Source of the DNA: Promethearchaeota archaeon
Lineage (GTDB): Archaea > Asgardarchaeota > Lokiarchaeia > Sigyniarchaeales > SOKP01
Assembly (NCBI GenBank): GCA_048940925.1
Contig: JBHLOC010000028.1
Span: 8,274-72,273, forward strand
Direction of reading: 5' to 3'
DNA length: 64,000 bases
Every line of letters begins with the position of its first letter. The stretch's first letter is position 1. Position numbers and translations under genes: made by a program. Below are positions 1 through 64,000 of the stretch, in pieces. Below the pieces are notes generated by a model. It made no database searches. It saw only the letters and a program-made list of their open reading frames with translations, and was not told where the DNA came from.

Positions 1-616
1 GAAACAGAAACCTTCCGTCTTGATGAAAAGATATAGTTAAAACATTAGGATCATCATAGAATAACCATTGAACTCCATCCCCATGATGACAATCTATATC
101 TAAATAAGCAATTCTTATACTTTTTTCTAAATTTTGGAGGTGTTTTATTGCAACGCCAATATCATTAAAAATGCAAAATCCTGATGCTTTATTTCTTAAT
201 GCATGATGAAGACCTCCCGCAGGATTAAACGAAACTTTAAAATCCTCTTCATTCCAAACTTTTTCTGCTGCTAAAATACTGGCACCACATACTAAAGTAG
301 AAGCTTCATACATACCCTTAAATGCAGGAGTATCTCCAGGACCTAATCCATAAATATTAGGAGAAATAGCTTTACTTTTTGGATTTTCACTCAATCTCTT
401 AACAACATTGATATATTCTTGTGAATGAATTCTTTCTAACTCTTTATCTGTTGCCATTCGAGGTTTTACAATTTCTAATCTAGGATTAATCAGAAGATTT
501 AATTTTTCCATAAGACTGTATGTTAATTTAAGCCTTAGGGGTCTAAAGGGATGATCCTTTCCAAAATCATATTGTTGGTATTCCTCGGTGTAAATTAGAC
601 CAACTCTATCAACCAT
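1..616 (-). CDS. Histone deacetylase / AcuC-family Zn-dependent deacetylase (3' end runs off the window)
   Basis: Not in the ORF track. Manual translation from ATG at 616 gives MVDRVGLIYTEEYQQYDFGKDHPFRPLRL...GDTP...GGLHHA...SGFCIFND...YLDIDCHHGDGVQ...TISFHQ, all HDAC-family motifs. Confidence 0.93.
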   Translation of the reverse strand, partial: MVDRVGLIYTEEYQQYDFGKDHPFRPLRLKLTYSLMEKLNLLINPRLEIVKPRMATDKELERIHSQEYINVVKRLSENPKSKAISPNIYGLGPGDTPAFKGMYEASTLVCGASILAAEKVWNEEDFKVSFNPAGGLHHALRNKASGFCIFNDIGVAIKHLQNLEKSIRIAYLDIDCHHGDGVQWLFYDDPNVLTISFHQDGRFLF

Positions 617-825
617 AATAGATATAAAAATTCAGCTTCCTATTAATTTTTTTAAAGCTTAAAATATAAGTCTGTATCAAACTTCTCTCGTATAACTCAT
701 ATTTTTTAAACAGATGTAATAATATTTAAGAGAGTAGTATTATCAAAATATTATAAGAATAAATATATGTGTGCAAAAAAGTTCATTTAGATATAATTCT
801 TTTAAAGGGAACCTATAATTTAATC

Positions 826-1380
826 ATGTCTCAAGTGTTTAAGAGTTTTTTAAATCGTGTCGCTCGTGAGTCTGAATTTAAACCATTAAAGAATCAATTA
901 CTTAATTATTTAAAGAAAGAGAGCGAAAATAAATACAAAAATTATCCCAGATTATTAGAATTAATGAATGAATATTGGCCCGAATACCAAGATCGCTCAC
1001 GTATTTCTCACCTTTTAAAAGATCATTATGAAGAGATTTTTTCTTTTTATTTAAATTCTTTTTTTCATTTTCGAAAACGAGGACTTTCATTTTTAGATCC
1101 AGAAGCCCCAACGCCAGTTGATTTTAAGCTCGTGTTCAAATACCATTATAGTTCTAAAGAAATTGAGGTTGTTGAGGAAATAATGAAAAACCAAAAGATT
1201 GAAGCGAATACAGAATCGATATTAAAACGAGTTTTTATTTTTGCTATTAGTTCTTTTGGTTTTATAGTCGAACAAATATTTGGTAGACCATTTGCATTTC
1301 AATTCTTTGATATTACATCTGCTCCACTACCCAATAATGAATGTGAAGTAGTTGCAATCATATCAGGAAGAGAACAATAA
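826..1380 (+). CDS. Hypothetical protein
   Basis: Open frame 769..1380. ATG at 826 (MSQVFKSF) is the more likely start. No recognisable motif. Confidence 0.6.
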   Translation: MSQVFKSFLNRVARESEFKPLKNQLLNYLKKESENKYKNYPRLLELMNEYWPEYQDRSRISHLLKDHYEEIFSFYLNSFFHFRKRGLSFLDPEAPTPVDFKLVFKYHYSSKEIEVVEEIMKNQKIEANTESILKRVFIFAISSFGFIVEQIFGRPFAFQFFDITSAPLPNNECEVVAIISGREQ

Positions 1381-1403
1381 GAAATTATTTTTTTTACCTT
1401 AAG

Positions 1404-1835
1404 TTATTTGTTATTACTTAAAAATGAGCTGAGATCCATAATATCATCACCTCTTTTAACTTGGATCTTGCTTCTAATCCCTTTAATTTTTCGTTCGAGA
1501 AACAAGATTGCATCAAGTGGAATTCTTCTTGGAATGCTTCCTCTTTGTCTAATAATCATTAATAGATAATCTATATTATGAAGTACATCTGGACTTATCA
1601 TTTCATTATATATTGCTTGATAGACTTTTGGATCTCTAATTTTCAAGTTATTCAAATAATTATATGCTTCAGGGGCCAAGACCATTTTTAATATATATTC
1701 GATTTTTTCTGATACCGAAATAGCTTTATCTTTACTTGCTTCTTGTTGTTTTTTAGCTTCCATTAGTGCTTTCATTTTTCTCATACGAATTTTCTCTAGT
1801 TCGTGTTGTTCAAAATCCTTATGATTGTTACTCAT
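1404..1835 (-). CDS. PDCD5/TFAR19-like DNA-binding protein
   Basis: ELEKIRMRKMKALME...ILKMVLAPEAYNYLNNLKIRDP matches the PDCD5 pattern (ELxxIRxxRxxEL...IL..L.PEAxxRL.NL). It has a short C-terminal extension. Confidence 0.75.
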   Translation of the reverse strand: MSNNHKDFEQHELEKIRMRKMKALMEAKKQQEASKDKAISVSEKIEYILKMVLAPEAYNYLNNLKIRDPKVYQAIYNEMISPDVLHNIDYLLMIIRQRGSIPRRIPLDAILFLERKIKGIRSKIQVKRGDDIMDLSSFLSNNK

Positions 1836-2095
1836 TTATTCAGAATCACTTTAATTTTAACTTTGATCCTTCTAAGTCTTTTCAAATAATCCTTAACTTT
1901 CTTTTAACTAACTTTTTCTAGTAAAGAAAAATATAAAATAGAATAATAATTTTTTGAGTTTTAGTTTATAGATATCATCTTATATTAATTTCTTGAAAAG
2001 AAAGTGTTAAAAATTAGGTAATACTACTTATCTATAATTACTTTAGGATTAGAAATAAATTTTAATTTATAAATCCAATAATAAAGGTCTATTTT

Positions 2096-4321
2096 ATGAA
2101 AAGAATAAATGAATTAATCTTCTTTTTGGTTCTTTTTTGCTGTATAAGTGGTATTTTTCAAAATTATCCAATTTTTCTGAAGAATTTAGAAATAAATACA
2201 CGAACTCTTAACAATGATATCGATAATCTTAATAAATTTCAAGATTTACACATAGGCAATTCAATCTATTCAAGTTATAATCTATCAGTGGAATTAGATA
2301 ATTTAACTTCTACATTAGAAGGTAAATTAGAAGTAGATTTTTATAATAATGATCAAGTGAATTTTAGTAAACTTCCTTTTCATATTTATTTATCTGGTAT
2401 GAATTTCACTTCCAGACCTGGAAAAATTGATATTATTGACGTCAACAAGTCAGATAAAACACCTTTAGTTTATGAAGTATACCCCCAAAACCAAACCATG
2501 TGGATACATTTAGATACCAAGCTAGAACCTTTACAGAGAACCTTATTTGATATTTACTTCAATGCAACACTGCCTGATGGTGGAATTGACAGATCAAATT
2601 CTCATGGTAATAATTATGATCAATCTCGAATCTATAAATGTGCTGGATTTTACCCTATGCCATGTGTTTATGATATTTATGATGGTTGGAATACAGATCC
2701 ATATCTGCATATTGGAGATCCATTTTATTTTGATATGGCTTATTATGATTTTTACATTACTGTGCCTAATGGAATGGTTGTCGCTGCCACAGGAAAGTTA
2801 ATTGAGAAAGTAAGTGATGGTTTTTTAACAACCTATTATTTCAATCCAAACCATCCCGTGAGAGAAGTAACATTTTCAGCATCAACATGGTTTTATGTGG
2901 AATCTACTTTGGTTAATGGAGTTAATGTTTCTACCTATTATTTACCAAAATCTCAGTTTATATGGGAAAATAACGCATTAATTTACGCTATTCAAGCTTT
3001 AACTCTTTTTAATGACACATTTGGTGAATATCCATATCCAACACTTAATATTGTCGAAGAGTACACATATTTTGGAGGTATGGAATATCCATGCCAAGTT
3101 TATATAACTGAATCTATCGATTATTGGTCTAATCCTCAATACTGGCTTGAACTTATAATTGCTCATGAGGTGTCTCATCAATGGTGGTATAATTTAATAG
3201 GAAATGACGAAGTTGATTGGGGATTTTTGGATGAGGGTCTCGCTGTTTGGTCTGAAAGTTATTATGCAGAAATTTTTTATGGAAACTGGATATATTTTCA
3301 ATATCCTCCTTGGATTGATGAAGTAAGAAATTATTATGCTGTTACAGGATTACCTTCAAAAATCAATGCTTCTGTATATAACGCTGTTAATGCAGATAAT
3401 TATTATTATACTGCTTATACAAAAGCTCCATTAATTATTGAACAATTGCGCAGAAATATTGGTAATGCATCATTTATAGATGGATTGAAATATTATTACA
3501 ACCAAAAAGTATACAAAATAGCAATGTTGTCAGATTTACAGCTTTCTATGGAGACAGTATATGGTAAATCTTTAGATTGGTTTTTTTTTCCCTGGTTTGA
3601 TAATTTTTATCTTCCTAAATACAATTTTATCTCATGTACATATGATATGAAACAAAAAGTCTTGAAACTTACAATAAATGATTTAAACGAACCTCTTAAC
3701 CCATACTCCTATTCTCAACAAGTTCCTCTGAGTTTATATGATAAGAATAATAATATGATATTCAATGATATATTTTGGATAAATGGAACTACATCATTGC
3801 AAATTTCGATAACAAATACACCTAATAAGGTGAGATTAATTTATACTGATGATGTTCTGGTTCAACTTGATTCTCCTTCTAAACTATATATAGAATCTCC
3901 TGTAGAGACTGTAGGCTTTCAAAATCCTGGATCCTTTACATTATCTAGCGATGCAGATGATCCAGATACAGACGGGGCTTTTAATCTTATATGGACTGAT
4001 TCTGATGGAGCAGATAATTACTCTATTTATCTACATAATAGTAAAATTACAGAAATAAACGAAACACTCACGACAGTTGTTTCTCAAACTGCAGTATCAC
4101 CCTTTTCAATAACAGGACTATCAAGCGGTGATTATTATTATATAATTGTAGCTTATAATGAAACAGGTCAAACAATGTCCAACTGTATTCATATTACGGT
4201 TAAAAAGGGTGGGGCTGATAGGGGGATTCCAGGGTATAATTCAGCTCTCCTTATTGGTGTTCTTTTTGCTATATCAATACTAATCTATAAAAAAGTAAAT
4301 GAATTAATTAAGAATTCCTAA
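2096..4321 (+). CDS. Exported M1-family Zn aminopeptidase with FN3-like domain and Loki-CTERM-type anchor
   Basis: N-terminal hydrophobic signal; GGMEY, HEVSHQWW and downstream DEG motifs; beta-rich FN3-like segment; C-terminal IPGY + TM helix + basic tail. Confidence 0.9.
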   Translation: MKRINELIFFLVLFCCISGIFQNYPIFLKNLEINTRTLNNDIDNLNKFQDLHIGNSIYSSYNLSVELDNLTSTLEGKLEVDFYNNDQVNFSKLPFHIYLSGMNFTSRPGKIDIIDVNKSDKTPLVYEVYPQNQTMWIHLDTKLEPLQRTLFDIYFNATLPDGGIDRSNSHGNNYDQSRIYKCAGFYPMPCVYDIYDGWNTDPYLHIGDPFYFDMAYYDFYITVPNGMVVAATGKLIEKVSDGFLTTYYFNPNHPVREVTFSASTWFYVESTLVNGVNVSTYYLPKSQFIWENNALIYAIQALTLFNDTFGEYPYPTLNIVEEYTYFGGMEYPCQVYITESIDYWSNPQYWLELIIAHEVSHQWWYNLIGNDEVDWGFLDEGLAVWSESYYAEIFYGNWIYFQYPPWIDEVRNYYAVTGLPSKINASVYNAVNADNYYYTAYTKAPLIIEQLRRNIGNASFIDGLKYYYNQKVYKIAMLSDLQLSMETVYGKSLDWFFFPWFDNFYLPKYNFISCTYDMKQKVLKLTINDLNEPLNPYSYSQQVPLSLYDKNNNMIFNDIFWINGTTSLQISITNTPNKVRLIYTDDVLVQLDSPSKLYIESPVETVGFQNPGSFTLSSDADDPDTDGAFNLIWTDSDGADNYSIYLHNSKITEINETLTTVVSQTAVSPFSITGLSSGDYYYIIVAYNETGQTMSNCIHITVKKGGADRGIPGYNSALLIGVLFAISILIYKKVNELIKNS

Positions 4322-4438
4322 TTTTTTTCAATTTTATTTTTCTTTTTTTAACTATGAAATTTTAGATTAGATCTATAGATTGATACTTTTTAAGAGAAAT
4401 AAATATATCACTTCTAATTTTTTTAATTAAAAGGAGAA

Positions 4439-4598
4439 TGGTCCCTCCCCCCGGAATCTAGCTAGATCCGAATTAGATCCATATTTCGAGCCGGGGACCG
4501 CTCGGTTTCAATTTCGACTGACGTATCTTCATTAGCTACAGGCTTTAATACGCGATATTATCTACAGCCGAGCACTCTGACCACTGAGTTAGGGAGGG
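4439..4598 (-). tRNA. tRNA-Tyr(GUA) with two introns (4507-4561 at 37/38; 4456-4484 at 59/60); CCA encoded
   Basis: Acceptor stem CCCTCCC/GGGAGGG (C1:G72, A73 archaeal Tyr identity), D stem ACTC/GAGT, anticodon stem CTCGG/CCGAG, anticodon GTA at 4565-4563, T stem CCCGG/CCGGG, terminal ACCA. Confidence 0.92.
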
Positions 4599-4858
4599 AA
4601 TATGGTTTAAAATTAAATAGTAAATTAATTAATTTATTTTTTATTATTTCCAATTTAGAGTACATAATAACAAGCATTTTTACAATATTTTCTTTTTTAA
4701 CTAAAAAAATACTCTATTTTGTTTAAGAAAACTTATTAAACAAAAAATTTTCCTATATTATTAACATATAAATTTCAATAAAAAATCGCAAACTACTTTT
4801 GTTGTGAAAAAATTTTATTATTTAATAGTCTTATAAAATTATACTAATATTTTTTAGA

Positions 4859-4866
4859 AAGGTGAT
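4859..4866 (+). promoter_or_regulatory. Shine-Dalgarno-like element (AAGGTGAT) upstream of E2
   Basis: GGTGA matches the archaeal SD core and lies 6 nt before the in-frame ATT at 4872. Confidence 0.6.
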
Positions 4867-4871
4867 TAATA

Positions 4872-5381
4872 ATTAGAGAAGAGACCGATTATACTGAAAG
4901 CATTGAGAGTTATAAAGACGATCCTAGTGTCATTTTAGAGCCATGGGGTAGAAGTATAGATCATTTAAGACTTACTATCATTGGGAAGAAGGGAACTCCT
5001 TACGCAGATGGAAAGTTCGTTTTTGAAATCAAATTCCCTGAGAATTACCCGTTCGCACCTCCCTATGCTTATGCAGTTACTTTAATGTGGCATCCTAACA
5101 TTGATTCATCTATTCCCCCAGGAAAATTGAATATATGTCTAGATTTAATTAATCCAGATCTAGTAGGTAAAGTGGATGCAAGTACTGGAGCAAGCGGTTG
5201 GACACCTTCAAAAACACTAACTAATATTATTGAAGCTTTAAAAGGGATGATGCATATGGAACCTCCCTTCTTTAATCCTGGAGATCCCCTTAACCATGAA
5301 GCCGGTGAACAATATTTTCGTGCTTTAAAGAAATTTGAAGCTAAGGCTAAAAGTTGGACAGCCAAATATGCCATGGATTAA
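4872..5381 (+). CDS. Ubiquitin-conjugating enzyme E2 (probable non-canonical ATT start; ATA at 4869 also possible)
   Basis: The frame of the 5085 ORF is open back to TGA at 4863 and encodes IIGKKGTPYADGKFVFEIKFPENYPFAPP...WHPNI...NICLDL...GWTPSKTLTNII...DPLNHEAG...AKSWTAKYA, a complete UBC fold with HPN and catalytic Cys. Confidence 0.93.
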   Translation: MREETDYTESIESYKDDPSVILEPWGRSIDHLRLTIIGKKGTPYADGKFVFEIKFPENYPFAPPYAYAVTLMWHPNIDSSIPPGKLNICLDLINPDLVGKVDASTGASGWTPSKTLTNIIEALKGMMHMEPPFFNPGDPLNHEAGEQYFRALKKFEAKAKSWTAKYAMD

Positions 5382-5470
5382 AGGAATTTAACTAGCTTTT
5401 ATTTCCTATTTTTATTTTTTATGTGTTAGACTTATAAATTTAAAAAGACTTAAATTTCAAGTTAAAAAAT

Positions 5471-6091
5471 ATGAAAGAGTTCTTATTTAAGAATAAAAAA
5501 GTTATAATTTTCGATTTAGATGGAACCCTCGTACATTTAAAAGTAGATTGGAAGTCATTGAAAAATAACTTAACTGAAAAATATAACAAACTTTATAAGG
5601 ATAAATGCAATTTTAAGAGTATTTCCGCATGTCTTAGCAAAATTGTAGAGAGGAATGATGAAAAAGTGCTTGAAGACTTTTTTAAAATTATTCGCCATTA
5701 TGAATTTAAAAATATTGGGGAAAATCGGCCAATTAAAGAAACAATTTCGTTTATCAATAATAGAGATTTATTTGGTATAGATAAAGATACTAAATTTGCA
5801 ATTTTATCACTTAATACAAGAAGTACAATAATTAATTCATTAAAATTAGCAAAAATCTTTGAAAAGGTAGATTATATAGTAGGAAGAGAAGATGTTATAA
5901 AATGGAAACCAGATCCGGAAGGTCTTTTTAAAATTAAATCTCATTACAATTTAAAAAATGAAGAAATGATATACTTTGGGGATAAAGAAAATGATATTAA
6001 AACTGGACAAAATGCTGGTATTCAGGTTCATTATATAGATGAGTTAATAGTTTTTATAAATAGAAAAATAGTTGAATTAAAAACTCTCTAA
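5471..6091 (+). CDS. HAD-family hydrolase (phosphoglycolate phosphatase-like)
   Basis: IFDLDGTL, KPDPEG and YFGDKEND motifs. Confidence 0.9.
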   Translation: MKEFLFKNKKVIIFDLDGTLVHLKVDWKSLKNNLTEKYNKLYKDKCNFKSISACLSKIVERNDEKVLEDFFKIIRHYEFKNIGENRPIKETISFINNRDLFGIDKDTKFAILSLNTRSTIINSLKLAKIFEKVDYIVGREDVIKWKPDPEGLFKIKSHYNLKNEEMIYFGDKENDIKTGQNAGIQVHYIDELIVFINRKIVELKTL

Positions 6092-6666
6092 ATCTGTTGG
6101 AAAGTAATGCCTTTTATTTTCATAAAGGTAAAAACTTCATCCTTTTTTTCAAAATACTTAAAAAAACCATAATTAGTTACTTTTGCTATAATTTCTTCAT
6201 CCTTTAGATGATGATCATCAACAGATAACCAACCTTTATCTTTTAAAACACGATACAATTCTTTTAAAATACTTTCTGGATCTGATAAATGATGGAAAAT
6301 ATCTAATAAAAGAACAACATCTATGCTTTTTTCTTCTAAATTTGTATCACAATCAGTTAGAATTGTTTGAATATTTTTAAGTCCTCTTTTTTCTGCTCTT
6401 TTTTTAACTTCTTCAATAGCTAAGGGATTAATATCAGCAGCATATACTTTTCCAGTGTTACCCACAACCTCTGCTGCGGCTATAGTATAACTCCCTGGAC
6501 CACATCCATAATCTAATACCAAATCTCCGTTTTTTATTTTTGTTTTTTCAATTTTTAGATGTGGTGGATAATCTTTATCACGTTTTTCAAAGTGTTTAAC
6601 CATAAACTTGAAATGAGTTTTACTCATTGGTATATCTTTTTTCTTTTTCTCTGGAAATGCCAACAC
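6088..6666 (-). CDS. Class I SAM-dependent methyltransferase
   Basis: VLDYGCGPG, YAADIN, SIDVV and LKELYRVLK motifs. Exact start uncertain. Confidence 0.88.
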   Translation of the reverse strand: MLAFPEKKKKDIPMSKTHFKFMVKHFEKRDKDYPPHLKIEKTKIKNGDLVLDYGCGPGSYTIAAAEVVGNTGKVYAADINPLAIEEVKKRAEKRGLKNIQTILTDCDTNLEEKSIDVVLLLDIFHHLSDPESILKELYRVLKDKGWLSVDDHHLKDEEIIAKVTNYGFFKYFEKKDEVFTFMKIKGITFQQI

Positions 6667-6697
6667 CTCTATTTAAGATATATATAAAAATAAAAAT

Positions 6698-8311
6698 TCA
6701 CATAAAAGTGATTATCACATTATATTTTTTAATTTCTGATTCTGCAAGTGCTTTTCCTAAAGGAGTTAATGTAATAATATCATTAGATTTTACTTTTATT
6801 GAAGTTAATTTGATATCAGGATCTTTTAGTGAGGGCATGTATGGATTCCAATATATCTCTTTAGTCATTGGATTAGTAATCATCCAAAATTCTGGATCCA
6901 AATTATATCCTGAAACCTCCATTGCGTTAAATATATAACCAATATCAGCATCAAAAGGCACTACAATTTGTACATTTTCCTCACCTTCGATCTTTCCGCA
7001 TGCTAAACAATCATCCCTTTTTATTATATTTAAATGATCAAATTGACCATAAATACCATTGTAGTTTATGTAAGGAGGATCCATGGGAGATCCAATATTT
7101 CTACCATTAACACGAAACAATAGTTTGAGTGCTTCTTGAGATTGAATACTTGCAATTACGGAACTGACAGTCTGAATCGCTGCTATTTTATTGCCAAGAA
7201 TATTTTCCATTTCTTCAAATTTGTAATCTGGACCAAATGTATTTCTTATATTATTTTTCCATTCTTTAATCTCTTCTTCAGTTAATGTCTTTCTTCTCTC
7301 TGGATTAACATTTTCATTAAAAACTCGTTCTCTTAATTGCTCTAATTCTTCTTGAGCTAATTCTTTTAATTTAAGAACGTCACTATTTAAATTAAGATCA
7401 GGTTTATGTCCATACTTTTTTTCAAAACTAACTTCAGCTTTTATAACACAATGATTTCTATTTCGAGGTAAACCTTTTAATGTGCATGCTGCAACTAATT
7501 TATCATCAGCTGGAGGAATTGGTACTAAGCATCTGTAACATGGCGTTTGATCTAAAAATTCTGGGGCGTATTTCCAGTCAAAAACCATTTCAATTTCTTT
7601 TCTAAATTTTTCTTTTAAGGGGTTAATTTTTTCTTCAATTAATTGTTCTATTTCCTCTTCGAGTTCTTCAATTCTTTTCTTAGCTTGAAAATATTCGGGA
7701 TATTCCATATCAGTAATCTCCCATAATCTCTCTTGCACTAAATTATCAATTTCTCTTTCTTTATCTTTATATTGTATACCAGAACCATCAGGAATTACAA
7801 TTTGAACATGACCCTCGAATCCGACAGTACCACCTTCAATCATCGGTTTTTTTAGTCTAAGACAGATTTTATTTAAGTCTAATCTAGCGTTAAAATTATC
7901 TAATGCTGCAATTATTACATCTGCTTCCTCATATACCGCTATAGGAAGTTTCTGAAGTTTTTCAAAATAAAAATCAACCTTTAAAAAAGGATTCATTTCT
8001 TTCAATCGTTCCGCTGCTACTTCTGCTTTAGGTCGTCCCTCATCTCCAGGTTTGAATAGCATTTGTCTAGATAAATTTGATGTTTCAATAGTATCTAAAT
8101 CAACTAAGATCAGCTTACCTATTCCCATCAGAGCGAAATCTTTTGCAATTTCACAGCCTTTCACGAAAATTATTATTTATAATATTCTTAATGCGCCTAC
8201 TCCGATGATTAAGATACATCCCTTATTTATAACATCTTGATCCCAGCCATCAATTAATTGTTGTCGGGCATACATCCGCAACTTTACTAAATCTTCTACT
8301 TTTTCTGTCAT
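6698..8311 (-). CDS. Ubiquitin-like activating enzyme E1 (UBA3/UBA2-like architecture); join(8189..8311, 6698..8158), about 527 aa after removing a 30-nt intron
   Basis: Exon 1: MTEKVEDLVKLRMYARQQLIDGWDQDVINKGCILIIGVGAL. Exon 2: GCEIAKDFALMGIGKLILVDLDTIETSNLSRQMLF..., ALDNFNAR, GTVGFEGH, PCYRC, catalytic ACTLKGLPRNRNHC, CLAC, and a C-terminal UFD-like domain. Confidence 0.9.
8159..8188 (-). other. Putative BHB-type (tRNA splicing endonuclease) intron in the E1 mRNA
   Basis: The 30-nt insert AGAATATTATAAATAATAATTTTCGTGAAA lies between the GVGAL and G codons, contains an in-frame TAA (8177-8179), and folds as bulge-helix-bulge with a 9-bp inner stem. Confidence 0.82.
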
Positions 8312-8465
8312 TTTAATTCTTTGTTTATGGTATTATAATAATATTATTCTTTCATCAAAATTTAAAATCTTTTAGTTAATTTTAAAGATATAATATGGAT
8401 AGATAAAATAAAAATAAACCAGTTTTAAATTTATAAAAAGTAGTAATTATTAAGCTAAGAAAACA

Positions 8466-11400
8466 TTATTCTCTTTTTTTTTTACCTTTATCAGCTTCTT
8501 TAATCAATTTTTTGAGACTATCTATTTCTTCTCTTTCTTTATCTCGTTTTAATTTCTCTTCTTCTTTCTTTTTTTCTTTTGCCCTTTTACCTATCTCATC
8601 AATAAGTTCTTGTTTAATTTTAATTAAATCACTCATTTTTTTTCTAAATTCTTTTGCCTCGAGTTTAATTTGTTCCTTTTGTTCTTTATCTTTTGATTTT
8701 GCTTTACTTAATCCCTCCTCAATCAATTTCATAATTTTATCTGTTTCATTACTAACTTCACTAATTGCTTGTTCCATTTCAGCATCTTTAACTTCTCTTC
8801 TTCTTTTTTCTAATATCCGTTGGTTTTCTAATTGTTTTTGAATTTCATTAATTCTTGATTCCTCAGCTTTAATTCTAGTTTCCAGAATTTTAGTATTTTT
8901 TATTTCTGATTCGATATATTTAATTTCTTCTTGCCATCCAATTTCTTTAAATTTGGAAATAGCGTTATTAAACTTTTCATATGCATTTTCAAAATCATGA
9001 TATGCTACTAGTTTCTTTCCTTCATCAATGAATTTTAATCCCTCATCTCTTATTTGACCAAAATGTTTTTTCTTAACAAATAGTTCCCTATATTGTTTTT
9101 CTTGTTCACGTTTTAGTAGTTCTTGTTCTAATCTTCTCCTTCTTACCTCTTCCTGGAACTTTTCATATTCTATTTGTCTTTGTATTCGAGTTTCTTCTTC
9201 TAACTTCTTCTTTTTAAAGTAATTAACTTGTTCTTGCTGTAAATCTTTGAGTAAAGCATTTAAATTATTTATTTCTGGCTCCCATCCTATATTTTCAGCT
9301 AAAATATTTCTTGCTTGAACGTATAAAGAAATTGCATTATTAAAATCTGGAGTAAGTTGTTTCAAGTATTTTCCAGCTTCATCGAGCAAAGAATAAGCAG
9401 ATTCCCTGACACTCATCTGTTCTTGAATCATTTTTTCCCTTTGTTTTTGAGCTAATAATTGTGCTTTTTTCTTTTCTTCTTCTTGCCTTTTTCTTTCATC
9501 TATAAGAATTTTTAATGCTTTTTCTTCTTTTAATCTGTCAATTTCTTTTTGAATTTTTAATTCTTCTTGCTCTTCTCTTTGCTTTATTAATTTATTTACC
9601 TTTAGAATCATATTATTTATAGAATCTGTAGGAAACTGTAATTCATTTAGAATTAATCCCGCTTTTCTATAACTTTCAATAGCTTTCTTATATTTCGATG
9701 CTTTTAGAAATTTTTCTGCATCATCAAGTATGTTAAATGCATGTTCTTTCCTCATTTCAAGTCTAGCTTTCAATTCATTTCTTTCTTGGATCTTTATTTG
9801 CTTATTCTGTAATCTTTCTTTTTCTAATTGAAGAGAATTAGAGATATTTTGTTCAAATTCCCACACTTCTCTTTCTCTCTGTATACTTAATTGTAAATCA
9901 TTTTGTATTTGTATTAGATGTTCTTTTTTCTTCTCTTGGACTTTTTGAATAGTCTCTCTAATTGCTTCTGTAGGAAATGAAATTTCGTTTAAAATTAACT
10001 CTGCTGAATGATAATATTCAAGTGCTTTATCATATTGTGCTTGATTCATATATATCTCTGCTTCATCTAGTATCCTAAAAGCATCGTCTTTTCTTTTTTC
10101 CATGTAAGCACGATACTTATTTTGTCTTTCAAGTTCGATTTGTTTACTCTTCATTTTTAACTCATTAATTTTTATATTTTCAGCTATTTTTTGTTGAAAT
10201 TCAAATTGTTCACGGTCTTTCTGGAATTTAGATTTTAATTCCATTTGCTTTCTAGTCAAATCTTCCCTGCTTTTCATTTGAACTTTATAAATCATTTCTC
10301 TAATCAAATTAGTCGGAAAACCTATCTCACTTAAGATTAATTCTGCTTTACGATACATTTCAGTCGTTTTATCGTATTCAGCTTGTTTTAACAAATTTTC
10401 AGCATGATCCATAATTTCAAAGGCTTCTAATTTACGTGATTCCATTTTCTGTAATAGGTTCTTGCGTTCTTGAATTTTTAATTCTTTTACTTCCAATCTT
10501 TTCTTTTCTCTTAGTATACTCTCAGAGATCTTGGATTGAAATTGTTGTTGTTCTTGCTGTTGTTTAATCTTCAATTCTTTTTCTAATTCCTCCTGTCTTT
10601 CCAGATCACTTTTTCTCTTTTCAATTGTAGCTATTGTATTAGTTAATAATTTTAAATATTCACTGGTCCAACCTATTTCATTTAATATTTGAATAGCATG
10701 TTGGTAACTTACTATTGCATTATCAAAATCTTGATGTTTAAGAGATTCATACCCATTATTAATCAAATTAAAAGCCTCTTGTTGTTTCATTAAGTTTTGA
10801 GCACTTATGAGTTTTTGACTTTTTAAATTCTCTTCTTCCTCTATAGCCATTGCTCGTTCTCTATTTCTGTATAATTGTATTTGTTCCATAAATTCATAAT
10901 TCTCCTTTTCCTTATTTATAGAATCCTGTAATAATTTTGCATTTAGTGTATCATCTTCTCTCTTTCTTTGTAAAATATTCTGAATTGCATTTTCAAGAAT
11001 AGGAATTTCATCATTCCATTGAATTTGGGCAAAAATATTAGCCACATCTCGATAAATCTCAATAACATCTTCAAATTTTCCCTGTGAAAGAAAATTGTTA
11101 GCCTTATCCAATAGTTTAAATCCTTCTTCTCTTTTTTCTTCCCTAAATGCTAACTCTTCTTCCTGTTTTCTTAATATTATCTCTCTTTGTCTTAATTTTT
11201 CACTTCGGGTTTTCATATCTTCTAACACAAGTTTATGAAACAATTTATCCTCCTTTTCTCGCTCAAGACTAGCTTTTAATTCCATCTGTTTTTTAAGTTC
11301 TGTCTCACCTTTTTTATTCTTAACCTCATTAATAGCTCTTTGAATCAAATCAATTTCATCATCCCATTGAATCTCTTTAAAAACCTCAGTAGCCTTCTGA

Positions 11401-14400
11401 TATAGTATAATTGCATCATCAAAATTGCTCTGTTCAATATTCTTTTGCGCTTTTTCTAAAAGATTGAACGCGTCTTCTTTTCTTTTTTCAATAAATAATC
11501 TCTTTTCTTCCTGTTTTCTTAGTTTTTCTTCCTTCTCTCTCATTTTAAGTTGTTCTAATTTCATTTGTTCCGCTATCTTTTGCTGGATTAACTTATCTTC
11601 CTGTTCTCTTCTAAGATTTAATTCAAGTGCTTCAATTTTCTTTATATCATCATCTTTCTTTTTCTCCTGAATTTTTTGAATAGTTTCTCTAATGATATTA
11701 GTAGGAAAAGAAATTTCATTTAATAATAGTTCTGCTTTACGATAATGTTCAATCGAATTATCATATTCACCCCGCTTTAATGATTTTTCAGCTTGATCCA
11801 TAGCCTTAAAAGCTTCTACTTTATGGATTTCCATTTGCTTAACTAATTCTTCACGTTTCTGAATTTCAAATTCCTTAGCTTCTAATCTTTCTTTTTCATT
11901 TTTTATATAAGTAGAAATTTTATTTTGGAATTGCTCCTCTTCTTTTTGACGATTTAATGCCATTTCAAATTCCAATTGTTTTTCTTTTTCCTTTTTCTCC
12001 TTTCTTTCTTGAATGGTTTGAATCGTTTCTTTTAACAATTTTAAATAATCTTCTCGCCACCCTATTCCTTTTAAGATTATTATAGCATTTTTATACTTTT
12101 CTAAAGCTTCATTGAACTTTTCCTCTTTGAGATAATTATCGGTCTGTTCAAAAATTTTAAATGCTCTTTCTTGTTCAACAAGATTTAGTGCTGAAATATT
12201 TTTCTCTTTTTCAAGCTTTTTTTGCTCTTCTAAAGCTTGTACCTTTTCTCTTTCTCTTTGAACTAATATCTTGTTCATAAATACTTTATCTGCTGTTTCT
12301 TTTTCAATTGCTTGTTTTAATAATTTTTGTTTATTAAGTTCATTCTCTCTCTTTTTCTCTTTAATATCATCTATTGTAGTTTGAATAATTGGAATTTCTT
12401 CTATCCATTGTATCTGGGCAAATATATTTGCTATATCATAATAGATTTCAATAGCATCGTCAAATTTTCCAAAAGAAAGGAAATTTTGAGCTTTTTCTAA
12501 CAAATCAAATGCTTCATTCTTTTTACTTTCTTGATAAATTCTCAATTTTTCTTTTTCCATTAAAGTAAATTCTTTTTCTTTCAATTTTTCACTTTGGGCT
12601 TTCAAATCTCTAGTGATAAGTTCTTGAAACCTTTTATTCTCTTTTTCACGCTCAAAGTCGGCTTGAATTTTCAATTGTTTTTGCAATTTGGCCTCTTTTT
12701 TCTGATTTTCAATTTCTATTATAGAATTTTGAATTAAGCTTATTTCATTTTTCCAATTTGCGTCTGCAAAAAAATTGATAGCATACCGCAATATTTCAAT
12801 AGCATCATCAAAATGACCTTGTTTTAAATTTTCCTGTGATTCTTCTAATAATTTAAAACCTGCTATTCTTCTTTCTTCACGTATTTGTAATTCTTTCTCC
12901 TGTTCTCTTAACTGAATTTCTTGTCTTTTCAGTTTTTCCTTTTCTTGTTTTAAATGTTTAGTAATTTGCTTTTGAAAAGCTTCTTCCTTTTTTTCTCTTT
13001 CTAGAGCATCTTGCATCTTTTTTTGTCTTAAAATCTTTTGATCACTTTGCAATTTTTCCACTTGGTGTATAGAACTTTCAATTAAAGGAATTTCCTCAGT
13101 CCATCGTATTTCAGCAAAAATATTGCCGGCATTTTGGTATGCCTCTATAGCGTTATCATATTCTCCTCTTTTCACAAAATTTAATGCTGAATCTAAAAAC
13201 TCAAAAGCTTTTTCCCTTCTCTCTTTAAAATATTTTACTTCTACTTCTTTTTCCTTTAAAACTATCTCTCTTTTTTTTAATTGCTCACGCTCTTTATTTA
13301 ATTGAGTAGCAATTTGCTTCTGGAAATCAACTTCAGCTTGTTTACTTTTTTCCAATCGTTTTTGATCCTCATATTGCATCTTTAGTCTAGCATTTTTAAG
13401 CTTCTCAATATTTAATATTGTATTTTTAATTGTGTTGATGTAAGTTTCCCAACCTGCTCCTAAATCCTCTAAAATTACCAATGCTTTCTGATACTCATTA
13501 ATAGCTCCTTCAAAGTTTTTTTCCTTCAAAATATCATCTGCTTTATCTAAAATCTTAAAGAGATCTTTCTCTTTTTCTAGATAAACTTTCCTTTTTAATT
13601 CAAATTCTTCTCTCTTATTCTCTAATTCTTTAGCAGATTCTATCGCCTGCTTCATTTCCTTTAAATAAATAGATTCTTGAACTCTGAACAATTCTTTTTC
13701 TCGTTTTTCTTTAAGAAGTTCAGAATTTTTTTCTCTTTCTTGCTTTTCCTTGATACTACTTATTAAATTAATTACTGGTTGAATATAAGAATCCCATTCT
13801 ATAGATTTAAGGAGCTGAATTGCTTCTTCAAGTTTCTCGATTGCTTTATTATATTCTCTTTCTCTTTCAAACTTTTTTCCTATATCAATTAAATTGAAAG
13901 CTTTAATTTGTACTTGCTCTTCAATTCTTTTGCGTTCTTCAAACTCAATAAGTTTATTTCTTTGCAAGTCTGCTTCTGAATTTAATGCTTCAGAGTCTTC
14001 CTCAATTTTACTAGTTATCGGTGTTATAGCTTGTTTTTGTTGAATTTGAAATTTTTCAATCTGTTCTTTATCTCTTTTAAGTTTTTCGATAATCGTTAAG
14101 ATATTCTGAGTTTGGGCAGTCCAGCCTATGGAATTTAATAATTGGACTGCTTCTTTATAATTGTTAATTGCATTATCAAACTTTCTTTCCTTTTCAAAAA
14201 CCTTGGCTTTATCAATAAGGGAGAAAGCTTCATTTTGTACTTCCTCTTCATGTTTCTTCTGTTCTCTATATCTAGCAATCGTTTCTGCTTTCTCTGGAGC
14301 TGATTTTTCTCCAAACATTCCAACAATTTGAGGTGATTCATCCATCTGGGGTTGTGAGATTTTTTCTAATGAAATCTTTTCCTGTTGTTGTTTTAATTGA

Positions 14401-14840
14401 AATTCTTTTTGCTGCTTGATATTACTAGCTAGATTTTTTATTTTTTCTCTCAAATTTTCTAATTGTAACTCAGACCAACCAGATTGGGATAATAAATTAA
14501 TAGCAGACATATATTGTTGAATAGCTTCTTCATAATAACCGTTAGATTCTAATTCTTTTGCTCCTTCTAATATTGAAAAAGCTTGATCTTGAATATGTTC
14601 TAATTGCGCTTGAATCTGAGTTCGTTCATATAATTTTTCTTGTTTAAGAAAATTATTTAATTCTTCTATTCTTTCATATATATCTTTAATTCTATGAGTT
14701 AATACTCCACTCTGCTTTAGATATTCGGCAGCCTTTTGATAATGAGATATTGCCTTTTCTGCCTTACGCTCTTCTTCAAAACCTTGAGCTAGTTCTAAAA
14801 ATTTTAAGGCTTCCTGAGCTAATTCATCTGGATTATGCAT
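8466..14840 (-). CDS. Giant (2124 aa) all-helical repeat protein: about 18 TPR/MIT-like modules joined by charged coiled-coil segments
   Basis: Recurrent motif AFxLLxxA..G.FDxAIExY..A..I..EI.W/FP about every 110-120 aa, with E/K/Q/R-rich linkers. No TM segment or signal peptide. Confidence 0.85.
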   Translation of the reverse strand: MHNPDELAQEALKFLELAQGFEEERKAEKAISHYQKAAEYLKQSGVLTHRIKDIYERIEELNNFLKQEKLYERTQIQAQLEHIQDQAFSILEGAKELESNGYYEEAIQQYMSAINLLSQSGWSELQLENLREKIKNLASNIKQQKEFQLKQQQEKISLEKISQPQMDESPQIVGMFGEKSAPEKAETIARYREQKKHEEEVQNEAFSLIDKAKVFEKERKFDNAINNYKEAVQLLNSIGWTAQTQNILTIIEKLKRDKEQIEKFQIQQKQAITPITSKIEEDSEALNSEADLQRNKLIEFEERKRIEEQVQIKAFNLIDIGKKFEREREYNKAIEKLEEAIQLLKSIEWDSYIQPVINLISSIKEKQEREKNSELLKEKREKELFRVQESIYLKEMKQAIESAKELENKREEFELKRKVYLEKEKDLFKILDKADDILKEKNFEGAINEYQKALVILEDLGAGWETYINTIKNTILNIEKLKNARLKMQYEDQKRLEKSKQAEVDFQKQIATQLNKEREQLKKREIVLKEKEVEVKYFKERREKAFEFLDSALNFVKRGEYDNAIEAYQNAGNIFAEIRWTEEIPLIESSIHQVEKLQSDQKILRQKKMQDALEREKKEEAFQKQITKHLKQEKEKLKRQEIQLREQEKELQIREERRIAGFKLLEESQENLKQGHFDDAIEILRYAINFFADANWKNEISLIQNSIIEIENQKKEAKLQKQLKIQADFEREKENKRFQELITRDLKAQSEKLKEKEFTLMEKEKLRIYQESKKNEAFDLLEKAQNFLSFGKFDDAIEIYYDIANIFAQIQWIEEIPIIQTTIDDIKEKKRENELNKQKLLKQAIEKETADKVFMNKILVQREREKVQALEEQKKLEKEKNISALNLVEQERAFKIFEQTDNYLKEEKFNEALEKYKNAIIILKGIGWREDYLKLLKETIQTIQERKEKKEKEKQLEFEMALNRQKEEEQFQNKISTYIKNEKERLEAKEFEIQKREELVKQMEIHKVEAFKAMDQAEKSLKRGEYDNSIEHYRKAELLLNEISFPTNIIRETIQKIQEKKKDDDIKKIEALELNLRREQEDKLIQQKIAEQMKLEQLKMREKEEKLRKQEEKRLFIEKRKEDAFNLLEKAQKNIEQSNFDDAIILYQKATEVFKEIQWDDEIDLIQRAINEVKNKKGETELKKQMELKASLEREKEDKLFHKLVLEDMKTRSEKLRQREIILRKQEEELAFREEKREEGFKLLDKANNFLSQGKFEDVIEIYRDVANIFAQIQWNDEIPILENAIQNILQRKREDDTLNAKLLQDSINKEKENYEFMEQIQLYRNRERAMAIEEEENLKSQKLISAQNLMKQQEAFNLINNGYESLKHQDFDNAIVSYQHAIQILNEIGWTSEYLKLLTNTIATIEKRKSDLERQEELEKELKIKQQQEQQQFQSKISESILREKKRLEVKELKIQERKNLLQKMESRKLEAFEIMDHAENLLKQAEYDKTTEMYRKAELILSEIGFPTNLIREMIYKVQMKSREDLTRKQMELKSKFQKDREQFEFQQKIAENIKINELKMKSKQIELERQNKYRAYMEKRKDDAFRILDEAEIYMNQAQYDKALEYYHSAELILNEISFPTEAIRETIQKVQEKKKEHLIQIQNDLQLSIQREREVWEFEQNISNSLQLEKERLQNKQIKIQERNELKARLEMRKEHAFNILDDAEKFLKASKYKKAIESYRKAGLILNELQFPTDSINNMILKVNKLIKQREEQEELKIQKEIDRLKEEKALKILIDERKRQEEEKKKAQLLAQKQREKMIQEQMSVRESAYSLLDEAGKYLKQLTPDFNNAISLYVQARNILAENIGWEPEINNLNALLKDLQQEQVNYFKKKKLEEETRIQRQIEYEKFQEEVRRRRLEQELLKREQEKQYRELFVKKKHFGQIRDEGLKFIDEGKKLVAYHDFENAYEKFNNAISKFKEIGWQEEIKYIESEIKNTKILETRIKAEESRINEIQKQLENQRILEKRRREVKDAEMEQAISEVSNETDKIMKLIEEGLSKAKSKDKEQKEQIKLEAKEFRKKMSDLIKIKQELIDEIGKRAKEKKKEEEKLKRDKEREEIDSLKKLIKEADKGKKKRE

Positions 14841-14975
14841 ATTAAATTAATCTTTTGTTTTGTAATTTAATTAAAAATATAACTACTGTTTTTCTTACTT
14901 AATTTACACTAAGTAATTAAACTTTTTATATTGTGATAACTATTTTAACTAAATTAATAAATACGATGAATATTT

Positions 14976-16928
14976 TTGAGCCAGAAATTAAATAGTAGAA
15001 TTATAATAGATTTTGAGCCGATTTCAAGAAGATTTTATCTACAAGAGGATAAAACGCTTTACGAAATCCTTACCGATTTGAATATTCCTATTCAAACTAT
15101 ATGTGGGGGATCAGGAACATGTGGAAAATGCAAGATTTTAATTCAGAAAGGCAAAGAATATTTAACATCAATAACAAAAAATGAAAAAAAATTTTTAAAT
15201 ATAGAAGAACTTGAGATGGGCTGGCGATTAGCTTGTCAGACAAGAATAAATAAAAATGATATAAAAGAATTAGAAAAACAATCTTCCCCTCAATTTCGGA
15301 TATTCCTACCAAATGAATTATTAATTGAGGATTTCAAAATCTTAGTAACTGGACCAGAAAAAGGTACAGAATTGCGACCAGCAATTAAAAAAGTCTATAT
15401 TGAGGTTAAGAAACCAACTTTAGAAGAACCTGTTCCTGATTTTGAAAGAGTTTTAACCGATCTACTAGCTCAAAATAAAGATATAACAAAAAATATTCAA
15501 ATTGATTTTAATGTATTGCACGATTTACCAGATATTTTAAGGCAAAATGACCATAAAATTACATTAGTTTTATGGAATTCTAATAAAATTATTGATTGCC
15601 AATTGGGGAATACTACTTCTAATAATTTTGGAATTGCATTTGATATTGGGACAACAACTATTGTAGGTTATTTAATCAATTTAAATGACGGGAAAATATA
15701 TTCTATTGATTCAAAATTAAATAGTCAAACCGCTTATGGAGAAGATGTTATTACACGCTTAACTTATATTAAAAATGATAAAAATAAGCTCAAAATTTTA
15801 AATTCTACTTTAATAAATGATTTAAATAAAATTATTGACAAGACCTCAACCGAAGCTAATATTAATCCTTCTCAAATTTATGAAGCCACTATTGTTGGTA
15901 ATTCTGTTATGCATCATTTATTTCTAGGATTAGATCCTGTGAATATTGGATTAAGCCCATATATTCCTGTAATTAAAAAAGGATTAAACATTAAAGCGAG
16001 AGATTTAAAACTTAACATCTCTAAAAAAGGAAATGTTTATACTGCTCCACTTATTGCTGGATTCGTTGGAGCCGATACGATTGGAGTAATACTTTCTTCT
16101 AAAATTGAAAATGAAAAAGAACTTACGTTAGCAATTGACATTGGTACGAATGGTGAAATTATTATAGGAAATCATAAAGTTTTAGCTGTTGGATCATGCG
16201 CTGCAGGCTCCGCATTAGAAGGAGCACACATCCGTGATGGAATGCGCGCAGCATCAGGTGCAATCGATTCTATAAAAATATCCCCTAAAAGCCTTGATGT
16301 CTCTTACACAACAATTAGAAATAAAGCACCTATAGGAATTTGTGGTTCTGGTTTAGTAGATGCTATAGCAGAAATGTTGAAATCTAAAATTCTAACTAGA
16401 AGTGGAAATTTTAACAAAGAATTGCTTGACCATGAAAGATTTATTAAAAAAGATAAAAATAATGAATTTATTATAGTTAAAAGAAATGAAACATCAATTG
16501 AGAAAGATATAACTCTTACTCAAAATGATGTTAGACAAATTCAGATGGCAAAAGCCGCCTTTTACTCAGGTGCAAGGATCATTTTACAACATTTAGGAGA
16601 TTCATTAGAAATTGAGCAAGTATTTTTAGCAGGAGCTTTTGGAAACTATATTAATCCTAAAAATGCTAAATTTATTGGTATGATTCCAGATATCAATGAT
16701 GAGAAAATTTATCAAATTGGAAATGCAGCAGGGATAGGAGCTCAATATTGTTTACTAAATAAGAATTTAAGAGATAAGGCAGAACAGTTATTAGCTAAAA
16801 TTCAATATGTAGAGATTGCTGTAAAAAAAGAATTTCAAAAAGAATATGCTGAAGCTATGTATTTTCCTCACTTAAATTTAAATTTATTTCCAAATTTAAA
16901 AGAGTATAAAGAAATACCGAAAAGATAA
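14976..16928 (+). CDS. ASKHA-domain reductive activator of corrinoid proteins (RACo/AcsV-like) with N-terminal 2Fe-2S domain
   Basis: CGGSGTCGKC...RLACQ, DIGTTT, GEDVITR, GFVGAD, DIGTNGE, CAAGSALEG, GICGSG, LAGAFG and GNAAG motifs. Confidence 0.92.
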   Translation: MSQKLNSRIIIDFEPISRRFYLQEDKTLYEILTDLNIPIQTICGGSGTCGKCKILIQKGKEYLTSITKNEKKFLNIEELEMGWRLACQTRINKNDIKELEKQSSPQFRIFLPNELLIEDFKILVTGPEKGTELRPAIKKVYIEVKKPTLEEPVPDFERVLTDLLAQNKDITKNIQIDFNVLHDLPDILRQNDHKITLVLWNSNKIIDCQLGNTTSNNFGIAFDIGTTTIVGYLINLNDGKIYSIDSKLNSQTAYGEDVITRLTYIKNDKNKLKILNSTLINDLNKIIDKTSTEANINPSQIYEATIVGNSVMHHLFLGLDPVNIGLSPYIPVIKKGLNIKARDLKLNISKKGNVYTAPLIAGFVGADTIGVILSSKIENEKELTLAIDIGTNGEIIIGNHKVLAVGSCAAGSALEGAHIRDGMRAASGAIDSIKISPKSLDVSYTTIRNKAPIGICGSGLVDAIAEMLKSKILTRSGNFNKELLDHERFIKKDKNNEFIIVKRNETSIEKDITLTQNDVRQIQMAKAAFYSGARIILQHLGDSLEIEQVFLAGAFGNYINPKNAKFIGMIPDINDEKIYQIGNAAGIGAQYCLLNKNLRDKAEQLLAKIQYVEIAVKKEFQKEYAEAMYFPHLNLNLFPNLKEYKEIPKR

Positions 16929-17119
16929 ATATATTTTTAAATATATAAAATTCAATTTGAGTTTTTGTAAAAATATTTAAATTTTTAATTTATCTAATCT
17001 TTAATTTAATTTGTATTGTCAAATTAAATAAATTCTTAAATATCATTTACAATAATATTTTATATAAATAAACAAAAATTTAAAAAAAAAATATAAATTA
17101 ACAACGTGAATAAAGCCTT

Positions 17120-17644
17120 ATGTCGAGTTTTAAGCTCAAAGTATTATTAACAGGAGCAGCTGCTGTAGGCAAAACCAGCCTTGTCCAACGATTTATTAAA
17201 AATAGATTTCAAGCTAATTATAAATTAACTGTTGGAGTAGATATATTGACGAAAGATGTTGAATTCCGATCTGGTGAAATAGCAACTCTGTCGATATGGG
17301 ATATTGGAGGACAGCAACGCTTCGAATTCATTCGAAGTACCTTCTATAAAGGTGCCGCAGGTGCTTTATTGGTCTTTGACTTAACTCGAGAACAAACTTA
17401 TACAGAAACTCGAAAATGGTTGACAGAAATACGTCAATTTGCAGGTGAAAATATTCCCTTTGTACTTATTGGAAACAAAGCAGATTTAATGGAGGATGTT
17501 GGAGTAGTTATTGATAGAAATGAAGCACGTTCATATGCTGAAAATGAGGGTAGTATTTATATAGAAACATCTGCTAAAACAGGAGTGAATGTAGATGAGG
17601 CTTTCACAGAACTTACACGTAGAATCATTGATTCTAGGTCCTAA
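17120..17644 (+). CDS. Rab-like small GTPase
   Basis: GAAAVGKT, TVGVD, WDIGGQQRF, FYKGA, GNKAD and ETSAK motifs. No C-terminal Cys prenylation motif. Confidence 0.95.
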   Translation: MSSFKLKVLLTGAAAVGKTSLVQRFIKNRFQANYKLTVGVDILTKDVEFRSGEIATLSIWDIGGQQRFEFIRSTFYKGAAGALLVFDLTREQTYTETRKWLTEIRQFAGENIPFVLIGNKADLMEDVGVVIDRNEARSYAENEGSIYIETSAKTGVNVDEAFTELTRRIIDSRS

Positions 17645-17738
17645 CATTTAAAATGTAGTTTTTTCTTCTAATTAGATAAATAAGTTAATTCCTAATTTTA
17701 AAAAAGTATTAGTCTAATTACACTTTCATTAAAAAGAT

Positions 17739-19154
17739 TTAGTTAGTAGGCTCAAATTCTTCATAAAGATCATCATGGATGATTTTTATCGCGTCTATTA
17801 ATTGATCTTTTGCTATAACAATAGAAAAATTTAGTTCATCATAACTTTGGGAAATAGATTTAACTGTTATATTCTTTTTATCTAAAGCATTAAAAATTTC
17901 TGCTTTAGTTCGGTTTTCAAGGACCTTTAGACCAGTTATGTTAATCACTGCAACATCTTCCCATTTAATCTCAAAAAATTCAGAGAAAAACTCAGAATTA
18001 TTTAACGCTTGAATCGCTCTTTTTGAATCTTCTGCCCTTACAATGAATGATGTGCTTATTTCAGAAGAACTTTGCGCTACCAGTGAAACACTAATATTAT
18101 TTTTACTCATTTTTTTGAATATTTTTGCTAAAATCCCTGGAACATCAACCATACTCCCAGAAATTATAGTAATTATTGTCGCTAATTCTACAGCAGAAAT
18201 TCCCTTAATATGCTTTACATCAGTATGTTCAGAAATCTCAGTAAAGTTCTCTTCTAATGGGTTTTCAAAATTTCTGATTTCTAAGGGAATTTTATATTTT
18301 TCAATTGCTTCTAAACATTTAGGATGGAGAATTTTGGCTCCAAAATTAGCAATATGTTTTGCTTCAGTATAATCTAGATTCTTAATAAGAGAAGATTGAG
18401 GAACATACTTTGGATTAATTGCTAATAATCCCCCAACATCTTTCCATAAAATTACTTTAATATCTTTATCTTTACCTACATTATAAAGTGAATGTGCTAA
18501 AATCGTTGCTGAATAGTCTGAACCTCCTCTTCCTAATGTTGTAATATATCCAATTTTATTTCTTCCAATAAAGCCTGTAAAACATATGATTATATCTTTT
18601 CTAGGATTCTCTAAAATTGGGATTACAAGTTTTTGAACTCTAGAGTTTGTCAAGTCATATAAAGGATAAGCGTTATTGAATTCATCATCTGTGATAATTA
18701 CTTTGCTTGCTGGAATATAGACAGACTCTAATTTTTTACTTGCTAAATACTGATCTAAAATATAAGTTGATAATATTTCACCAAAACTCAATACATAATC
18801 TTTATAGTAAGGTTCTAACCCAAATTCTTTAACATCTGCTAATGTATCTTCTAATTCACTTAATTTATCATCTAACCAATCTTTTACTTTAAAATAATAT
18901 TCAGATTCTTCTTTAAATATCTGTTCAATAATATTAATATGCTTTTTCTCAATTAATGCAATATTTTTATCAATATCTTTAATTTCTTCTAATTTAAGTG
19001 CTGTTTTTAAAAGTAAATCAGTTATTCCGCTAAAAGCTGAGGTTACATATACTTTTTTTGAATTTTTATAGAGTTTGGTAATTTTAAGAATTTGCTTAAA
19101 GGAATTTAAATCATTTAAACAAGATCCTCCGAATTTCATAACTACAATCGGCAT
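17739..19154 (-). CDS. lysC: Aspartate kinase
   Basis: VMKFGGS, TLGRGGSDYSA, WKDV, FGAKILHP and two C-terminal ACT domains. Confidence 0.93.
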   Translation of the reverse strand: MPIVVMKFGGSCLNDLNSFKQILKITKLYKNSKKVYVTSAFSGITDLLLKTALKLEEIKDIDKNIALIEKKHINIIEQIFKEESEYYFKVKDWLDDKLSELEDTLADVKEFGLEPYYKDYVLSFGEILSTYILDQYLASKKLESVYIPASKVIITDDEFNNAYPLYDLTNSRVQKLVIPILENPRKDIIICFTGFIGRNKIGYITTLGRGGSDYSATILAHSLYNVGKDKDIKVILWKDVGGLLAINPKYVPQSSLIKNLDYTEAKHIANFGAKILHPKCLEAIEKYKIPLEIRNFENPLEENFTEISEHTDVKHIKGISAVELATIITIISGSMVDVPGILAKIFKKMSKNNISVSLVAQSSSEISTSFIVRAEDSKRAIQALNNSEFFSEFFEIKWEDVAVINITGLKVLENRTKAEIFNALDKKNITVKSISQSYDELNFSIVIAKDQLIDAIKIIHDDLYEEFEPTN

Positions 19155-19334
19155 ATTTCCCCAATTTAACTTATGACGCTCTATTTCTTTTAATTTTTAT
19201 TAATAAATATATTTTATCCAATAAAAATCATAAATATGTCATTATCTATTTTAAGTAATTATTATCTAAATAAAGCTGAATAAATGCATTCAATTTAAGA
19301 AAAAGTAAAATGATATGAATAATTTAACAATAGG

Positions 19335-20207
19335 ATGATAGATTTACATTTACATTCTACTAATTCTGACGGCCTTCAAACACCTTCTCAATTAATTAAT
19401 TTAGCAGCTGAGCTTAGATTAAAAGCAATTGCATTAACAGATCATGATACTGTAACTGGAATAGAAGAATTTTTATTATATGGCGAGGATAAAGAAATAA
19501 TTGTTATCCCGGGTTTAGAAATATCATTAAAACATGAGCCGGAGAGAGAAATAATAGATGTTCATGTAATTGGATTGAATATTGATCATAGATCATCAAA
19601 ATTGATTAACAAAATTGAAGATCAAATAAAAGGTAGATTAGAACAAAAAAAAGCAATTTGTAAACGTCTGAGAGAAGAATTTGGGTATTATATTCCTTTT
19701 GAAGAAGTTGAAGCCTATGCTGGAGGAAAGGTTGTTGGTAGACCACATATAATTGAAGTTTTGAAAAAAAACAACCCTGATAAAATTAAAGGAAAATCTA
19801 CCGATCAACTATTTAAGATGATAAGTATAAATGGAGAAGCATTCGTAGATCGTGAAATAGAACTCAATCTTGAAGAATCAATTGAATTGATTAAATCATC
19901 GGGTGGAATTCCAATTCTTGCACACCCTGGTATTTATGAGGTTTCAAATAGAACTAAATTTATAGAATTATGTATTAGTGCGGGAATAGAGGGAATCGAA
20001 GTGGAGTATACATATGATAAAAATAGACCTTTTTCCCAAACAGACAGAGCAAATTGGGCACAAACCTATTTTCCAGATTATTTTCGTAAAATTGCTGAAA
20101 ATTATAACCTCATCAAATCGGGAGGGTCTGATTATCACGGTGGTAAAAAGGGGATAAAAATTGGGGATGCTAATGTTCCAGATTCATATTTAAAGAATTT
20201 TATTTAA
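19335..20207 (+). CDS. PHP-domain phosphoesterase (TrpH/YciV-like)
   Basis: DLHLHSTNSDG, ALTDHDT, GRPH, LAHP and GGSDYHG motifs. Confidence 0.92.
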   Translation: MIDLHLHSTNSDGLQTPSQLINLAAELRLKAIALTDHDTVTGIEEFLLYGEDKEIIVIPGLEISLKHEPEREIIDVHVIGLNIDHRSSKLINKIEDQIKGRLEQKKAICKRLREEFGYYIPFEEVEAYAGGKVVGRPHIIEVLKKNNPDKIKGKSTDQLFKMISINGEAFVDREIELNLEESIELIKSSGGIPILAHPGIYEVSNRTKFIELCISAGIEGIEVEYTYDKNRPFSQTDRANWAQTYFPDYFRKIAENYNLIKSGGSDYHGGKKGIKIGDANVPDSYLKNFI

Positions 20208-20251
20208 TGTGATATCTAAAATATCATTTTTTTTAATTCAACCTTACTGTA

Positions 20252-21721
20252 CTAACTAATTTCTCCCTGAGATTTAATATTAATCGCTCTTTCTTTCAAA
20301 ATCTCTCTAATCTGATTAGTATCTTTTTCGCTTGTAAAGAAAAGTGGAATCCATAAGCAAATAGATAAAACACCAAATATTAAAGTTGACCATAATATTG
20401 TTAACGAAAAACTATCTGTCCAGGCAATTATAAAACCTCCTAGAATGACTCCAATCGTTCTTCCTACGAAATCAATAAACGTTCCCATTGCTACCACTGT
20501 TCCTTTGTGCTCAGGTAAATTTACATCTATTAAAGCACTATACCAATTGGGTGCGATTCCAAAAGTAAAGGCAAATCCAATCCCTAATAACGAGGAAAAA
20601 CAAATCCATAAAACCCAAAATACTGTTAAATTAACTGATACACTCCCAAAAAAGAATGTCTTATTTGCAACATTAGGTGTCATTATAAATCCTCCTAAAA
20701 GAAATGGTAATGTAAGAATTGAACAAATTGTAGCAACTTTAATCCTTCCACTTAAATCACCACTTCTTACTTTTTTGTCTCCCAGATGAGCTAACCAAAA
20801 CTGTCCAAAAATAAGTCCAAAACCAAAAACAAAGAGAAGAAGAACACCAAGAGTTAAAATACCAAAAAAATCAGAAAATGAAATTCCGAGTTCAAGATTA
20901 AAATAAGGGAAAATATATGCAACAACTAAACCCGAAGCTATTACATCAAAGAAATTTAAAGTTAAGAAAATATTGGATTTGCGCTTGTATATATTTTTCA
21001 AGTCACCAAATTTTATTTTATAAGAATACTGAAGAGTATCCTCCGTTAAGATAGATTCTAAAAACTTTTCTTTTGCAGCTCTTTTTGGCTCAACAGTAAG
21101 AAATAAACCGAAAATAGTGAAAATTAAACCAACTATACCAAGAATTAAAAAAGGGTAGCGCCATGTGTTTAATAAATTAGGAAAATTTAGAGAGATATAT
21201 GAGATATTTTCTCTAATACTTTTAGATTCTATATCAACTCTTTCATATGGAATTTTATTAAAGGATAATGCGAAGAATGTAGCAAATAACGATCCGATCG
21301 TTGACACCAATGACCACACCGCAAAGGATTTTGACCTAGATTCTGAAGAAACCATATCAGCAATGTATGAAATGATTAAAGGAGCTGTTATTCCTGTAGC
21401 TATAGCGGCAAAGATACGTGCTATAACTAACTGCCAGAGTTCTGTGATAAAAATATGAAGTATTGCTGTAATAGACCAAAGTAGCCCTGCCATAATTAAC
21501 AATTTCTTTCTTTCAAATAGATCAGTAGTATATCCGGATATTACGATAGTTATTGCATGGATTATGGTATAAATCCCAAGAATAATTCCAATAGTATCAA
21601 AAAAAATACCTAAATCTGCAGCAATTAAGACTTGATTTGGTAGTATTAATGGATTATCCATTATAATAATAATTACTAAGATAAAAAAAAAGGATAATGA
21701 GAGATATTCTCGTTTTTTCAT
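20252..21721 (-). CDS. MFS transporter
   Basis: About 12 TM helices, MFS motif A-like GYTTDLFERKKL, and WRYPF. Confidence 0.88.
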   Translation of the reverse strand: MKKREYLSLSFFFILVIIIIMDNPLILPNQVLIAADLGIFFDTIGIILGIYTIIHAITIVISGYTTDLFERKKLLIMAGLLWSITAILHIFITELWQLVIARIFAAIATGITAPLIISYIADMVSSESRSKSFAVWSLVSTIGSLFATFFALSFNKIPYERVDIESKSIRENISYISLNFPNLLNTWRYPFLILGIVGLIFTIFGLFLTVEPKRAAKEKFLESILTEDTLQYSYKIKFGDLKNIYKRKSNIFLTLNFFDVIASGLVVAYIFPYFNLELGISFSDFFGILTLGVLLLFVFGFGLIFGQFWLAHLGDKKVRSGDLSGRIKVATICSILTLPFLLGGFIMTPNVANKTFFFGSVSVNLTVFWVLWICFSSLLGIGFAFTFGIAPNWYSALIDVNLPEHKGTVVAMGTFIDFVGRTIGVILGGFIIAWTDSFSLTILWSTLIFGVLSICLWIPLFFTSEKDTNQIREILKERAINIKSQGEIS

Positions 21722-21767
21722 GAATAATCTTAGCTCTTAAGTTTAGAAAAATTATTATTTAATGAGC

Positions 21768-23597
21768 CTAATCATTTAAAAGATTTTGGATCTCTTGGAT
21801 TTGATTTTCTAATTTTTTAACTAAAAGAGCTATTTTTTTCTTTTTATCTTCAAGCTCTTCAGCAGAGATTTCTCCTTGTAGTTCCTGCATATCATAGTCT
21901 AAAGCCATTTTATTCAAATTTGCCTTTTTTATCTTTATATCAAGCAATTGTTTTTTTAAATCTTCTTTTTGATATTTGTGTGAGATTAAAGTCTCATCTG
22001 TAGTATTAATTGTTTCCGATAGATTGATTCCATTAGATTCTTCTTTAGGTCGGTCTTGAATAACTTTAGATTCTATTTTTAGATTTGGAGTAGTGGATAA
22101 AGGCTCTGTTTCTTTTGTTTCTGTATCGTTTTTTATCTGACCATATGGGGAAATTGTTAATTGAGATTTAGCCTCTTTAGGAACAGTAATTACCTTTTTT
22201 GGTCGAACTTTAACCATAAAATCTTCAGGTTTTAATTTCAAACTTGCATATTCATGGGAAATTTCTGGTTTTTTAAAATCTTCTTGTTTAGGACTTTCCT
22301 TAATATCTTTAGTTGTTGTTTTTTGTAATTCTTGTTCTTTTACTGGTTTCTCAATTAAAAATGGGCTTTTTTGGGGTGTATTTACGGAGGGAGGCAATTG
22401 TGGTGGTGGGGGACTAATAGAAATCTTTGATTCTTCAATGGGTGATGTTTCTTTAGTTATTTCAGCTTCTTTTAGAATACTAAGTTTTTCGGAAGAAATT
22501 ACTTCTTGGACTCGATCACTCTCTATAGGGTGTGCGGGAGTAGGTTGCGGGGCTCCAACTTGTGCTAACATTGTTTTAATTTTTTGTGATTTCTCAAAAA
22601 ATTCCTTTCCTAATGAATCATCTCCTAAGTCTATGCATAAACTACTAATTTTATCAAATAAAAACGCTGCTTTATCAAAATCTGCATCCTTTAAAACTCT
22701 TGTTGCTTCTTCAATCAATTGATCCCTCTCTAATAGAGGTTTTAAAAGAGGTGAAACCTCAGCGCTCATTTCTAAGATATCTGCGATTATTTGAATCATT
22801 TTATTGCGATTTTCAGGATCTTTAGCTATCATAGAATATGTTTTTAATTCTAAAATTCTTTCTATTTGAGAAGGTTCCATAGCTCCTTTTAAATCTTGTT
22901 TATTGCCTACTATTGCTGTATGCGCATCAGGTGATTGTTCTTTGATTAATTCTAAGAAAAACTTACTTTTCTCAACATTTTCTAACGTAGAATCAGTTAT
23001 GAGAAGAACTGCATCACTTCCTCTAATAAAATTATTCCATAAATAACTAAATTGCTCCTGTCCTGCAAAATCCCATAAGTGAAAATATAATTTACCAATT
23101 CTAATCGTAGCAATATCTCCTGTAATAGTAGGAATATGTTGCATAGGGATTTCCTCTGCACGAATTAATTTAGTGATTGTTGTTTTACCTACTCCAGAGA
23201 AACCAACTAAAGATATTTTAGGTCTTAAATTTTTATGAATCCCATCTACAATTGGATCAAAAACTTCGAAAGTTTTAGCATCAAACCTATGTTGTAATAT
23301 ATCTTCAAATAAAATCACGAATTCTTTTCTACATTTCTCTAATTCTTTTTTAACATTATCAAATTTATCAGTTAAACCTGTTACAAATATGAATAGTAAA
23401 TCTAAATCTTTTTGAGTTATATATGATACTTTAAATTTATAGAAATCATGAGATTCTACAGTATCTATTGTTCTGAAGGATACGTCTCGCATAATTTCTT
23501 CTACTAGAAGATTTAATGCTTCTTGTTTCATTGCTTTACCGAAATGCCTATAATACAGAAGTTCATCACTTTTATATATAAATACTTGACGTAAAAT
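21768..23597 (-). CDS. Longin-like domain + Arf-like small GTPase + helical bundle, Pro-rich linker and C-terminal coiled coil (probable ATT start at 23597)
   Basis: GFSGVGKTT, PTITGD, WDFAGQ and GNKQD motifs. The frame extends 22 codons upstream of the 23531 ATG (ILRQVFIYKSDELLYYRHFGKA), which supplies the first longin beta-hairpin. Confidence 0.85.
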   Translation of the reverse strand: MLRQVFIYKSDELLYYRHFGKAMKQEALNLLVEEIMRDVSFRTIDTVESHDFYKFKVSYITQKDLDLLFIFVTGLTDKFDNVKKELEKCRKEFVILFEDILQHRFDAKTFEVFDPIVDGIHKNLRPKISLVGFSGVGKTTITKLIRAEEIPMQHIPTITGDIATIRIGKLYFHLWDFAGQEQFSYLWNNFIRGSDAVLLITDSTLENVEKSKFFLELIKEQSPDAHTAIVGNKQDLKGAMEPSQIERILELKTYSMIAKDPENRNKMIQIIADILEMSAEVSPLLKPLLERDQLIEEATRVLKDADFDKAAFLFDKISSLCIDLGDDSLGKEFFEKSQKIKTMLAQVGAPQPTPAHPIESDRVQEVISSEKLSILKEAEITKETSPIEESKISISPPPPQLPPSVNTPQKSPFLIEKPVKEQELQKTTTKDIKESPKQEDFKKPEISHEYASLKLKPEDFMVKVRPKKVITVPKEAKSQLTISPYGQIKNDTETKETEPLSTTPNLKIESKVIQDRPKEESNGINLSETINTTDETLISHKYQKEDLKKQLLDIKIKKANLNKMALDYDMQELQGEISAEELEDKKKKIALLVKKLENQIQEIQNLLND

Positions 23598-23638
23598 AGC
23601 TTTCCACCAGAAAAGTATATATTTTTACCCTCTTAAAA

Positions 23639-24127
23639 CTAATTCGAGAGATATTTTACTAAATCTTTAATGATTGAATATTTATCTTTTTTAATTTTTT
23701 CATCTTTTAATGTATCTTCAATTTTTGTAATCTCTTTTGAGAAATCAAAGATAGAAAATTGATGAATCTCTTCTTCAGAAGTTTCGCTTAATTTTTTCAA
23801 AAAGACACTGATACTTGGCATAAATTTTGCTAAATTTACACTTAACTCGAGCTTAGAAATTAATATTAAGTCTTCAGTAAAAGTGAATAGATAATTATTC
23901 TTTTTAGCTTCCAACGCAAATGAATTAATATTTTCCAAACTTAATTCGGAAGCAATTTCCTTAGAATTTGAAATCAATGACAGAATTTTTTGAGGAATCA
24001 CTTTTCCTTTAGAAAATTCCTTAATTGCCGATCCCAAAATAATTCCATACTTGTTAGCGATTGCACATTCAGCATTTAAATCGGATTTTAGCTGAGAGAT
24101 TATTTCATCGTAATTAATTTGATTCAT
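23639..24127 (-). CDS. Roadblock/LC7-like protein
   Basis: Pattern of helix, AIANKYGIILGS hairpin, helix, three strands (SFALEA, YLFTF, LILISKL) and a VNL helix. Lies directly upstream of the GTPase. Confidence 0.6.
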   Translation of the reverse strand: MNQINYDEIISQLKSDLNAECAIANKYGIILGSAIKEFSKGKVIPQKILSLISNSKEIASELSLENINSFALEAKKNNYLFTFTEDLILISKLELSVNLAKFMPSISVFLKKLSETSEEEIHQFSIFDFSKEITKIEDTLKDEKIKKDKYSIIKDLVKYLSN

Positions 24128-24238
24128 ATTTTGGAAGTAATGCTTTTTAATAATTAATGAAAACCTATTTATTTATATTTATTTTGTTATTACAATCAAT
24201 AGGATACTAAAATTCTTAAGAAATTAATATATAAAGAA

Positions 24239-25036
24239 ATGGAAACATATAAGACACATTTTATAGAAAAAGAATCAGACATAACGATTATTTCTGAATT
24301 GAAATCAGCAATTTTAAGAGCAAAAAGCACTTTCTATTTTCATAGAAATAATTTAGAGCGCTATATTGAAAAAAACAATAATTTTTTGACTTCTTTCTCT
24401 CCTGTAAAAGTAAAATCAAGTTCAAAGATTATTAATCTAATGGCAGAAGTAGCCTTTATTTGTGATGTCGGACCCATGGCTTCTGTAGCAGGAGCTCTAG
24501 CTGATTTAATGTTAGTATCAATGAAAAACAGAGAAAGCGCTAAAGATGATGATTATATCCCTGCAAACATTGCTTTAGTCGAAAATGGGGGAGAAATTTC
24601 TATCGATTCAATTAAACCAATGAAAGTAGGTTTATTTGCAGGATTTAACGAATTAAATTTAAATATTGGTTTCTTAATAGAAAAGAAGAATTGTCCTTTA
24701 GGAATTGGTACAAGTTCTGCAACAATAGGACATGCAATTAGTTTAGGAAAAGCTGACGCTGTGACAATCTTTGCAGAAAATGCAGCATTAGCAGATGCGG
24801 CAGCTACTAAAATTGGTAACATAGTAAAAGGAAATGATATTGAAGCATCAATTAAAAAAGGTCTCGATGCTGTTGACGATATTTATGGTGTTTCAGGAGC
24901 TCTTATTAGCCGAGAAAATAAAGTTGGTCAATCAGGTAAGTTACCCAAATTAATAAAGATTGAGGGAAATAAGAAAAATATTTTCAAAGAAAAATTGGGT
25001 ACCATCTTTCCTGGAAATTATGAAATATTTAGATGA
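24239..25036 (+). CDS. UPF0280 / ApbE-like protein
   Basis: VGPMASVAGA, ENGGEI, GTSSATIGHAISLGKADAVT and ADAAAT motifs. Confidence 0.9.
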   Translation: METYKTHFIEKESDITIISELKSAILRAKSTFYFHRNNLERYIEKNNNFLTSFSPVKVKSSSKIINLMAEVAFICDVGPMASVAGALADLMLVSMKNRESAKDDDYIPANIALVENGGEISIDSIKPMKVGLFAGFNELNLNIGFLIEKKNCPLGIGTSSATIGHAISLGKADAVTIFAENAALADAAATKIGNIVKGNDIEASIKKGLDAVDDIYGVSGALISRENKVGQSGKLPKLIKIEGNKKNIFKEKLGTIFPGNYEIFR

Positions 25037-27314
25037 CCCAATAAAGTGGTGTCTCCACTCCACTCATAGTTTTTGATGAAAATATTTTATTTAAATAGTC
25101 AAGACTATAATATTTTTCTAATTCCTCATTTGATAATTCTCCAAATAAATCCCCCCCTTTATTAATTATATATTGCCTTGCGAAAATTATGTATACATCT
25201 GTATTATAATCATTTTTCAAATCTCTAAGAATATTCTTCCCACTCTCATTGATATGGTTATCAGGGGGAAATAAATCAATATCTAATTTCAAAAAGATAA
25301 AATTCTCGTTGTAAGTAAAAGAGTGGTTTTGATCACTAAAAAGATAATAATAATAATTAAATACATGATTCCACCCTGATTTAGTAATTATAACATGTTT
25401 TCCTCGAGTGTTATTTGAATACCATTGAATAGCACTTACATCTCTCTTTTTTACATCAAAAACTTCATAACTGGCTGACTCATATAAATAAGTTGTAAAT
25501 AGTGAAAAAATTATTATGAATAAAAAAAGGAATTTATAACTGGGAATTACAAATTTTTTCAACTTTACGAGTTTATAAATATAAGAAATGAACCCAATTA
25601 CTATAAAAGGTGGTATTAGATATAAAATTCTTTGCCAGATCATATTACTAAGAAAAAAAATGTTGAAAACAAAACCTACTCCCAGTAAAAGAACCAGAGC
25701 TAAACCCCAAATAAATATTGGCTTTCCTCTCGGCTTTTTCTGAAATATAATTAAACCCAAAATAGCAAACGCACTAATTAATATGATTTCTAATACATAA
25801 AATATATTAATTATTTCTATTTCAAGCCAAAGTAAGTTTACAACTAACAATGCAATAGCAACTAAAATCAACACACTAAAAATAAGTGGAATAATAATCT
25901 TATCTTCTAATTTTTCATATATTTTACCACCTTCTCCTCTGAGTGTTGCGGAAAATCGCCCTTTAGTAAAAATAATTGATTTTTGTATCCTCCAAAGTAA
26001 TATAAATCCGATTACACATCCCAAAGAGCCAATTAGTAATATTACATACCAAGAGATATTAAATGGAATTAAAAACCAATAATGCCCACTACCAATACCC
26101 AAATAACTTAAAATTAAGTAAATGCCAAATAATCCTAATAAAAATATAAAGTCAAAACCACGTCTATAATCTTTTAAAAAATAAATAAAATATAACACGA
26201 GAAACGAGAATAGAAAAATTATAGAGGTAATGACATGTGTAAGAACAGCACTTATGAAAATTAATGTGATTGTTGTATAAATAAAAATGGTGTTTGAAAA
26301 AATATCTTTCTTTTGTGGGCGTTCTATTTTTATAAAGCTTTGTAATCTGCTATATAAAAGGAAAAAAATGGCCAGACATTTAATTAAAGCAAGTCCAGAA
26401 GGCCAATATTGAAGCATCATCGTAGAGAAACCTAATGAAGAAAATTCTAATACAAATACACTAAGAAAAGCAAGATTTCTATTTTTAAATACTCGTAAGG
26501 ATATATTATAAAAAATAAGAGCAGATAAGAAGAATGTATAGAATACAAAGTATTTTGGTATAAGAATCGGATTCAACCCCGAAAAAAAATTAATAACAGC
26601 CCCAAAAATACTTAACCCCAATTCTCCATGATATTCTTTAAAAGGTATAATATTTTCATTTGTTATTATCTGACTATTAAGTGTATGAAGCCATGGGTCA
26701 GTTCCTACAAAATAACTGAATTTAAATATATTCATGATACATATCAAGAAGATAAATGAAAATAATAAAACACTATTTAAAGGAATATGATCTTTTAAAA
26801 ATCTATATAGTGAAAAATCCCTGATATCTTCACTTTTTATTCTTAAAGTGATATTGGGTCTGAGAAAATGATATAATCCTTTTTTCCATTCATTATATAT
26901 TATTATAGATACTAAAATTAAAAATAAACTCAGAGCAAAAAAGAAAAAGTAAAATCCTGTAATTTTAATGCCAATCCAATATCCAATATATCCTGTCAAT
27001 ATGTAAAAAACTGAATTAGCCACTATAGTTAGGCTCAATTTCTCTAAAAAGTTATAACTCTTACTTTTAAATAGTATGAAAAAGATAGGGTAAGTAGGTA
27101 AAAATAACATTGTAAAACAAGTACTAAAAATTACAATTGCTTGAAAAAAATATTCAAGAATAAAGATTTCTGATATACCTAAAAATATATTAAAATTAAG
27201 TAGTTTAAAGAAGATAAATACAAAAGTTAGAATCGAAAGTATAAAAAATAGTAAATTTCTTCTTAATCTGATAAAAAAATATATTGTTTTAAAGTTAATT
27301 TTAGAGTTACCCAT
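25029..27314 (-). CDS. Multi-pass membrane protein, GT-C-fold-like
   Basis: Many TM helices, FLP motif near the N-terminus, GTDPWLH loop motif, soluble C-terminal domain; located in a glycosylation cluster. Confidence 0.6.
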   Translation of the reverse strand: MGNSKINFKTIYFFIRLRRNLLFFILSILTFVFIFFKLLNFNIFLGISEIFILEYFFQAIVIFSTCFTMLFLPTYPIFFILFKSKSYNFLEKLSLTIVANSVFYILTGYIGYWIGIKITGFYFFFFALSLFLILVSIIIYNEWKKGLYHFLRPNITLRIKSEDIRDFSLYRFLKDHIPLNSVLLFSFIFLICIMNIFKFSYFVGTDPWLHTLNSQIITNENIIPFKEYHGELGLSIFGAVINFFSGLNPILIPKYFVFYTFFLSALIFYNISLRVFKNRNLAFLSVFVLEFSSLGFSTMMLQYWPSGLALIKCLAIFFLLYSRLQSFIKIERPQKKDIFSNTIFIYTTITLIFISAVLTHVITSIIFLFSFLVLYFIYFLKDYRRGFDFIFLLGLFGIYLILSYLGIGSGHYWFLIPFNISWYVILLIGSLGCVIGFILLWRIQKSIIFTKGRFSATLRGEGGKIYEKLEDKIIIPLIFSVLILVAIALLVVNLLWLEIEIINIFYVLEIILISAFAILGLIIFQKKPRGKPIFIWGLALVLLLGVGFVFNIFFLSNMIWQRILYLIPPFIVIGFISYIYKLVKLKKFVIPSYKFLFLFIIIFSLFTTYLYESASYEVFDVKKRDVSAIQWYSNNTRGKHVIITKSGWNHVFNYYYYLFSDQNHSFTYNENFIFLKLDIDLFPPDNHINESGKNILRDLKNDYNTDVYIIFARQYIINKGGDLFGELSNEELEKYYSLDYLNKIFSSKTMSGVETPLYWVI

Positions 27315-27328
27315 CTCATATCTTAAGT

Positions 27329-28300
27329 TTATTGTACGTCTAAATCAATATTATATTTTCTACAATACCATCTAAAATAATCTTTTAATCCTTCTTTTTG
27401 GTTAAATTTTGGTTGATATTTTATTTTTGATTTAGCTTTAGAAATATCCCCATAACTGTGAACAATATCGCCGGGTCTAGGATCAGTGTATATAATTTCT
27501 AAGTCTTCCCTATTAGTTATTTCAAAAAATAAATTAGCAAGATTTGTCAAATTAATAGGAGAATTTGCTCCTATATTTAAAATTTCTCCTTTAATATCAT
27601 ATTCAGTCGCTAATATGTTAGCATCAATTACATCTTTAACATATGTAAAATCTCTTGATTGATTTCCATCTCCAAATATAATTAGATTTTCATTATTGAT
27701 GAGTCTTCCTAACCAAATTGCAATAACTCCACTATATGGTGAATCTTTTTGTCTTGGACCGAAAACATTAAAATATCTTAAAGACACCGTCTTTAATCCA
27801 TAAATATGATGATAAACCTGCATATAAGCTTCACTTGTCATTTTTGATACTCCATAAGGGGAAATTGGCAGACATTTCATATCTTCTCTTTTGGGTAACT
27901 CAGGAAGATCCCCATATACAGAAGCACTTGAAGCAAAGATAACTTTTTCAACATCCTTTTTCCTTGCTGCATTTAAAATATTTAATGTGCCATTTACATT
28001 AACGTTATTACATGATTCTGGCATCAATATTGACTGAGGTACACTAGTAAATGCTGCTTCATGATATATAATATCAATATCTACTACAATATCTAATAAA
28101 AAATTTAAATCTCTTATATCTCCCTTTTTAAATTTAAAATTTTTATTTTGTAAAACATCTTCCAAATTTTCTAAACTTCCATTAAAAAGATTATCAATTC
28201 CAATTACTTCTGCTCCTAATTCTATTAATTTATTTGTTAGATTACTTCCAATGAAGCCAGCAGCTCCAGTGACTAGAATTCTTTTATCCTCAATTTTCAT
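27329..28300 (-). CDS. NAD-dependent nucleotide-sugar epimerase/dehydratase (WbpP/GalE-like)
   Basis: TGAAGFIG, ASSASVYG, YGVSK and RYFNVFGPRQ motifs. Confidence 0.92.
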   Translation of the reverse strand: MKIEDKRILVTGAAGFIGSNLTNKLIELGAEVIGIDNLFNGSLENLEDVLQNKNFKFKKGDIRDLNFLLDIVVDIDIIYHEAAFTSVPQSILMPESCNNVNVNGTLNILNAARKKDVEKVIFASSASVYGDLPELPKREDMKCLPISPYGVSKMTSEAYMQVYHHIYGLKTVSLRYFNVFGPRQKDSPYSGVIAIWLGRLINNENLIIFGDGNQSRDFTYVKDVIDANILATEYDIKGEILNIGANSPINLTNLANLFFEITNREDLEIIYTDPRPGDIVHSYGDISKAKSKIKYQPKFNQKEGLKDYFRWYCRKYNIDLDVQ

Positions 28301-28439
28301 ACTCAGTCAATTAAATCTATTGGAATTATTTTTAATATTGATACAATCTTATTTTTATAAATCATATAATCAATGAGAATTTGGTATTGTATAAAAATGT
28401 TCATAAAGAATAAATTTTTCAATATAATTTTACAAATCA

Positions 28440-28544
28440 TTAACTTAAATCCGTTAAAAATTCCATAAATTCTTTTTTATACTCTTTTGGAAGTTTATCT
28501 GGTCTTTTTAGGTCTGAATCAGAGTTTATTTTGATTTTGATCAA
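28440..28544 (-). pseudogene. C-terminal remnant resembling phosphonopyruvate decarboxylase
   Basis: Reads LIKIKINSDSDLKRPDKLPKEYKKEFMEFLTDLS*, similar to the Ppd/AepY C-terminus (..DLGRP..TP.E.K..FM.FL). It is fused out of frame to the pepM fragment. Confidence 0.55.
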
Positions 28545-28732
28545 CTACTAGCCCAAAATCCGTCAAACTCAAGAATTTTGTCTTTATAGTTTTCTCTTAT
28601 ATCATTTGCGATTATTGCACTTAATCTATTATGAGCTTCTATTATTCTAAGAAAACATTTCCTCTCAAGTAAGTCCTTCAGCATCCCTCTTCTTACATCT
28701 GGTAAGATCCTATTTGTTAATTTGAATTCCAT
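28541..28732 (-). pseudogene. pepM: Phosphoenolpyruvate mutase N-terminal fragment
   Basis: PDVRRGMLKDLL...LRIIEAHNRLSAIIA...EFDGFWASS* matches the PepM/AepX pattern EAHNGLS...FDGxWxSS, truncated right after WASS. Confidence 0.75.
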
Positions 28733-28887
28733 ATTAATCACAAAAGTATTTAGATATAACTTAGCTAAAAATGCCAATTTAATTTTTATAATTGATTTTT
28801 ATGATAAAAAATGTTAATTAAAGATTTTAAATTGTACTATTACCTAAATAAATAAAGTTTAATTAGGTTTTTCTTTTAAGTAGTTAT

Positions 28888-29064
28888 TTAGAATAAAGAA
28901 AAAAAATAAAAAAAATTCATTTCATCCATTTCCTCCTCAACGTAAAAAAGAGATTCGAGAATAATGTTATTATAACAAACTTCATTATCATAATGTCTGA
29001 TGTTTAGATGATTAATGGCCTCTTTCTGATATCCTCGAATAATGATTATATTCATAATATCACA
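28888..29064 (-). pseudogene. Fragment of a LicC-like (phosphocholine/phosphonate) cytidylyltransferase
   Basis: CDIMNIIIIRGYQKEAINHLNIRHYDNEVCYNNIILESLFYVEEEMD resembles the NTP-transferase segment IVIVRGY..E.I...N..Y...NIL.SLF.AEEE. Both ends are missing. Confidence 0.65.
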
Positions 29065-29136
29065 AATATAAAATTTGTGTTTAACTTAGTTTTACTAAAA
29101 TGAATAAATAAAATATAATTTTTTAAGTATTTTAGA

Positions 29137-30642
29137 TTAAGGATAATACTTTCTTACATATATATGAAAATAAAGAGGAAAGTATAAAACCGAGACTACT
29201 ATTTCTTTCCATCGTTGGAACAATTGTTTTCTTCTGTTAATAATCGATCGTATTACAAATTTTAAATACCCCGTATTTTTAATCCGATTAGATACTTCGT
29301 TAAATTCTGTATCTATAATAATAAAACGTTTCGTATACTTTTTATAACGTCGAAACAATTTCTTTAACCCATAACCGGTATATCTATTAAAAATTAATAT
29401 TGTGATTACTTTTTGATTCTCAAGTGAATCCAACATCCTAATTTTTAATGGACTTACAATAGAATTATTGACTTTGAGCTTTTCTCGGAGAAATTTTATT
29501 AATTGGGGTGGGAATTGATATGGAATTAATAGATTCTCAAATTTTAATGATCTTAAAATACTTTGTTCATATAAGACGTTTAGAATAGATTTGAATACCC
29601 TGTACGCTTTTAATTCGGTTTTTTTATAAAACTGAAATAATTCATTATAAATCTCTTTATAATCATTTTTCACATCTTTTTTCTCCAAATAATCTTTATT
29701 CAAATCGTAAAAGGCAAATTTTCCATTATCATTAACTAACTTCCAAGAATCTTTGATTATCATTGTTTTTTTGACTGATTGAAACATTAAATAACAATCT
29801 CCTCTAACTTTTCTGTCTCTATTAACATCGATATCATTTTCGATTAAATCTTTGAATGAAATTGATTCTCTTTCATGTGTCGCTTCAAGATTTAGATAAT
29901 CTAGAATAGTTTCCATAATATCTAATAAATAAACTCTTTTTCTAATCTTTTTAGGTTTAGAGTTCGTCAGAGTTGATGGTAATTTAATATATAAAATAGG
30001 TTGCACAGAAGATTGATGTATATCATCGAAATGTAATAATTTTGTTTTTTTATACAAATTCTTATCATAATAACCATGGTCAGAGTGGATAATAATGATA
30101 GACTTATCCCAATAATCTTTATTCTTTAAATAATCTATAATTTTATTTAAAAATAAATCAGTTTCAGGATCACTGGGCTTAAAAAAAACAAACAGAAAAT
30201 TATTTTTATTTCGGTTAAGTCTCTCTGCCTTTCCGAGAAATAATTGATAAACTTCCCTCGCATCTAACCAATGATCTCCTTTATACAGCTCCTCGTCAAA
30301 ATATGGATTAATAATTTCTTCAAAAACTTTTACTTGTTCTCTTCCAAACAATATTGATTCAATATTGTAATCATTTTTTTTTAAAGGATTAATATTATTT
30401 TTAGATTTCAAACTAGGAAGGTTTTCGATTGAACGATAATAATCAGGGAATACAAAATAAGGGAATCTTCCAGTTAAAATTGAAAAAAGTGATAAATTGG
30501 TCGATGGGAATTGAGATATACAATCCTCGAAATAAAAACCTTCATTTCTATCTCTTAATTTTTTATATGTTGGAAGGATTCCGTGTAAATCAGGTCGTTC
30601 ATAATTGCAAATTGAATCAGTGACAATCCAGAAAATGTTCAT
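29137..30642 (-). CDS. Alkaline phosphatase-superfamily (sulfatase-like) hydrolase/transferase
   Basis: NIFWIVTDS, PSTNLSLFSILTG, IIIHSDHG, LLDIMETILD and FYDL..D..E motifs. Confidence 0.8.
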   Translation of the reverse strand: MNIFWIVTDSICNYERPDLHGILPTYKKLRDRNEGFYFEDCISQFPSTNLSLFSILTGRFPYFVFPDYYRSIENLPSLKSKNNINPLKKNDYNIESILFGREQVKVFEEIINPYFDEELYKGDHWLDAREVYQLFLGKAERLNRNKNNFLFVFFKPSDPETDLFLNKIIDYLKNKDYWDKSIIIIHSDHGYYDKNLYKKTKLLHFDDIHQSSVQPILYIKLPSTLTNSKPKKIRKRVYLLDIMETILDYLNLEATHERESISFKDLIENDIDVNRDRKVRGDCYLMFQSVKKTMIIKDSWKLVNDNGKFAFYDLNKDYLEKKDVKNDYKEIYNELFQFYKKTELKAYRVFKSILNVLYEQSILRSLKFENLLIPYQFPPQLIKFLREKLKVNNSIVSPLKIRMLDSLENQKVITILIFNRYTGYGLKKLFRRYKKYTKRFIIIDTEFNEVSNRIKNTGYLKFVIRSIINRRKQLFQRWKEIVVSVLYFPLYFHIYVRKYYP

Positions 30643-30778
30643 TTAAACATCATTTATTTTAAATTTATAATAACTTTTATTACGTATAATTGAAAGTATT
30701 TTAAAACAAAATAATCAATGTGATAAAGAAATTATTGAAGAGTTAAAAATCTTGTTGATTTCTTTTGTTTTCCTACTT

Positions 30779-31693
30779 TTATTCTATGTCTTCCTTCCAA
30801 GAACTCAAACTTTTGTTCAAGAGATTCTCTAATTTTTCAATATCTTTTTTATAAATGTCATAAAGATATTTTCGAGTTGCGAGATCTATGGAAGTTTTCG
30901 CAACATCTTCAATCTCATTTTTAAATATAATTTTTCTATCAAATTTTACAAGTTTTCGGATATATTCCATTATATCACTATTAATTATGAAAATTTTTAA
31001 CTTCGGGAATTTATTTAACCAAGAACCTATTTTAAATATAATTTTTGATAAGAAAGGAATTTTACTTTGTGCAGACTTACTCCCTGTCTTTAGGACAATT
31101 TTATTAATGAGGTTAGGTATAAATTCTTGATTTTTTAATCCTAGAAAACTATAAATCTGCTGCATATATTTTAATGGATCTTTTTTTATATCGTCAAAAA
31201 ATAAGATTAAAACGTGTTCCCTTGGAAAAATTTGATAACAACTTTTAAGTTGTTTGTAATAAAAACCTCTTTCGACAAGGTTAGCCTTATCATTTTCCAA
31301 GGCCTCTCTAAAATTTTTATATACACTTAATCTTCCACCTAATTGGATACTATATTGATACTGAGAAAAGGCTCTATCAATCGGATTTCTCAATGAAATG
31401 ATCAATTTTACACTTGGAAAATGTTTATGAATTAAAGATAAAGCATGTGGAAATCGTATATAACTTGCAGTGAACTCTCCTTTTATCTTATCTTGAGGAC
31501 AATGTTTATACATGGAGAAATAATAATCAAGACCTTTTTTGTATCTAAAGGGCCAATCAAAAAAATGAGGCTCTTTTTCAGAACACATACAAATCTCAGG
31601 ATGTTCCTTTAAACATTCGAAAATCCAAGACGTGGCAGCCTTCATTACTCCTATTCCAATGAAGTCCACCTTGAATTCTCTTTTAGTAAACAT
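30779..31693 (-). CDS. PAPS-dependent sulfotransferase
   Basis: 5'-PSB GVMKAATSW, KEPHFF, and 3'-PB LRNPIDRAFSQY. Confidence 0.92.
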   Translation of the reverse strand: MFTKREFKVDFIGIGVMKAATSWIFECLKEHPEICMCSEKEPHFFDWPFRYKKGLDYYFSMYKHCPQDKIKGEFTASYIRFPHALSLIHKHFPSVKLIISLRNPIDRAFSQYQYSIQLGGRLSVYKNFREALENDKANLVERGFYYKQLKSCYQIFPREHVLILFFDDIKKDPLKYMQQIYSFLGLKNQEFIPNLINKIVLKTGSKSAQSKIPFLSKIIFKIGSWLNKFPKLKIFIINSDIMEYIRKLVKFDRKIIFKNEIEDVAKTSIDLATRKYLYDIYKKDIEKLENLLNKSLSSWKEDIE

Positions 31694-31938
31694 AAGTCAA
31701 AAAATCGTCTCTAACTTTTAAATTTTTCCGAGAGTATAAGTTTTTTATTGAATTTTATAGTTTCAATTAATCAGTAATATGTTTAAGCTTCGATTTTACA
31801 TTATTTAATAACTAGAGTTAATTTAATAAAATCTTAGAAAGTATAAGAAGCAGAAAATTGCAATTAAAAGGATTACTTCAAAGAATAAATAAAAGATTCG
31901 TTTATATTCTTTAAATGTAAATTAAATTTTTCATACTT

Positions 31939-33051
31939 TCAGTGTTCCAAAGATTTTTCATATATATTTAATACTATTTGGGCACTTTTTTTCCAAGAAT
32001 ATAATTTAACTCGTTCCAATCCTTTCTTTATTAAATCATTCTTTAGAACATCATCTTCTAATAATCGTACAATCTTATTTGCTAATTCGATAGGATCTGA
32101 ATTGTTTTCTAATAAAATTGCTGCATTTCCTACGATTTCTGGTATAGCAAAAGCCTTTGAAGTGATTACTGGACAACCACACGCCATAGCTTCCAAATTA
32201 GGCATACCAAATCCTTCAAAAAAAGAGGGAAACAGAAAAATCTCTGCTAAATTAAAAAGTTTAATGACATCTTTACGAGGAATAAAACCGGTAAAAATTA
32301 TATTTTTAAGAATTTTATATTTTTTGGCAAAATCTAATACTTTTTTATTTTTCCATCCCTTGCCACCCAAAATTAAGGTTAAATCTTTTTTTTCTTTTCT
32401 TATAAGATGAAATGCCTTTAAAATTATCCAAGGATTTTTTCTTTCTGAAAATTTACTCAAGTGGAAGATAAAAGGTTTAGTTATACCATATTTTTCCTTA
32501 ATTTTTTCTGGTCTTTTTTGAAATATTTTGAAATCGCTATCCACTGCACTATGAGTAAAATAAATTCTCTCTTCTTTTAGATTGCATTGATGGGTTAGGA
32601 ATTTTTTTACTGCTTTAGAACCTATAAAAAAGTAATCCATTCGTTTAAATAAAAGAGGTTTTATAAATTTAGCATGGAATCTTTTAATTTTACTGAATTG
32701 TGTGGGAAAATAAAGTTCAGCTGCACCTCCTCCATGAATAGTCGTAATTTTTTTTGGGTTTTTTAACCAGACAGGGGAAAATATAGTTAAGGGGTAATAA
32801 TGAAGTATATCGAAATTCTCTTTTTTAAGCTTAAAATGAGCAAAAAGGGGATTTCTCGGAATAATCAATTCCTGAGCTTTTCTATAAATTTCATGGTCAT
32901 TTTTAGTGTAATGTATAAGTGTAATACTAAACTTATCATTAATTTCTAATACATGATTTAAAAGCTGTCTTAAATGACTACCACTTCCACTTGTTCCCTG
33001 ATCTATAGGTTTAGTAAAGATACCAACCTTTGTTTTGTATTTAAATGTCAA
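31939..33051 (-). CDS. Glycosyltransferase family 4
   Basis: FPSFFEGFGMPNLEAMACGCPV and RKN motifs. Confidence 0.92.
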   Translation of the reverse strand: MTFKYKTKVGIFTKPIDQGTSGSGSHLRQLLNHVLEINDKFSITLIHYTKNDHEIYRKAQELIIPRNPLFAHFKLKKENFDILHYYPLTIFSPVWLKNPKKITTIHGGGAAELYFPTQFSKIKRFHAKFIKPLLFKRMDYFFIGSKAVKKFLTHQCNLKEERIYFTHSAVDSDFKIFQKRPEKIKEKYGITKPFIFHLSKFSERKNPWIILKAFHLIRKEKKDLTLILGGKGWKNKKVLDFAKKYKILKNIIFTGFIPRKDVIKLFNLAEIFLFPSFFEGFGMPNLEAMACGCPVITSKAFAIPEIVGNAAILLENNSDPIELANKIVRLLEDDVLKNDLIKKGLERVKLYSWKKSAQIVLNIYEKSLEH

Positions 33052-33369
33052 ACTTTTCTCAAGGCCTTTTAAAGCATTGTAAATTGTAAAAATCCTTTAT
33101 ATTTGAATTACATGATGTTCAATTCTTTAAGCTCTAATATTCAAGAATATTATAAATACAATACGAATTAAAACAACGTATCCTATCAAACTTTTCTTTA
33201 ACAAATCAAAATTTTTAAAATTTTAAAACATTACTTTATACTTAATGAGGTTTTCACGATCAATTTCTTTCGAGCTTATTAATTTCATAAACTTAATTTG
33301 AGATTCGTAATTTTCTTTTTTTAATTTAATTTCAGAATACATTTCATTCCTAAAATATAATAGAGGATT

Positions 33370-34998
33370 ATTACGAATCAGTCAAGTAGAGATAATAAAG
33401 AATATAGGAATTTAGCTACAAATACATTCTTTTCCTTTATGTTTAATTACAGTTCTCTTTTTTTTACATTCGTATATTCATTTCTTTTAGCTCGATTATT
33501 TACTGATGCTTTGTGGGGGCTTCTAATATTAGTTACATCATACATCATGATAATAGTAACAATTACATCTTTATTTCCACCTGGACTTAATTTTGCGTTA
33601 AATTATTATATTCCAAGGTATCTCGCATTAAATGAAAAAGCTAAGATTAAATCTCTAATTAGAAATTCAATTATATTAAAACTTTCTCTTTTAATTCCAA
33701 TTTTCATTATCAGCATTCTCTTATTTAATATATTTAGCTATTTTTTTATAGATACTTTTGTTTCTCTTTTTTTTATTTTATCCCCCCTCATTTTCATAAA
33801 CAGTTTTAACTTAATTGTTTTAGCAATAAATCGAAGCTTTAATAGATTTAATTATAATTTCTTGTTCTTAACATTGAAAAATGGTATTCATATTATACCT
33901 CTACTTGTATTTTTTATTTTTGATATTCACATTGAAATAGAGATTGCTGCTTGGATAGTATTAATTTCAAGTATAATCCCCTTTTTGTTAAACTCGCTTT
34001 TTGTGTTTATAATGGTCTATAAAATTAAACCAATCGGAAATAAACCCGATTCATTTAAAGAAGACATATCTAAAACATTTAAATATGGTAGTTATATAGG
34101 ATTTACTGATCTCATCGAAAGACTTTCGAAGGAATCCCAAGTTCAAGGAATTGGGTTCATAATATCACCAAATGTTGTTACAGGTTATAATATCGCTACA
34201 AATTACCAAAAATTAGGTGAGTATTCAATTGCCTCTTTTCAGTTTCCATTATTAACTTCTTTTACAAAACTGAACACGAAGGAAATTTATGAGCAAATAG
34301 ATATAATTTATAGAGTTGCTTATAAAATAACATTATTTCTATTATTAATAATATCAGGAATTTTATTTTTTAGCGTTGAATTTGTTTTAGATTTTGTGTT
34401 TCTTGAAACACGTTTAATTTATTCAAATTATCTTCGTTTAATCGTACTAGCCTCTATTTTTCAAGTTTTAGCGATATTTGTACAAACGTATTTCAATGCT
34501 CAACATAAAGTAAAGTTATCATTAATTTTAAGAATATTCTATACTTCAATTAGTATTCCATTATTTTTTATAGGGCTTTACAATGATGGGGTTGAAGGAG
34601 CAATCTTCTGGGGATTAATTGTAGGCAACATTCTCTCAATGGTTATTCAGATTTTTGCAATCTATAAATTTGGAAACATCAAATTAAATATTAAAGGTAT
34701 AATACTCCAATATCTAACATTTTTTATTCCATTAATTATCACAATTCTCTTAAAAGATTTTATATATAAAGAAGCAACTTTAAACTTAATGGAAAATTTG
34801 GGATTATCATTATTTAAAAAACTAGATTTTCTATCTTTAGGAACATTCTTAATCCTCTTTATATTAATGAATTTAATTCTTAAAACTGTTACTTCTTCTG
34901 ATATCAAATATTTTGAATCTTTCTTAAATAAAGAGAAATTTCTTGATAAATATATGTTAAAAGGTCTAAACATTTTAAAGAGATTTACAAGAGGTTAG
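33370..34998 (+). CDS. Polysaccharide flippase (Wzx/MOP family), probable ATT start
   Basis: About 14 TM helices. The frame extends upstream of ATG 33439 as ITNQSSRDNKEYRNLATNTFFSF, a typical flippase N-terminus, up to TAG at 33361. Confidence 0.8.
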   Translation: MTNQSSRDNKEYRNLATNTFFSFMFNYSSLFFTFVYSFLLARLFTDALWGLLILVTSYIMIIVTITSLFPPGLNFALNYYIPRYLALNEKAKIKSLIRNSIILKLSLLIPIFIISILLFNIFSYFFIDTFVSLFFILSPLIFINSFNLIVLAINRSFNRFNYNFLFLTLKNGIHIIPLLVFFIFDIHIEIEIAAWIVLISSIIPFLLNSLFVFIMVYKIKPIGNKPDSFKEDISKTFKYGSYIGFTDLIERLSKESQVQGIGFIISPNVVTGYNIATNYQKLGEYSIASFQFPLLTSFTKLNTKEIYEQIDIIYRVAYKITLFLLLIISGILFFSVEFVLDFVFLETRLIYSNYLRLIVLASIFQVLAIFVQTYFNAQHKVKLSLILRIFYTSISIPLFFIGLYNDGVEGAIFWGLIVGNILSMVIQIFAIYKFGNIKLNIKGIILQYLTFFIPLIITILLKDFIYKEATLNLMENLGLSLFKKLDFLSLGTFLILFILMNLILKTVTSSDIKYFESFLNKEKFLDKYMLKGLNILKRFTRG

Positions 34999-35059
34999 TT
35001 ATATCAAAAAAAGTAATTTCAAAAAAAGAACAAAATGATTATGATAACACATCATATTC

Positions 35060-36025
35060 CTATTTATTCACACTTTTCCTTAGCCAATTGTATGTTTTTT
35101 GTAATCCTTCATCTATACTAATTTGGGGATTAAAATTTAATATTGTTTTGGCCTTATTTATGTCTGAATGTGTAATATCTACATCTCCTTTTTGCTTTTC
35201 AGCATAAATAATATTTTTAGGTTTTTTTGCAATTTTGTATATTTTTTCCACTAGTTGATTTACACTAATAGGACTCGAATGCCCTAAATTAAATATTTCT
35301 CCAGATGATTTCCTACTTTCACATGATAAAATTAGACCATTCACTATATCTGAAACATATGTAAAATCTCTGAGTTGTTTTCCATCTCCATAAACTATTA
35401 TCTTTTGATTTTGAAATACTAGATTAAAAAACTTACTTATTGCCATATCTGGTCTCCCTCTTGGCCCATAAACAGTATAAAATCTAAGAGTAATAGTAGG
35501 GAGATTATATTCTCGAAAAAAATAGTCAACGTACATCTCACAACATAATTTTGAGACAGCATATGGAGATATAGGATTTTTAGGATGTTCTTCATCAACT
35601 GGAGTATAAATTGGATTGCCATACACAGAAGAAGATGATGCATAAATAAACTTTTTAACATTATTGTTGACAGCATATTCTAAAATATTGAGAGTACTAA
35701 TGATATTATTATTAGTAGTCTTTCCTGCATGTTGAATAGAATATCTTACACCTGGTTGAGCAGCAAGATGAAATATAATATCAATATCGCAATTTATGCT
35801 CTTAAATATTGATTTATTTAATAAATCTCCTCTAATTAGATGATAATCTTTTAAATTTTCATAATTTTTAGTTATTTCTTCTACATTTTTTTCCTTTCCA
35901 GAATAATACTCATTAAAATTATCTATTATTATGATATAATTATTTTCTATTATTAAATTCTCAAAAAGGTGGGATCCTATAAAACCCGCACCTCCAGAAA
36001 TCAAAATGTTTTTATTTTTGATCAT
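35060..36025 (-). CDS. Nucleotide-sugar epimerase (UDP-glucuronate 4-epimerase-like)
   Basis: GGAGFIG, HLAAQPGVRYS, YAVSK and FYTVYGPRGRPDMA motifs. Confidence 0.9.
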   Translation of the reverse strand: MIKNKNILISGGAGFIGSHLFENLIIENNYIIIIDNFNEYYSGKEKNVEEITKNYENLKDYHLIRGDLLNKSIFKSINCDIDIIFHLAAQPGVRYSIQHAGKTTNNNIISTLNILEYAVNNNVKKFIYASSSSVYGNPIYTPVDEEHPKNPISPYAVSKLCCEMYVDYFFREYNLPTITLRFYTVYGPRGRPDMAISKFFNLVFQNQKIIVYGDGKQLRDFTYVSDIVNGLILSCESRKSSGEIFNLGHSSPISVNQLVEKIYKIAKKPKNIIYAEKQKGDVDITHSDINKAKTILNFNPQISIDEGLQKTYNWLRKSVNK

Positions 36026-36251
36026 GTTGATTTCAATTTCTTTTTTTAAATTTAGTATAGTTATTCTAAGAAAGAATAAATTAATTATATTACTAAAAAA
36101 TTCTTAAATTTGTCTATTGGAAAGAATATTTTTTGTAAATATCTTTTAAACTTTATAATAATAATTTATTTTATATAAATCAAGAAATATCATAACTTTT
36201 TGTGCTAAATCTTTTAAAGGATAAAAGAACATGTTAAATAGTCTATCAAAA

Positions 36252-37406
36252 TTATTGATATAACCATTCAAAATTCTTAATGTTTCTTTCCCATAGGAAC
36301 TTAGCTTGTATTTTATCCAAGCTATTTTTTATAAATTTATTTCTTAAATCTTCATCTCGTAACAGTTTTTTAATTGATCGTGCATAGCATATATAATTTT
36401 CTGTTTCACATAAAAGACCATTTTTAAAATGATTTATTAGATCTCTTGTACCTGCGATATTACTAGCAACTATTGGAACTTGGAAAACCATTGCCTCCAT
36501 TAAGACCCCAGCTAAACCTTCTCCTCTACTTGGAAGAAAAAATATATCTGCCTGCCCATAAAAATTATGAACATCAAGTCTATTCTCTATAAATAAAATT
36601 TTTTCTTCTAATCCCAATGTTAAAGCTTTGTCCATTGATTTTTTCCGCTCAGGGCCATCTCCTATCAATAAAAACTTGATATTCTCATTTTTTAATAAAA
36701 AAGCAGTTTTTAGAATTAAATCAATCCCTTTCCTTTTATTATGGAGTCCAATAAATAAGATTATTTTTTCATTTTCAAGAATGTTAAAAATCTTCTTTAT
36801 ATTTTTATCAGGCGTTTTTGGTATTAAATCGATTCCAGTAGGAGTAATTTTGATTTTTCTTTTAGGAACACCTGCTTTATCAGCATATTTAATTAAGGAT
36901 CTTCCATAAATTGTTATATAATTAGAAGCAGTAAAAACAAGTTTACCTAATGTTTTAAAGAATATCTTAAAGATGACATCTAATTTCGATGACACTTTAA
37001 AGGAATAAGACGGTATCGTATCCATTGTGAGAATTAGTTTTTTTTTATTAAAGAATAGGAGTTTTATTAAACATACCATAAATGTATTTGGATAGAATGG
37101 TACCCACGCATGAACTATGTCATTTTCTTTTAATATTTTCCAACATTTTTTAAAGAATTCTAAATTAATAGGAATAGGCCAAGAATACCCTGAAGATTTT
37201 GTCCAAACGGGGTAGGTTATCAGATGGATTCCCTTAAAATCGTCGTAATGTCTTGAAAATATTTTTTTTAATTCACTTTTTTTTCTTGGAGTAAAAATTG
37301 ATATATGATATTCTTTTTTTTTTAAGTTATTCATAATGTAAGCAATTGGTCTCTTTGTATTAATACCTGGATTAATATAACAAATTCTTTTATACTTTCT
37401 ACTCAT
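36252..37406 (-). CDS. Glycosyltransferase family 4
   Basis: RKG, GDGPE and PSRGEGLAGVLMEAM motifs. Confidence 0.92.
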   Translation of the reverse strand: MSRKYKRICYINPGINTKRPIAYIMNNLKKKEYHISIFTPRKKSELKKIFSRHYDDFKGIHLITYPVWTKSSGYSWPIPINLEFFKKCWKILKENDIVHAWVPFYPNTFMVCLIKLLFFNKKKLILTMDTIPSYSFKVSSKLDVIFKIFFKTLGKLVFTASNYITIYGRSLIKYADKAGVPKRKIKITPTGIDLIPKTPDKNIKKIFNILENEKIILFIGLHNKRKGIDLILKTAFLLKNENIKFLLIGDGPERKKSMDKALTLGLEEKILFIENRLDVHNFYGQADIFFLPSRGEGLAGVLMEAMVFQVPIVASNIAGTRDLINHFKNGLLCETENYICYARSIKKLLRDEDLRNKFIKNSLDKIQAKFLWERNIKNFEWLYQ

Positions 37407-37709
37407 AAATAAGGAAAAGAAGTATGAAATTTTTAAATTATTTTTTTTAAAAGAGTTTTCATTAGATCAATCTTAAAATAGCTAATACTATAAGTTTTTT
37501 GAAAAGATTAATAATAAAATATTTCTAATCCTTGAGTTAACAAAAAATTAGAAAAGATATGTTATGAATGAAATAGTCATAAATATATAATTAATAAAAT
37601 AATTAGTTTTTATATAAACAAATATTTTAACACATATCGATATTTTGTCATAAATTAGATTTCGAATTGATAATAGGAACTGTTTTTAATAAATCTAGGA
37701 GTCTTTATT

Positions 37710-38546
37710 TTGAAAACATTAATATCTTCTGAAGATTCGAGGTATACTACTAAAAAAAATACAAATGAATCTCTAGATTCATATTACCTTTTTCCAGGTT
37801 TAAAAATAGGTGTGATAATACCCGCTTATAATGAAGAATTGAATATAGGAAAAACACTTGAAGAGATTCCCGACAATATATCAGAAAAATTTGATGTTAT
37901 AGTAGTGGATGATGGATCCACTGATAAAACTAGCGAAATTGCTAATCGTTATAATATAACTTTAATTAAACACTCCCAAAATAAAGGATATGGAGCTGCA
38001 GTTACAAGTGGATTAAATTTTTGCAAACAAGACAAATTTGATGTTGTAGTTATACTTGATGCTGATGGGCAACATGCTCCAAAGTATATTAAAGATTTTA
38101 TAAAACCTATTGTCGAAGAGAATGTAGAGTTTGTCATTGGAAATCGTTTTAACTATCACTATGATATGCACAGCCTTAAGAAACTATCAACTAGAATTAT
38201 GACTGCCTTTTATCTGGTATTTTTTCGAAGAAAAATAAAGGATCCTACTAATGGATATAGATCATTATCTTCAAAAATAATAAAAAATTTAGAACTTGAA
38301 TCTGTATATTCGATCTCACAAGAGATGCTTTTCAAAATTATTCCCTTCTACAAATTAAAACAAATTCCTATTATTGTTAGACAGAGGAACCACGGGGAAT
38401 CCTTTATAAAAATGAGAAATTATTTACTCAAAATAATCTTACTCTTCTTAAAATTTTATATTTTTCCAAAAATCAAAAAAATAACTCATAAATTTTTAAG
38501 TAGTGATTTCAGGCAGAGAGTTAAAAAATATTATCTAAGAACTTAA
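37710..38546 (+). CDS. Glycosyltransferase family 2 (DPM1-like polyprenol-phosphate glycosyltransferase)
   Basis: IPAYNEE, VDDGSTD, NKGYG, DADGQH and GNRF motifs. Confidence 0.92.
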   Translation: MKTLISSEDSRYTTKKNTNESLDSYYLFPGLKIGVIIPAYNEELNIGKTLEEIPDNISEKFDVIVVDDGSTDKTSEIANRYNITLIKHSQNKGYGAAVTSGLNFCKQDKFDVVVILDADGQHAPKYIKDFIKPIVEENVEFVIGNRFNYHYDMHSLKKLSTRIMTAFYLVFFRRKIKDPTNGYRSLSSKIIKNLELESVYSISQEMLFKIIPFYKLKQIPIIVRQRNHGESFIKMRNYLLKIILLFLKFYIFPKIKKITHKFLSSDFRQRVKKYYLRT

Positions 38547-38592
38547 AATTATTTAAATAACCCAATATAACGGGTTTTCTTGTCTATATTCA

Positions 38593-39789
38593 TTAACATT
38601 TTTGATAGTGTAACAAATCTCTATTAAATTTATCCATAATATTTTTCCATAGAAATTCTTTTTGGATTTTTTTATAACCCATTGTTCCTAATTTCAATTG
38701 TAGATCCTTATCTTCAAGTAACATTAAGAATTTATCTACAACATCATTTTTAGAAAAATCTCGTTTTATAATAATCCCAACCTCATTATTTTTAGTGACA
38801 TCATGAGAGATTGGTGTGCTGATAAATGGCTTTTTGCAAGCCATGTATTCTAAACACTTAAGAGGGATACAATATCTCCAAATTTTCTTGTGAGTAATCC
38901 TTCCGATTCCTATGTCACTATTATTTATATAAAAGGGGATTTTATGGTGATGTTTTTGACCTAAAAAATGGACCTGGCTATCTAGATTATTCTTTTTAAT
39001 AAAATCTATAAGATAATTCTTATATATTCCCTCTCCTAGAAAAATAAAGTGAGTATCTCTATGTGCTCTTAGAATTTCAGGTAAAATTGGTATAAAATCT
39101 TGTATACCAACATCAGGAGTTAAGATACCATTAAATATTACTATATTTTCACATCCATAATCATCCTTGAGGGAATCTTGATTCTTTATAGGGAAGAATA
39201 GATCATCATCAATTCCATTATGATGAACCTTAAAATTTACTTTTCGGAGTTTATCACATTTTTCAAGGTATCTTATCATTTCAGATGTAGTTGCATAAAA
39301 TGTTTCACATTTTGTTATAGATTTAAATATAGAGGGAAAAATAATTGATTGAAAGAGTCTAAATGAGATAGAAAGGGCTTTTAAATCGATGAAAACATCA
39401 TGCGATCTTACTACATGAGGAATTTTTAAGATTTTTGAAAGATGAGCTCCTGCTACGCTTGCAAAATGATATGGGTGATATTGAGATATAATAATATCAG
39501 GTGTAAAATTAAACCTATATTTTGCCAAATATTTTATTATATTCTCGTAATGGGAAATCAATAAATTGAGAGGAAACTTTATTATAGAACTTGAGAATTC
39601 AACCTCCAAATTCGATATGTTAAGTAAATTCTTTGATTTCAAAGGTATAATATTTCTACCTATAGTTCCTGGTGCTAAAACTAAAATTTTATGCCCAAAA
39701 TTATGTAAACGTTTAACAATTTCTAATGTGTTAATAGCTGCAGCTCCGGCTATAGGTGGAAAGTAATTGACTAAATATAAGATATTCAT
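38593..39789 (-). CDS. Glycosyltransferase family 4
   Basis: NYFPP, HNGID and PLKCLEYMACKKP motifs. Confidence 0.9.
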   Translation of the reverse strand: MNILYLVNYFPPIAGAAAINTLEIVKRLHNFGHKILVLAPGTIGRNIIPLKSKNLLNISNLEVEFSSSIIKFPLNLLISHYENIIKYLAKYRFNFTPDIIISQYHPYHFASVAGAHLSKILKIPHVVRSHDVFIDLKALSISFRLFQSIIFPSIFKSITKCETFYATTSEMIRYLEKCDKLRKVNFKVHHNGIDDDLFFPIKNQDSLKDDYGCENIVIFNGILTPDVGIQDFIPILPEILRAHRDTHFIFLGEGIYKNYLIDFIKKNNLDSQVHFLGQKHHHKIPFYINNSDIGIGRITHKKIWRYCIPLKCLEYMACKKPFISTPISHDVTKNNEVGIIIKRDFSKNDVVDKFLMLLEDKDLQLKLGTMGYKKIQKEFLWKNIMDKFNRDLLHYQKC

Positions 39790-40013
39790 ATAAGAATTAA
39801 CTTAATTTTATTAAATTCTATTATTTACTTACCATTAAATTATCCATAAATTATTAACTTGATTAATAAGAGCAAAAATTACCTAAGATTTTAGAGATAT
39901 GTATATTTTAATTAATATATAATAACTTAATTCTCAACTTCTAAAAGAAACAAATTATTTCATAAACATATTAAAATTAATATAAAGAATACCTATAAAA
40001 AATAGATTAGAAA

Positions 40014-41792
40014 ATGTGTGGTATATGCGGATTTAACTGGGCTAACAAAAGATTACTCAAAAAAATGATTGATATTCTTGAACATAGGGGTCCAGATGAT
40101 TCTGGATATTTTATTGATGACAAAATATCAATAGGTCATACCAGACTTTCAATAATAGATTTATCTGAAAAGGGTAAACAACCAATACATAATGAAAATA
40201 ATTCTATTTGGATCATATTTAATGGAGAAATATATAATTATAAGGATATTAGATTAGATCTGGAAAAACAAGGACATGATTTTTACACAAATACCGATAC
40301 AGAAGTAATCGTGCATGCGTATGAAGAATACAGTTATAATTGTTTAGATCTATTTAATGGACAATTTGCTTTTTGTATATATGATCAAAATAAAAATGAG
40401 ATGTTTCTTGCCAGAGATAGGTTTGGTATTAAGCCTCTCTATTACTTTTTTCAAAATGGAAGATTTGGTTTCGCATCAGAATTAAAAGCGCTACTCCAAC
40501 ATGATATAAAAAAAGAGATCGATAAAGAAGCTCTAAACCAACTCTTTACTTTTAGATATACTATTGCACCAAAAACTATTTTGGAAAATATATACAAGTT
40601 AAAAGCTTCACACTTTATTAGGTTCGACCTAAATACTAATCATTATTCGATTACAAAATATTACATGCTAAAAATTAATAATAGCCTACCCTTTAAAATC
40701 GAAGATCTATCCTCAGAATTATTCAAATTAATAAATGAATCTGTTAGACTAAGAATGATTGCCGATGTTCCTGTATGTTGCTTCTTATCAGGAGGAATAG
40801 ACTCAAGCATACTAACAGGATTAGCATCTTATTATAATTCAAATATTAATACATTTTCTGTAGGTTTTGAAACTTCAAGTGAGTTGAAATATGCTAAACT
40901 CGTATCAGATTATTTTAATACTACACACCATGAATTATTAATTACAACTGAAGATTTTTTTAGAAATTTTAACAATATGATATATTATATGGATGAACCA
41001 ATAGGAGATGCTGCCTTTTTTCCGACATTACTAATCTCCGAATTAGTGAGTAAAAAATTTAAAGTAGTATTAGCAGGGGAAGGGGGAGATGAGATATTTG
41101 GAGGTTATGATAAGTATAAGCTGTTTTATTATGGAAAAAAATTATCACCTTTTTTACCAAAAATGAATTATGGCTCTGATATTTTACAAAGAATATCAAA
41201 ATATTCTAATTCTACTGATAAAGAGGGTTATCTCGAAACTATTCGAGTATTTGATCTCGATGAATTGAAAAAAATGAGTTTAAAAACAGGAGTTTTTAAT
41301 AACTACTGGAGCGACAATGGTAATTTATTTCAAAAAATGCAATTTTTTGACATAAATACCGTTCTATCAGAGGATTTTTTCATGAAAGCTGATAAAATGA
41401 GCTCTGCTTATGGTCTTGAGGAAAGAGTCCCCTATATGGATCATAGAATCGTCTCATTTGGATTAAGTTTGCCTACATATCTTAAACTCTTTCTATGGAA
41501 AGAAAAATATATCTTAAAGAAAACATTCCTTCATTTTTTACCAAAATTAATAACTAAGCGTAAAAAAAGAGGTTATAACGCTCCTATGGACGCTTGGTTT
41601 AAAGGAGTACTTAAAAATAAATTTATTGAACTAATTAATGAAAAAAACCATACTCTTTATAAAAAGAATTTTGCTCTTTCCCTCTTTGATAAAGTGCTTA
41701 AATCTGATAATAACTACACAAAAAACTTCTTGATGCTACAAAAATGTTGGACTATCTTAATTTTTGAAGAATGGTATAAGCAAACCTTCTAA
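40014..41792 (+). CDS. asnB: Asparagine synthase (glutamine-hydrolysing)-like amidotransferase
   Basis: MCGICG, HRGPD, RLSIIDL, NGEIYN, LSGGIDSS and GEGGDE motifs. In this context it is probably a glycan amidotransferase. Confidence 0.93.
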   Translation: MCGICGFNWANKRLLKKMIDILEHRGPDDSGYFIDDKISIGHTRLSIIDLSEKGKQPIHNENNSIWIIFNGEIYNYKDIRLDLEKQGHDFYTNTDTEVIVHAYEEYSYNCLDLFNGQFAFCIYDQNKNEMFLARDRFGIKPLYYFFQNGRFGFASELKALLQHDIKKEIDKEALNQLFTFRYTIAPKTILENIYKLKASHFIRFDLNTNHYSITKYYMLKINNSLPFKIEDLSSELFKLINESVRLRMIADVPVCCFLSGGIDSSILTGLASYYNSNINTFSVGFETSSELKYAKLVSDYFNTTHHELLITTEDFFRNFNNMIYYMDEPIGDAAFFPTLLISELVSKKFKVVLAGEGGDEIFGGYDKYKLFYYGKKLSPFLPKMNYGSDILQRISKYSNSTDKEGYLETIRVFDLDELKKMSLKTGVFNNYWSDNGNLFQKMQFFDINTVLSEDFFMKADKMSSAYGLEERVPYMDHRIVSFGLSLPTYLKLFLWKEKYILKKTFLHFLPKLITKRKKRGYNAPMDAWFKGVLKNKFIELINEKNHTLYKKNFALSLFDKVLKSDNNYTKNFLMLQKCWTILIFEEWYKQTF

Positions 41793-41892
41793 AAGCAATT
41801 CTCTGATAAGAACACCGACTTTCTGGGTTCTAATATAGATTAATATTTTATAAAAAATTATTACTTTAAACTACCTAACATTAATACTCACA

Positions 41893-43044
41893 ATGAAAAT
41901 CTTACGAGTAATTTCATTTCCTCCTGAATATATTGGAGGATTACCCTTGTATGGTAAAAATATATCGCTAAATTTAGCTCAAAAAAAAAATGTAGAATGT
42001 GACATTTTAACTTCAGATATATTAAATACCAAGAAAAAAATTGAATATTTAGATCCAAAAGTGAGGATTATATATAAAAAATGTTTCTCGTTTATTGGTC
42101 AAAAGAATCCCTTAGTAAATTTTATCCCTTTTATCAAAAGAAATCATAATAATTATGATATTATTCACGCTCATGGTTATTATTATTTTTCTACTCTGCA
42201 ATGTGCATTTTTAAAGCGATTATTAAAATATCCTTTTATCTTGCATATTCATGGTGGAATTCAAACACCTTATTCTCCAGTTTCTGATTTTTATGAAAAT
42301 ATTCAATTAATTTTTAAAGAAAATATATTTGACCGATTGATCGGGAGAGTAGCTATTCGATCAGCTGACATTTTAATCTCGGTTGCTAAAAAAGATTTGG
42401 AAATTATTCGAAAAGTGTATAATGTAAGTGAAAAATTAAGTTTTCATATCCCTAATGGAGTTAATATAAATAAGTTCAAAAAAAATAACAAGATCGAAAG
42501 AAGGTATATAACACTCATAGCCACAAGACTTACTTATATCAAAGGCGTTGATATTTTTATTAAAATAATTAAAGAACTTTATAACAAAAACAGAAGTTTG
42601 AAATTTTTAATTTTAGGCGACGGACCGTTAAAAGATCTTGTTTTACAAGCTAAAAAAAGCCTTCCGATTAAATTTTATCCTACATATCCATACGATAAAA
42701 TTCAGGATATTTATAATATGAGTAAGTTATTACTTATTACTTCTCGAACTGAGGGTGTACCAAATACGATTTATGAAAGTTTTGCCTGTGAAACTCCAGT
42801 TATTTCCTCAAATGTGGGAGGAGTCTCTAGTGTGATTAAACCAAATGTAAATGGATATTTATATAATATAAAAAAGTTAAATAATATCGCTAATTTAATC
42901 TTAGATCTTATAAATGATGAAAAAAAAATTCAAAGATTAGGTGAAAATGGAAGAAAATTAATAGAAAAAGAATATTCTTGGGAAATAATCACAGAAAAAC
43001 TTTATAAAATATACCAAAAAATAAAATTTAATAAAATTATTTGA
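41893..43044 (+). CDS. Glycosyltransferase family 4
   Basis: PNGV, KG, GDGP and SRTEGVPNTIYESFACETPV motifs. Confidence 0.92.
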   Translation: MKILRVISFPPEYIGGLPLYGKNISLNLAQKKNVECDILTSDILNTKKKIEYLDPKVRIIYKKCFSFIGQKNPLVNFIPFIKRNHNNYDIIHAHGYYYFSTLQCAFLKRLLKYPFILHIHGGIQTPYSPVSDFYENIQLIFKENIFDRLIGRVAIRSADILISVAKKDLEIIRKVYNVSEKLSFHIPNGVNINKFKKNNKIERRYITLIATRLTYIKGVDIFIKIIKELYNKNRSLKFLILGDGPLKDLVLQAKKSLPIKFYPTYPYDKIQDIYNMSKLLLITSRTEGVPNTIYESFACETPVISSNVGGVSSVIKPNVNGYLYNIKKLNNIANLILDLINDEKKIQRLGENGRKLIEKEYSWEIITEKLYKIYQKIKFNKII

Positions 43045-43089
43045 TTAATTATTTAAGCAAATAATTGATTGTTTAGTTAGAAAAATCCT

Positions 43090-45141
43090 TTGAAATATAG
43101 AACTATTTTTTCCAATTCAGTAGCGATTATTTTTTTATTAGCTATTTTTTTAATGAATTTCATAAATTTAAATAAATTTTTAAAACCAGATGAATCTTAT
43201 ATCAACCCTTTTTCATATCAAAAAGAAATGCTTAGCTTTAGAAATAAAGACCTAAATTTAAAACATTCCACTACCAGCGAATCTAATCTCGAAGAAGAAG
43301 CTCAATATATAAGAGATCATGCGGGAGTTCCGGTCAATGAAACTGTTGGAATAATGAATAATAAAGAATCAGGTTTTAAAGGACATTTAGAAGAAGCCTA
43401 TCGCATTGAAATATTGTCTTATGAAGATGCTAAATCGATAGCTTCTTCTGGTTCTGGTGCTGCTGAAGATCCATTTATAATAGAAGGAAAAAGGTTTAAT
43501 AATTCAGAAAATTCATTTGAATCTGCTGGAATTTACATTAATGATCCAGATGGTAATTACTTTATCAATATTAATAACTGTGAAATATATGGGTATCAAG
43601 ATGAGCAGATCTATCTTAACCTTGGAGCCAAAATGTCGATATCGAATAGCAAAATCTATTCGAAGGGATTCGGGATTGTACAAAAAGGAGGTGATCTTGA
43701 AATTTTGGAAACTCACTTTTCAGGTTTAGAAAAAGGTGGTATTTTGGCATCTTCCGATCAAAAAAGTAAACTAATTATTATGAATTCCTTATTTGATAGT
43801 GAGTCTAATGAGTGGGGTATATCAAGCAAAGGTATTTATACTGATGGTACTGGGTTGGTAAATATATCTTTTAGCACTGTTAAAAATGCAAATTCTCTGG
43901 AATTTATATATATCTATAAATCTAGTAAGTTGATCTTTAGTAACTGTTATATAGATAATATTTCAAAGGCATTATTTCGAGGTAATAAAGCAGAGGGTTT
44001 TATTTCAAAGGATTCTATTATAAAATATCTTCAGATTTCCAATACATCCCATAATTCTATATATTTACAAGGTGAATCGGATTTAGAAATTTCTTTCTGT
44101 ACTATTAAAAATAGTGCTCCTGATAAGAGATTAATCTTAATCTTGAATTCAAATAATGAATTCCCTCATGATATTGTAATACATCATTGTAAATTTACTG
44201 ATTCAATTGGCTCAGGAAAACCAGGTAATGAATGTCTAGAAGTATTTTATGGAAAAAATATCGAATTCCATCATAATTGGGTTACAGAATGTACAGAAGA
44301 TGCATATGAGTTGGTTTCTCCTCAAATAGGCTGTTCTATTCATGAAAATGTAGGTGACAACGTACAAAAACAAATAGTGGATATATATCAAGCATTTGGT
44401 AATGAAAAGGAATTTGATTCTCATGGGGGATATGTTGGAACCTATATTCATCATATTTATGGGAATAGTTTCAGAGATTGTGCCGTGAGAATTACAGATG
44501 CCGATGGATTACTAATCCATGATATCTATGCTTCCTGTGGTGCCTTATACTCAGTTATTTTAGAGCAGAGATATGGTAACAATAGTAAAACTCCCGCTAA
44601 TTGTATTATTTTAGATCCTATCATCAATTATGCACCTAATGGCTCAAAGTTAGGTTTAGAAGGATCTATAGGTCCTGGAAATATTTTTCTTACATTTTCA
44701 TTTGGAGAAGAGGATATTAAAATAAAAAATGATCTAATTTTTATAAAAAGAAAAGCATTCGGAGTAACAACAAATAATTCCCTTCTCACAAATATCTCTA
44801 TTTTAAAGTTTTTAAATTATTGGGACACTTTTAAAGAATCTGTTATTGAATGGATTGAATTTAGTGATAATGAAGCATATGTTGAATATAAGGTATATAC
44901 TGGTTTGTCAAATTCTGTCTTTCAATTAGAGCAACAAATTAATAATACTTGGAAAAAAATTAAAACATTTCAGGTAAGAAATAATGGATATTTAATATAT
45001 TCAAATTGTGGATATGATGATGTCATTCTTCGATTAATATTATTAGAACTTTCATTACATTTTTTCAATACTGAATTATATTTCTTACTGATAATCTTAA
45101 TCATTCTACTTTTCTTTTTAATTATACAAGAAAAGAATTAA
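43090..45141 (+). CDS. Membrane-anchored exported protein with right-handed beta-helix repeats
   Basis: N-terminal signal/TM, GSGAAEDPFIIEG cap motif, repeated I.NC.I / I.HN strands, and a C-terminal TM helix. Confidence 0.75.
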   Translation: MKYRTIFSNSVAIIFLLAIFLMNFINLNKFLKPDESYINPFSYQKEMLSFRNKDLNLKHSTTSESNLEEEAQYIRDHAGVPVNETVGIMNNKESGFKGHLEEAYRIEILSYEDAKSIASSGSGAAEDPFIIEGKRFNNSENSFESAGIYINDPDGNYFININNCEIYGYQDEQIYLNLGAKMSISNSKIYSKGFGIVQKGGDLEILETHFSGLEKGGILASSDQKSKLIIMNSLFDSESNEWGISSKGIYTDGTGLVNISFSTVKNANSLEFIYIYKSSKLIFSNCYIDNISKALFRGNKAEGFISKDSIIKYLQISNTSHNSIYLQGESDLEISFCTIKNSAPDKRLILILNSNNEFPHDIVIHHCKFTDSIGSGKPGNECLEVFYGKNIEFHHNWVTECTEDAYELVSPQIGCSIHENVGDNVQKQIVDIYQAFGNEKEFDSHGGYVGTYIHHIYGNSFRDCAVRITDADGLLIHDIYASCGALYSVILEQRYGNNSKTPANCIILDPIINYAPNGSKLGLEGSIGPGNIFLTFSFGEEDIKIKNDLIFIKRKAFGVTTNNSLLTNISILKFLNYWDTFKESVIEWIEFSDNEAYVEYKVYTGLSNSVFQLEQQINNTWKKIKTFQVRNNGYLIYSNCGYDDVILRLILLELSLHFFNTELYFLLIILIILLFFLIIQEKN

Positions 45142-45303
45142 TTCTAATTTCGAATTTAATACACCAACTTTTTTAAAAAAAAATTAATTGAAGGTTAAGT
45201 AACTCCTCTAAATGTTCTTACAAAATTATATAGAAAAATATATATTCATAATTATACAGAAAACATTAAATTGAGTTTAAGAAAAAAATATACAGCATTT
45301 TGA

Positions 45304-45717
45304 AAAAAAAACATATATATTCTGCATTAACCTTTCATAACGACGTTTATTTTCATTTTTATTGTTCTTTATTTTACATTTTTTGCTGCATTGTATATTT
45401 ATCCTAACGGATATTAAAACCAGACCTCTCCTATTATGTATATTGGCTTTTTAATTATCATTTTATCATTTTTTTTGTTTTTCTTTGTAAATTTAGAAAA
45501 AGAACATAAAAAATTTGTTAAAATTAAATTTTTATCTGAAAGCAGTCTAAAGATCCTTATTCTAAGAATAATTATTATCTCTTTTTTTATTCCTCCTTTA
45601 TCATTCTCTCCTATTATAATCATCTGGGAAAAAGTCAGTCTAATAAACTATTTTATAGCTATTAGTTTTATAATTGGTTTTGCATTTTTACCAGAGCTAT
45701 GCATTTATCCATTGTAA
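45304..45717 (+). pseudogene. Truncated, stop-interrupted paralog of the 51499 membrane protein N-terminus
   Basis: YIYPNGY*NQTSPIMYIGF...IKFLSE...WEKVSLINYF...IIGFAFLPE aligns with YITPNGLQFQNSFIMFIGF...VKFISE...WQEIGFLNYF...IIGSAFLPG. In-frame TAA at 45415 and an early end. Confidence 0.75.
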
Positions 45718-45884
45718 TCTTTTACTCCTTTAGGAGAACCAGTTTACAACCCGATAAGGATAATTAATTTAATATGAATGCTTTAAAAAATAAATACTTA
45801 AATTATACGATTTTATATAATGAAGTTCATCCTGAAGTGCATTCTAATGTGAATCCATAATTCTTTCATTAAAAATTTATCTGA

Positions 45885-47060
45885 TTATGTTATTCTCATT
45901 AATAAAAATTTATAAAGTGCTTTTGTAACAATGTCAACATCATATTTCTCTAAAATTCTTTTTTTTGCAGTATTTTTCATTAATTCAATTGATTCACTGT
46001 TTTTTTTAAAAAATAAAAGTTGCTTTAATAAATCATCCTCACGAAAAGGATTAAATAATAAACCTGTCTTCTTATGATCTATTATATCTTTGATCCCAGA
46101 TACATTTGAAGCAATAACAAAAGTGTTTGTTAAAATTGATTCTAAAATTATATTTGGAACTCCTTCTCCAAAGGTAGGATGAATTAAAACATTAATTCTA
46201 GAGTAAATATGTGACTTATCCTTTTCAAAACCTAATGCTATAATACTATTAGTTAATTTGTGTTCTCTAATGAAATTTTTAATAAATTTTTTCTCTGGTC
46301 CTTCCCCAAAAAAATATAATTTATCATTTGGATAATAGTTTAAATAGTTTTTAAATGACCTTAGTAAAAATCTAAGGTTTTTGGTTTCTAGCAACCTCCC
46401 AATATACCCAAAATTGGTTTGTTCTTCTATATTTTTTTCAATTTTTAAAAATCTCTTGCTTTCAATTCCATTGGGTAATTTAATAATATTTGCCTTAGAT
46501 ATACCTGATTTAATGAAATCATCATAAATCTTGTCATTAATGGCTTGGATATATACGTCTTTCATTCTTATTATTATTTTCTTAAAGAATTTCATCCAAC
46601 CATAGTAAAACAATTTGACAAATATCGATTGCGAACTAAACACAAATTCTTCTCTTTGATGTGTGTTAAAATCACTAGGTGCTTTAATAAATAGAGGTAT
46701 TTTAAAAATTAATCTTACGATTAGGGGACTAATCATATTATAATAATAAGAATGAATATTTATGGCATGAATGTGGTTTATTTTATGGAGATGGACTACT
46801 TTAAAAATACTTTTCAAAAAAAAGTAAACCTCATCTAATTTTCTCTCCTTAAATTTTTGAATTGAAACTTTCTTAACTTTATTCGTTTGAGGAATATATT
46901 CAGAGTATTTTGTAACTAGAAAAATATTCAAATTATCAATTTTTTCATAAGAAGGTAAAAGTTGTAAGATTTGGTTTGCGACTCCTCCAACAGACAGATT
47001 TAATGCTTTATTCTCGTGAGTATTGGAGACGATTATGCATAAATTTATTAAGATCACCAT
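45885..47060 (-). CDS. Glycosyltransferase family 4
   Basis: GGVA, PNGI, GRL..KN and PTFGEGVPNIILES motifs. Confidence 0.9.
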   Translation of the reverse strand: MVILINLCIIVSNTHENKALNLSVGGVANQILQLLPSYEKIDNLNIFLVTKYSEYIPQTNKVKKVSIQKFKERKLDEVYFFLKSIFKVVHLHKINHIHAINIHSYYYNMISPLIVRLIFKIPLFIKAPSDFNTHQREEFVFSSQSIFVKLFYYGWMKFFKKIIIRMKDVYIQAINDKIYDDFIKSGISKANIIKLPNGIESKRFLKIEKNIEEQTNFGYIGRLLETKNLRFLLRSFKNYLNYYPNDKLYFFGEGPEKKFIKNFIREHKLTNSIIALGFEKDKSHIYSRINVLIHPTFGEGVPNIILESILTNTFVIASNVSGIKDIIDHKKTGLLFNPFREDDLLKQLLFFKKNSESIELMKNTAKKRILEKYDVDIVTKALYKFLLMRIT

Positions 47061-47334
47061 AAATTTTGAGTCTTATTTTAAATACAAAGAATTTCTCAAT
47101 TCTTATAAAATTTCATTCGATTATTTTTAGAAATGTTTCTAAAGTCCAAAACCATTAGATTTTAGGATTGAAAGCAATTTGAAGATTGATTTTATAATAA
47201 GTTATATAAATGAATTTTTTGCGTAATTATCTTTTTTAGAAATTGCTATTGGAATTTCTACTTAATCAAAAGAAATTAAATATATTAAGTATATAATATA
47301 ATATTTCATACTGATTTCTGGATGTTAAAGAAAG

Positions 47335-48333
47335 TTGAATAATAAATTAGTTAGTGTAATCATCCCTACTTATAACCGTAGTAGTTTTATTAAAGAAACA
47401 ATAAATTCTGTTATAAATCAAACTTATCAGAATTTTGAAATTTTAATTATTGATGATGGTTCAACAGATAATACAAAAGACATTGTTCTCTCTTTTAATG
47501 ACCAGAGAATTCAATACATATACCAAGAACATAGTGGATTCCCAGCTGTAGTAAGAAATACTGGAATGAAAATTGCTAAAGGGGAATATATAGCTTTTCT
47601 TGACTCTGATGATTTATGGTTTCCCCAAAAATTAGAGAAACAAATTAAATTATTTGAAAAATATCCCAGTAAATTACTAATATCTACAAATGGAATAATT
47701 TTTCCAGCAAAACCCTATATAAAGTTTTTAGATTTCAAAAAAGATAAAATAATTTCATTAAATGAATTATTGAGAAAAAATATTATCATTAATTCAAGTG
47801 TATTAATAAAAAGGTCTATTATTAATGAAATAGGTTTTCTAGATGAGAATTCAATTCTAAAATCTGGGCAAGATTATGACTATTGGTTAAGATTATTAAA
47901 ACATAAAGAAAACTCAATATTAGTTTTAAAAGATATTTTAGTAAAATATCGAGACCATGAAAGCTTTAAAATTAGCACAAATAAAGATCCTAAACATTTT
48001 TTAAAGAAATATAGAAAGAAAAAGTATATTTATAATAAATATACTAACTTCAATAAAAAATATATAAAAAGCTTATTAAGAGAACTATTATATCAATATA
48101 AAGTCTCGAGAATAAAAATTGAACTGTTTAAGAAAGAAATTAGTTTATTCGGTTTTTTGAAGGAAAAAAGTCTAAAAGTTGATGATAAATTACTAATAAT
48201 GTTTGAATTTCTTTATAAAAGGCTTAAATTTGATGAATTTGCAGAAAAATCAAACTTTTTGAAAGGTTGTATTAATTTCATCAAATTTACATTATATAAA
48301 CAGGTTAAGTTAAATCGTTTTCTTATTTTTTAA
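47335..48333 (+). CDS. Glycosyltransferase family 2
   Basis: SVIIPTYNR, IDDGSTD, AFLDSDD and QDYDYW motifs. Confidence 0.93.
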   Translation: MNNKLVSVIIPTYNRSSFIKETINSVINQTYQNFEILIIDDGSTDNTKDIVLSFNDQRIQYIYQEHSGFPAVVRNTGMKIAKGEYIAFLDSDDLWFPQKLEKQIKLFEKYPSKLLISTNGIIFPAKPYIKFLDFKKDKIISLNELLRKNIIINSSVLIKRSIINEIGFLDENSILKSGQDYDYWLRLLKHKENSILVLKDILVKYRDHESFKISTNKDPKHFLKKYRKKKYIYNKYTNFNKKYIKSLLRELLYQYKVSRIKIELFKKEISLFGFLKEKSLKVDDKLLIMFEFLYKRLKFDEFAEKSNFLKGCINFIKFTLYKQVKLNRFLIF

Positions 48334-48507
48334 TGTAATATAACTAAAAGATATATTACTTCAGAGAATATAGATTGTAATAATAATAATTATCTTTCTT
48401 TTTTAGGAATTTGAAATTTAAATTTTATTATTTTTAATAAATTCTTTATAATCATTATGATTTTAAATTCTATTAAAAGGAAATATTAATTCTGCCTATT
48501 TTAAAAT

Positions 48508-50007
48508 ATGAAAAAAAATACAGTAAAAGAAGTAATTACAAAGATTTTCAAACCTCATGATATATTGTCTCAACAAATGATAAGTGGGGGTGTTTTGTTA
48601 TTCATAGGAAAAATTATTGAATTAATTTTATCCTTTTTAACTTTAATCATTGCTGGAAGAATTCTAAATCCATTAGCTTTTGGATTAGTTGGGATAGCTT
48701 ATTTAATGATTGACATCCTTAATACATTTACTCAATTTGGATTTAAACAGGCATTGATCCAGAGAAAAGATATATCGACATATATGAATTCTGCTTGGAC
48801 CTTATCCATTTTAAGGGCATGTATATTATATGCAATCATGTTTTTTATAGCACCTTTAGTATCGTTAATTACCAATGAACCTGAAGTAAAATTTATAATT
48901 CAAATTCTTAGTTTATCTATCCTTATAGATTCTTTTTCTAACATCTATCTGGTTTATTTTGTTAAAGAATTAGAATTTAAGAAATACTTTTATTTTACTA
49001 TATCTACAACCATTGGTAATTTCGTTTTTACAGTCATTTTTGTAATAGTATTACAGAACGTTTGGGGGATTGTTATTGGAAAATTGCTAGGAGAATTCGT
49101 TAAAGTAATTATCAGTTATTTAGTCATTACAAAAAATAGACCAAAATTTTCATTAAATTGGAGAAAAATAAATGAATTATTTCAATTTGGCAAGTGGTTG
49201 TTAGGTTCAGTCATTCTTATTTTCTTTATTACTCAAGGAGATGATATATTCGTAGGATTAGTTCTTGGAGCAACAGCATTAGGTTTATATCAAATGGCTT
49301 ATAAATTTTCAAATTTGCCTGCAACAATGATCACTCATGCTATCACTGGTGCATCGTATCCTACTTATTCAAAATTACAAGACGACCAGATAAAATTAAG
49401 AAATTATTATCTTGGTATCCTTAAAATCACCTTATTTTTTGCATTTCCATTTGCTGGTTTGTTATTTATCATTTCACCTGAATTCATAACTCTATTTTTA
49501 GGTAATAAATGGCTAGCAGTAATTCCTATTATGCAAATTCTATGTATCTTTGGAGCTTTACGTTCAATAAACGCAACAACAGGACCACTTTTTCAAGCCG
49601 TAGGTAAACCAGAAATTTTAACAAAGGTCTCAGCAATTCAATTAATATTTCTTGGTATCATAATCATTCCTATGGGGATAATATATGGATTAATTGGGAT
49701 CTCATTGGCTGTAACTATTTCAAATTTTGTAAACTTATATTTTGCCATTAGAGAAGTAAGTAAAATTATAGATTTAAAAGCAAGATCTATTATTTTAAAA
49801 ATTCTACCTTTTATATTATCTATCATATTTACAATTTTTATTATTTACATAATCAAATTAATTATTTTAAACCACTTTGAACCTTGGTTAAATCTAATAA
49901 TTTCGATTTGTGCAGGTTCAGTTATATATTTGCTAATTGTTAAAATCACAGGATTTTCCATTTTTGAATATTTATATACTTTTTTTACTCAGGATGGTAA
50001 TATCTAA
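48508..50007 (+). CDS. WzxC-like polysaccharide flippase
   Basis: RILNPLAFGL, ALIQRK, FGKW, LGLYQMAY and LGNKW motifs; about 12-14 TM helices. Confidence 0.9.
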   Translation: MKKNTVKEVITKIFKPHDILSQQMISGGVLLFIGKIIELILSFLTLIIAGRILNPLAFGLVGIAYLMIDILNTFTQFGFKQALIQRKDISTYMNSAWTLSILRACILYAIMFFIAPLVSLITNEPEVKFIIQILSLSILIDSFSNIYLVYFVKELEFKKYFYFTISTTIGNFVFTVIFVIVLQNVWGIVIGKLLGEFVKVIISYLVITKNRPKFSLNWRKINELFQFGKWLLGSVILIFFITQGDDIFVGLVLGATALGLYQMAYKFSNLPATMITHAITGASYPTYSKLQDDQIKLRNYYLGILKITLFFAFPFAGLLFIISPEFITLFLGNKWLAVIPIMQILCIFGALRSINATTGPLFQAVGKPEILTKVSAIQLIFLGIIIIPMGIIYGLIGISLAVTISNFVNLYFAIREVSKIIDLKARSIILKILPFILSIIFTIFIIYIIKLIILNHFEPWLNLIISICAGSVIYLLIVKITGFSIFEYLYTFFTQDGNI

Positions 50008-50040
50008 TAATATTAGAAATAGAAATATTAAAATAAAAAA

Positions 50041-51255
50041 TTACAAAAGATTCTCATAGTACTTTAATAGTTTCCTATTCAAATTTTTAATCCCAAAATT
50101 GTTTATAATGAATTTCTGACCGTTAAGACCCATATCTCTAATTTTTTGTCGATTAAAAATTAGCATCTCTAGTTTTTCTACAATTGCCTCTGTGTCTCTT
50201 TCAGGTACAAGATACCCAGATATACTATCGTTAACAATCTCCGGGATACCAGAATGTTTAGTTGAAATAACTGGTAAGCCCATTGATTGTGCCTCCAATA
50301 AAACTGTTGGCGTACCCTCTTGATTTCCTTCTTTTGTTGTAATACTAGGCAAAATAAAAATATCACTGACTTTATACAAGTTAATTATTTCATTACGGTT
50401 TAAAGCACCAGTCAATATCACCTTCTCATTTAAATGTAATTTTTGAATTAAGTGTTTCAAATCAAGAAATAAAGGACCATCCCCTACTATTCTATAAATT
50501 GTTTTGGGTGCTTTTATTTTAAGTTTTGAAATTGCTCTTATACTGTATTCAAATCCTTTTTTCTCCACGAATCTTCCAATGGATAACAAATTTATTTCCG
50601 AGTTTATAGATTTAGATTTCAAATCAAAATTGAATTTATCCAAATCGATACCTAAATGATGGACAATTAATTTCCTCTCATCACATCCAAGATTCATTAA
50701 AATTTTTTTAAAATAGCTACAAATTGAAATAAATAAAGAACCTACTTTAAATAAATCATAATAAATATTCTTTCCATGTTCTTTTATCCAAGATGTTAGA
50801 TCAAAACCATAGAATGAGGTAATTAACTTTCCATTTATTCCTATTTCTTTTAAAAACGCTCCTAATATACCAATATTACCAAAATGACAATGAATAATAT
50901 CATAGTTTTTTTTTAAAAATAAGATTGCTAAAGACAGTTTGGATAAAAATAACTTATCTTTTCTAATTATTAAAATCTTTATTGCTTTCAAAATCTTTTT
51001 GGGATCTTTGTAAAACCTAGTAAAAATTAAATAGATTACTCTTAATATGCGGGAAAAAAGAGATGAACCTGAAAAATAAGTTGTTCTATTTATTAAATTA
51101 TATTTTATAACATCTGGTTGGATTAATTTTTCTTGTTGGTTAAGTCCCGCATAAATATCCAATTCATGCCCAAAATCTAGTATGCCTGTAATTTGATTTA
51201 AAATAAAAGTTTGAGAATAGACAGGAAAAGCACTTAAAATAATAGCAATCTTCAA
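50041..51255 (-). CDS. Glycosyltransferase family 4 (WcaL/AmsK-like)
   Basis: FPVYSQTFILNQI, HCHFG, GRFVEKKG and QEGTPTVLLEA motifs. Confidence 0.9.
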   Translation of the reverse strand: MKIAIILSAFPVYSQTFILNQITGILDFGHELDIYAGLNQQEKLIQPDVIKYNLINRTTYFSGSSLFSRILRVIYLIFTRFYKDPKKILKAIKILIIRKDKLFLSKLSLAILFLKKNYDIIHCHFGNIGILGAFLKEIGINGKLITSFYGFDLTSWIKEHGKNIYYDLFKVGSLFISICSYFKKILMNLGCDERKLIVHHLGIDLDKFNFDLKSKSINSEINLLSIGRFVEKKGFEYSIRAISKLKIKAPKTIYRIVGDGPLFLDLKHLIQKLHLNEKVILTGALNRNEIINLYKVSDIFILPSITTKEGNQEGTPTVLLEAQSMGLPVISTKHSGIPEIVNDSISGYLVPERDTEAIVEKLEMLIFNRQKIRDMGLNGQKFIINNFGIKNLNRKLLKYYENLL

Positions 51256-51498
51256 GGTAAAATTATTCCTCCCAACCTTTAGTATTTTGCTTATTAGTTT
51301 ACTAAATTATTGTTTAAAAATATTTTAGACAAAAATTTTGTCAAATACTTAGAAATTTTCTAAAATCTAAATAATTTAATTAATTAAAATAACTTTATCA
51401 TCAACATTATTTCAAAAAAATTTAAAAGATGATAAAAATCTTTCATTATTAATAAAACCATTTGGTAATATTTCCAACACTCATAGGTATTAATTTCT

Positions 51499-54400
51499 TT
51501 GACATTAAAAATCAAGAAAAAACTATATTTGTTTATTTTCTTATTTATTTTTCCATTTATTATTCTTACTTTTTGGTTCATTAATATCTTTTATATAACT
51601 CCTAATGGACTACAATTTCAGAATTCTTTCATTATGTTTATAGGATTTGGTATCATTATTAGTACTTTTTTCCTATTTTTTGCATTAGACTTAAAAAATA
51701 AAGATACAGATAATTTAACAGTTAAGTTTATTTCGGAAAATGTTCTAAAAGTTCTTTTATTAATTTTTATGGTTATGTCATTCTTGATTTCCGCTATTGA
51801 TTTCCCAATCACAGTTATGGCGTGGCAAGAAATAGGTTTTTTAAATTATTTTCGAGCAATAATTTTTATAATCGGAAGTGCTTTTTTGCCCGGTTTGGCT
51901 TTATTTAACATATTATTTCCTGATAATACTCTTTCAAAACGTTTTAAAGTCAATTCTTTTTTAATAAAATTTACAATTTCTCCTCTTTTGTCATTTATCT
52001 TTATAGGTCTCTTTGTATTAATTCTAAATACAATTGGAATAGTTATTAGAGAAATATTTTCTCTATTTCTCTTAATTTCAATTATAATTCTAGTTGTGAT
52101 CGACCTTGCCATTCAAGGATTAAGAGATTTTGAAGCATTAAAAATTGAGTTTATTCATAAAAAAATCGCTTCGCATACTATTTCAAAAAATCTATTATTA
52201 ATAATAGCTCTTTCACTTGGAATATCACTAATTGCGCTTGGAATACATGATGCTGTCCATTATTTAATAACAGGTGATAGTTGGTCAGCATTGAGTCCTG
52301 TTGTTTCTATTGAAGATCCTAATGATAATCCTATATTCCAAGGTAAGATAGTTCGGTATCCTATCTTTTGGTGTTATGTGTCATACGGTTTAGCTATTTT
52401 AAGTGGAATCCCTGTAATTAATGTTAGTGCAATAATGGCACCTTTTTGCTTTTTGTTTGTATTTACCATATATTTATTGAATAAGGCTATTTTAAATAAG
52501 TTCAAGGAAAAATATGCTATTTTATCTACTATTATTATCTCAATGTTTTCAGGGTTGATGTTCATCTCTCCGTATATCTATAATCATGCTATAGTTTCAA
52601 GTGATATTGGTATAGTTAGTATTTTAATATTCTCAGGACAATTCTTTTTTTACTACAAGTCATTTGCATTATATTTGGCATTTATAACTATTGCACTATA
52701 TATAATAGCAAATAAGAAGATAGGAGGATTTATAACAGTTGAAATGGAAAAAAAAGAGAATATCAAACTACTATGTATTGCAGCCTTATTTCTAGTTATT
52801 TCTTATATGACTTATATGCTTCCATTAATACCAGTATTAATTTTTATAATTTTTTTTACTTTATTTTCAAAGAAAGAAAATCTAGGAAAATATTATTTCT
52901 TATACTTCTTATTCCTAACTCTGATTTTCTTTTTCATTTTTGATTTATTAACTAATTCATTTAACAGTTTCCTTTTTAGTGATAAATTTGATGATTTTAT
53001 AGTATGGATTCTATCGACAGAAAAAACAAATAAATTTATTATAAATTTTTTAGCTTATTATTTCTTTTTTGGTATGATAATTATCTATATTGTTGTTAAT
53101 CGTTTTTCTTACTTTATTAATAAACATAAATTTACACAAAAAACTAATCGAAATCCACAAGGTTATTTAAAAAATTTCATCTACAATTATAAAACTCAAA
53201 GAAATGCGATTCTTATTCTTTTTATTTTTTCTACTTTTCTGATTATTTTTGGATTCTTCAATTTATATTTTAAATTCTATATATTTAGATTCATATACAT
53301 TGATAAGCATTATTGGCTTTACCCAATTTCTATACTTTTAGATAACTTAATTATTTCTTTTGGCATTTTTGGTATACTTGGTATATATTTCTCTTATTTT
53401 TGCTTTAAAAAAGATAAACAATTATTTCTAATTTTAACTTCTTGGGTTATACTTTCACTACTATATGCATCAATAGCAATTTTATTAGAATTTTTTGAAG
53501 AAATCTTGTATTCCAACCCGCCACAAATCATTAGAGACGATATTATCAAATACATAACATTCTGGCTTACAAGAAATTGGTATTATGCTATAATCCCTCT
53601 TTCAATATTTTTATCTATAGGTATAATAGAAGGCATTAAGATTTTAAAGAGATTGAAATTTCCTACGAAGTTTGATAATGACATAAAAAAGAGTATAAAA
53701 TTTGCTTTCTTAACAATATTGATAATTTTTTCTTATACAAATGTCATAATCGCAGGTATTAATTGGGGAAGAATAAAAGGAGGAAACGTTGTTAGTGATA
53801 AAGAAGCCCAAATTATTGGTTATATACCCCTTTACGTTCCTGAAAACTCACTTATTTTAACAGAAGAAAAATATTCTTTATATCACGGAATAGAAACCAT
53901 GACAACCAATAATATTACAACTGTAGAAGAAATATTTGATCCTAATAAGCATTATAAATCATATATAGAAACAGTAGAAAATCTTAGCATAAGATATGCT
54001 GTTTTAGATGAAAAAGAACATCTTGGAATAGATCCAATGATATCATCATTTCTGAATAATTTTCTTCTTAAATATTTCTTTACCAGAACATTATATCAAT
54101 ACCAGACTATGGGAATATTTGAATATTCTCCAATAGAGATTAAACCTTTCTACCAAGCTTCCATAGATTTTATGATTTTTAAAGATGGAAGTGGACCTTC
54201 TGAATGGGGGGGTAAATGGAATGATCTATCTATCGGAAATTCTAAGGTTCAAGTTATACCAATCAAAGAAGATCATTTAAAAGTATTACAACTAACTTCT
54301 GATTTAGGATATGCTGCTTTTTGTAGAGAAGAAGACGATATGACATATGGCTCTATAGAATTTTGGTTGTATTCAACAAATACCTATCAAAATTTTACAT

Positions 54401-54792
54401 ACAAGATTACTCAAGATGGAAATAATATTTTGAAATTCTTAATTGATAATAATAAATGGCAGTATATTGATAATTCAGGTAAAGCCAAAGTAATCCCTGG
54501 ATTAGGCATATCTCCGAAAAATGATACTTGGCATCATATTAGAATCGATTTTGAAAGCTCAAATAGCGGATATGAAGGATTAGAACAATTTAAATGGCAG
54601 GTTATTATAGATGGAATGGCTAAATCAGATAAAATTGATTTCATTGATAAAATAGAAGGGGGATGGAGTTATCATTGTTTTCAAACTGAGAGATGTAATG
54701 ATTACTCAGTTTATTTAGATGCTATAGGTTTCAGTTGGGACGAGTATTATGAATTAGGCTATAATATGAATAAAATGATTTTTAAAGTATAA
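51499..54792 (+). CDS. Multi-pass GT-C-like membrane protein with C-terminal concanavalin/LamG-like domain
   Basis: FLPG, GDSW and YPIFW motifs; C-terminal GSIEFW...WHHIRIDFE...YLDAIGFSWD. Confidence 0.65.
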   Translation: MTLKIKKKLYLFIFLFIFPFIILTFWFINIFYITPNGLQFQNSFIMFIGFGIIISTFFLFFALDLKNKDTDNLTVKFISENVLKVLLLIFMVMSFLISAIDFPITVMAWQEIGFLNYFRAIIFIIGSAFLPGLALFNILFPDNTLSKRFKVNSFLIKFTISPLLSFIFIGLFVLILNTIGIVIREIFSLFLLISIIILVVIDLAIQGLRDFEALKIEFIHKKIASHTISKNLLLIIALSLGISLIALGIHDAVHYLITGDSWSALSPVVSIEDPNDNPIFQGKIVRYPIFWCYVSYGLAILSGIPVINVSAIMAPFCFLFVFTIYLLNKAILNKFKEKYAILSTIIISMFSGLMFISPYIYNHAIVSSDIGIVSILIFSGQFFFYYKSFALYLAFITIALYIIANKKIGGFITVEMEKKENIKLLCIAALFLVISYMTYMLPLIPVLIFIIFFTLFSKKENLGKYYFLYFLFLTLIFFFIFDLLTNSFNSFLFSDKFDDFIVWILSTEKTNKFIINFLAYYFFFGMIIIYIVVNRFSYFINKHKFTQKTNRNPQGYLKNFIYNYKTQRNAILILFIFSTFLIIFGFFNLYFKFYIFRFIYIDKHYWLYPISILLDNLIISFGIFGILGIYFSYFCFKKDKQLFLILTSWVILSLLYASIAILLEFFEEILYSNPPQIIRDDIIKYITFWLTRNWYYAIIPLSIFLSIGIIEGIKILKRLKFPTKFDNDIKKSIKFAFLTILIIFSYTNVIIAGINWGRIKGGNVVSDKEAQIIGYIPLYVPENSLILTEEKYSLYHGIETMTTNNITTVEEIFDPNKHYKSYIETVENLSIRYAVLDEKEHLGIDPMISSFLNNFLLKYFFTRTLYQYQTMGIFEYSPIEIKPFYQASIDFMIFKDGSGPSEWGGKWNDLSIGNSKVQVIPIKEDHLKVLQLTSDLGYAAFCREEDDMTYGSIEFWLYSTNTYQNFTYKITQDGNNILKFLIDNNKWQYIDNSGKAKVIPGLGISPKNDTWHHIRIDFESSNSGYEGLEQFKWQVIIDGMAKSDKIDFIDKIEGGWSYHCFQTERCNDYSVYLDAIGFSWDEYYELGYNMNKMIFKV

Positions 54793-54833
54793 TATTTGAT
54801 TATAACTAAAAGTTGATTAGATTAAGCTAAACT

Positions 54834-55691
54834 ATGAAAACAAAATACATTTTTATTGGATTTATAGTATTCAATTTAATGCCTTATCTGAATTCGACTT
54901 ATTTCTTAAATAGTAATTTACAAATATCCAATTATTCTTTAGGTTTTAAGGAAGGTGAAGTAAAAACTTATATAATCTCTTCTTTTAATGAAGATTTAGC
55001 CCAAGAATACTTAGGAAATCCATTTATCTATACTTTTTTAGGTCAGAGAGCTTATCCTGGAGCTTATCGCTATATATTAATTAATAGTATTGAATATGTA
55101 GAAAATTTAATATCCTCAAATAATAGCCAGTTATGTAATGGATGGGTCATTAATATATCATCATGGGATTGGCTAACTAAAGACGACTGGGAACTTAGAA
55201 TGGGGGATCCTGATGATATTTATAACAATCTTATAATTTATGAAAATCCTCAAGATCTTGGTGAAAATTTCTATAACATCGAGGAAATGTCGGATGAACA
55301 AAAATATTTATATGATTATTTAAATTTTCCATATGCCATTCCTACACCAGTAAACGTTTATTTAAGTAGAATTGAATGGGCTCCAAATTGGTCTATAGAA
55401 GGTACAAAAATTTCGATAAAATACAAAGAAGTACAAGAAAAATATGTTGAAAAAATTCATTATTTCAATAAAAATGGATTCCTCAAGAAAACACTTCTTC
55501 TAACTGATAATGGAAAAATAATTTTTGAATATTGTTTAGAACCTGAAAGTAAACCTATAATTATTTTGAGTTTATTTATTTGCATAGCAATTAGTGCTTC
55601 AATTGGTTTAATTTATCTCTTTATAAAAAAGGTAAAAATAGAAATCCCAAAGTATAAAAAAGATCAAAATGTTCATGTAAATCAAATTTAA
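54834..55691 (+). CDS. Hypothetical exported protein with C-terminal TM anchor
   Basis: N-terminal hydrophobic leader, beta-rich body, C-terminal TM helix followed by KK. Confidence 0.65.
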   Translation: MKTKYIFIGFIVFNLMPYLNSTYFLNSNLQISNYSLGFKEGEVKTYIISSFNEDLAQEYLGNPFIYTFLGQRAYPGAYRYILINSIEYVENLISSNNSQLCNGWVINISSWDWLTKDDWELRMGDPDDIYNNLIIYENPQDLGENFYNIEEMSDEQKYLYDYLNFPYAIPTPVNVYLSRIEWAPNWSIEGTKISIKYKEVQEKYVEKIHYFNKNGFLKKTLLLTDNGKIIFEYCLEPESKPIIILSLFICIAISASIGLIYLFIKKVKIEIPKYKKDQNVHVNQI

Positions 55692-58600
55692 GAACTAATA
55701 TTCGCCGAATAAATACTCAAACTCCCATATTTATAATGCAATACTTGAAAATAATTATTGATTAAATCTTGAGTGCTGATATATTTATTTTCCATTAATC
55801 TTAATCTCCAATTTAAATCTGAAGTATGGATATACCATTTTATATTATGTTCTAAAAGATAATCAGTCATAAAAGTAATATTAAATAAATATTTTCCAAT
55901 CTGAAAATTTGGATCCCATGAAAAATTTAATATATCTAAATATACTTGCCATTTAAAATCACTAAAAGCACTTCCAAAACTTATTGAATCCATTTGTGAA
56001 CTATTTTGTAACATTTTTAAATTGCGATATTCTGTATTATTAATTACAACACGCCATTCATACTGATCCAAACCTTTATATCTACCTTTAGTGCATTCAA
56101 AATCTATTAATATATGATACCAAACATTCTCTTCATAACTCTGAAGCGGAACGTATGAATTTCCATCATAATAACTAAAATTTCCATTCCACAGATCTAA
56201 TCCATCAATACTTCGATCTGAAATACTAGTCCAGAATCTATTTGAATTATTAGTAGAATAAATTAAATACTCAATTGTCCCATTCTTTTGAGGAGAATTA
56301 AAATTAAAGTTAACATTTACTTCACCATTTTTGTTTTGATCTTCAAACTCTAATACATTTTCAAATCCTCCAAAATTTTCCAATAATTTTAAGCTACAAT
56401 ATGGATCGTTAGCATAAGTTATAAACCACCACTCTTTAGAATCACCAAAATATTCTTTAGAAGCCTCTATTGCTGAATCCAACGGATCATAAATGTGTAA
56501 ATATTGACTTCTACTAAGATGATTACCTAGCTCTTTATATACTAAAACATTACTACCTGCTGGAAAATTTCTTGAAACCCAGCCTGTAATTTGAGCCTCA
56601 TCATCATTAATTTTATATTTTTCTTGCCAAACCATTCCGTTTAATATCAGAGATGTTAAGGAGAAAAATATAAATAATGAAATCAAAATATTTTTTATAA
56701 ACTTATTTAGATAATTGCGTTTTATTAAAAATTTTATACTTTTAAGCTTTTTCCTTAATTCCATCAAACCTATTGTTGATAAAATAGAAATTGCAGGGAT
56801 AGCATAAAACCAAAGCCTTGAGAACCAATAATTCATATCAAGAGTTGTTTTGGTAGAAATCCTATAAAAAGTGGGGATTAAAGGAAAATCTTTAAGAAAT
56901 GCGACAAAAATCTTGAATGAAGCTAAAATGAATATAATAAATATCCAAAAAGATAAGAAGATAAATAAATTCCTATCATATTTATAAGAGTAGTATGATA
57001 GGAATAATCCTAATATCCCTATAGTTCCAATACAAGAAATCAAATAAGTACTCATATAATAATTTAGAAAATTATTTTTACTTTTTGGAAATAGAATATT
57101 GCCCATCATTATATCGATATGAAGAACTAAAAAAATGATAAAAACACATAAAAAAAAGATGAAAATCATCGTACTCACTTTAAATTTACTTTTTAACCTA
57201 ATTTTATTAATTATTAATTTCCTCCCTTTAAATGTAACAAATAGATGCTGTAAAATAAAAACAAAACTATAAAATAATAATAATATAAGATACATAATAA
57301 TCGGATATGGAATGATTTCCATTATTCCACCTATAAAATTTAAAGGAATAAATGTTATGATTCTATTAAGAAATATAAAGCTTAGATAAAAGTTCAAAAG
57401 TAAATCGAAAAGCAACCAAAAAAGGATTGTAAAAAGAATGAAATGGGAAAGACTCTTTAAAGAAGTAGATTTATTTGTTGTTTTAATAATAAGGCAGTAA
57501 ACAAATAAAATTATAAAACCTATAAACAATGTAAAAAAGTAAATCATATAGCTAGAAATTAAAAATAAAGCTGCTATAACTAAAGTAAAATAGTTTTCAT
57601 AAGTTTTTTTGTTACTAATTCTTGAGTTCGCATCCTTGTTAATTGATAATAAAAACAATGCTACTGCACTAAATAATAAAAAAAGAGAAATGCTTTTATA
57701 ACGAAAATTGATTAATCCGTCAAAAATTAGATTTGAGATACTTCCTCTTTTTTCAAAACTAAAAGAATAAATTAATCCTGTAAATGTAATTGTGAAAAAA
57801 GTTGCAATAAATGAATATATGTCTTTATATCGATATAAAATAGATTTTATTAAGAGATAAGTGGTTGTAAAAAATAAGTATAAAAAAGGTGTTAAAAGTA
57901 CATTTAGATTAACAAACGGTATACCACTTAAAACGCTTAAACCATACGTAATATAAGCCCAAAATACCGGATAATTTGATGAATAAACCCATGAATGTCC
58001 TAAATTTTGCCACCACACACCAATAAAATTAGCATGTGCTATACCAACCCAACTATCACCTAGAATTAAATATTTTGTGGATATAGCAATACTAAGTGAG
58101 AATAATATAACCCCAACAATTATTAATAAAAAAGGTAAACTTTGTTTTGAAAGGTTTATTTCTTTAATCAGATATCCTGTTTTTTGTTTTCTACGTAATT
58201 GAATTATCAAATCAATAAAAAAAAGTGTAAGAATCAATAGAAATAAAAGATTTAATATACTATTCCTAACTAATCCAATCTGATCAAAAATTAGAACCGC
58301 AATACCTAAAATAATAAAAGAAAATAAAGGATAAAAAGTGATTTTTATGATAAATAAATCAACTTTAAATTTTTTATGTAGAGTGTTATTTGGGAATAAT
58401 AGATTCCATAAACATGCTCCAGGTAAAAAAGCGCATCCAATAATAAAAATAAATGCTCTTATAATGTTTATCAGATCAATATTATGCCAATCAATAATAA
58501 AATAATAGAATTTTACAGGTGTTATGGATAGAAAACTAAAAATCATTAAATACATCATTATAAATTTAAAAAAGTTTTCTGAAACAAAATTAAATTTAAA

Positions 58601-58828
58601 GACCTCTTTACCAATACATTTATTTACCGATATTAGAAATCCGCTAATAATCATGGTAAATCCAATAAATAAAATAACGAATTTTGAAACTGAATAATTT
58701 TCTTTTATAACATAATTGTTTACTATAAAATAAAAATAAAAAACAATAAATAGACTCAAAAAGACAATTATTAAAAGATTTTGAGTTACTTTCTTTTTAA
58801 ATTTAAAGGAATCTTTTATCTTGGTCAT
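55688..58828 (-). CDS. Multi-pass GT-C-like membrane protein with LamG-like domain (paralog of 51499)
   Basis: Shares FLPG, GDSW, YPVFW, W..R.W.YAIP, EAQI.G, GTIEY...WYHILIDFE and YLD...FSWD with the 51499 protein. Confidence 0.65.
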   Translation of the reverse strand: MTKIKDSFKFKKKVTQNLLIIVFLSLFIVFYFYFIVNNYVIKENYSVSKFVILFIGFTMIISGFLISVNKCIGKEVFKFNFVSENFFKFIMMYLMIFSFLSITPVKFYYFIIDWHNIDLINIIRAFIFIIGCAFLPGACLWNLLFPNNTLHKKFKVDLFIIKITFYPLFSFIILGIAVLIFDQIGLVRNSILNLLFLLILTLFFIDLIIQLRRKQKTGYLIKEINLSKQSLPFLLIIVGVILFSLSIAISTKYLILGDSWVGIAHANFIGVWWQNLGHSWVYSSNYPVFWAYITYGLSVLSGIPFVNLNVLLTPFLYLFFTTTYLLIKSILYRYKDIYSFIATFFTITFTGLIYSFSFEKRGSISNLIFDGLINFRYKSISLFLLFSAVALFLLSINKDANSRISNKKTYENYFTLVIAALFLISSYMIYFFTLFIGFIILFVYCLIIKTTNKSTSLKSLSHFILFTILFWLLFDLLLNFYLSFIFLNRIITFIPLNFIGGIMEIIPYPIIMYLILLLFYSFVFILQHLFVTFKGRKLIINKIRLKSKFKVSTMIFIFFLCVFIIFLVLHIDIMMGNILFPKSKNNFLNYYMSTYLISCIGTIGILGLFLSYYSYKYDRNLFIFLSFWIFIIFILASFKIFVAFLKDFPLIPTFYRISTKTTLDMNYWFSRLWFYAIPAISILSTIGLMELRKKLKSIKFLIKRNYLNKFIKNILISLFIFFSLTSLILNGMVWQEKYKINDDEAQITGWVSRNFPAGSNVLVYKELGNHLSRSQYLHIYDPLDSAIEASKEYFGDSKEWWFITYANDPYCSLKLLENFGGFENVLEFEDQNKNGEVNVNFNFNSPQKNGTIEYLIYSTNNSNRFWTSISDRSIDGLDLWNGNFSYYDGNSYVPLQSYEENVWYHILIDFECTKGRYKGLDQYEWRVVINNTEYRNLKMLQNSSQMDSISFGSAFSDFKWQVYLDILNFSWDPNFQIGKYLFNITFMTDYLLEHNIKWYIHTSDLNWRLRLMENKYISTQDLINNYFQVLHYKYGSLSIYSANISS

Positions 58829-59283
58829 TAAAGATATCTAACTTTTATTTTAATGATAATAAAAGGGATAAAAGGTTTTTAAGTTTTATAATTATTTAAA
58901 TTGAATTGAGGTATTTATAATTATCACAAGAATTGTTTAAAATTGAAAATTCTTTTATTTGTATCCTTTTAAACTTTGAGTCTTTTGATATAAAGACCCA
59001 GTTTTTTTAATTTTTGCTTAATCATAAATTGCATATTTAATGAGAATATAATTTCTTCGACGTTGATATTTTTTCTAATTAAAATCTTTAAATACTATAA
59101 AGGACAAAAAAGATGTTAATTAATTAGATTTATATCTATGTTTATAATTTTATTATTAAAAAAACTATAAAAAATTAATAATAATAGATAAAAAAAGAAG
59201 AATTTGCAAATAAAATCAAATATACAAACATATCACCTGTAAAGACATAAAAATTATTCCATTTCGTAAAATTAGGGAGAATA

Positions 59284-60153
59284 ATGATTAAAAGGAAATT
59301 TAACGAACTTAAAATTGAATCAGAAAAAGTTGATTTATTTCAAAATCAAATTTTGAAATATTATGATAACAAATCCAAAGATGAGATAAATTTAATTTCC
59401 ATTGTTATTCCCCTGTTTAATGAAGAAAAATCTATTAAAAATGTAATAGATAAGATACCAAATCATCGTTCATATGAAATTATAGTAGTCGATGATGGTT
59501 CTACTGATAATAGTGCTAAAATAATTAAAAAGATTAATTCTAGAGAAATAAAACTAATTCGACATAATAGAAATTTAGGTTATGGAGCAGCAATATTAAG
59601 TGGTTTTAAACATGCTAGGGGAAATATTATAGTCACAATGGATTCTGATGGACAACATAATCCTGAAGAAATTCCGAAGTTAATTGAACCAGTTATAAAT
59701 AATCAAGCAGATTTAGTGATCGGTTCAAGATACTTGGGTAAATGTAATTATAAAATTCCACTTTATACACGCGTAGGAGAATATTTTATTAGTTTATCTT
59801 TATGGTTATTATTCCTACAAAAAATTTATAATAACCAATGTGGATTTCGAGCTTTTAATAAAGGCGTTTTGAAAATATTTAAAAATATGAGATATACACA
59901 GTTTGGTTTCTCCACTGAAATATTATTCAAAGCAGCTTTTAATAAGTTCCGAATAGTTGAAATCCCAATATCTATAAATCCTCGAAAATTTGGTAGATCT
60001 TATGTAAATCTTTTTAATATTTTAAAGTCTATTTTCTCATGTATTTTATTCTATACTTTTAGAAAGCTCAAAGTAGACGTAAATCATTCCTTTATCAAGA
60101 AATTTTTTGATTATTTCTATAGAAAAATTAGAAATAAAAATATTCTCCGATAG
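59284..60153 (+). CDS. Glycosyltransferase family 2 (DPM1-like)
   Basis: IPLFNEE, VDDGSTD, NLGYG, DSDGQH and GSRY motifs. Confidence 0.92.
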   Translation: MIKRKFNELKIESEKVDLFQNQILKYYDNKSKDEINLISIVIPLFNEEKSIKNVIDKIPNHRSYEIIVVDDGSTDNSAKIIKKINSREIKLIRHNRNLGYGAAILSGFKHARGNIIVTMDSDGQHNPEEIPKLIEPVINNQADLVIGSRYLGKCNYKIPLYTRVGEYFISLSLWLLFLQKIYNNQCGFRAFNKGVLKIFKNMRYTQFGFSTEILFKAAFNKFRIVEIPISINPRKFGRSYVNLFNILKSIFSCILFYTFRKLKVDVNHSFIKKFFDYFYRKIRNKNILR

Positions 60154-60352
60154 AATAACTCAATTTTAAACTTTTCTAAATAAACACCTATTTTATTCTC
60201 ATTTTTTTAAGAAATTAGTTTAATTAATCTCTATAAATCGTAATCTCGCTTTAAAATTATTCAAAGATAGGAAAAAAAGAATTTTAGCAAACATAATTAG
60301 TCTTTTACAGCTGATTAAAAAAAAAACACTTAAACTTAGGTTCCTGTAAAAT

Positions 60353-62542
60353 TTATCCGTATGCTAATCTTCTTAAGCTCATATAAACTCCTAAAAATAA
60401 TAATAAGAACACTATTATTAACAGATATTTTTCCTTAATATTTATAAACTTTTTAAAATAAGTATTTTGAATTATAATCAGATTGAAGAATGTAAGATAG
60501 GAAAAGAATCTAACGTTTAATATGTAAAATGCAAAAAGAATATTTCCTGTGAAATATAATAATAGCATCAATGAAGTTGATGACAATATTGATAAAAGGA
60601 AATAATTTTTTTTATTGTCATTTGGTTTATAGTAAAGAGTTCCATTAATGAATAAAAATATGTGGAAAATTAGAATTGAATAACCTAAAATCAGCTCCAA
60701 AAATAAAATAAAGCCTTGTCCTTCTAAAAAAGGATAAAAAAAATTTAAAAAGATAATTATTATAAAAAATATTGGAAATAGAAGTACTTGAAAAAATTTC
60801 TTAGTTAATAGACGATCCTTAATAATTTTATAGCTTCTATTCATATAATATAAAACTACTTTATATTTCTCAATAAAAAAAGTATGAAACTTAAAAATTA
60901 TAAGATAAAAAATAACGCCCAAAATTAATATACCAATTATAATTGTAAATACAAGAAAAAGACTAAATGACAACCTCCCTTTTAATATAGGCAAAAACCT
61001 TACTTTGGTATCTCTATATAAGATGCCTAATACATTAAAGAAATTATTATTTCTGGATAAACTATTCAAAAAATATGGAATATATCCAAAAAACTCTTGA
61101 GATAAGTAGAAAACTAATGTTAAAATAAATATTAAAAATATAATGACAAAAAAGATTTTTTTCAGATTATTTTTAGTATAATGAAGATTGTTATTTGTCA
61201 TTCTATAATAATTAGTTAAAAGAAAATAGAATGAATAGAGAGTAATTATTATTAAAAAATAAACACATTCTTCCAAATGAGTTAAACATAGGAAGCTAAA
61301 CAAAAAAATTATGAATAACAAGTTCTTCTTATTAATATTATTCTCTGTATTATTCATTAATTCAAAAAATTCAATGACTAAAATAAAAAATACTAAAAGT
61401 CCTATGGTGCCAGTTTTAGCACTATGTCCGCTTTTTATAATTAATGGAGTTAAAATAACAATTATTGTTAACATAATCAAATTAAAATTATTATATTCAC
61501 TTTTGTTTGAATATCTTTGAAAAAACGAATATAATAGAAAAGGAACAGAAAGATATATTAGTGGATATATGTACCATAGGACAAAATTTAAGTTAGTATT
61601 GGTTCCCATTAGTAATAATATTGTAGTAAATATACTCGTTGAATATCTAAAGGTAGTTATTCCCTCTATCCAAATAAGAAAAGGTCGCTCCGAATCGGCC
61701 CAAATCCCGTATTTTAAACAATTCCTAACCACAGTTGACAGTAAATGGGAATCAGCATCAAAATAATAACCGATTTGAAAATAAGGTAAAATCCATAAAC
61801 AATATAGAAATAATGAAATAGAACTAATCTTTAAATATATATTTTTCATGAAAAAAATTATATAAATCAAGGATATTATTGAATTAAATATGAATATGTA
61901 AAACAATACTGAAGCATGACGAAAAAAAGTAAAATTTGATTGATATATTTGATAATTAATATAAAAATTATAATAGAAATCATTGCGTATAATATATCTA
62001 TAATATGTGAAAAAACACAAAGAAAATAAAGAAGTCAAGAATATAATAATAAAAATCAATCCTAGGAAATCTATACCTTTTTTCTTATCTTTTTCTCCCC
62101 TTTTTTCTTTATAATGTTTAAAATTTGGATTATTAGTTTTCTGAGATTTTAAAGAATTAAAAAGTAATATTAAAATAACTATTAAATTGAAGAATTGAAT
62201 TATAATAATAATCGATTCAGAAAAAAAAAATCCAGGATTACTTGGTGTAGTGAAAATATCATAAAAAAGTATGTAATAAAGGAACATAATGATATTATCT
62301 ATAGCTAAACTTATAATTGTCATATAGCCTAATTTTTTAATTAAATTGAACTCAGGTTTTATCAAATATACTAGATTATATCCTGGTAGGAAAAGGATGC
62401 AAATGACACCAAGAATAATATTAATTGGAAATACTGCTATTGAAAATAAAATTATACATAAATAACATAAGATTAACCCTAATTCTATGATAATAAAATT
62501 TTTATTATATAAATTTTCATGAATTTTTTGTGTTCTTATCAT
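60353..62542 (-). CDS. Multi-pass membrane protein (GT-C-like)
   Basis: LFLPGY N-terminal motif, DADSH loop, LTH motif, many TM helices; no soluble C-terminal domain. Confidence 0.55.
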   Translation of the reverse strand: MIRTQKIHENLYNKNFIIIELGLILCYLCIILFSIAVFPINIILGVICILFLPGYNLVYLIKPEFNLIKKLGYMTIISLAIDNIIMFLYYILFYDIFTTPSNPGFFFSESIIIIIQFFNLIVILILLFNSLKSQKTNNPNFKHYKEKRGEKDKKKGIDFLGLIFIIIFLTSLFSLCFFTYYRYIIRNDFYYNFYINYQIYQSNFTFFRHASVLFYIFIFNSIISLIYIIFFMKNIYLKISSISLFLYCLWILPYFQIGYYFDADSHLLSTVVRNCLKYGIWADSERPFLIWIEGITTFRYSTSIFTTILLLMGTNTNLNFVLWYIYPLIYLSVPFLLYSFFQRYSNKSEYNNFNLIMLTIIVILTPLIIKSGHSAKTGTIGLLVFFILVIEFFELMNNTENNINKKNLLFIIFLFSFLCLTHLEECVYFLIIITLYSFYFLLTNYYRMTNNNLHYTKNNLKKIFFVIIFLIFILTLVFYLSQEFFGYIPYFLNSLSRNNNFFNVLGILYRDTKVRFLPILKGRLSFSLFLVFTIIIGILILGVIFYLIIFKFHTFFIEKYKVVLYYMNRSYKIIKDRLLTKKFFQVLLFPIFFIIIIFLNFFYPFLEGQGFILFLELILGYSILIFHIFLFINGTLYYKPNDNKKNYFLLSILSSTSLMLLLYFTGNILFAFYILNVRFFSYLTFFNLIIIQNTYFKKFINIKEKYLLIIVFLLLFLGVYMSLRRLAYG

Positions 62543-62891
62543 AAAAATTATTTAAATCTGTAATTATCCATATTAAATAATCAAACTTATTTGAATTTAT
62601 ACAAATTACATTTTTAATTGTCTGGCTAATAATAGAGAATTAAAATAATTAAATATAAAGAAAATCAGTGTTCTGGTCCAATAGTATTAGTAAATTTCAA
62701 GAACACCACAAGAGATATTATAAAATTTTATTTGAAAAAAATATTCACTTTAAACTTCTCTTTTAATGAAATAATAAAACTGAGTAGAAATGCGTTATTA
62801 AGAAAAACTAAAATAATTTAATATATTTATTAGAAATTAAGTCTTTATAAAGATTTAAAATTAAATATAGTTCTCTAATACTTTTATCAAA

Positions 62892-64000
62892 ATGGAAATT
62901 TTATTAATTCAAGAAACTGATTGGTTCTTAAAGGGTCCTGGACCACAACACCACCTGTGTGAAAGATTAGCAAGTAAAAATGGTAATAATTTAATTGTTT
63001 TTGATTATGATATTGATAAAATCGAAAAGATAACATCAAAGATTATTAAGAAAAAAATATTTAAAGATGCTTATCGTACAATTGCTAAATCAAATGTTAA
63101 AGTTATCCGTTCATTATGCTTAAGAATTCCATATGTTAATAGAATTTCTTCTTTAATTATGAATTTCTTTAATATTGGTAATTATATTCGAAAAAATCGT
63201 CCTTCAATAATTATAAATCTTTCAATTACCAATGGTTTGATTGCTTATTTTTACTCTCGATTATATCATATACCTTTTATTTTTCATTATGTGGACATAC
63301 TACATGAGCTTGTACCGATTGCTTCAATTCGTAGATTTGCTCGTGTTATGGCTCGATTCCTACTTAGTAATTCAGATTTAATATTCGTTTTAAATGAAAC
63401 ACATAAAAATTTTGTCATTAACGAGATAAAAAATAAAACTAGCGTTAAAATACTACCAAATGGAATTTCTTTAGAAAATACAAAAGTAGATTCTATTAAA
63501 TTGCAAAATTTAAGGAAAAAGCATAATATTGGTGAAAATGATACCGTATTATTATTTATGGGAAGATTATATGAGTTTGCTGGTCTTTTGGATATTGTAA
63601 AATTTTATAATAAAGACATAATGAATAAAAAATTGAATCTTAAGTTTTTAATCCTCGGAATTGGAGAAATATATTCGCAATTAAAAAAATATATAGAAGA
63701 TAATGGTATTGATTGGGTGATATTAACTGGGTTAGTACCATTTAATACTTTAGCAAATTACTTAGAATTGGGAGATCTATGTTTACAATCTTTTAAAAAA
63801 AACAATATTACAAAAGAAATAACTCCAATAAAACTACTTGAATATATGGCAATGAAAAAACCTGTTCTATCTACAAAATTACCAGGAATTTATAAACAAT
63901 TTGGAGAAAATAATGGAATAATTTTTACTTATGATCAATCTACGATGATTAAGAAAATTAGAGAATTAATTAATCGTAAAGATTATTTGAAGCAAGTTGG
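62892..64000 (+). CDS. Glycosyltransferase family 4 (3' end runs off the window)
   Basis: Not in the ORF track. Translates as MEILLIQETDWFLKGPGPQHHLCERL...LPNGI...FMGRL...TPIKLLEYMAMKKPV. Confidence 0.88.
   Translation, partial: MEILLIQETDWFLKGPGPQHHLCERLASKNGNNLIVFDYDIDKIEKITSKIIKKKIFKDAYRTIAKSNVKVIRSLCLRIPYVNRISSLIMNFFNIGNYIRKNRPSIIINLSITNGLIAYFYSRLYHIPFIFHYVDILHELVPIASIRRFARVMARFLLSNSDLIFVLNETHKNFVINEIKNKTSVKILPNGISLENTKVDSIKLQNLRKKHNIGENDTVLLFMGRLYEFAGLLDIVKFYNKDIMNKKLNLKFLILGIGEIYSQLKKYIEDNGIDWVILTGLVPFNTLANYLELGDLCLQSFKKNNITKEITPIKLLEYMAMKKPVLSTKLPGIYKQFGENNGIIFTYDQSTMIKKIRELINRKDYLKQV

What the first reader, a model, noticed from the sequence alone, without database searches (positions are those of the whole stretch)
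8159..8188. Candidate bulge-helix-bulge mRNA intron splitting the ATP-binding motif of an Asgard ubiquitin-like E1
Seen: the ORF-track E1 (GTG 8164) lacks its N-terminus. The same frame from ATG 8311 encodes it (RMYARQQLIDGWDQ...ILIIGVGAL), then 30 extra nt with an in-frame TAA, then GCEIAK. Removing exactly those 30 nt restores GVGALG-CE. The RNA GUAGGC GCAU UA^A GAAUAUUAU AAAUA AUAAUUUUC GUGA AA^G GCUGU folds as: outer helix (C-G, G-C, G.U), central 4-bp helix GCAU/GUGA (one G.A mismatch), two 3-nt bulges (UAA, AAG), and a 9-bp inner stem with one U.U and a 5-nt loop. Established: archaeal EndA cuts after the second nt of each bulge, which here gives exactly the junction needed, and RtcB ligates. 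The recognised archaeal mRNA precedent is the crenarchaeal cbf5 intron. Inference: E1 production, and so Ub-like conjugation, depends on tRNA-type splicing, loosely like HAC1/XBP1 non-spliceosomal splicing. I do not know of this being described for an Asgard E1.
Basis: partly seen in the sequence, partly recalled or inferred. Interest (0 to 1): 0.95.

Follow-up and report, generated by a model that had tools for sequence, protein, structure and literature searches.

The report
tRNA-type mini-intron splits Asgard E1 gene
A 30-base insert shaped like a tRNA intron breaks the ATP-binding loop of a ubiquitin-E1-like gene in this Lokiarchaeia (Asgard) archaeon, so its mRNA very probably has to be cut and rejoined by the tRNA-splicing enzymes, which papers document inside an archaeal coding sequence for only one gene (cbf5).

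Summary
On the minus strand, exon 1 (8311-8189, 41 codons) ends in GVGAL. A 30-nt insert with an in-frame TAA follows (8188-8159). Exon 2 (8158-6698) starts with GCEIAK. The two exons match residues 1-41 and 42 onward of uninterrupted 527-aa orthologues.

The insert sits at the same site, always 30 nt long, in 11 distinct sequences from five lineages of Lokiarchaeia E1 genes. About 70 other species lack it. [quoted passage not shown]
- 86% of cells pair, against 24-44% in slid controls.
- An exon-intron pair compensates (GCA/GCG against intron U/C).
- Cuts after the second bulge base always give GAL|GCE.

Both exons are under equally strong purifying selection (dN/dS 0.03-0.13). The genome encodes two EndA paralogues and RtcB. 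It also holds at least nine more 30-32-nt BHB inserts splitting other genes (EF-2-like, aIF2-gamma, MCM and others).

Best reading: an EndA/RtcB-spliced mRNA intron (confidence 0.87). No RNA data could be obtained. The claim that ubiquitin-like conjugation depends on splicing is overstated, because an uninterrupted E1 paralogue sits in a Ubl-E1-E2 cluster. This scan had already found the same E1 intron, and similar mRNA introns, on other DNA.

The parts
8189..8311 (-). Exon 1 of the E1-like gene: ATG 8311 plus 40 codons, ending in IIGVGAL (the first five residues of the GxGxxG motif)
   Evidence: It is 76% identical to residues 1-41 of the uninterrupted orthologue P0011. dN/dS is 0.03-0.13 among intron-bearing lineages.
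8159..8188 (-). 30-nt BHB intron with an in-frame TAA. Layout: 1 nt of the 5' bulge, 9-nt stem arm, 5-nt loop, 9-nt stem arm, 4-nt central-helix strand, 2 nt of the 3' bulge
   Evidence: The insert is at the identical site and is exactly 30 nt in 11 distinct sequences. Pattern scans that allowed a gap of 12-42 nt found only 30-nt forms.
6698..8158 (-). Exon 2: GCEIAK to the stop codon, 486 codons. It holds the ThiF/E1 adenylation domain from profile position 32 and the C-terminal parts of the protein
   Evidence: Pfam ThiF, E = 2e-51. The best solved relatives are UBA1, UBA6, SAE2 and UBA3, with exon-2 residue 1 aligned to the GCE that follows their glycine motif. It aligns to residues 42 onward of P0011.
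8195..8197 (-). Outer helix h, 5' strand (GGC, in exon 1), pairing with 8157-8155
   Evidence: pairs 12-54 (G.U, 11 of 11), 13-53 (G-C, 7 of 11) and 14-52 (C-G or U.G, 11 of 11). The helix is weak and shows no covariation.
8191..8194 (-). Central 4-bp helix H, 5' strand (GCAU, in exon 1), pairing with 8164-8161
   Evidence: 16-47 is C-G in all 11. Pair 17-46 is A-U in 3 and G-C in 8, which is compensatory between the third position of the Ala codon and the intron. Pair 18-45 is U.G or U-A. Pair 15-48 is G.A in 7 and G.U in 4.
8188..8190 (-). 5' bulge UA|A. The predicted cut lies between 8189 and 8188
   Evidence: Direct reading. The rule that cleavage falls after the second bulge residue is taken from PMC2738675.
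8165..8187 (-). Inner stem-loop h' (arms 8187-8179 and 8173-8165, loop 8178-8174)
   Evidence: The stem is 88% paired across the 11 sequences. Three pairs show changes on both sides (23-43, 25-41, 26-40). RNAalifold predicts this stem independently.
8161..8164 (-). Central helix H, 3' strand (GUGA, in the intron). It contains the GTG that gene callers take as a start codon
   Evidence: This GTG is absent in L003 (ACGA) and in the second clade (ACGU), so it is a helix strand and not a conserved start codon.
8158..8160 (-). 3' bulge AA|G. The predicted cut lies between 8159 and 8158
   Evidence: Direct reading. In all 11 sequences the two predicted cuts give the junction coding GAL|GCE.
8155..8157 (-). 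Outer helix h, 3' strand (GCU, in exon 2)

Best explanation
The 30 nt at 8188-8159 are an archaeal bulge-helix-bulge (BHB) intron inside the coding sequence of a UBA-type E1-like gene.

Proposed mechanism:
1. In the pre-mRNA, four exon bases (GCAU) pair with four intron bases (GUGA) to form the central helix. A 9-position intron hairpin lies on one side and a short exon-exon helix on the other. This leaves two 3-nt bulges.
2. The splicing endonuclease cuts after the second base of each bulge. Here it is most likely an (alpha-beta)2 heterotetramer made from the two EndA paralogues.
3. RtcB joins the exons.
4. The joined mRNA codes a 527-aa protein with an intact GVGALGCE nucleotide-binding motif.
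5. The intron is probably released as a 30-nt circle.

Shown here: the anatomy; conservation and compensatory change; selection on both exons; the presence of the enzyme genes; and similar introns in other genes of the genome.

Inferred: that cleavage and ligation actually occur, which enzymes perform them, and that removal is constitutive rather than regulated.
For: 1. Exact junction. Exon 1 matches residues 1-41 and exon 2 matches residues 42 onward of uninterrupted 527-aa orthologues. About 70 species-level orthologues read G[VI]GALGCE without interruption.
2. Conservation. The insert is at the same site and is always 30 nt in 11 distinct sequences from NCBI, ENA and JGI assemblies. That excludes an assembly artefact.
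3. Structure. For the BHB as drawn, 86.4% of cells pair, against 24-44% when the partners are slid. Eleven cells carry double changes, against 4.1 in shuffles (0 of 500 shuffles reach it). The exon-intron pair 17-46 switches between A-U and G-C. RNAalifold independently returns the central helix, a 3-nt 5' bulge and the inner stem.
4. Selection. dN/dS of exon 1 is 0.03-0.13, equal to exon 2, at dS around 1 between intron-bearing lineages.
5. No conserved start codon for exon 2. GTG 8164 is missing in L003 and in the second clade, where the insert ends in TAA.
6. Machinery. The genome has two EndA paralogues of 198 and 200 aa, 28% identical, both with N- and C-terminal domains, and one RtcB. 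Published work assigns Asgard archaea an (alpha-beta)2 EndA with the L1 loop, the broad-specificity type linked to cbf5 pre-mRNA splicing (PMC5829648; PMC2738675).
7. Chance. A BHB of this quality at a fixed 30-nt site has a frequency of about 1.5e-5 in this genome.
8. Same genome. BHB-guided removal of 30-32-nt inserts also restores other genes. These are an EF-2-like GTPase, aIF2-gamma, methylmalonyl-CoA mutase, two acetoacetyl-CoA synthetase copies, a GH38 enzyme, a thiolase-like gene, a 4Fe-4S ferredoxin, an AIR-synthase-related gene and RNase HII. Most of them show consecutive Pfam profile coordinates across the junction.
Against: - There is no RNA-level evidence.
- The BHB is not the thermodynamic optimum: -2.5 kcal/mol against an MFE of -8.9, and the region folds no better than shuffles (z = -0.67).
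- The central helix has a G.A mismatch in 7 of 11 sequences.
- The outer helix is only 3 bp, is broken in the second clade, and shows no covariation.
- The count of pairs with double changes (4) is not above shuffles (243 of 500 reach it). The 11 sequences are related, so the cell-based measures can be inflated (caveat stated by the tool).
Confidence: 0.87

Rival explanations
1. The gene is a pseudogene, or is expressed as two separate products (a 44-aa peptide plus an N-terminally truncated E1), and the insert is a neutral insertion.
For: Gene callers annotate it in that way: a 44-aa ORF followed by proteins of 488, 490 or 476 aa. No RNA data exclude it.
Against: - Both exons are under equally strong purifying selection at dS around 1.
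- The insert keeps its exact length and its structure through compensatory changes.
- Exon 2 has no conserved start codon.
- A split in the middle of GxGxxG would leave neither piece with a nucleotide-binding loop.
Confidence: 0.03
2. The insert is handled by the ribosome rather than by splicing. Either the stop codon is read through, giving a 10-residue insertion, or the ribosome bypasses the 30 nt as in phage T4 gene 60.
For: The insert is a multiple of three, carries a stop codon soon after the break, and forms a hairpin. These are superficial similarities to bypass elements.
Against: - The encoded peptide is not conserved while the RNA pairs are.
- The second clade has two in-frame stops.
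- There are no matching take-off and landing codons (UUA against AAA, AAU or UAA before GGC).
- Ten extra residues inside GxGxxG would destroy the motif.
- Sister inserts of 31 and 32 nt in other genes of this genome are not multiples of three.
Confidence: 0.03
3. The BHB is cut by EndA, but splicing is conditional: a regulatory gate on this E1, or a cleavage that mainly destroys the mRNA.
For: The position in the ATP-binding loop makes the unspliced product inactive. The relaxed 3' side (weak outer helix) could make splicing inefficient. Earlier notes of this scan report E1 and E2 both carrying such inserts in other genomes (untested there).
Against: - Similar inserts sit in housekeeping genes of the same genome, such as aIF2-gamma and RNase HII, which suggests general constitutive removal.
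- The E2 next to this E1 has an uninterrupted core.
- No sensor or condition-specific element was found.
- Most orthologues do without the insert.
Confidence: 0.06

Closest known systems
BHB intron in the cbf5 (pseudouridine synthase) pre-mRNA of Crenarchaeota (Desulfurococcales, Sulfolobales; Watanabe 2002, Yoshinari 2006, Yokobori 2009 = PMC2738675)
   Same: - A short intron inside a protein-coding sequence, placed within a catalytic or binding motif.
- A relaxed ('unconventional') BHB.
- Cuts after the second bulge residue.
- A host with a hetero-oligomeric EndA.
- A patchy distribution among relatives that implies gain and loss.
   Different: - A different gene (an E1-like ThiF-family enzyme) and a different phylum (Asgard/Promethearchaeota).
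- A strictly fixed length of 30 nt.
- In this genome it is one of at least ten such introns, not a single case.
- cbf5 splicing has cDNA and in vitro support; this intron has none yet.
Archaeal tRNA and rRNA BHB introns (Marck and Grosjean 2003; EndA plus RtcB pathway)
   Same: The same motif geometry (two 3-nt bulges, a 4-bp helix, flanking helices), and the same presumed enzymes, both encoded in this genome.
   Different: The substrate is an mRNA, so the exon half of the motif must also code for protein (Gly-Ala-Leu / Gly-Cys codons). The outer helix is weaker than in canonical tRNA introns.
BHB intron in the 5' UTR of Haloferax volcanii HVO_1309 (PMC7714728)
   Same: An EndA substrate in an mRNA, detected there as a circular RNA and cut in vitro.
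   Different: That intron lies in the untranslated leader and does not interrupt the reading frame. It is 46 nt long and the host has a homodimeric EndA.
HAC1/XBP1 unconventional mRNA splicing (IRE1 plus tRNA ligase/RtcB), and RTCB-dependent 'SOS splicing' of transposons from animal mRNAs (PMC12779559)
   Same: Removal of a short segment from an mRNA without a spliceosome, guided by RNA structure, with RtcB-type ligation.
   Different: The endonucleases and recognition elements differ (IRE1 stem-loops; paired inverted repeats). HAC1/XBP1 splicing is stress-regulated. No regulation is indicated here.

Membership tests
Archaeal BHB (EndA-type) intron | [quoted passage not shown] | tested here: met
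   Bulges are UA|A and AA|G. The central helix is GCAU/GUGA. Three pairs hold in all or nearly all of the 11 sequences. The fourth is G.A in 7 and G.U in 4.
Archaeal BHB (EndA-type) intron | Flanking helices h (exon-exon) and h' (intron-intron) | tested here: inconclusive
   h' is strong: 9 positions, 88% paired, 3 covarying pairs. h is only 3 bp in the window's clade and is broken in the second clade. The motif is therefore canonical at the 5' site and relaxed at the 3' site (HBh'-like).
Archaeal BHB (EndA-type) intron | Cleavage after the second bulge nucleotide yields a functional joined product | tested here: met
   In all 11 sequences the predicted cuts give GAL|GCE, identical to uninterrupted orthologues.
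Archaeal BHB (EndA-type) intron | Structure maintained in evolution by compensatory change | tested here: met
   Four pairs have changes on both sides, including exon-intron pair 17-46. Pairing is 86% against 24-44% in slid controls. RNAalifold agrees. Caveat: the sequences are related.
Archaeal BHB (EndA-type) intron | Host encodes a splicing endonuclease and an RtcB ligase | tested here: met
   Two EndA paralogues (Pfam; 28% identity) and one RtcB.
Archaeal BHB (EndA-type) intron | Excision shown at the RNA level (spliced transcript, circular intron, in vitro cleavage) | not testable with these tools
cbf5-type archaeal pre-mRNA intron | Located inside a protein-coding frame, in a host with a hetero-oligomeric, broad-specificity EndA | tested here: met
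   The intron lies inside the GxGxxG codons. There are two distinct EndA paralogues. One keeps Tyr, His and Lys at the expected catalytic positions and the other lacks Tyr and His (by eye). The literature assigns Asgard archaea the (alpha-beta)2 type with the L1 loop.
ThiF/E1 (UBA-type ubiquitin-like activating enzyme) | ThiF adenylation fold with a GxGxxG motif, and closest similarity to eukaryotic E1 active adenylation domains | tested here: met
   Pfam ThiF, E = 2e-51. The top PDB hits are UBA1, UBA6, UBA7, SAE2 and UBA3, at E = 4e-29 to 1e-22. The catalytic-Cys and UFD domains were not examined here.
HAC1/XBP1-type unconventional splicing | Splice sites in IRE1-type stem-loops, with stress-regulated cleavage | tested here: not met
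   The splice sites lie in 3-nt bulges of a BHB, not in hairpin loops. Regulation could not be tested.
Programmed translational bypass (T4 gene 60 type) | Matching take-off and landing codons flanking the skipped segment | tested here: not met
   The take-off codon would be UUA. The codon before GGC is AAA, AAG, AAU or UAA in the different sequences.

The most novel reading that the evidence does not exclude
Lokiarchaeia use the tRNA-splicing enzymes as a general mRNA-splicing system. This one genome carries at least ten protein genes interrupted by stereotyped 30-32-nt BHB mini-introns. Most follow the same layout: 1 nt, 9-nt arm, 5-nt loop, 9-nt arm, 4 nt, 2 nt. The interrupted genes include the essential factor aIF2-gamma, an EF-2-like GTPase, and this E1. 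On the E1 tree the intron needs at least five gains or losses, so these introns turn over within the class.

If this is right, the closest prokaryotic relatives of eukaryotes routinely make mRNAs that must be spliced before translation. That raises the question of how they avoid translating unspliced transcripts.
Probability: 0.75. Interest if true: 0.9.

Novelty: new member of a known kind. Interest (0 to 1): 0.8.

Why it matters
The papers I could search confirm endonuclease-type splicing inside an archaeal coding sequence for one gene only, cbf5 of Crenarchaeota. A 5' UTR case in Haloferax is the only other mRNA example. None of these papers mentions such introns in Asgard protein genes.

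Here a eukaryote-like E1 enzyme of an Asgard archaeon can be made only after such splicing, and the same genome holds many more cases. This matters for three reasons:
- Annotation. These genes are currently called as truncated proteins plus 44-aa orphan ORFs.
- The biology of Asgard gene expression, where splicing would have to precede translation.
- Discussions of how intron-bearing protein genes arose near the origin of eukaryotes.

The question is directly testable by RT-PCR or by an in vitro EndA assay.

Tried and rejected
- Pattern scans.
- Rfam and tRNA scans of the window found nothing.
- Thermodynamics. Single-sequence folding does not single out the BHB. I rejected it as a criterion, not as evidence against the intron, because nearest-neighbour models penalise 3-nt bulges.
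- Genome-wide scan. The first ORF-fusion filters were far too loose (37,654 hits), and a strict contiguous-stem filter lost the E1 intron itself. An energy-like score plus frame-closure filters worked.
- False positives identified by reading the junctions:
  - the purS/purQ gene boundary (L111);
  - L112 and L114, which look like gene-gene junctions;
  - an M20 peptidase whose read-through matches the family, so it carries an in-frame TAA and not an intron (L113).
- A motif grep for introns that earlier notes report in this genome (purA, gyrB, AMP phosphorylase, a Rab-like GTPase) recovered none of the four. Its one convincing hit was the RNase HII case already found. The raw BHB filter was probably too narrow, so I make no claim about those four.
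- E2 gene next to the E1 (window 4866-5381). I looked for a BHB insert and found none in its core.
- Rejected explanations: pseudogene or split gene, stop read-through, ribosomal bypass, and assembly artefact. The reasons are given under the rival explanations.
Full report
**Observation.** The gene lies on the minus strand.
- ATG 8311 opens a frame of 41 codons ending in IIGVGAL (8311-8189).
- The next 30 nt (8188-8159) read RIL*IIIFVK.
- GCEIAK begins at 8158 in the same frame and runs to the stop at 6698.
- The ORF that gene callers report (GTG 8164, 488 aa) matches Pfam ThiF only from profile position 32 of 238, so it lacks the first strand and the glycine loop.
- Exon 1 aligns to residues 1-41 and exon 2 to residues 42 onward of an uninterrupted 527-aa orthologue (P0011), with nothing missing or added.

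**Relatives.** Among the 120 best protein clusters, most are 523-532 aa. Fourteen are 488, 490 or 476 aa, which means they are truncated at this same place. Their contigs show a 44-aa ORF followed by the truncated gene, and the DNA shows a 30-nt insert at the identical position.

Of 80 species-representative loci, 7 carry the insert. About 70 read G[VI]GALGCE without interruption. A degenerate pattern that allowed any gap of 12-42 nt between the GxGAL and GCE codons found only 30-nt gaps: 7 genome contigs and 5 metagenome contigs. In all there are 11 distinct insert-bearing sequences, from independent NCBI, ENA and JGI assemblies. The insert is therefore real DNA and not an assembly artefact.

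**Structure.** The 11 sequences align without gaps (alignment A1). I counted the pairs of the BHB as drawn: outer helix 12-14/52-54, central helix 15-18/45-48, bulges 19-21 and 49-51, inner stem 22-30/36-44.
- 86.4% of cells form standard pairs, against 24-44% when the 3' partners are slid by 1-3 columns.
- 11 cells carry changes on both sides, against 4.1 in shuffles (0 of 500 shuffles reach it).
- Four pairs show double changes.
- The most telling pair is 17-46. The third position of the Ala codon in exon 1 (GCA or GCG) changes together with an intron base (U or C).
- RNAalifold, without being given the structure, returns the central helix, the 3-nt 5' bulge and the inner stem.
- In every sequence, cuts after the second bulge base give the junction coding GAL|GCE.

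Weak points:
- The fourth central pair is G.A in 7 sequences and G.U in 4.
- The outer helix is 3 bp at best, is broken in the second clade, and does not covary.
- The count of pairs with double changes is not above shuffles (243 of 500).
- The sequences are related, which inflates the cell-based measures.
- The BHB is not the MFE fold (-2.5 against -8.9 kcal/mol; z = -0.67 against shuffles).

The motif is best described as canonical at the 5' site and relaxed at the 3' site.

**Chance.** I scanned the whole genome (4.8 Mb, both strands) for the same geometry. Only 142 of 9.7 million positions have a 30-nt BHB scoring at least as well as this one, about 1.5e-5, and that set includes the real introns. 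Here the boundaries were fixed independently by protein homology.

**Is the gene alive?** Between intron-bearing lineages, dS is around 1 while dN/dS is 0.03-0.13 for exon 1 and 0.04-0.12 for exon 2. Both exons have therefore been kept as protein-coding sequence, in one frame, for a long time with the insert in place.

Exon 2 has no conserved start codon. GTG 8164 is simply the 3' strand of the central helix. It reads ACG in L003, and in the second clade the insert ends in TAA. A split inside GxGxxG would leave neither product with a nucleotide-binding loop. Eukaryotic E1 enzymes read GxGxxGCE at exactly this place, and exon-2 residue 1 aligns to that GCE in UBA1, SAE2 and UBA3.

**Machinery.** The genome encodes two EndA paralogues of 198 and 200 aa. 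Both have the N-terminal and the catalytic-type C-terminal domains and they are 28% identical. By eye, one keeps Tyr, His and Lys at the expected catalytic positions and the other lacks Tyr and His. That fits a catalytic alpha and a structural beta subunit, but it is an inference. There is one RtcB.

Published work assigns Asgard archaea an (alpha-beta)2 EndA with the L1 loop, the type that cuts relaxed motifs (PMC5829648). The cbf5 papers link pre-mRNA splicing to exactly this hetero-oligomeric enzyme and place the cuts between the second and third bulge residues (PMC2738675).

**Distribution.** On a maximum-likelihood tree of 81 E1 proteins, the 13 insert-bearing rows fall into five groups. 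They need at least 5 changes of state, and at least 4 are forced by well-supported branches. The inserts of the two main clades share sequence (AG..., UUAUA, AUA, CG.AA) and layout, so they are homologous. One origin followed by repeated precise losses is the simplest reading. Transfer by recombination cannot be excluded, and the tree is unrooted. The cbf5 intron shows the same patchy pattern.

**Not a lone case.** I combined the BHB scan with the requirement that splicing joins two open frames that are otherwise interrupted. Length 30 is over-represented among the best hits. Reading the junctions and checking Pfam coordinates gave these convincing cases in the same genome:

| Gene | Insert | Junction or Pfam evidence |
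|---|---|---|
| AIR-synthase-related | C30, 30 nt | 4-bp central helix, 9-bp inner stem, 11-bp outer helix; exon 2 starts at AIRS profile position 43 |
| EF-2-like GTPase | 30 nt | GTP_EFTU 3-35 and 49-187 |
| aIF2-gamma | 30 nt | inside GHVDHG-K-TT |
| Methylmalonyl-CoA mutase | 31 nt | profile 2-54 and 58-512 |
| Acetoacetyl-CoA synthetase, two copies | 30 nt | AMP-binding 6-208 and 222-309 |
| GH38 enzyme | 30 nt | THWDRE then WYLPF |
| Thiolase-like gene | 30 nt | Thiolase_N in exon 1, C-terminal domain in exon 2 |
| 4Fe-4S ferredoxin | 32 nt | restores CxxCxxCxxxC |
| RNase HII | 30 nt | GIDEAG-R-G (motif read by eye only) |

Sources. Several of these inserts share the E1 intron's layout and its A-rich bulges. 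False positives were recognised and set aside (purS/purQ boundary, two gene-gene junctions, an M20 peptidase with an in-frame TAA).

The genome has a second, uninterrupted E1-like gene (411 aa, reading MAGVGGLGCEIAK). It lies between a ubiquitin-like gene and an E2 on contig C30. A third, weaker paralogue sits next to another E2 on C41. Production of this E1 paralogue depends on splicing, but ubiquitin-like conjugation as a whole need not.

An E2 gene lies about 1.3 kb from the E1 in the window (4866-5381, plus strand), and its core is uninterrupted. Nothing suggests regulated splicing. Similar inserts in housekeeping genes argue for constitutive removal. The likeness to HAC1/XBP1 is limited to endonuclease-plus-ligase chemistry.

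**Literature and earlier notes.** In the held library, BHB introns inside archaeal coding sequences are confirmed for cbf5 only. A 2009 paper says introns in other protein genes were merely predicted. A 2020 paper adds a 5' UTR intron in Haloferax and repeats that cbf5 is the single coding-sequence example. Searches that combined Asgard or Lokiarchaeota with BHB, splicing endonuclease, mRNA or protein-coding introns found no description of such introns, including in a 2026 preprint on Asgard tRNA introns.

This scan, however, had already followed up the same E1 intron in another genome. It had also noted many BHB inserts in protein genes of Lokiarchaeia, several of them in this genome. I treated those notes as leads. 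My scan had found the EF-2-like, aIF2-gamma, GH38 and PurM-like cases independently, before I read them.

**Verdict.** The best explanation is a genuine EndA/RtcB-spliced mRNA intron (confidence 0.87). It is a new member of the cbf5-type class, in a new gene and a new phylum, and it belongs to a genome-wide set. The missing piece is RNA-level proof, which could not be obtained here.

Noticed in passing
L102:1596-1625 (G000:C30:66095-66124, + strand): A 30-nt BHB insert (phase 1) splits an AIR-synthase-related (PurM-like) gene. It has a 4-bp central helix, a 9-bp inner stem and an 11-bp outer helix, and was the best BHB hit in the genome. Exon 2 starts at AIRS profile position 43. The junction codon is Thr.
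   Followed up: partly
L103 (C32:27924-27895, -); L107 (C68:45887-45858, -); L109 (C71:54629-54659, +); L104 (C57:77633-77604, -) and L105 (C17:5106-5135, +); L106 (C43:76097-76068, -); L108 (C77:31189-31160, -); L110 (C29:33427-33396, -); C40:190892 (-): Further 30-32-nt BHB inserts whose removal restores genes for an EF-2-like GTPase, aIF2-gamma (inside the P-loop), methylmalonyl-CoA mutase, two acetoacetyl-CoA synthetase copies, a GH38 enzyme, a thiolase-like protein, a 4Fe-4S ferredoxin and RNase HII. Pfam profile coordinates continue across most junctions.
   Followed up: partly
L121:1369-3015 (G000:C30, + strand), with the E2 at C30:43942-44418: An uninterrupted 411-aa E1-like paralogue lies directly after a 110-aa ubiquitin-like gene and before an E2. 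This is a compact Ubl-E1-E2 cluster, separate from the intron-bearing E1.
   Followed up: partly
window 4866-5381 (+): An E2 (UQ_con) gene lies about 1.3 kb from the E1. Its 171-codon open frame has no ATG, GTG or TTG before the Met at 5085, although the UQ_con match starts upstream at about 4938. The true start is unclear (unusual start codon, leaderless transcript, or a missed upstream exon).
   Followed up: partly
L113 around 469-522 (G000:C3:28068-28121, + strand): An M20-family peptidase gene has an in-frame TAA inside the conserved stretch between GHMDVVP and YGRG. The read-through sequence matches the family, so this is a pseudogene, a sequencing error or a recoding site, not an intron.
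   Followed up: no
L104 and L105 (C57 and C17): Two nearly identical acetoacetyl-CoA synthetase genes carry the identical 30-nt insert. The assembly is rated 8.4% contaminated, so these may be two strains binned together rather than paralogues.
   Followed up: no
L107:1390-1749 (-): Exon 1 of the aIF2-gamma gene encodes an N-terminal helix-hairpin-helix (HHH_5) domain ahead of the GTPase P-loop, which is an unusual extension for this factor.
   Followed up: no
window 8466-14840 (-); L002:24-1220: A 2124-aa repeat protein rich in charged helices (faint TPR/MIT hits in relatives) lies directly upstream of the E1. In the 93%-identical relative L002, an IS605 OrfB/TnpB-like gene sits at that position instead.
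   Followed up: no
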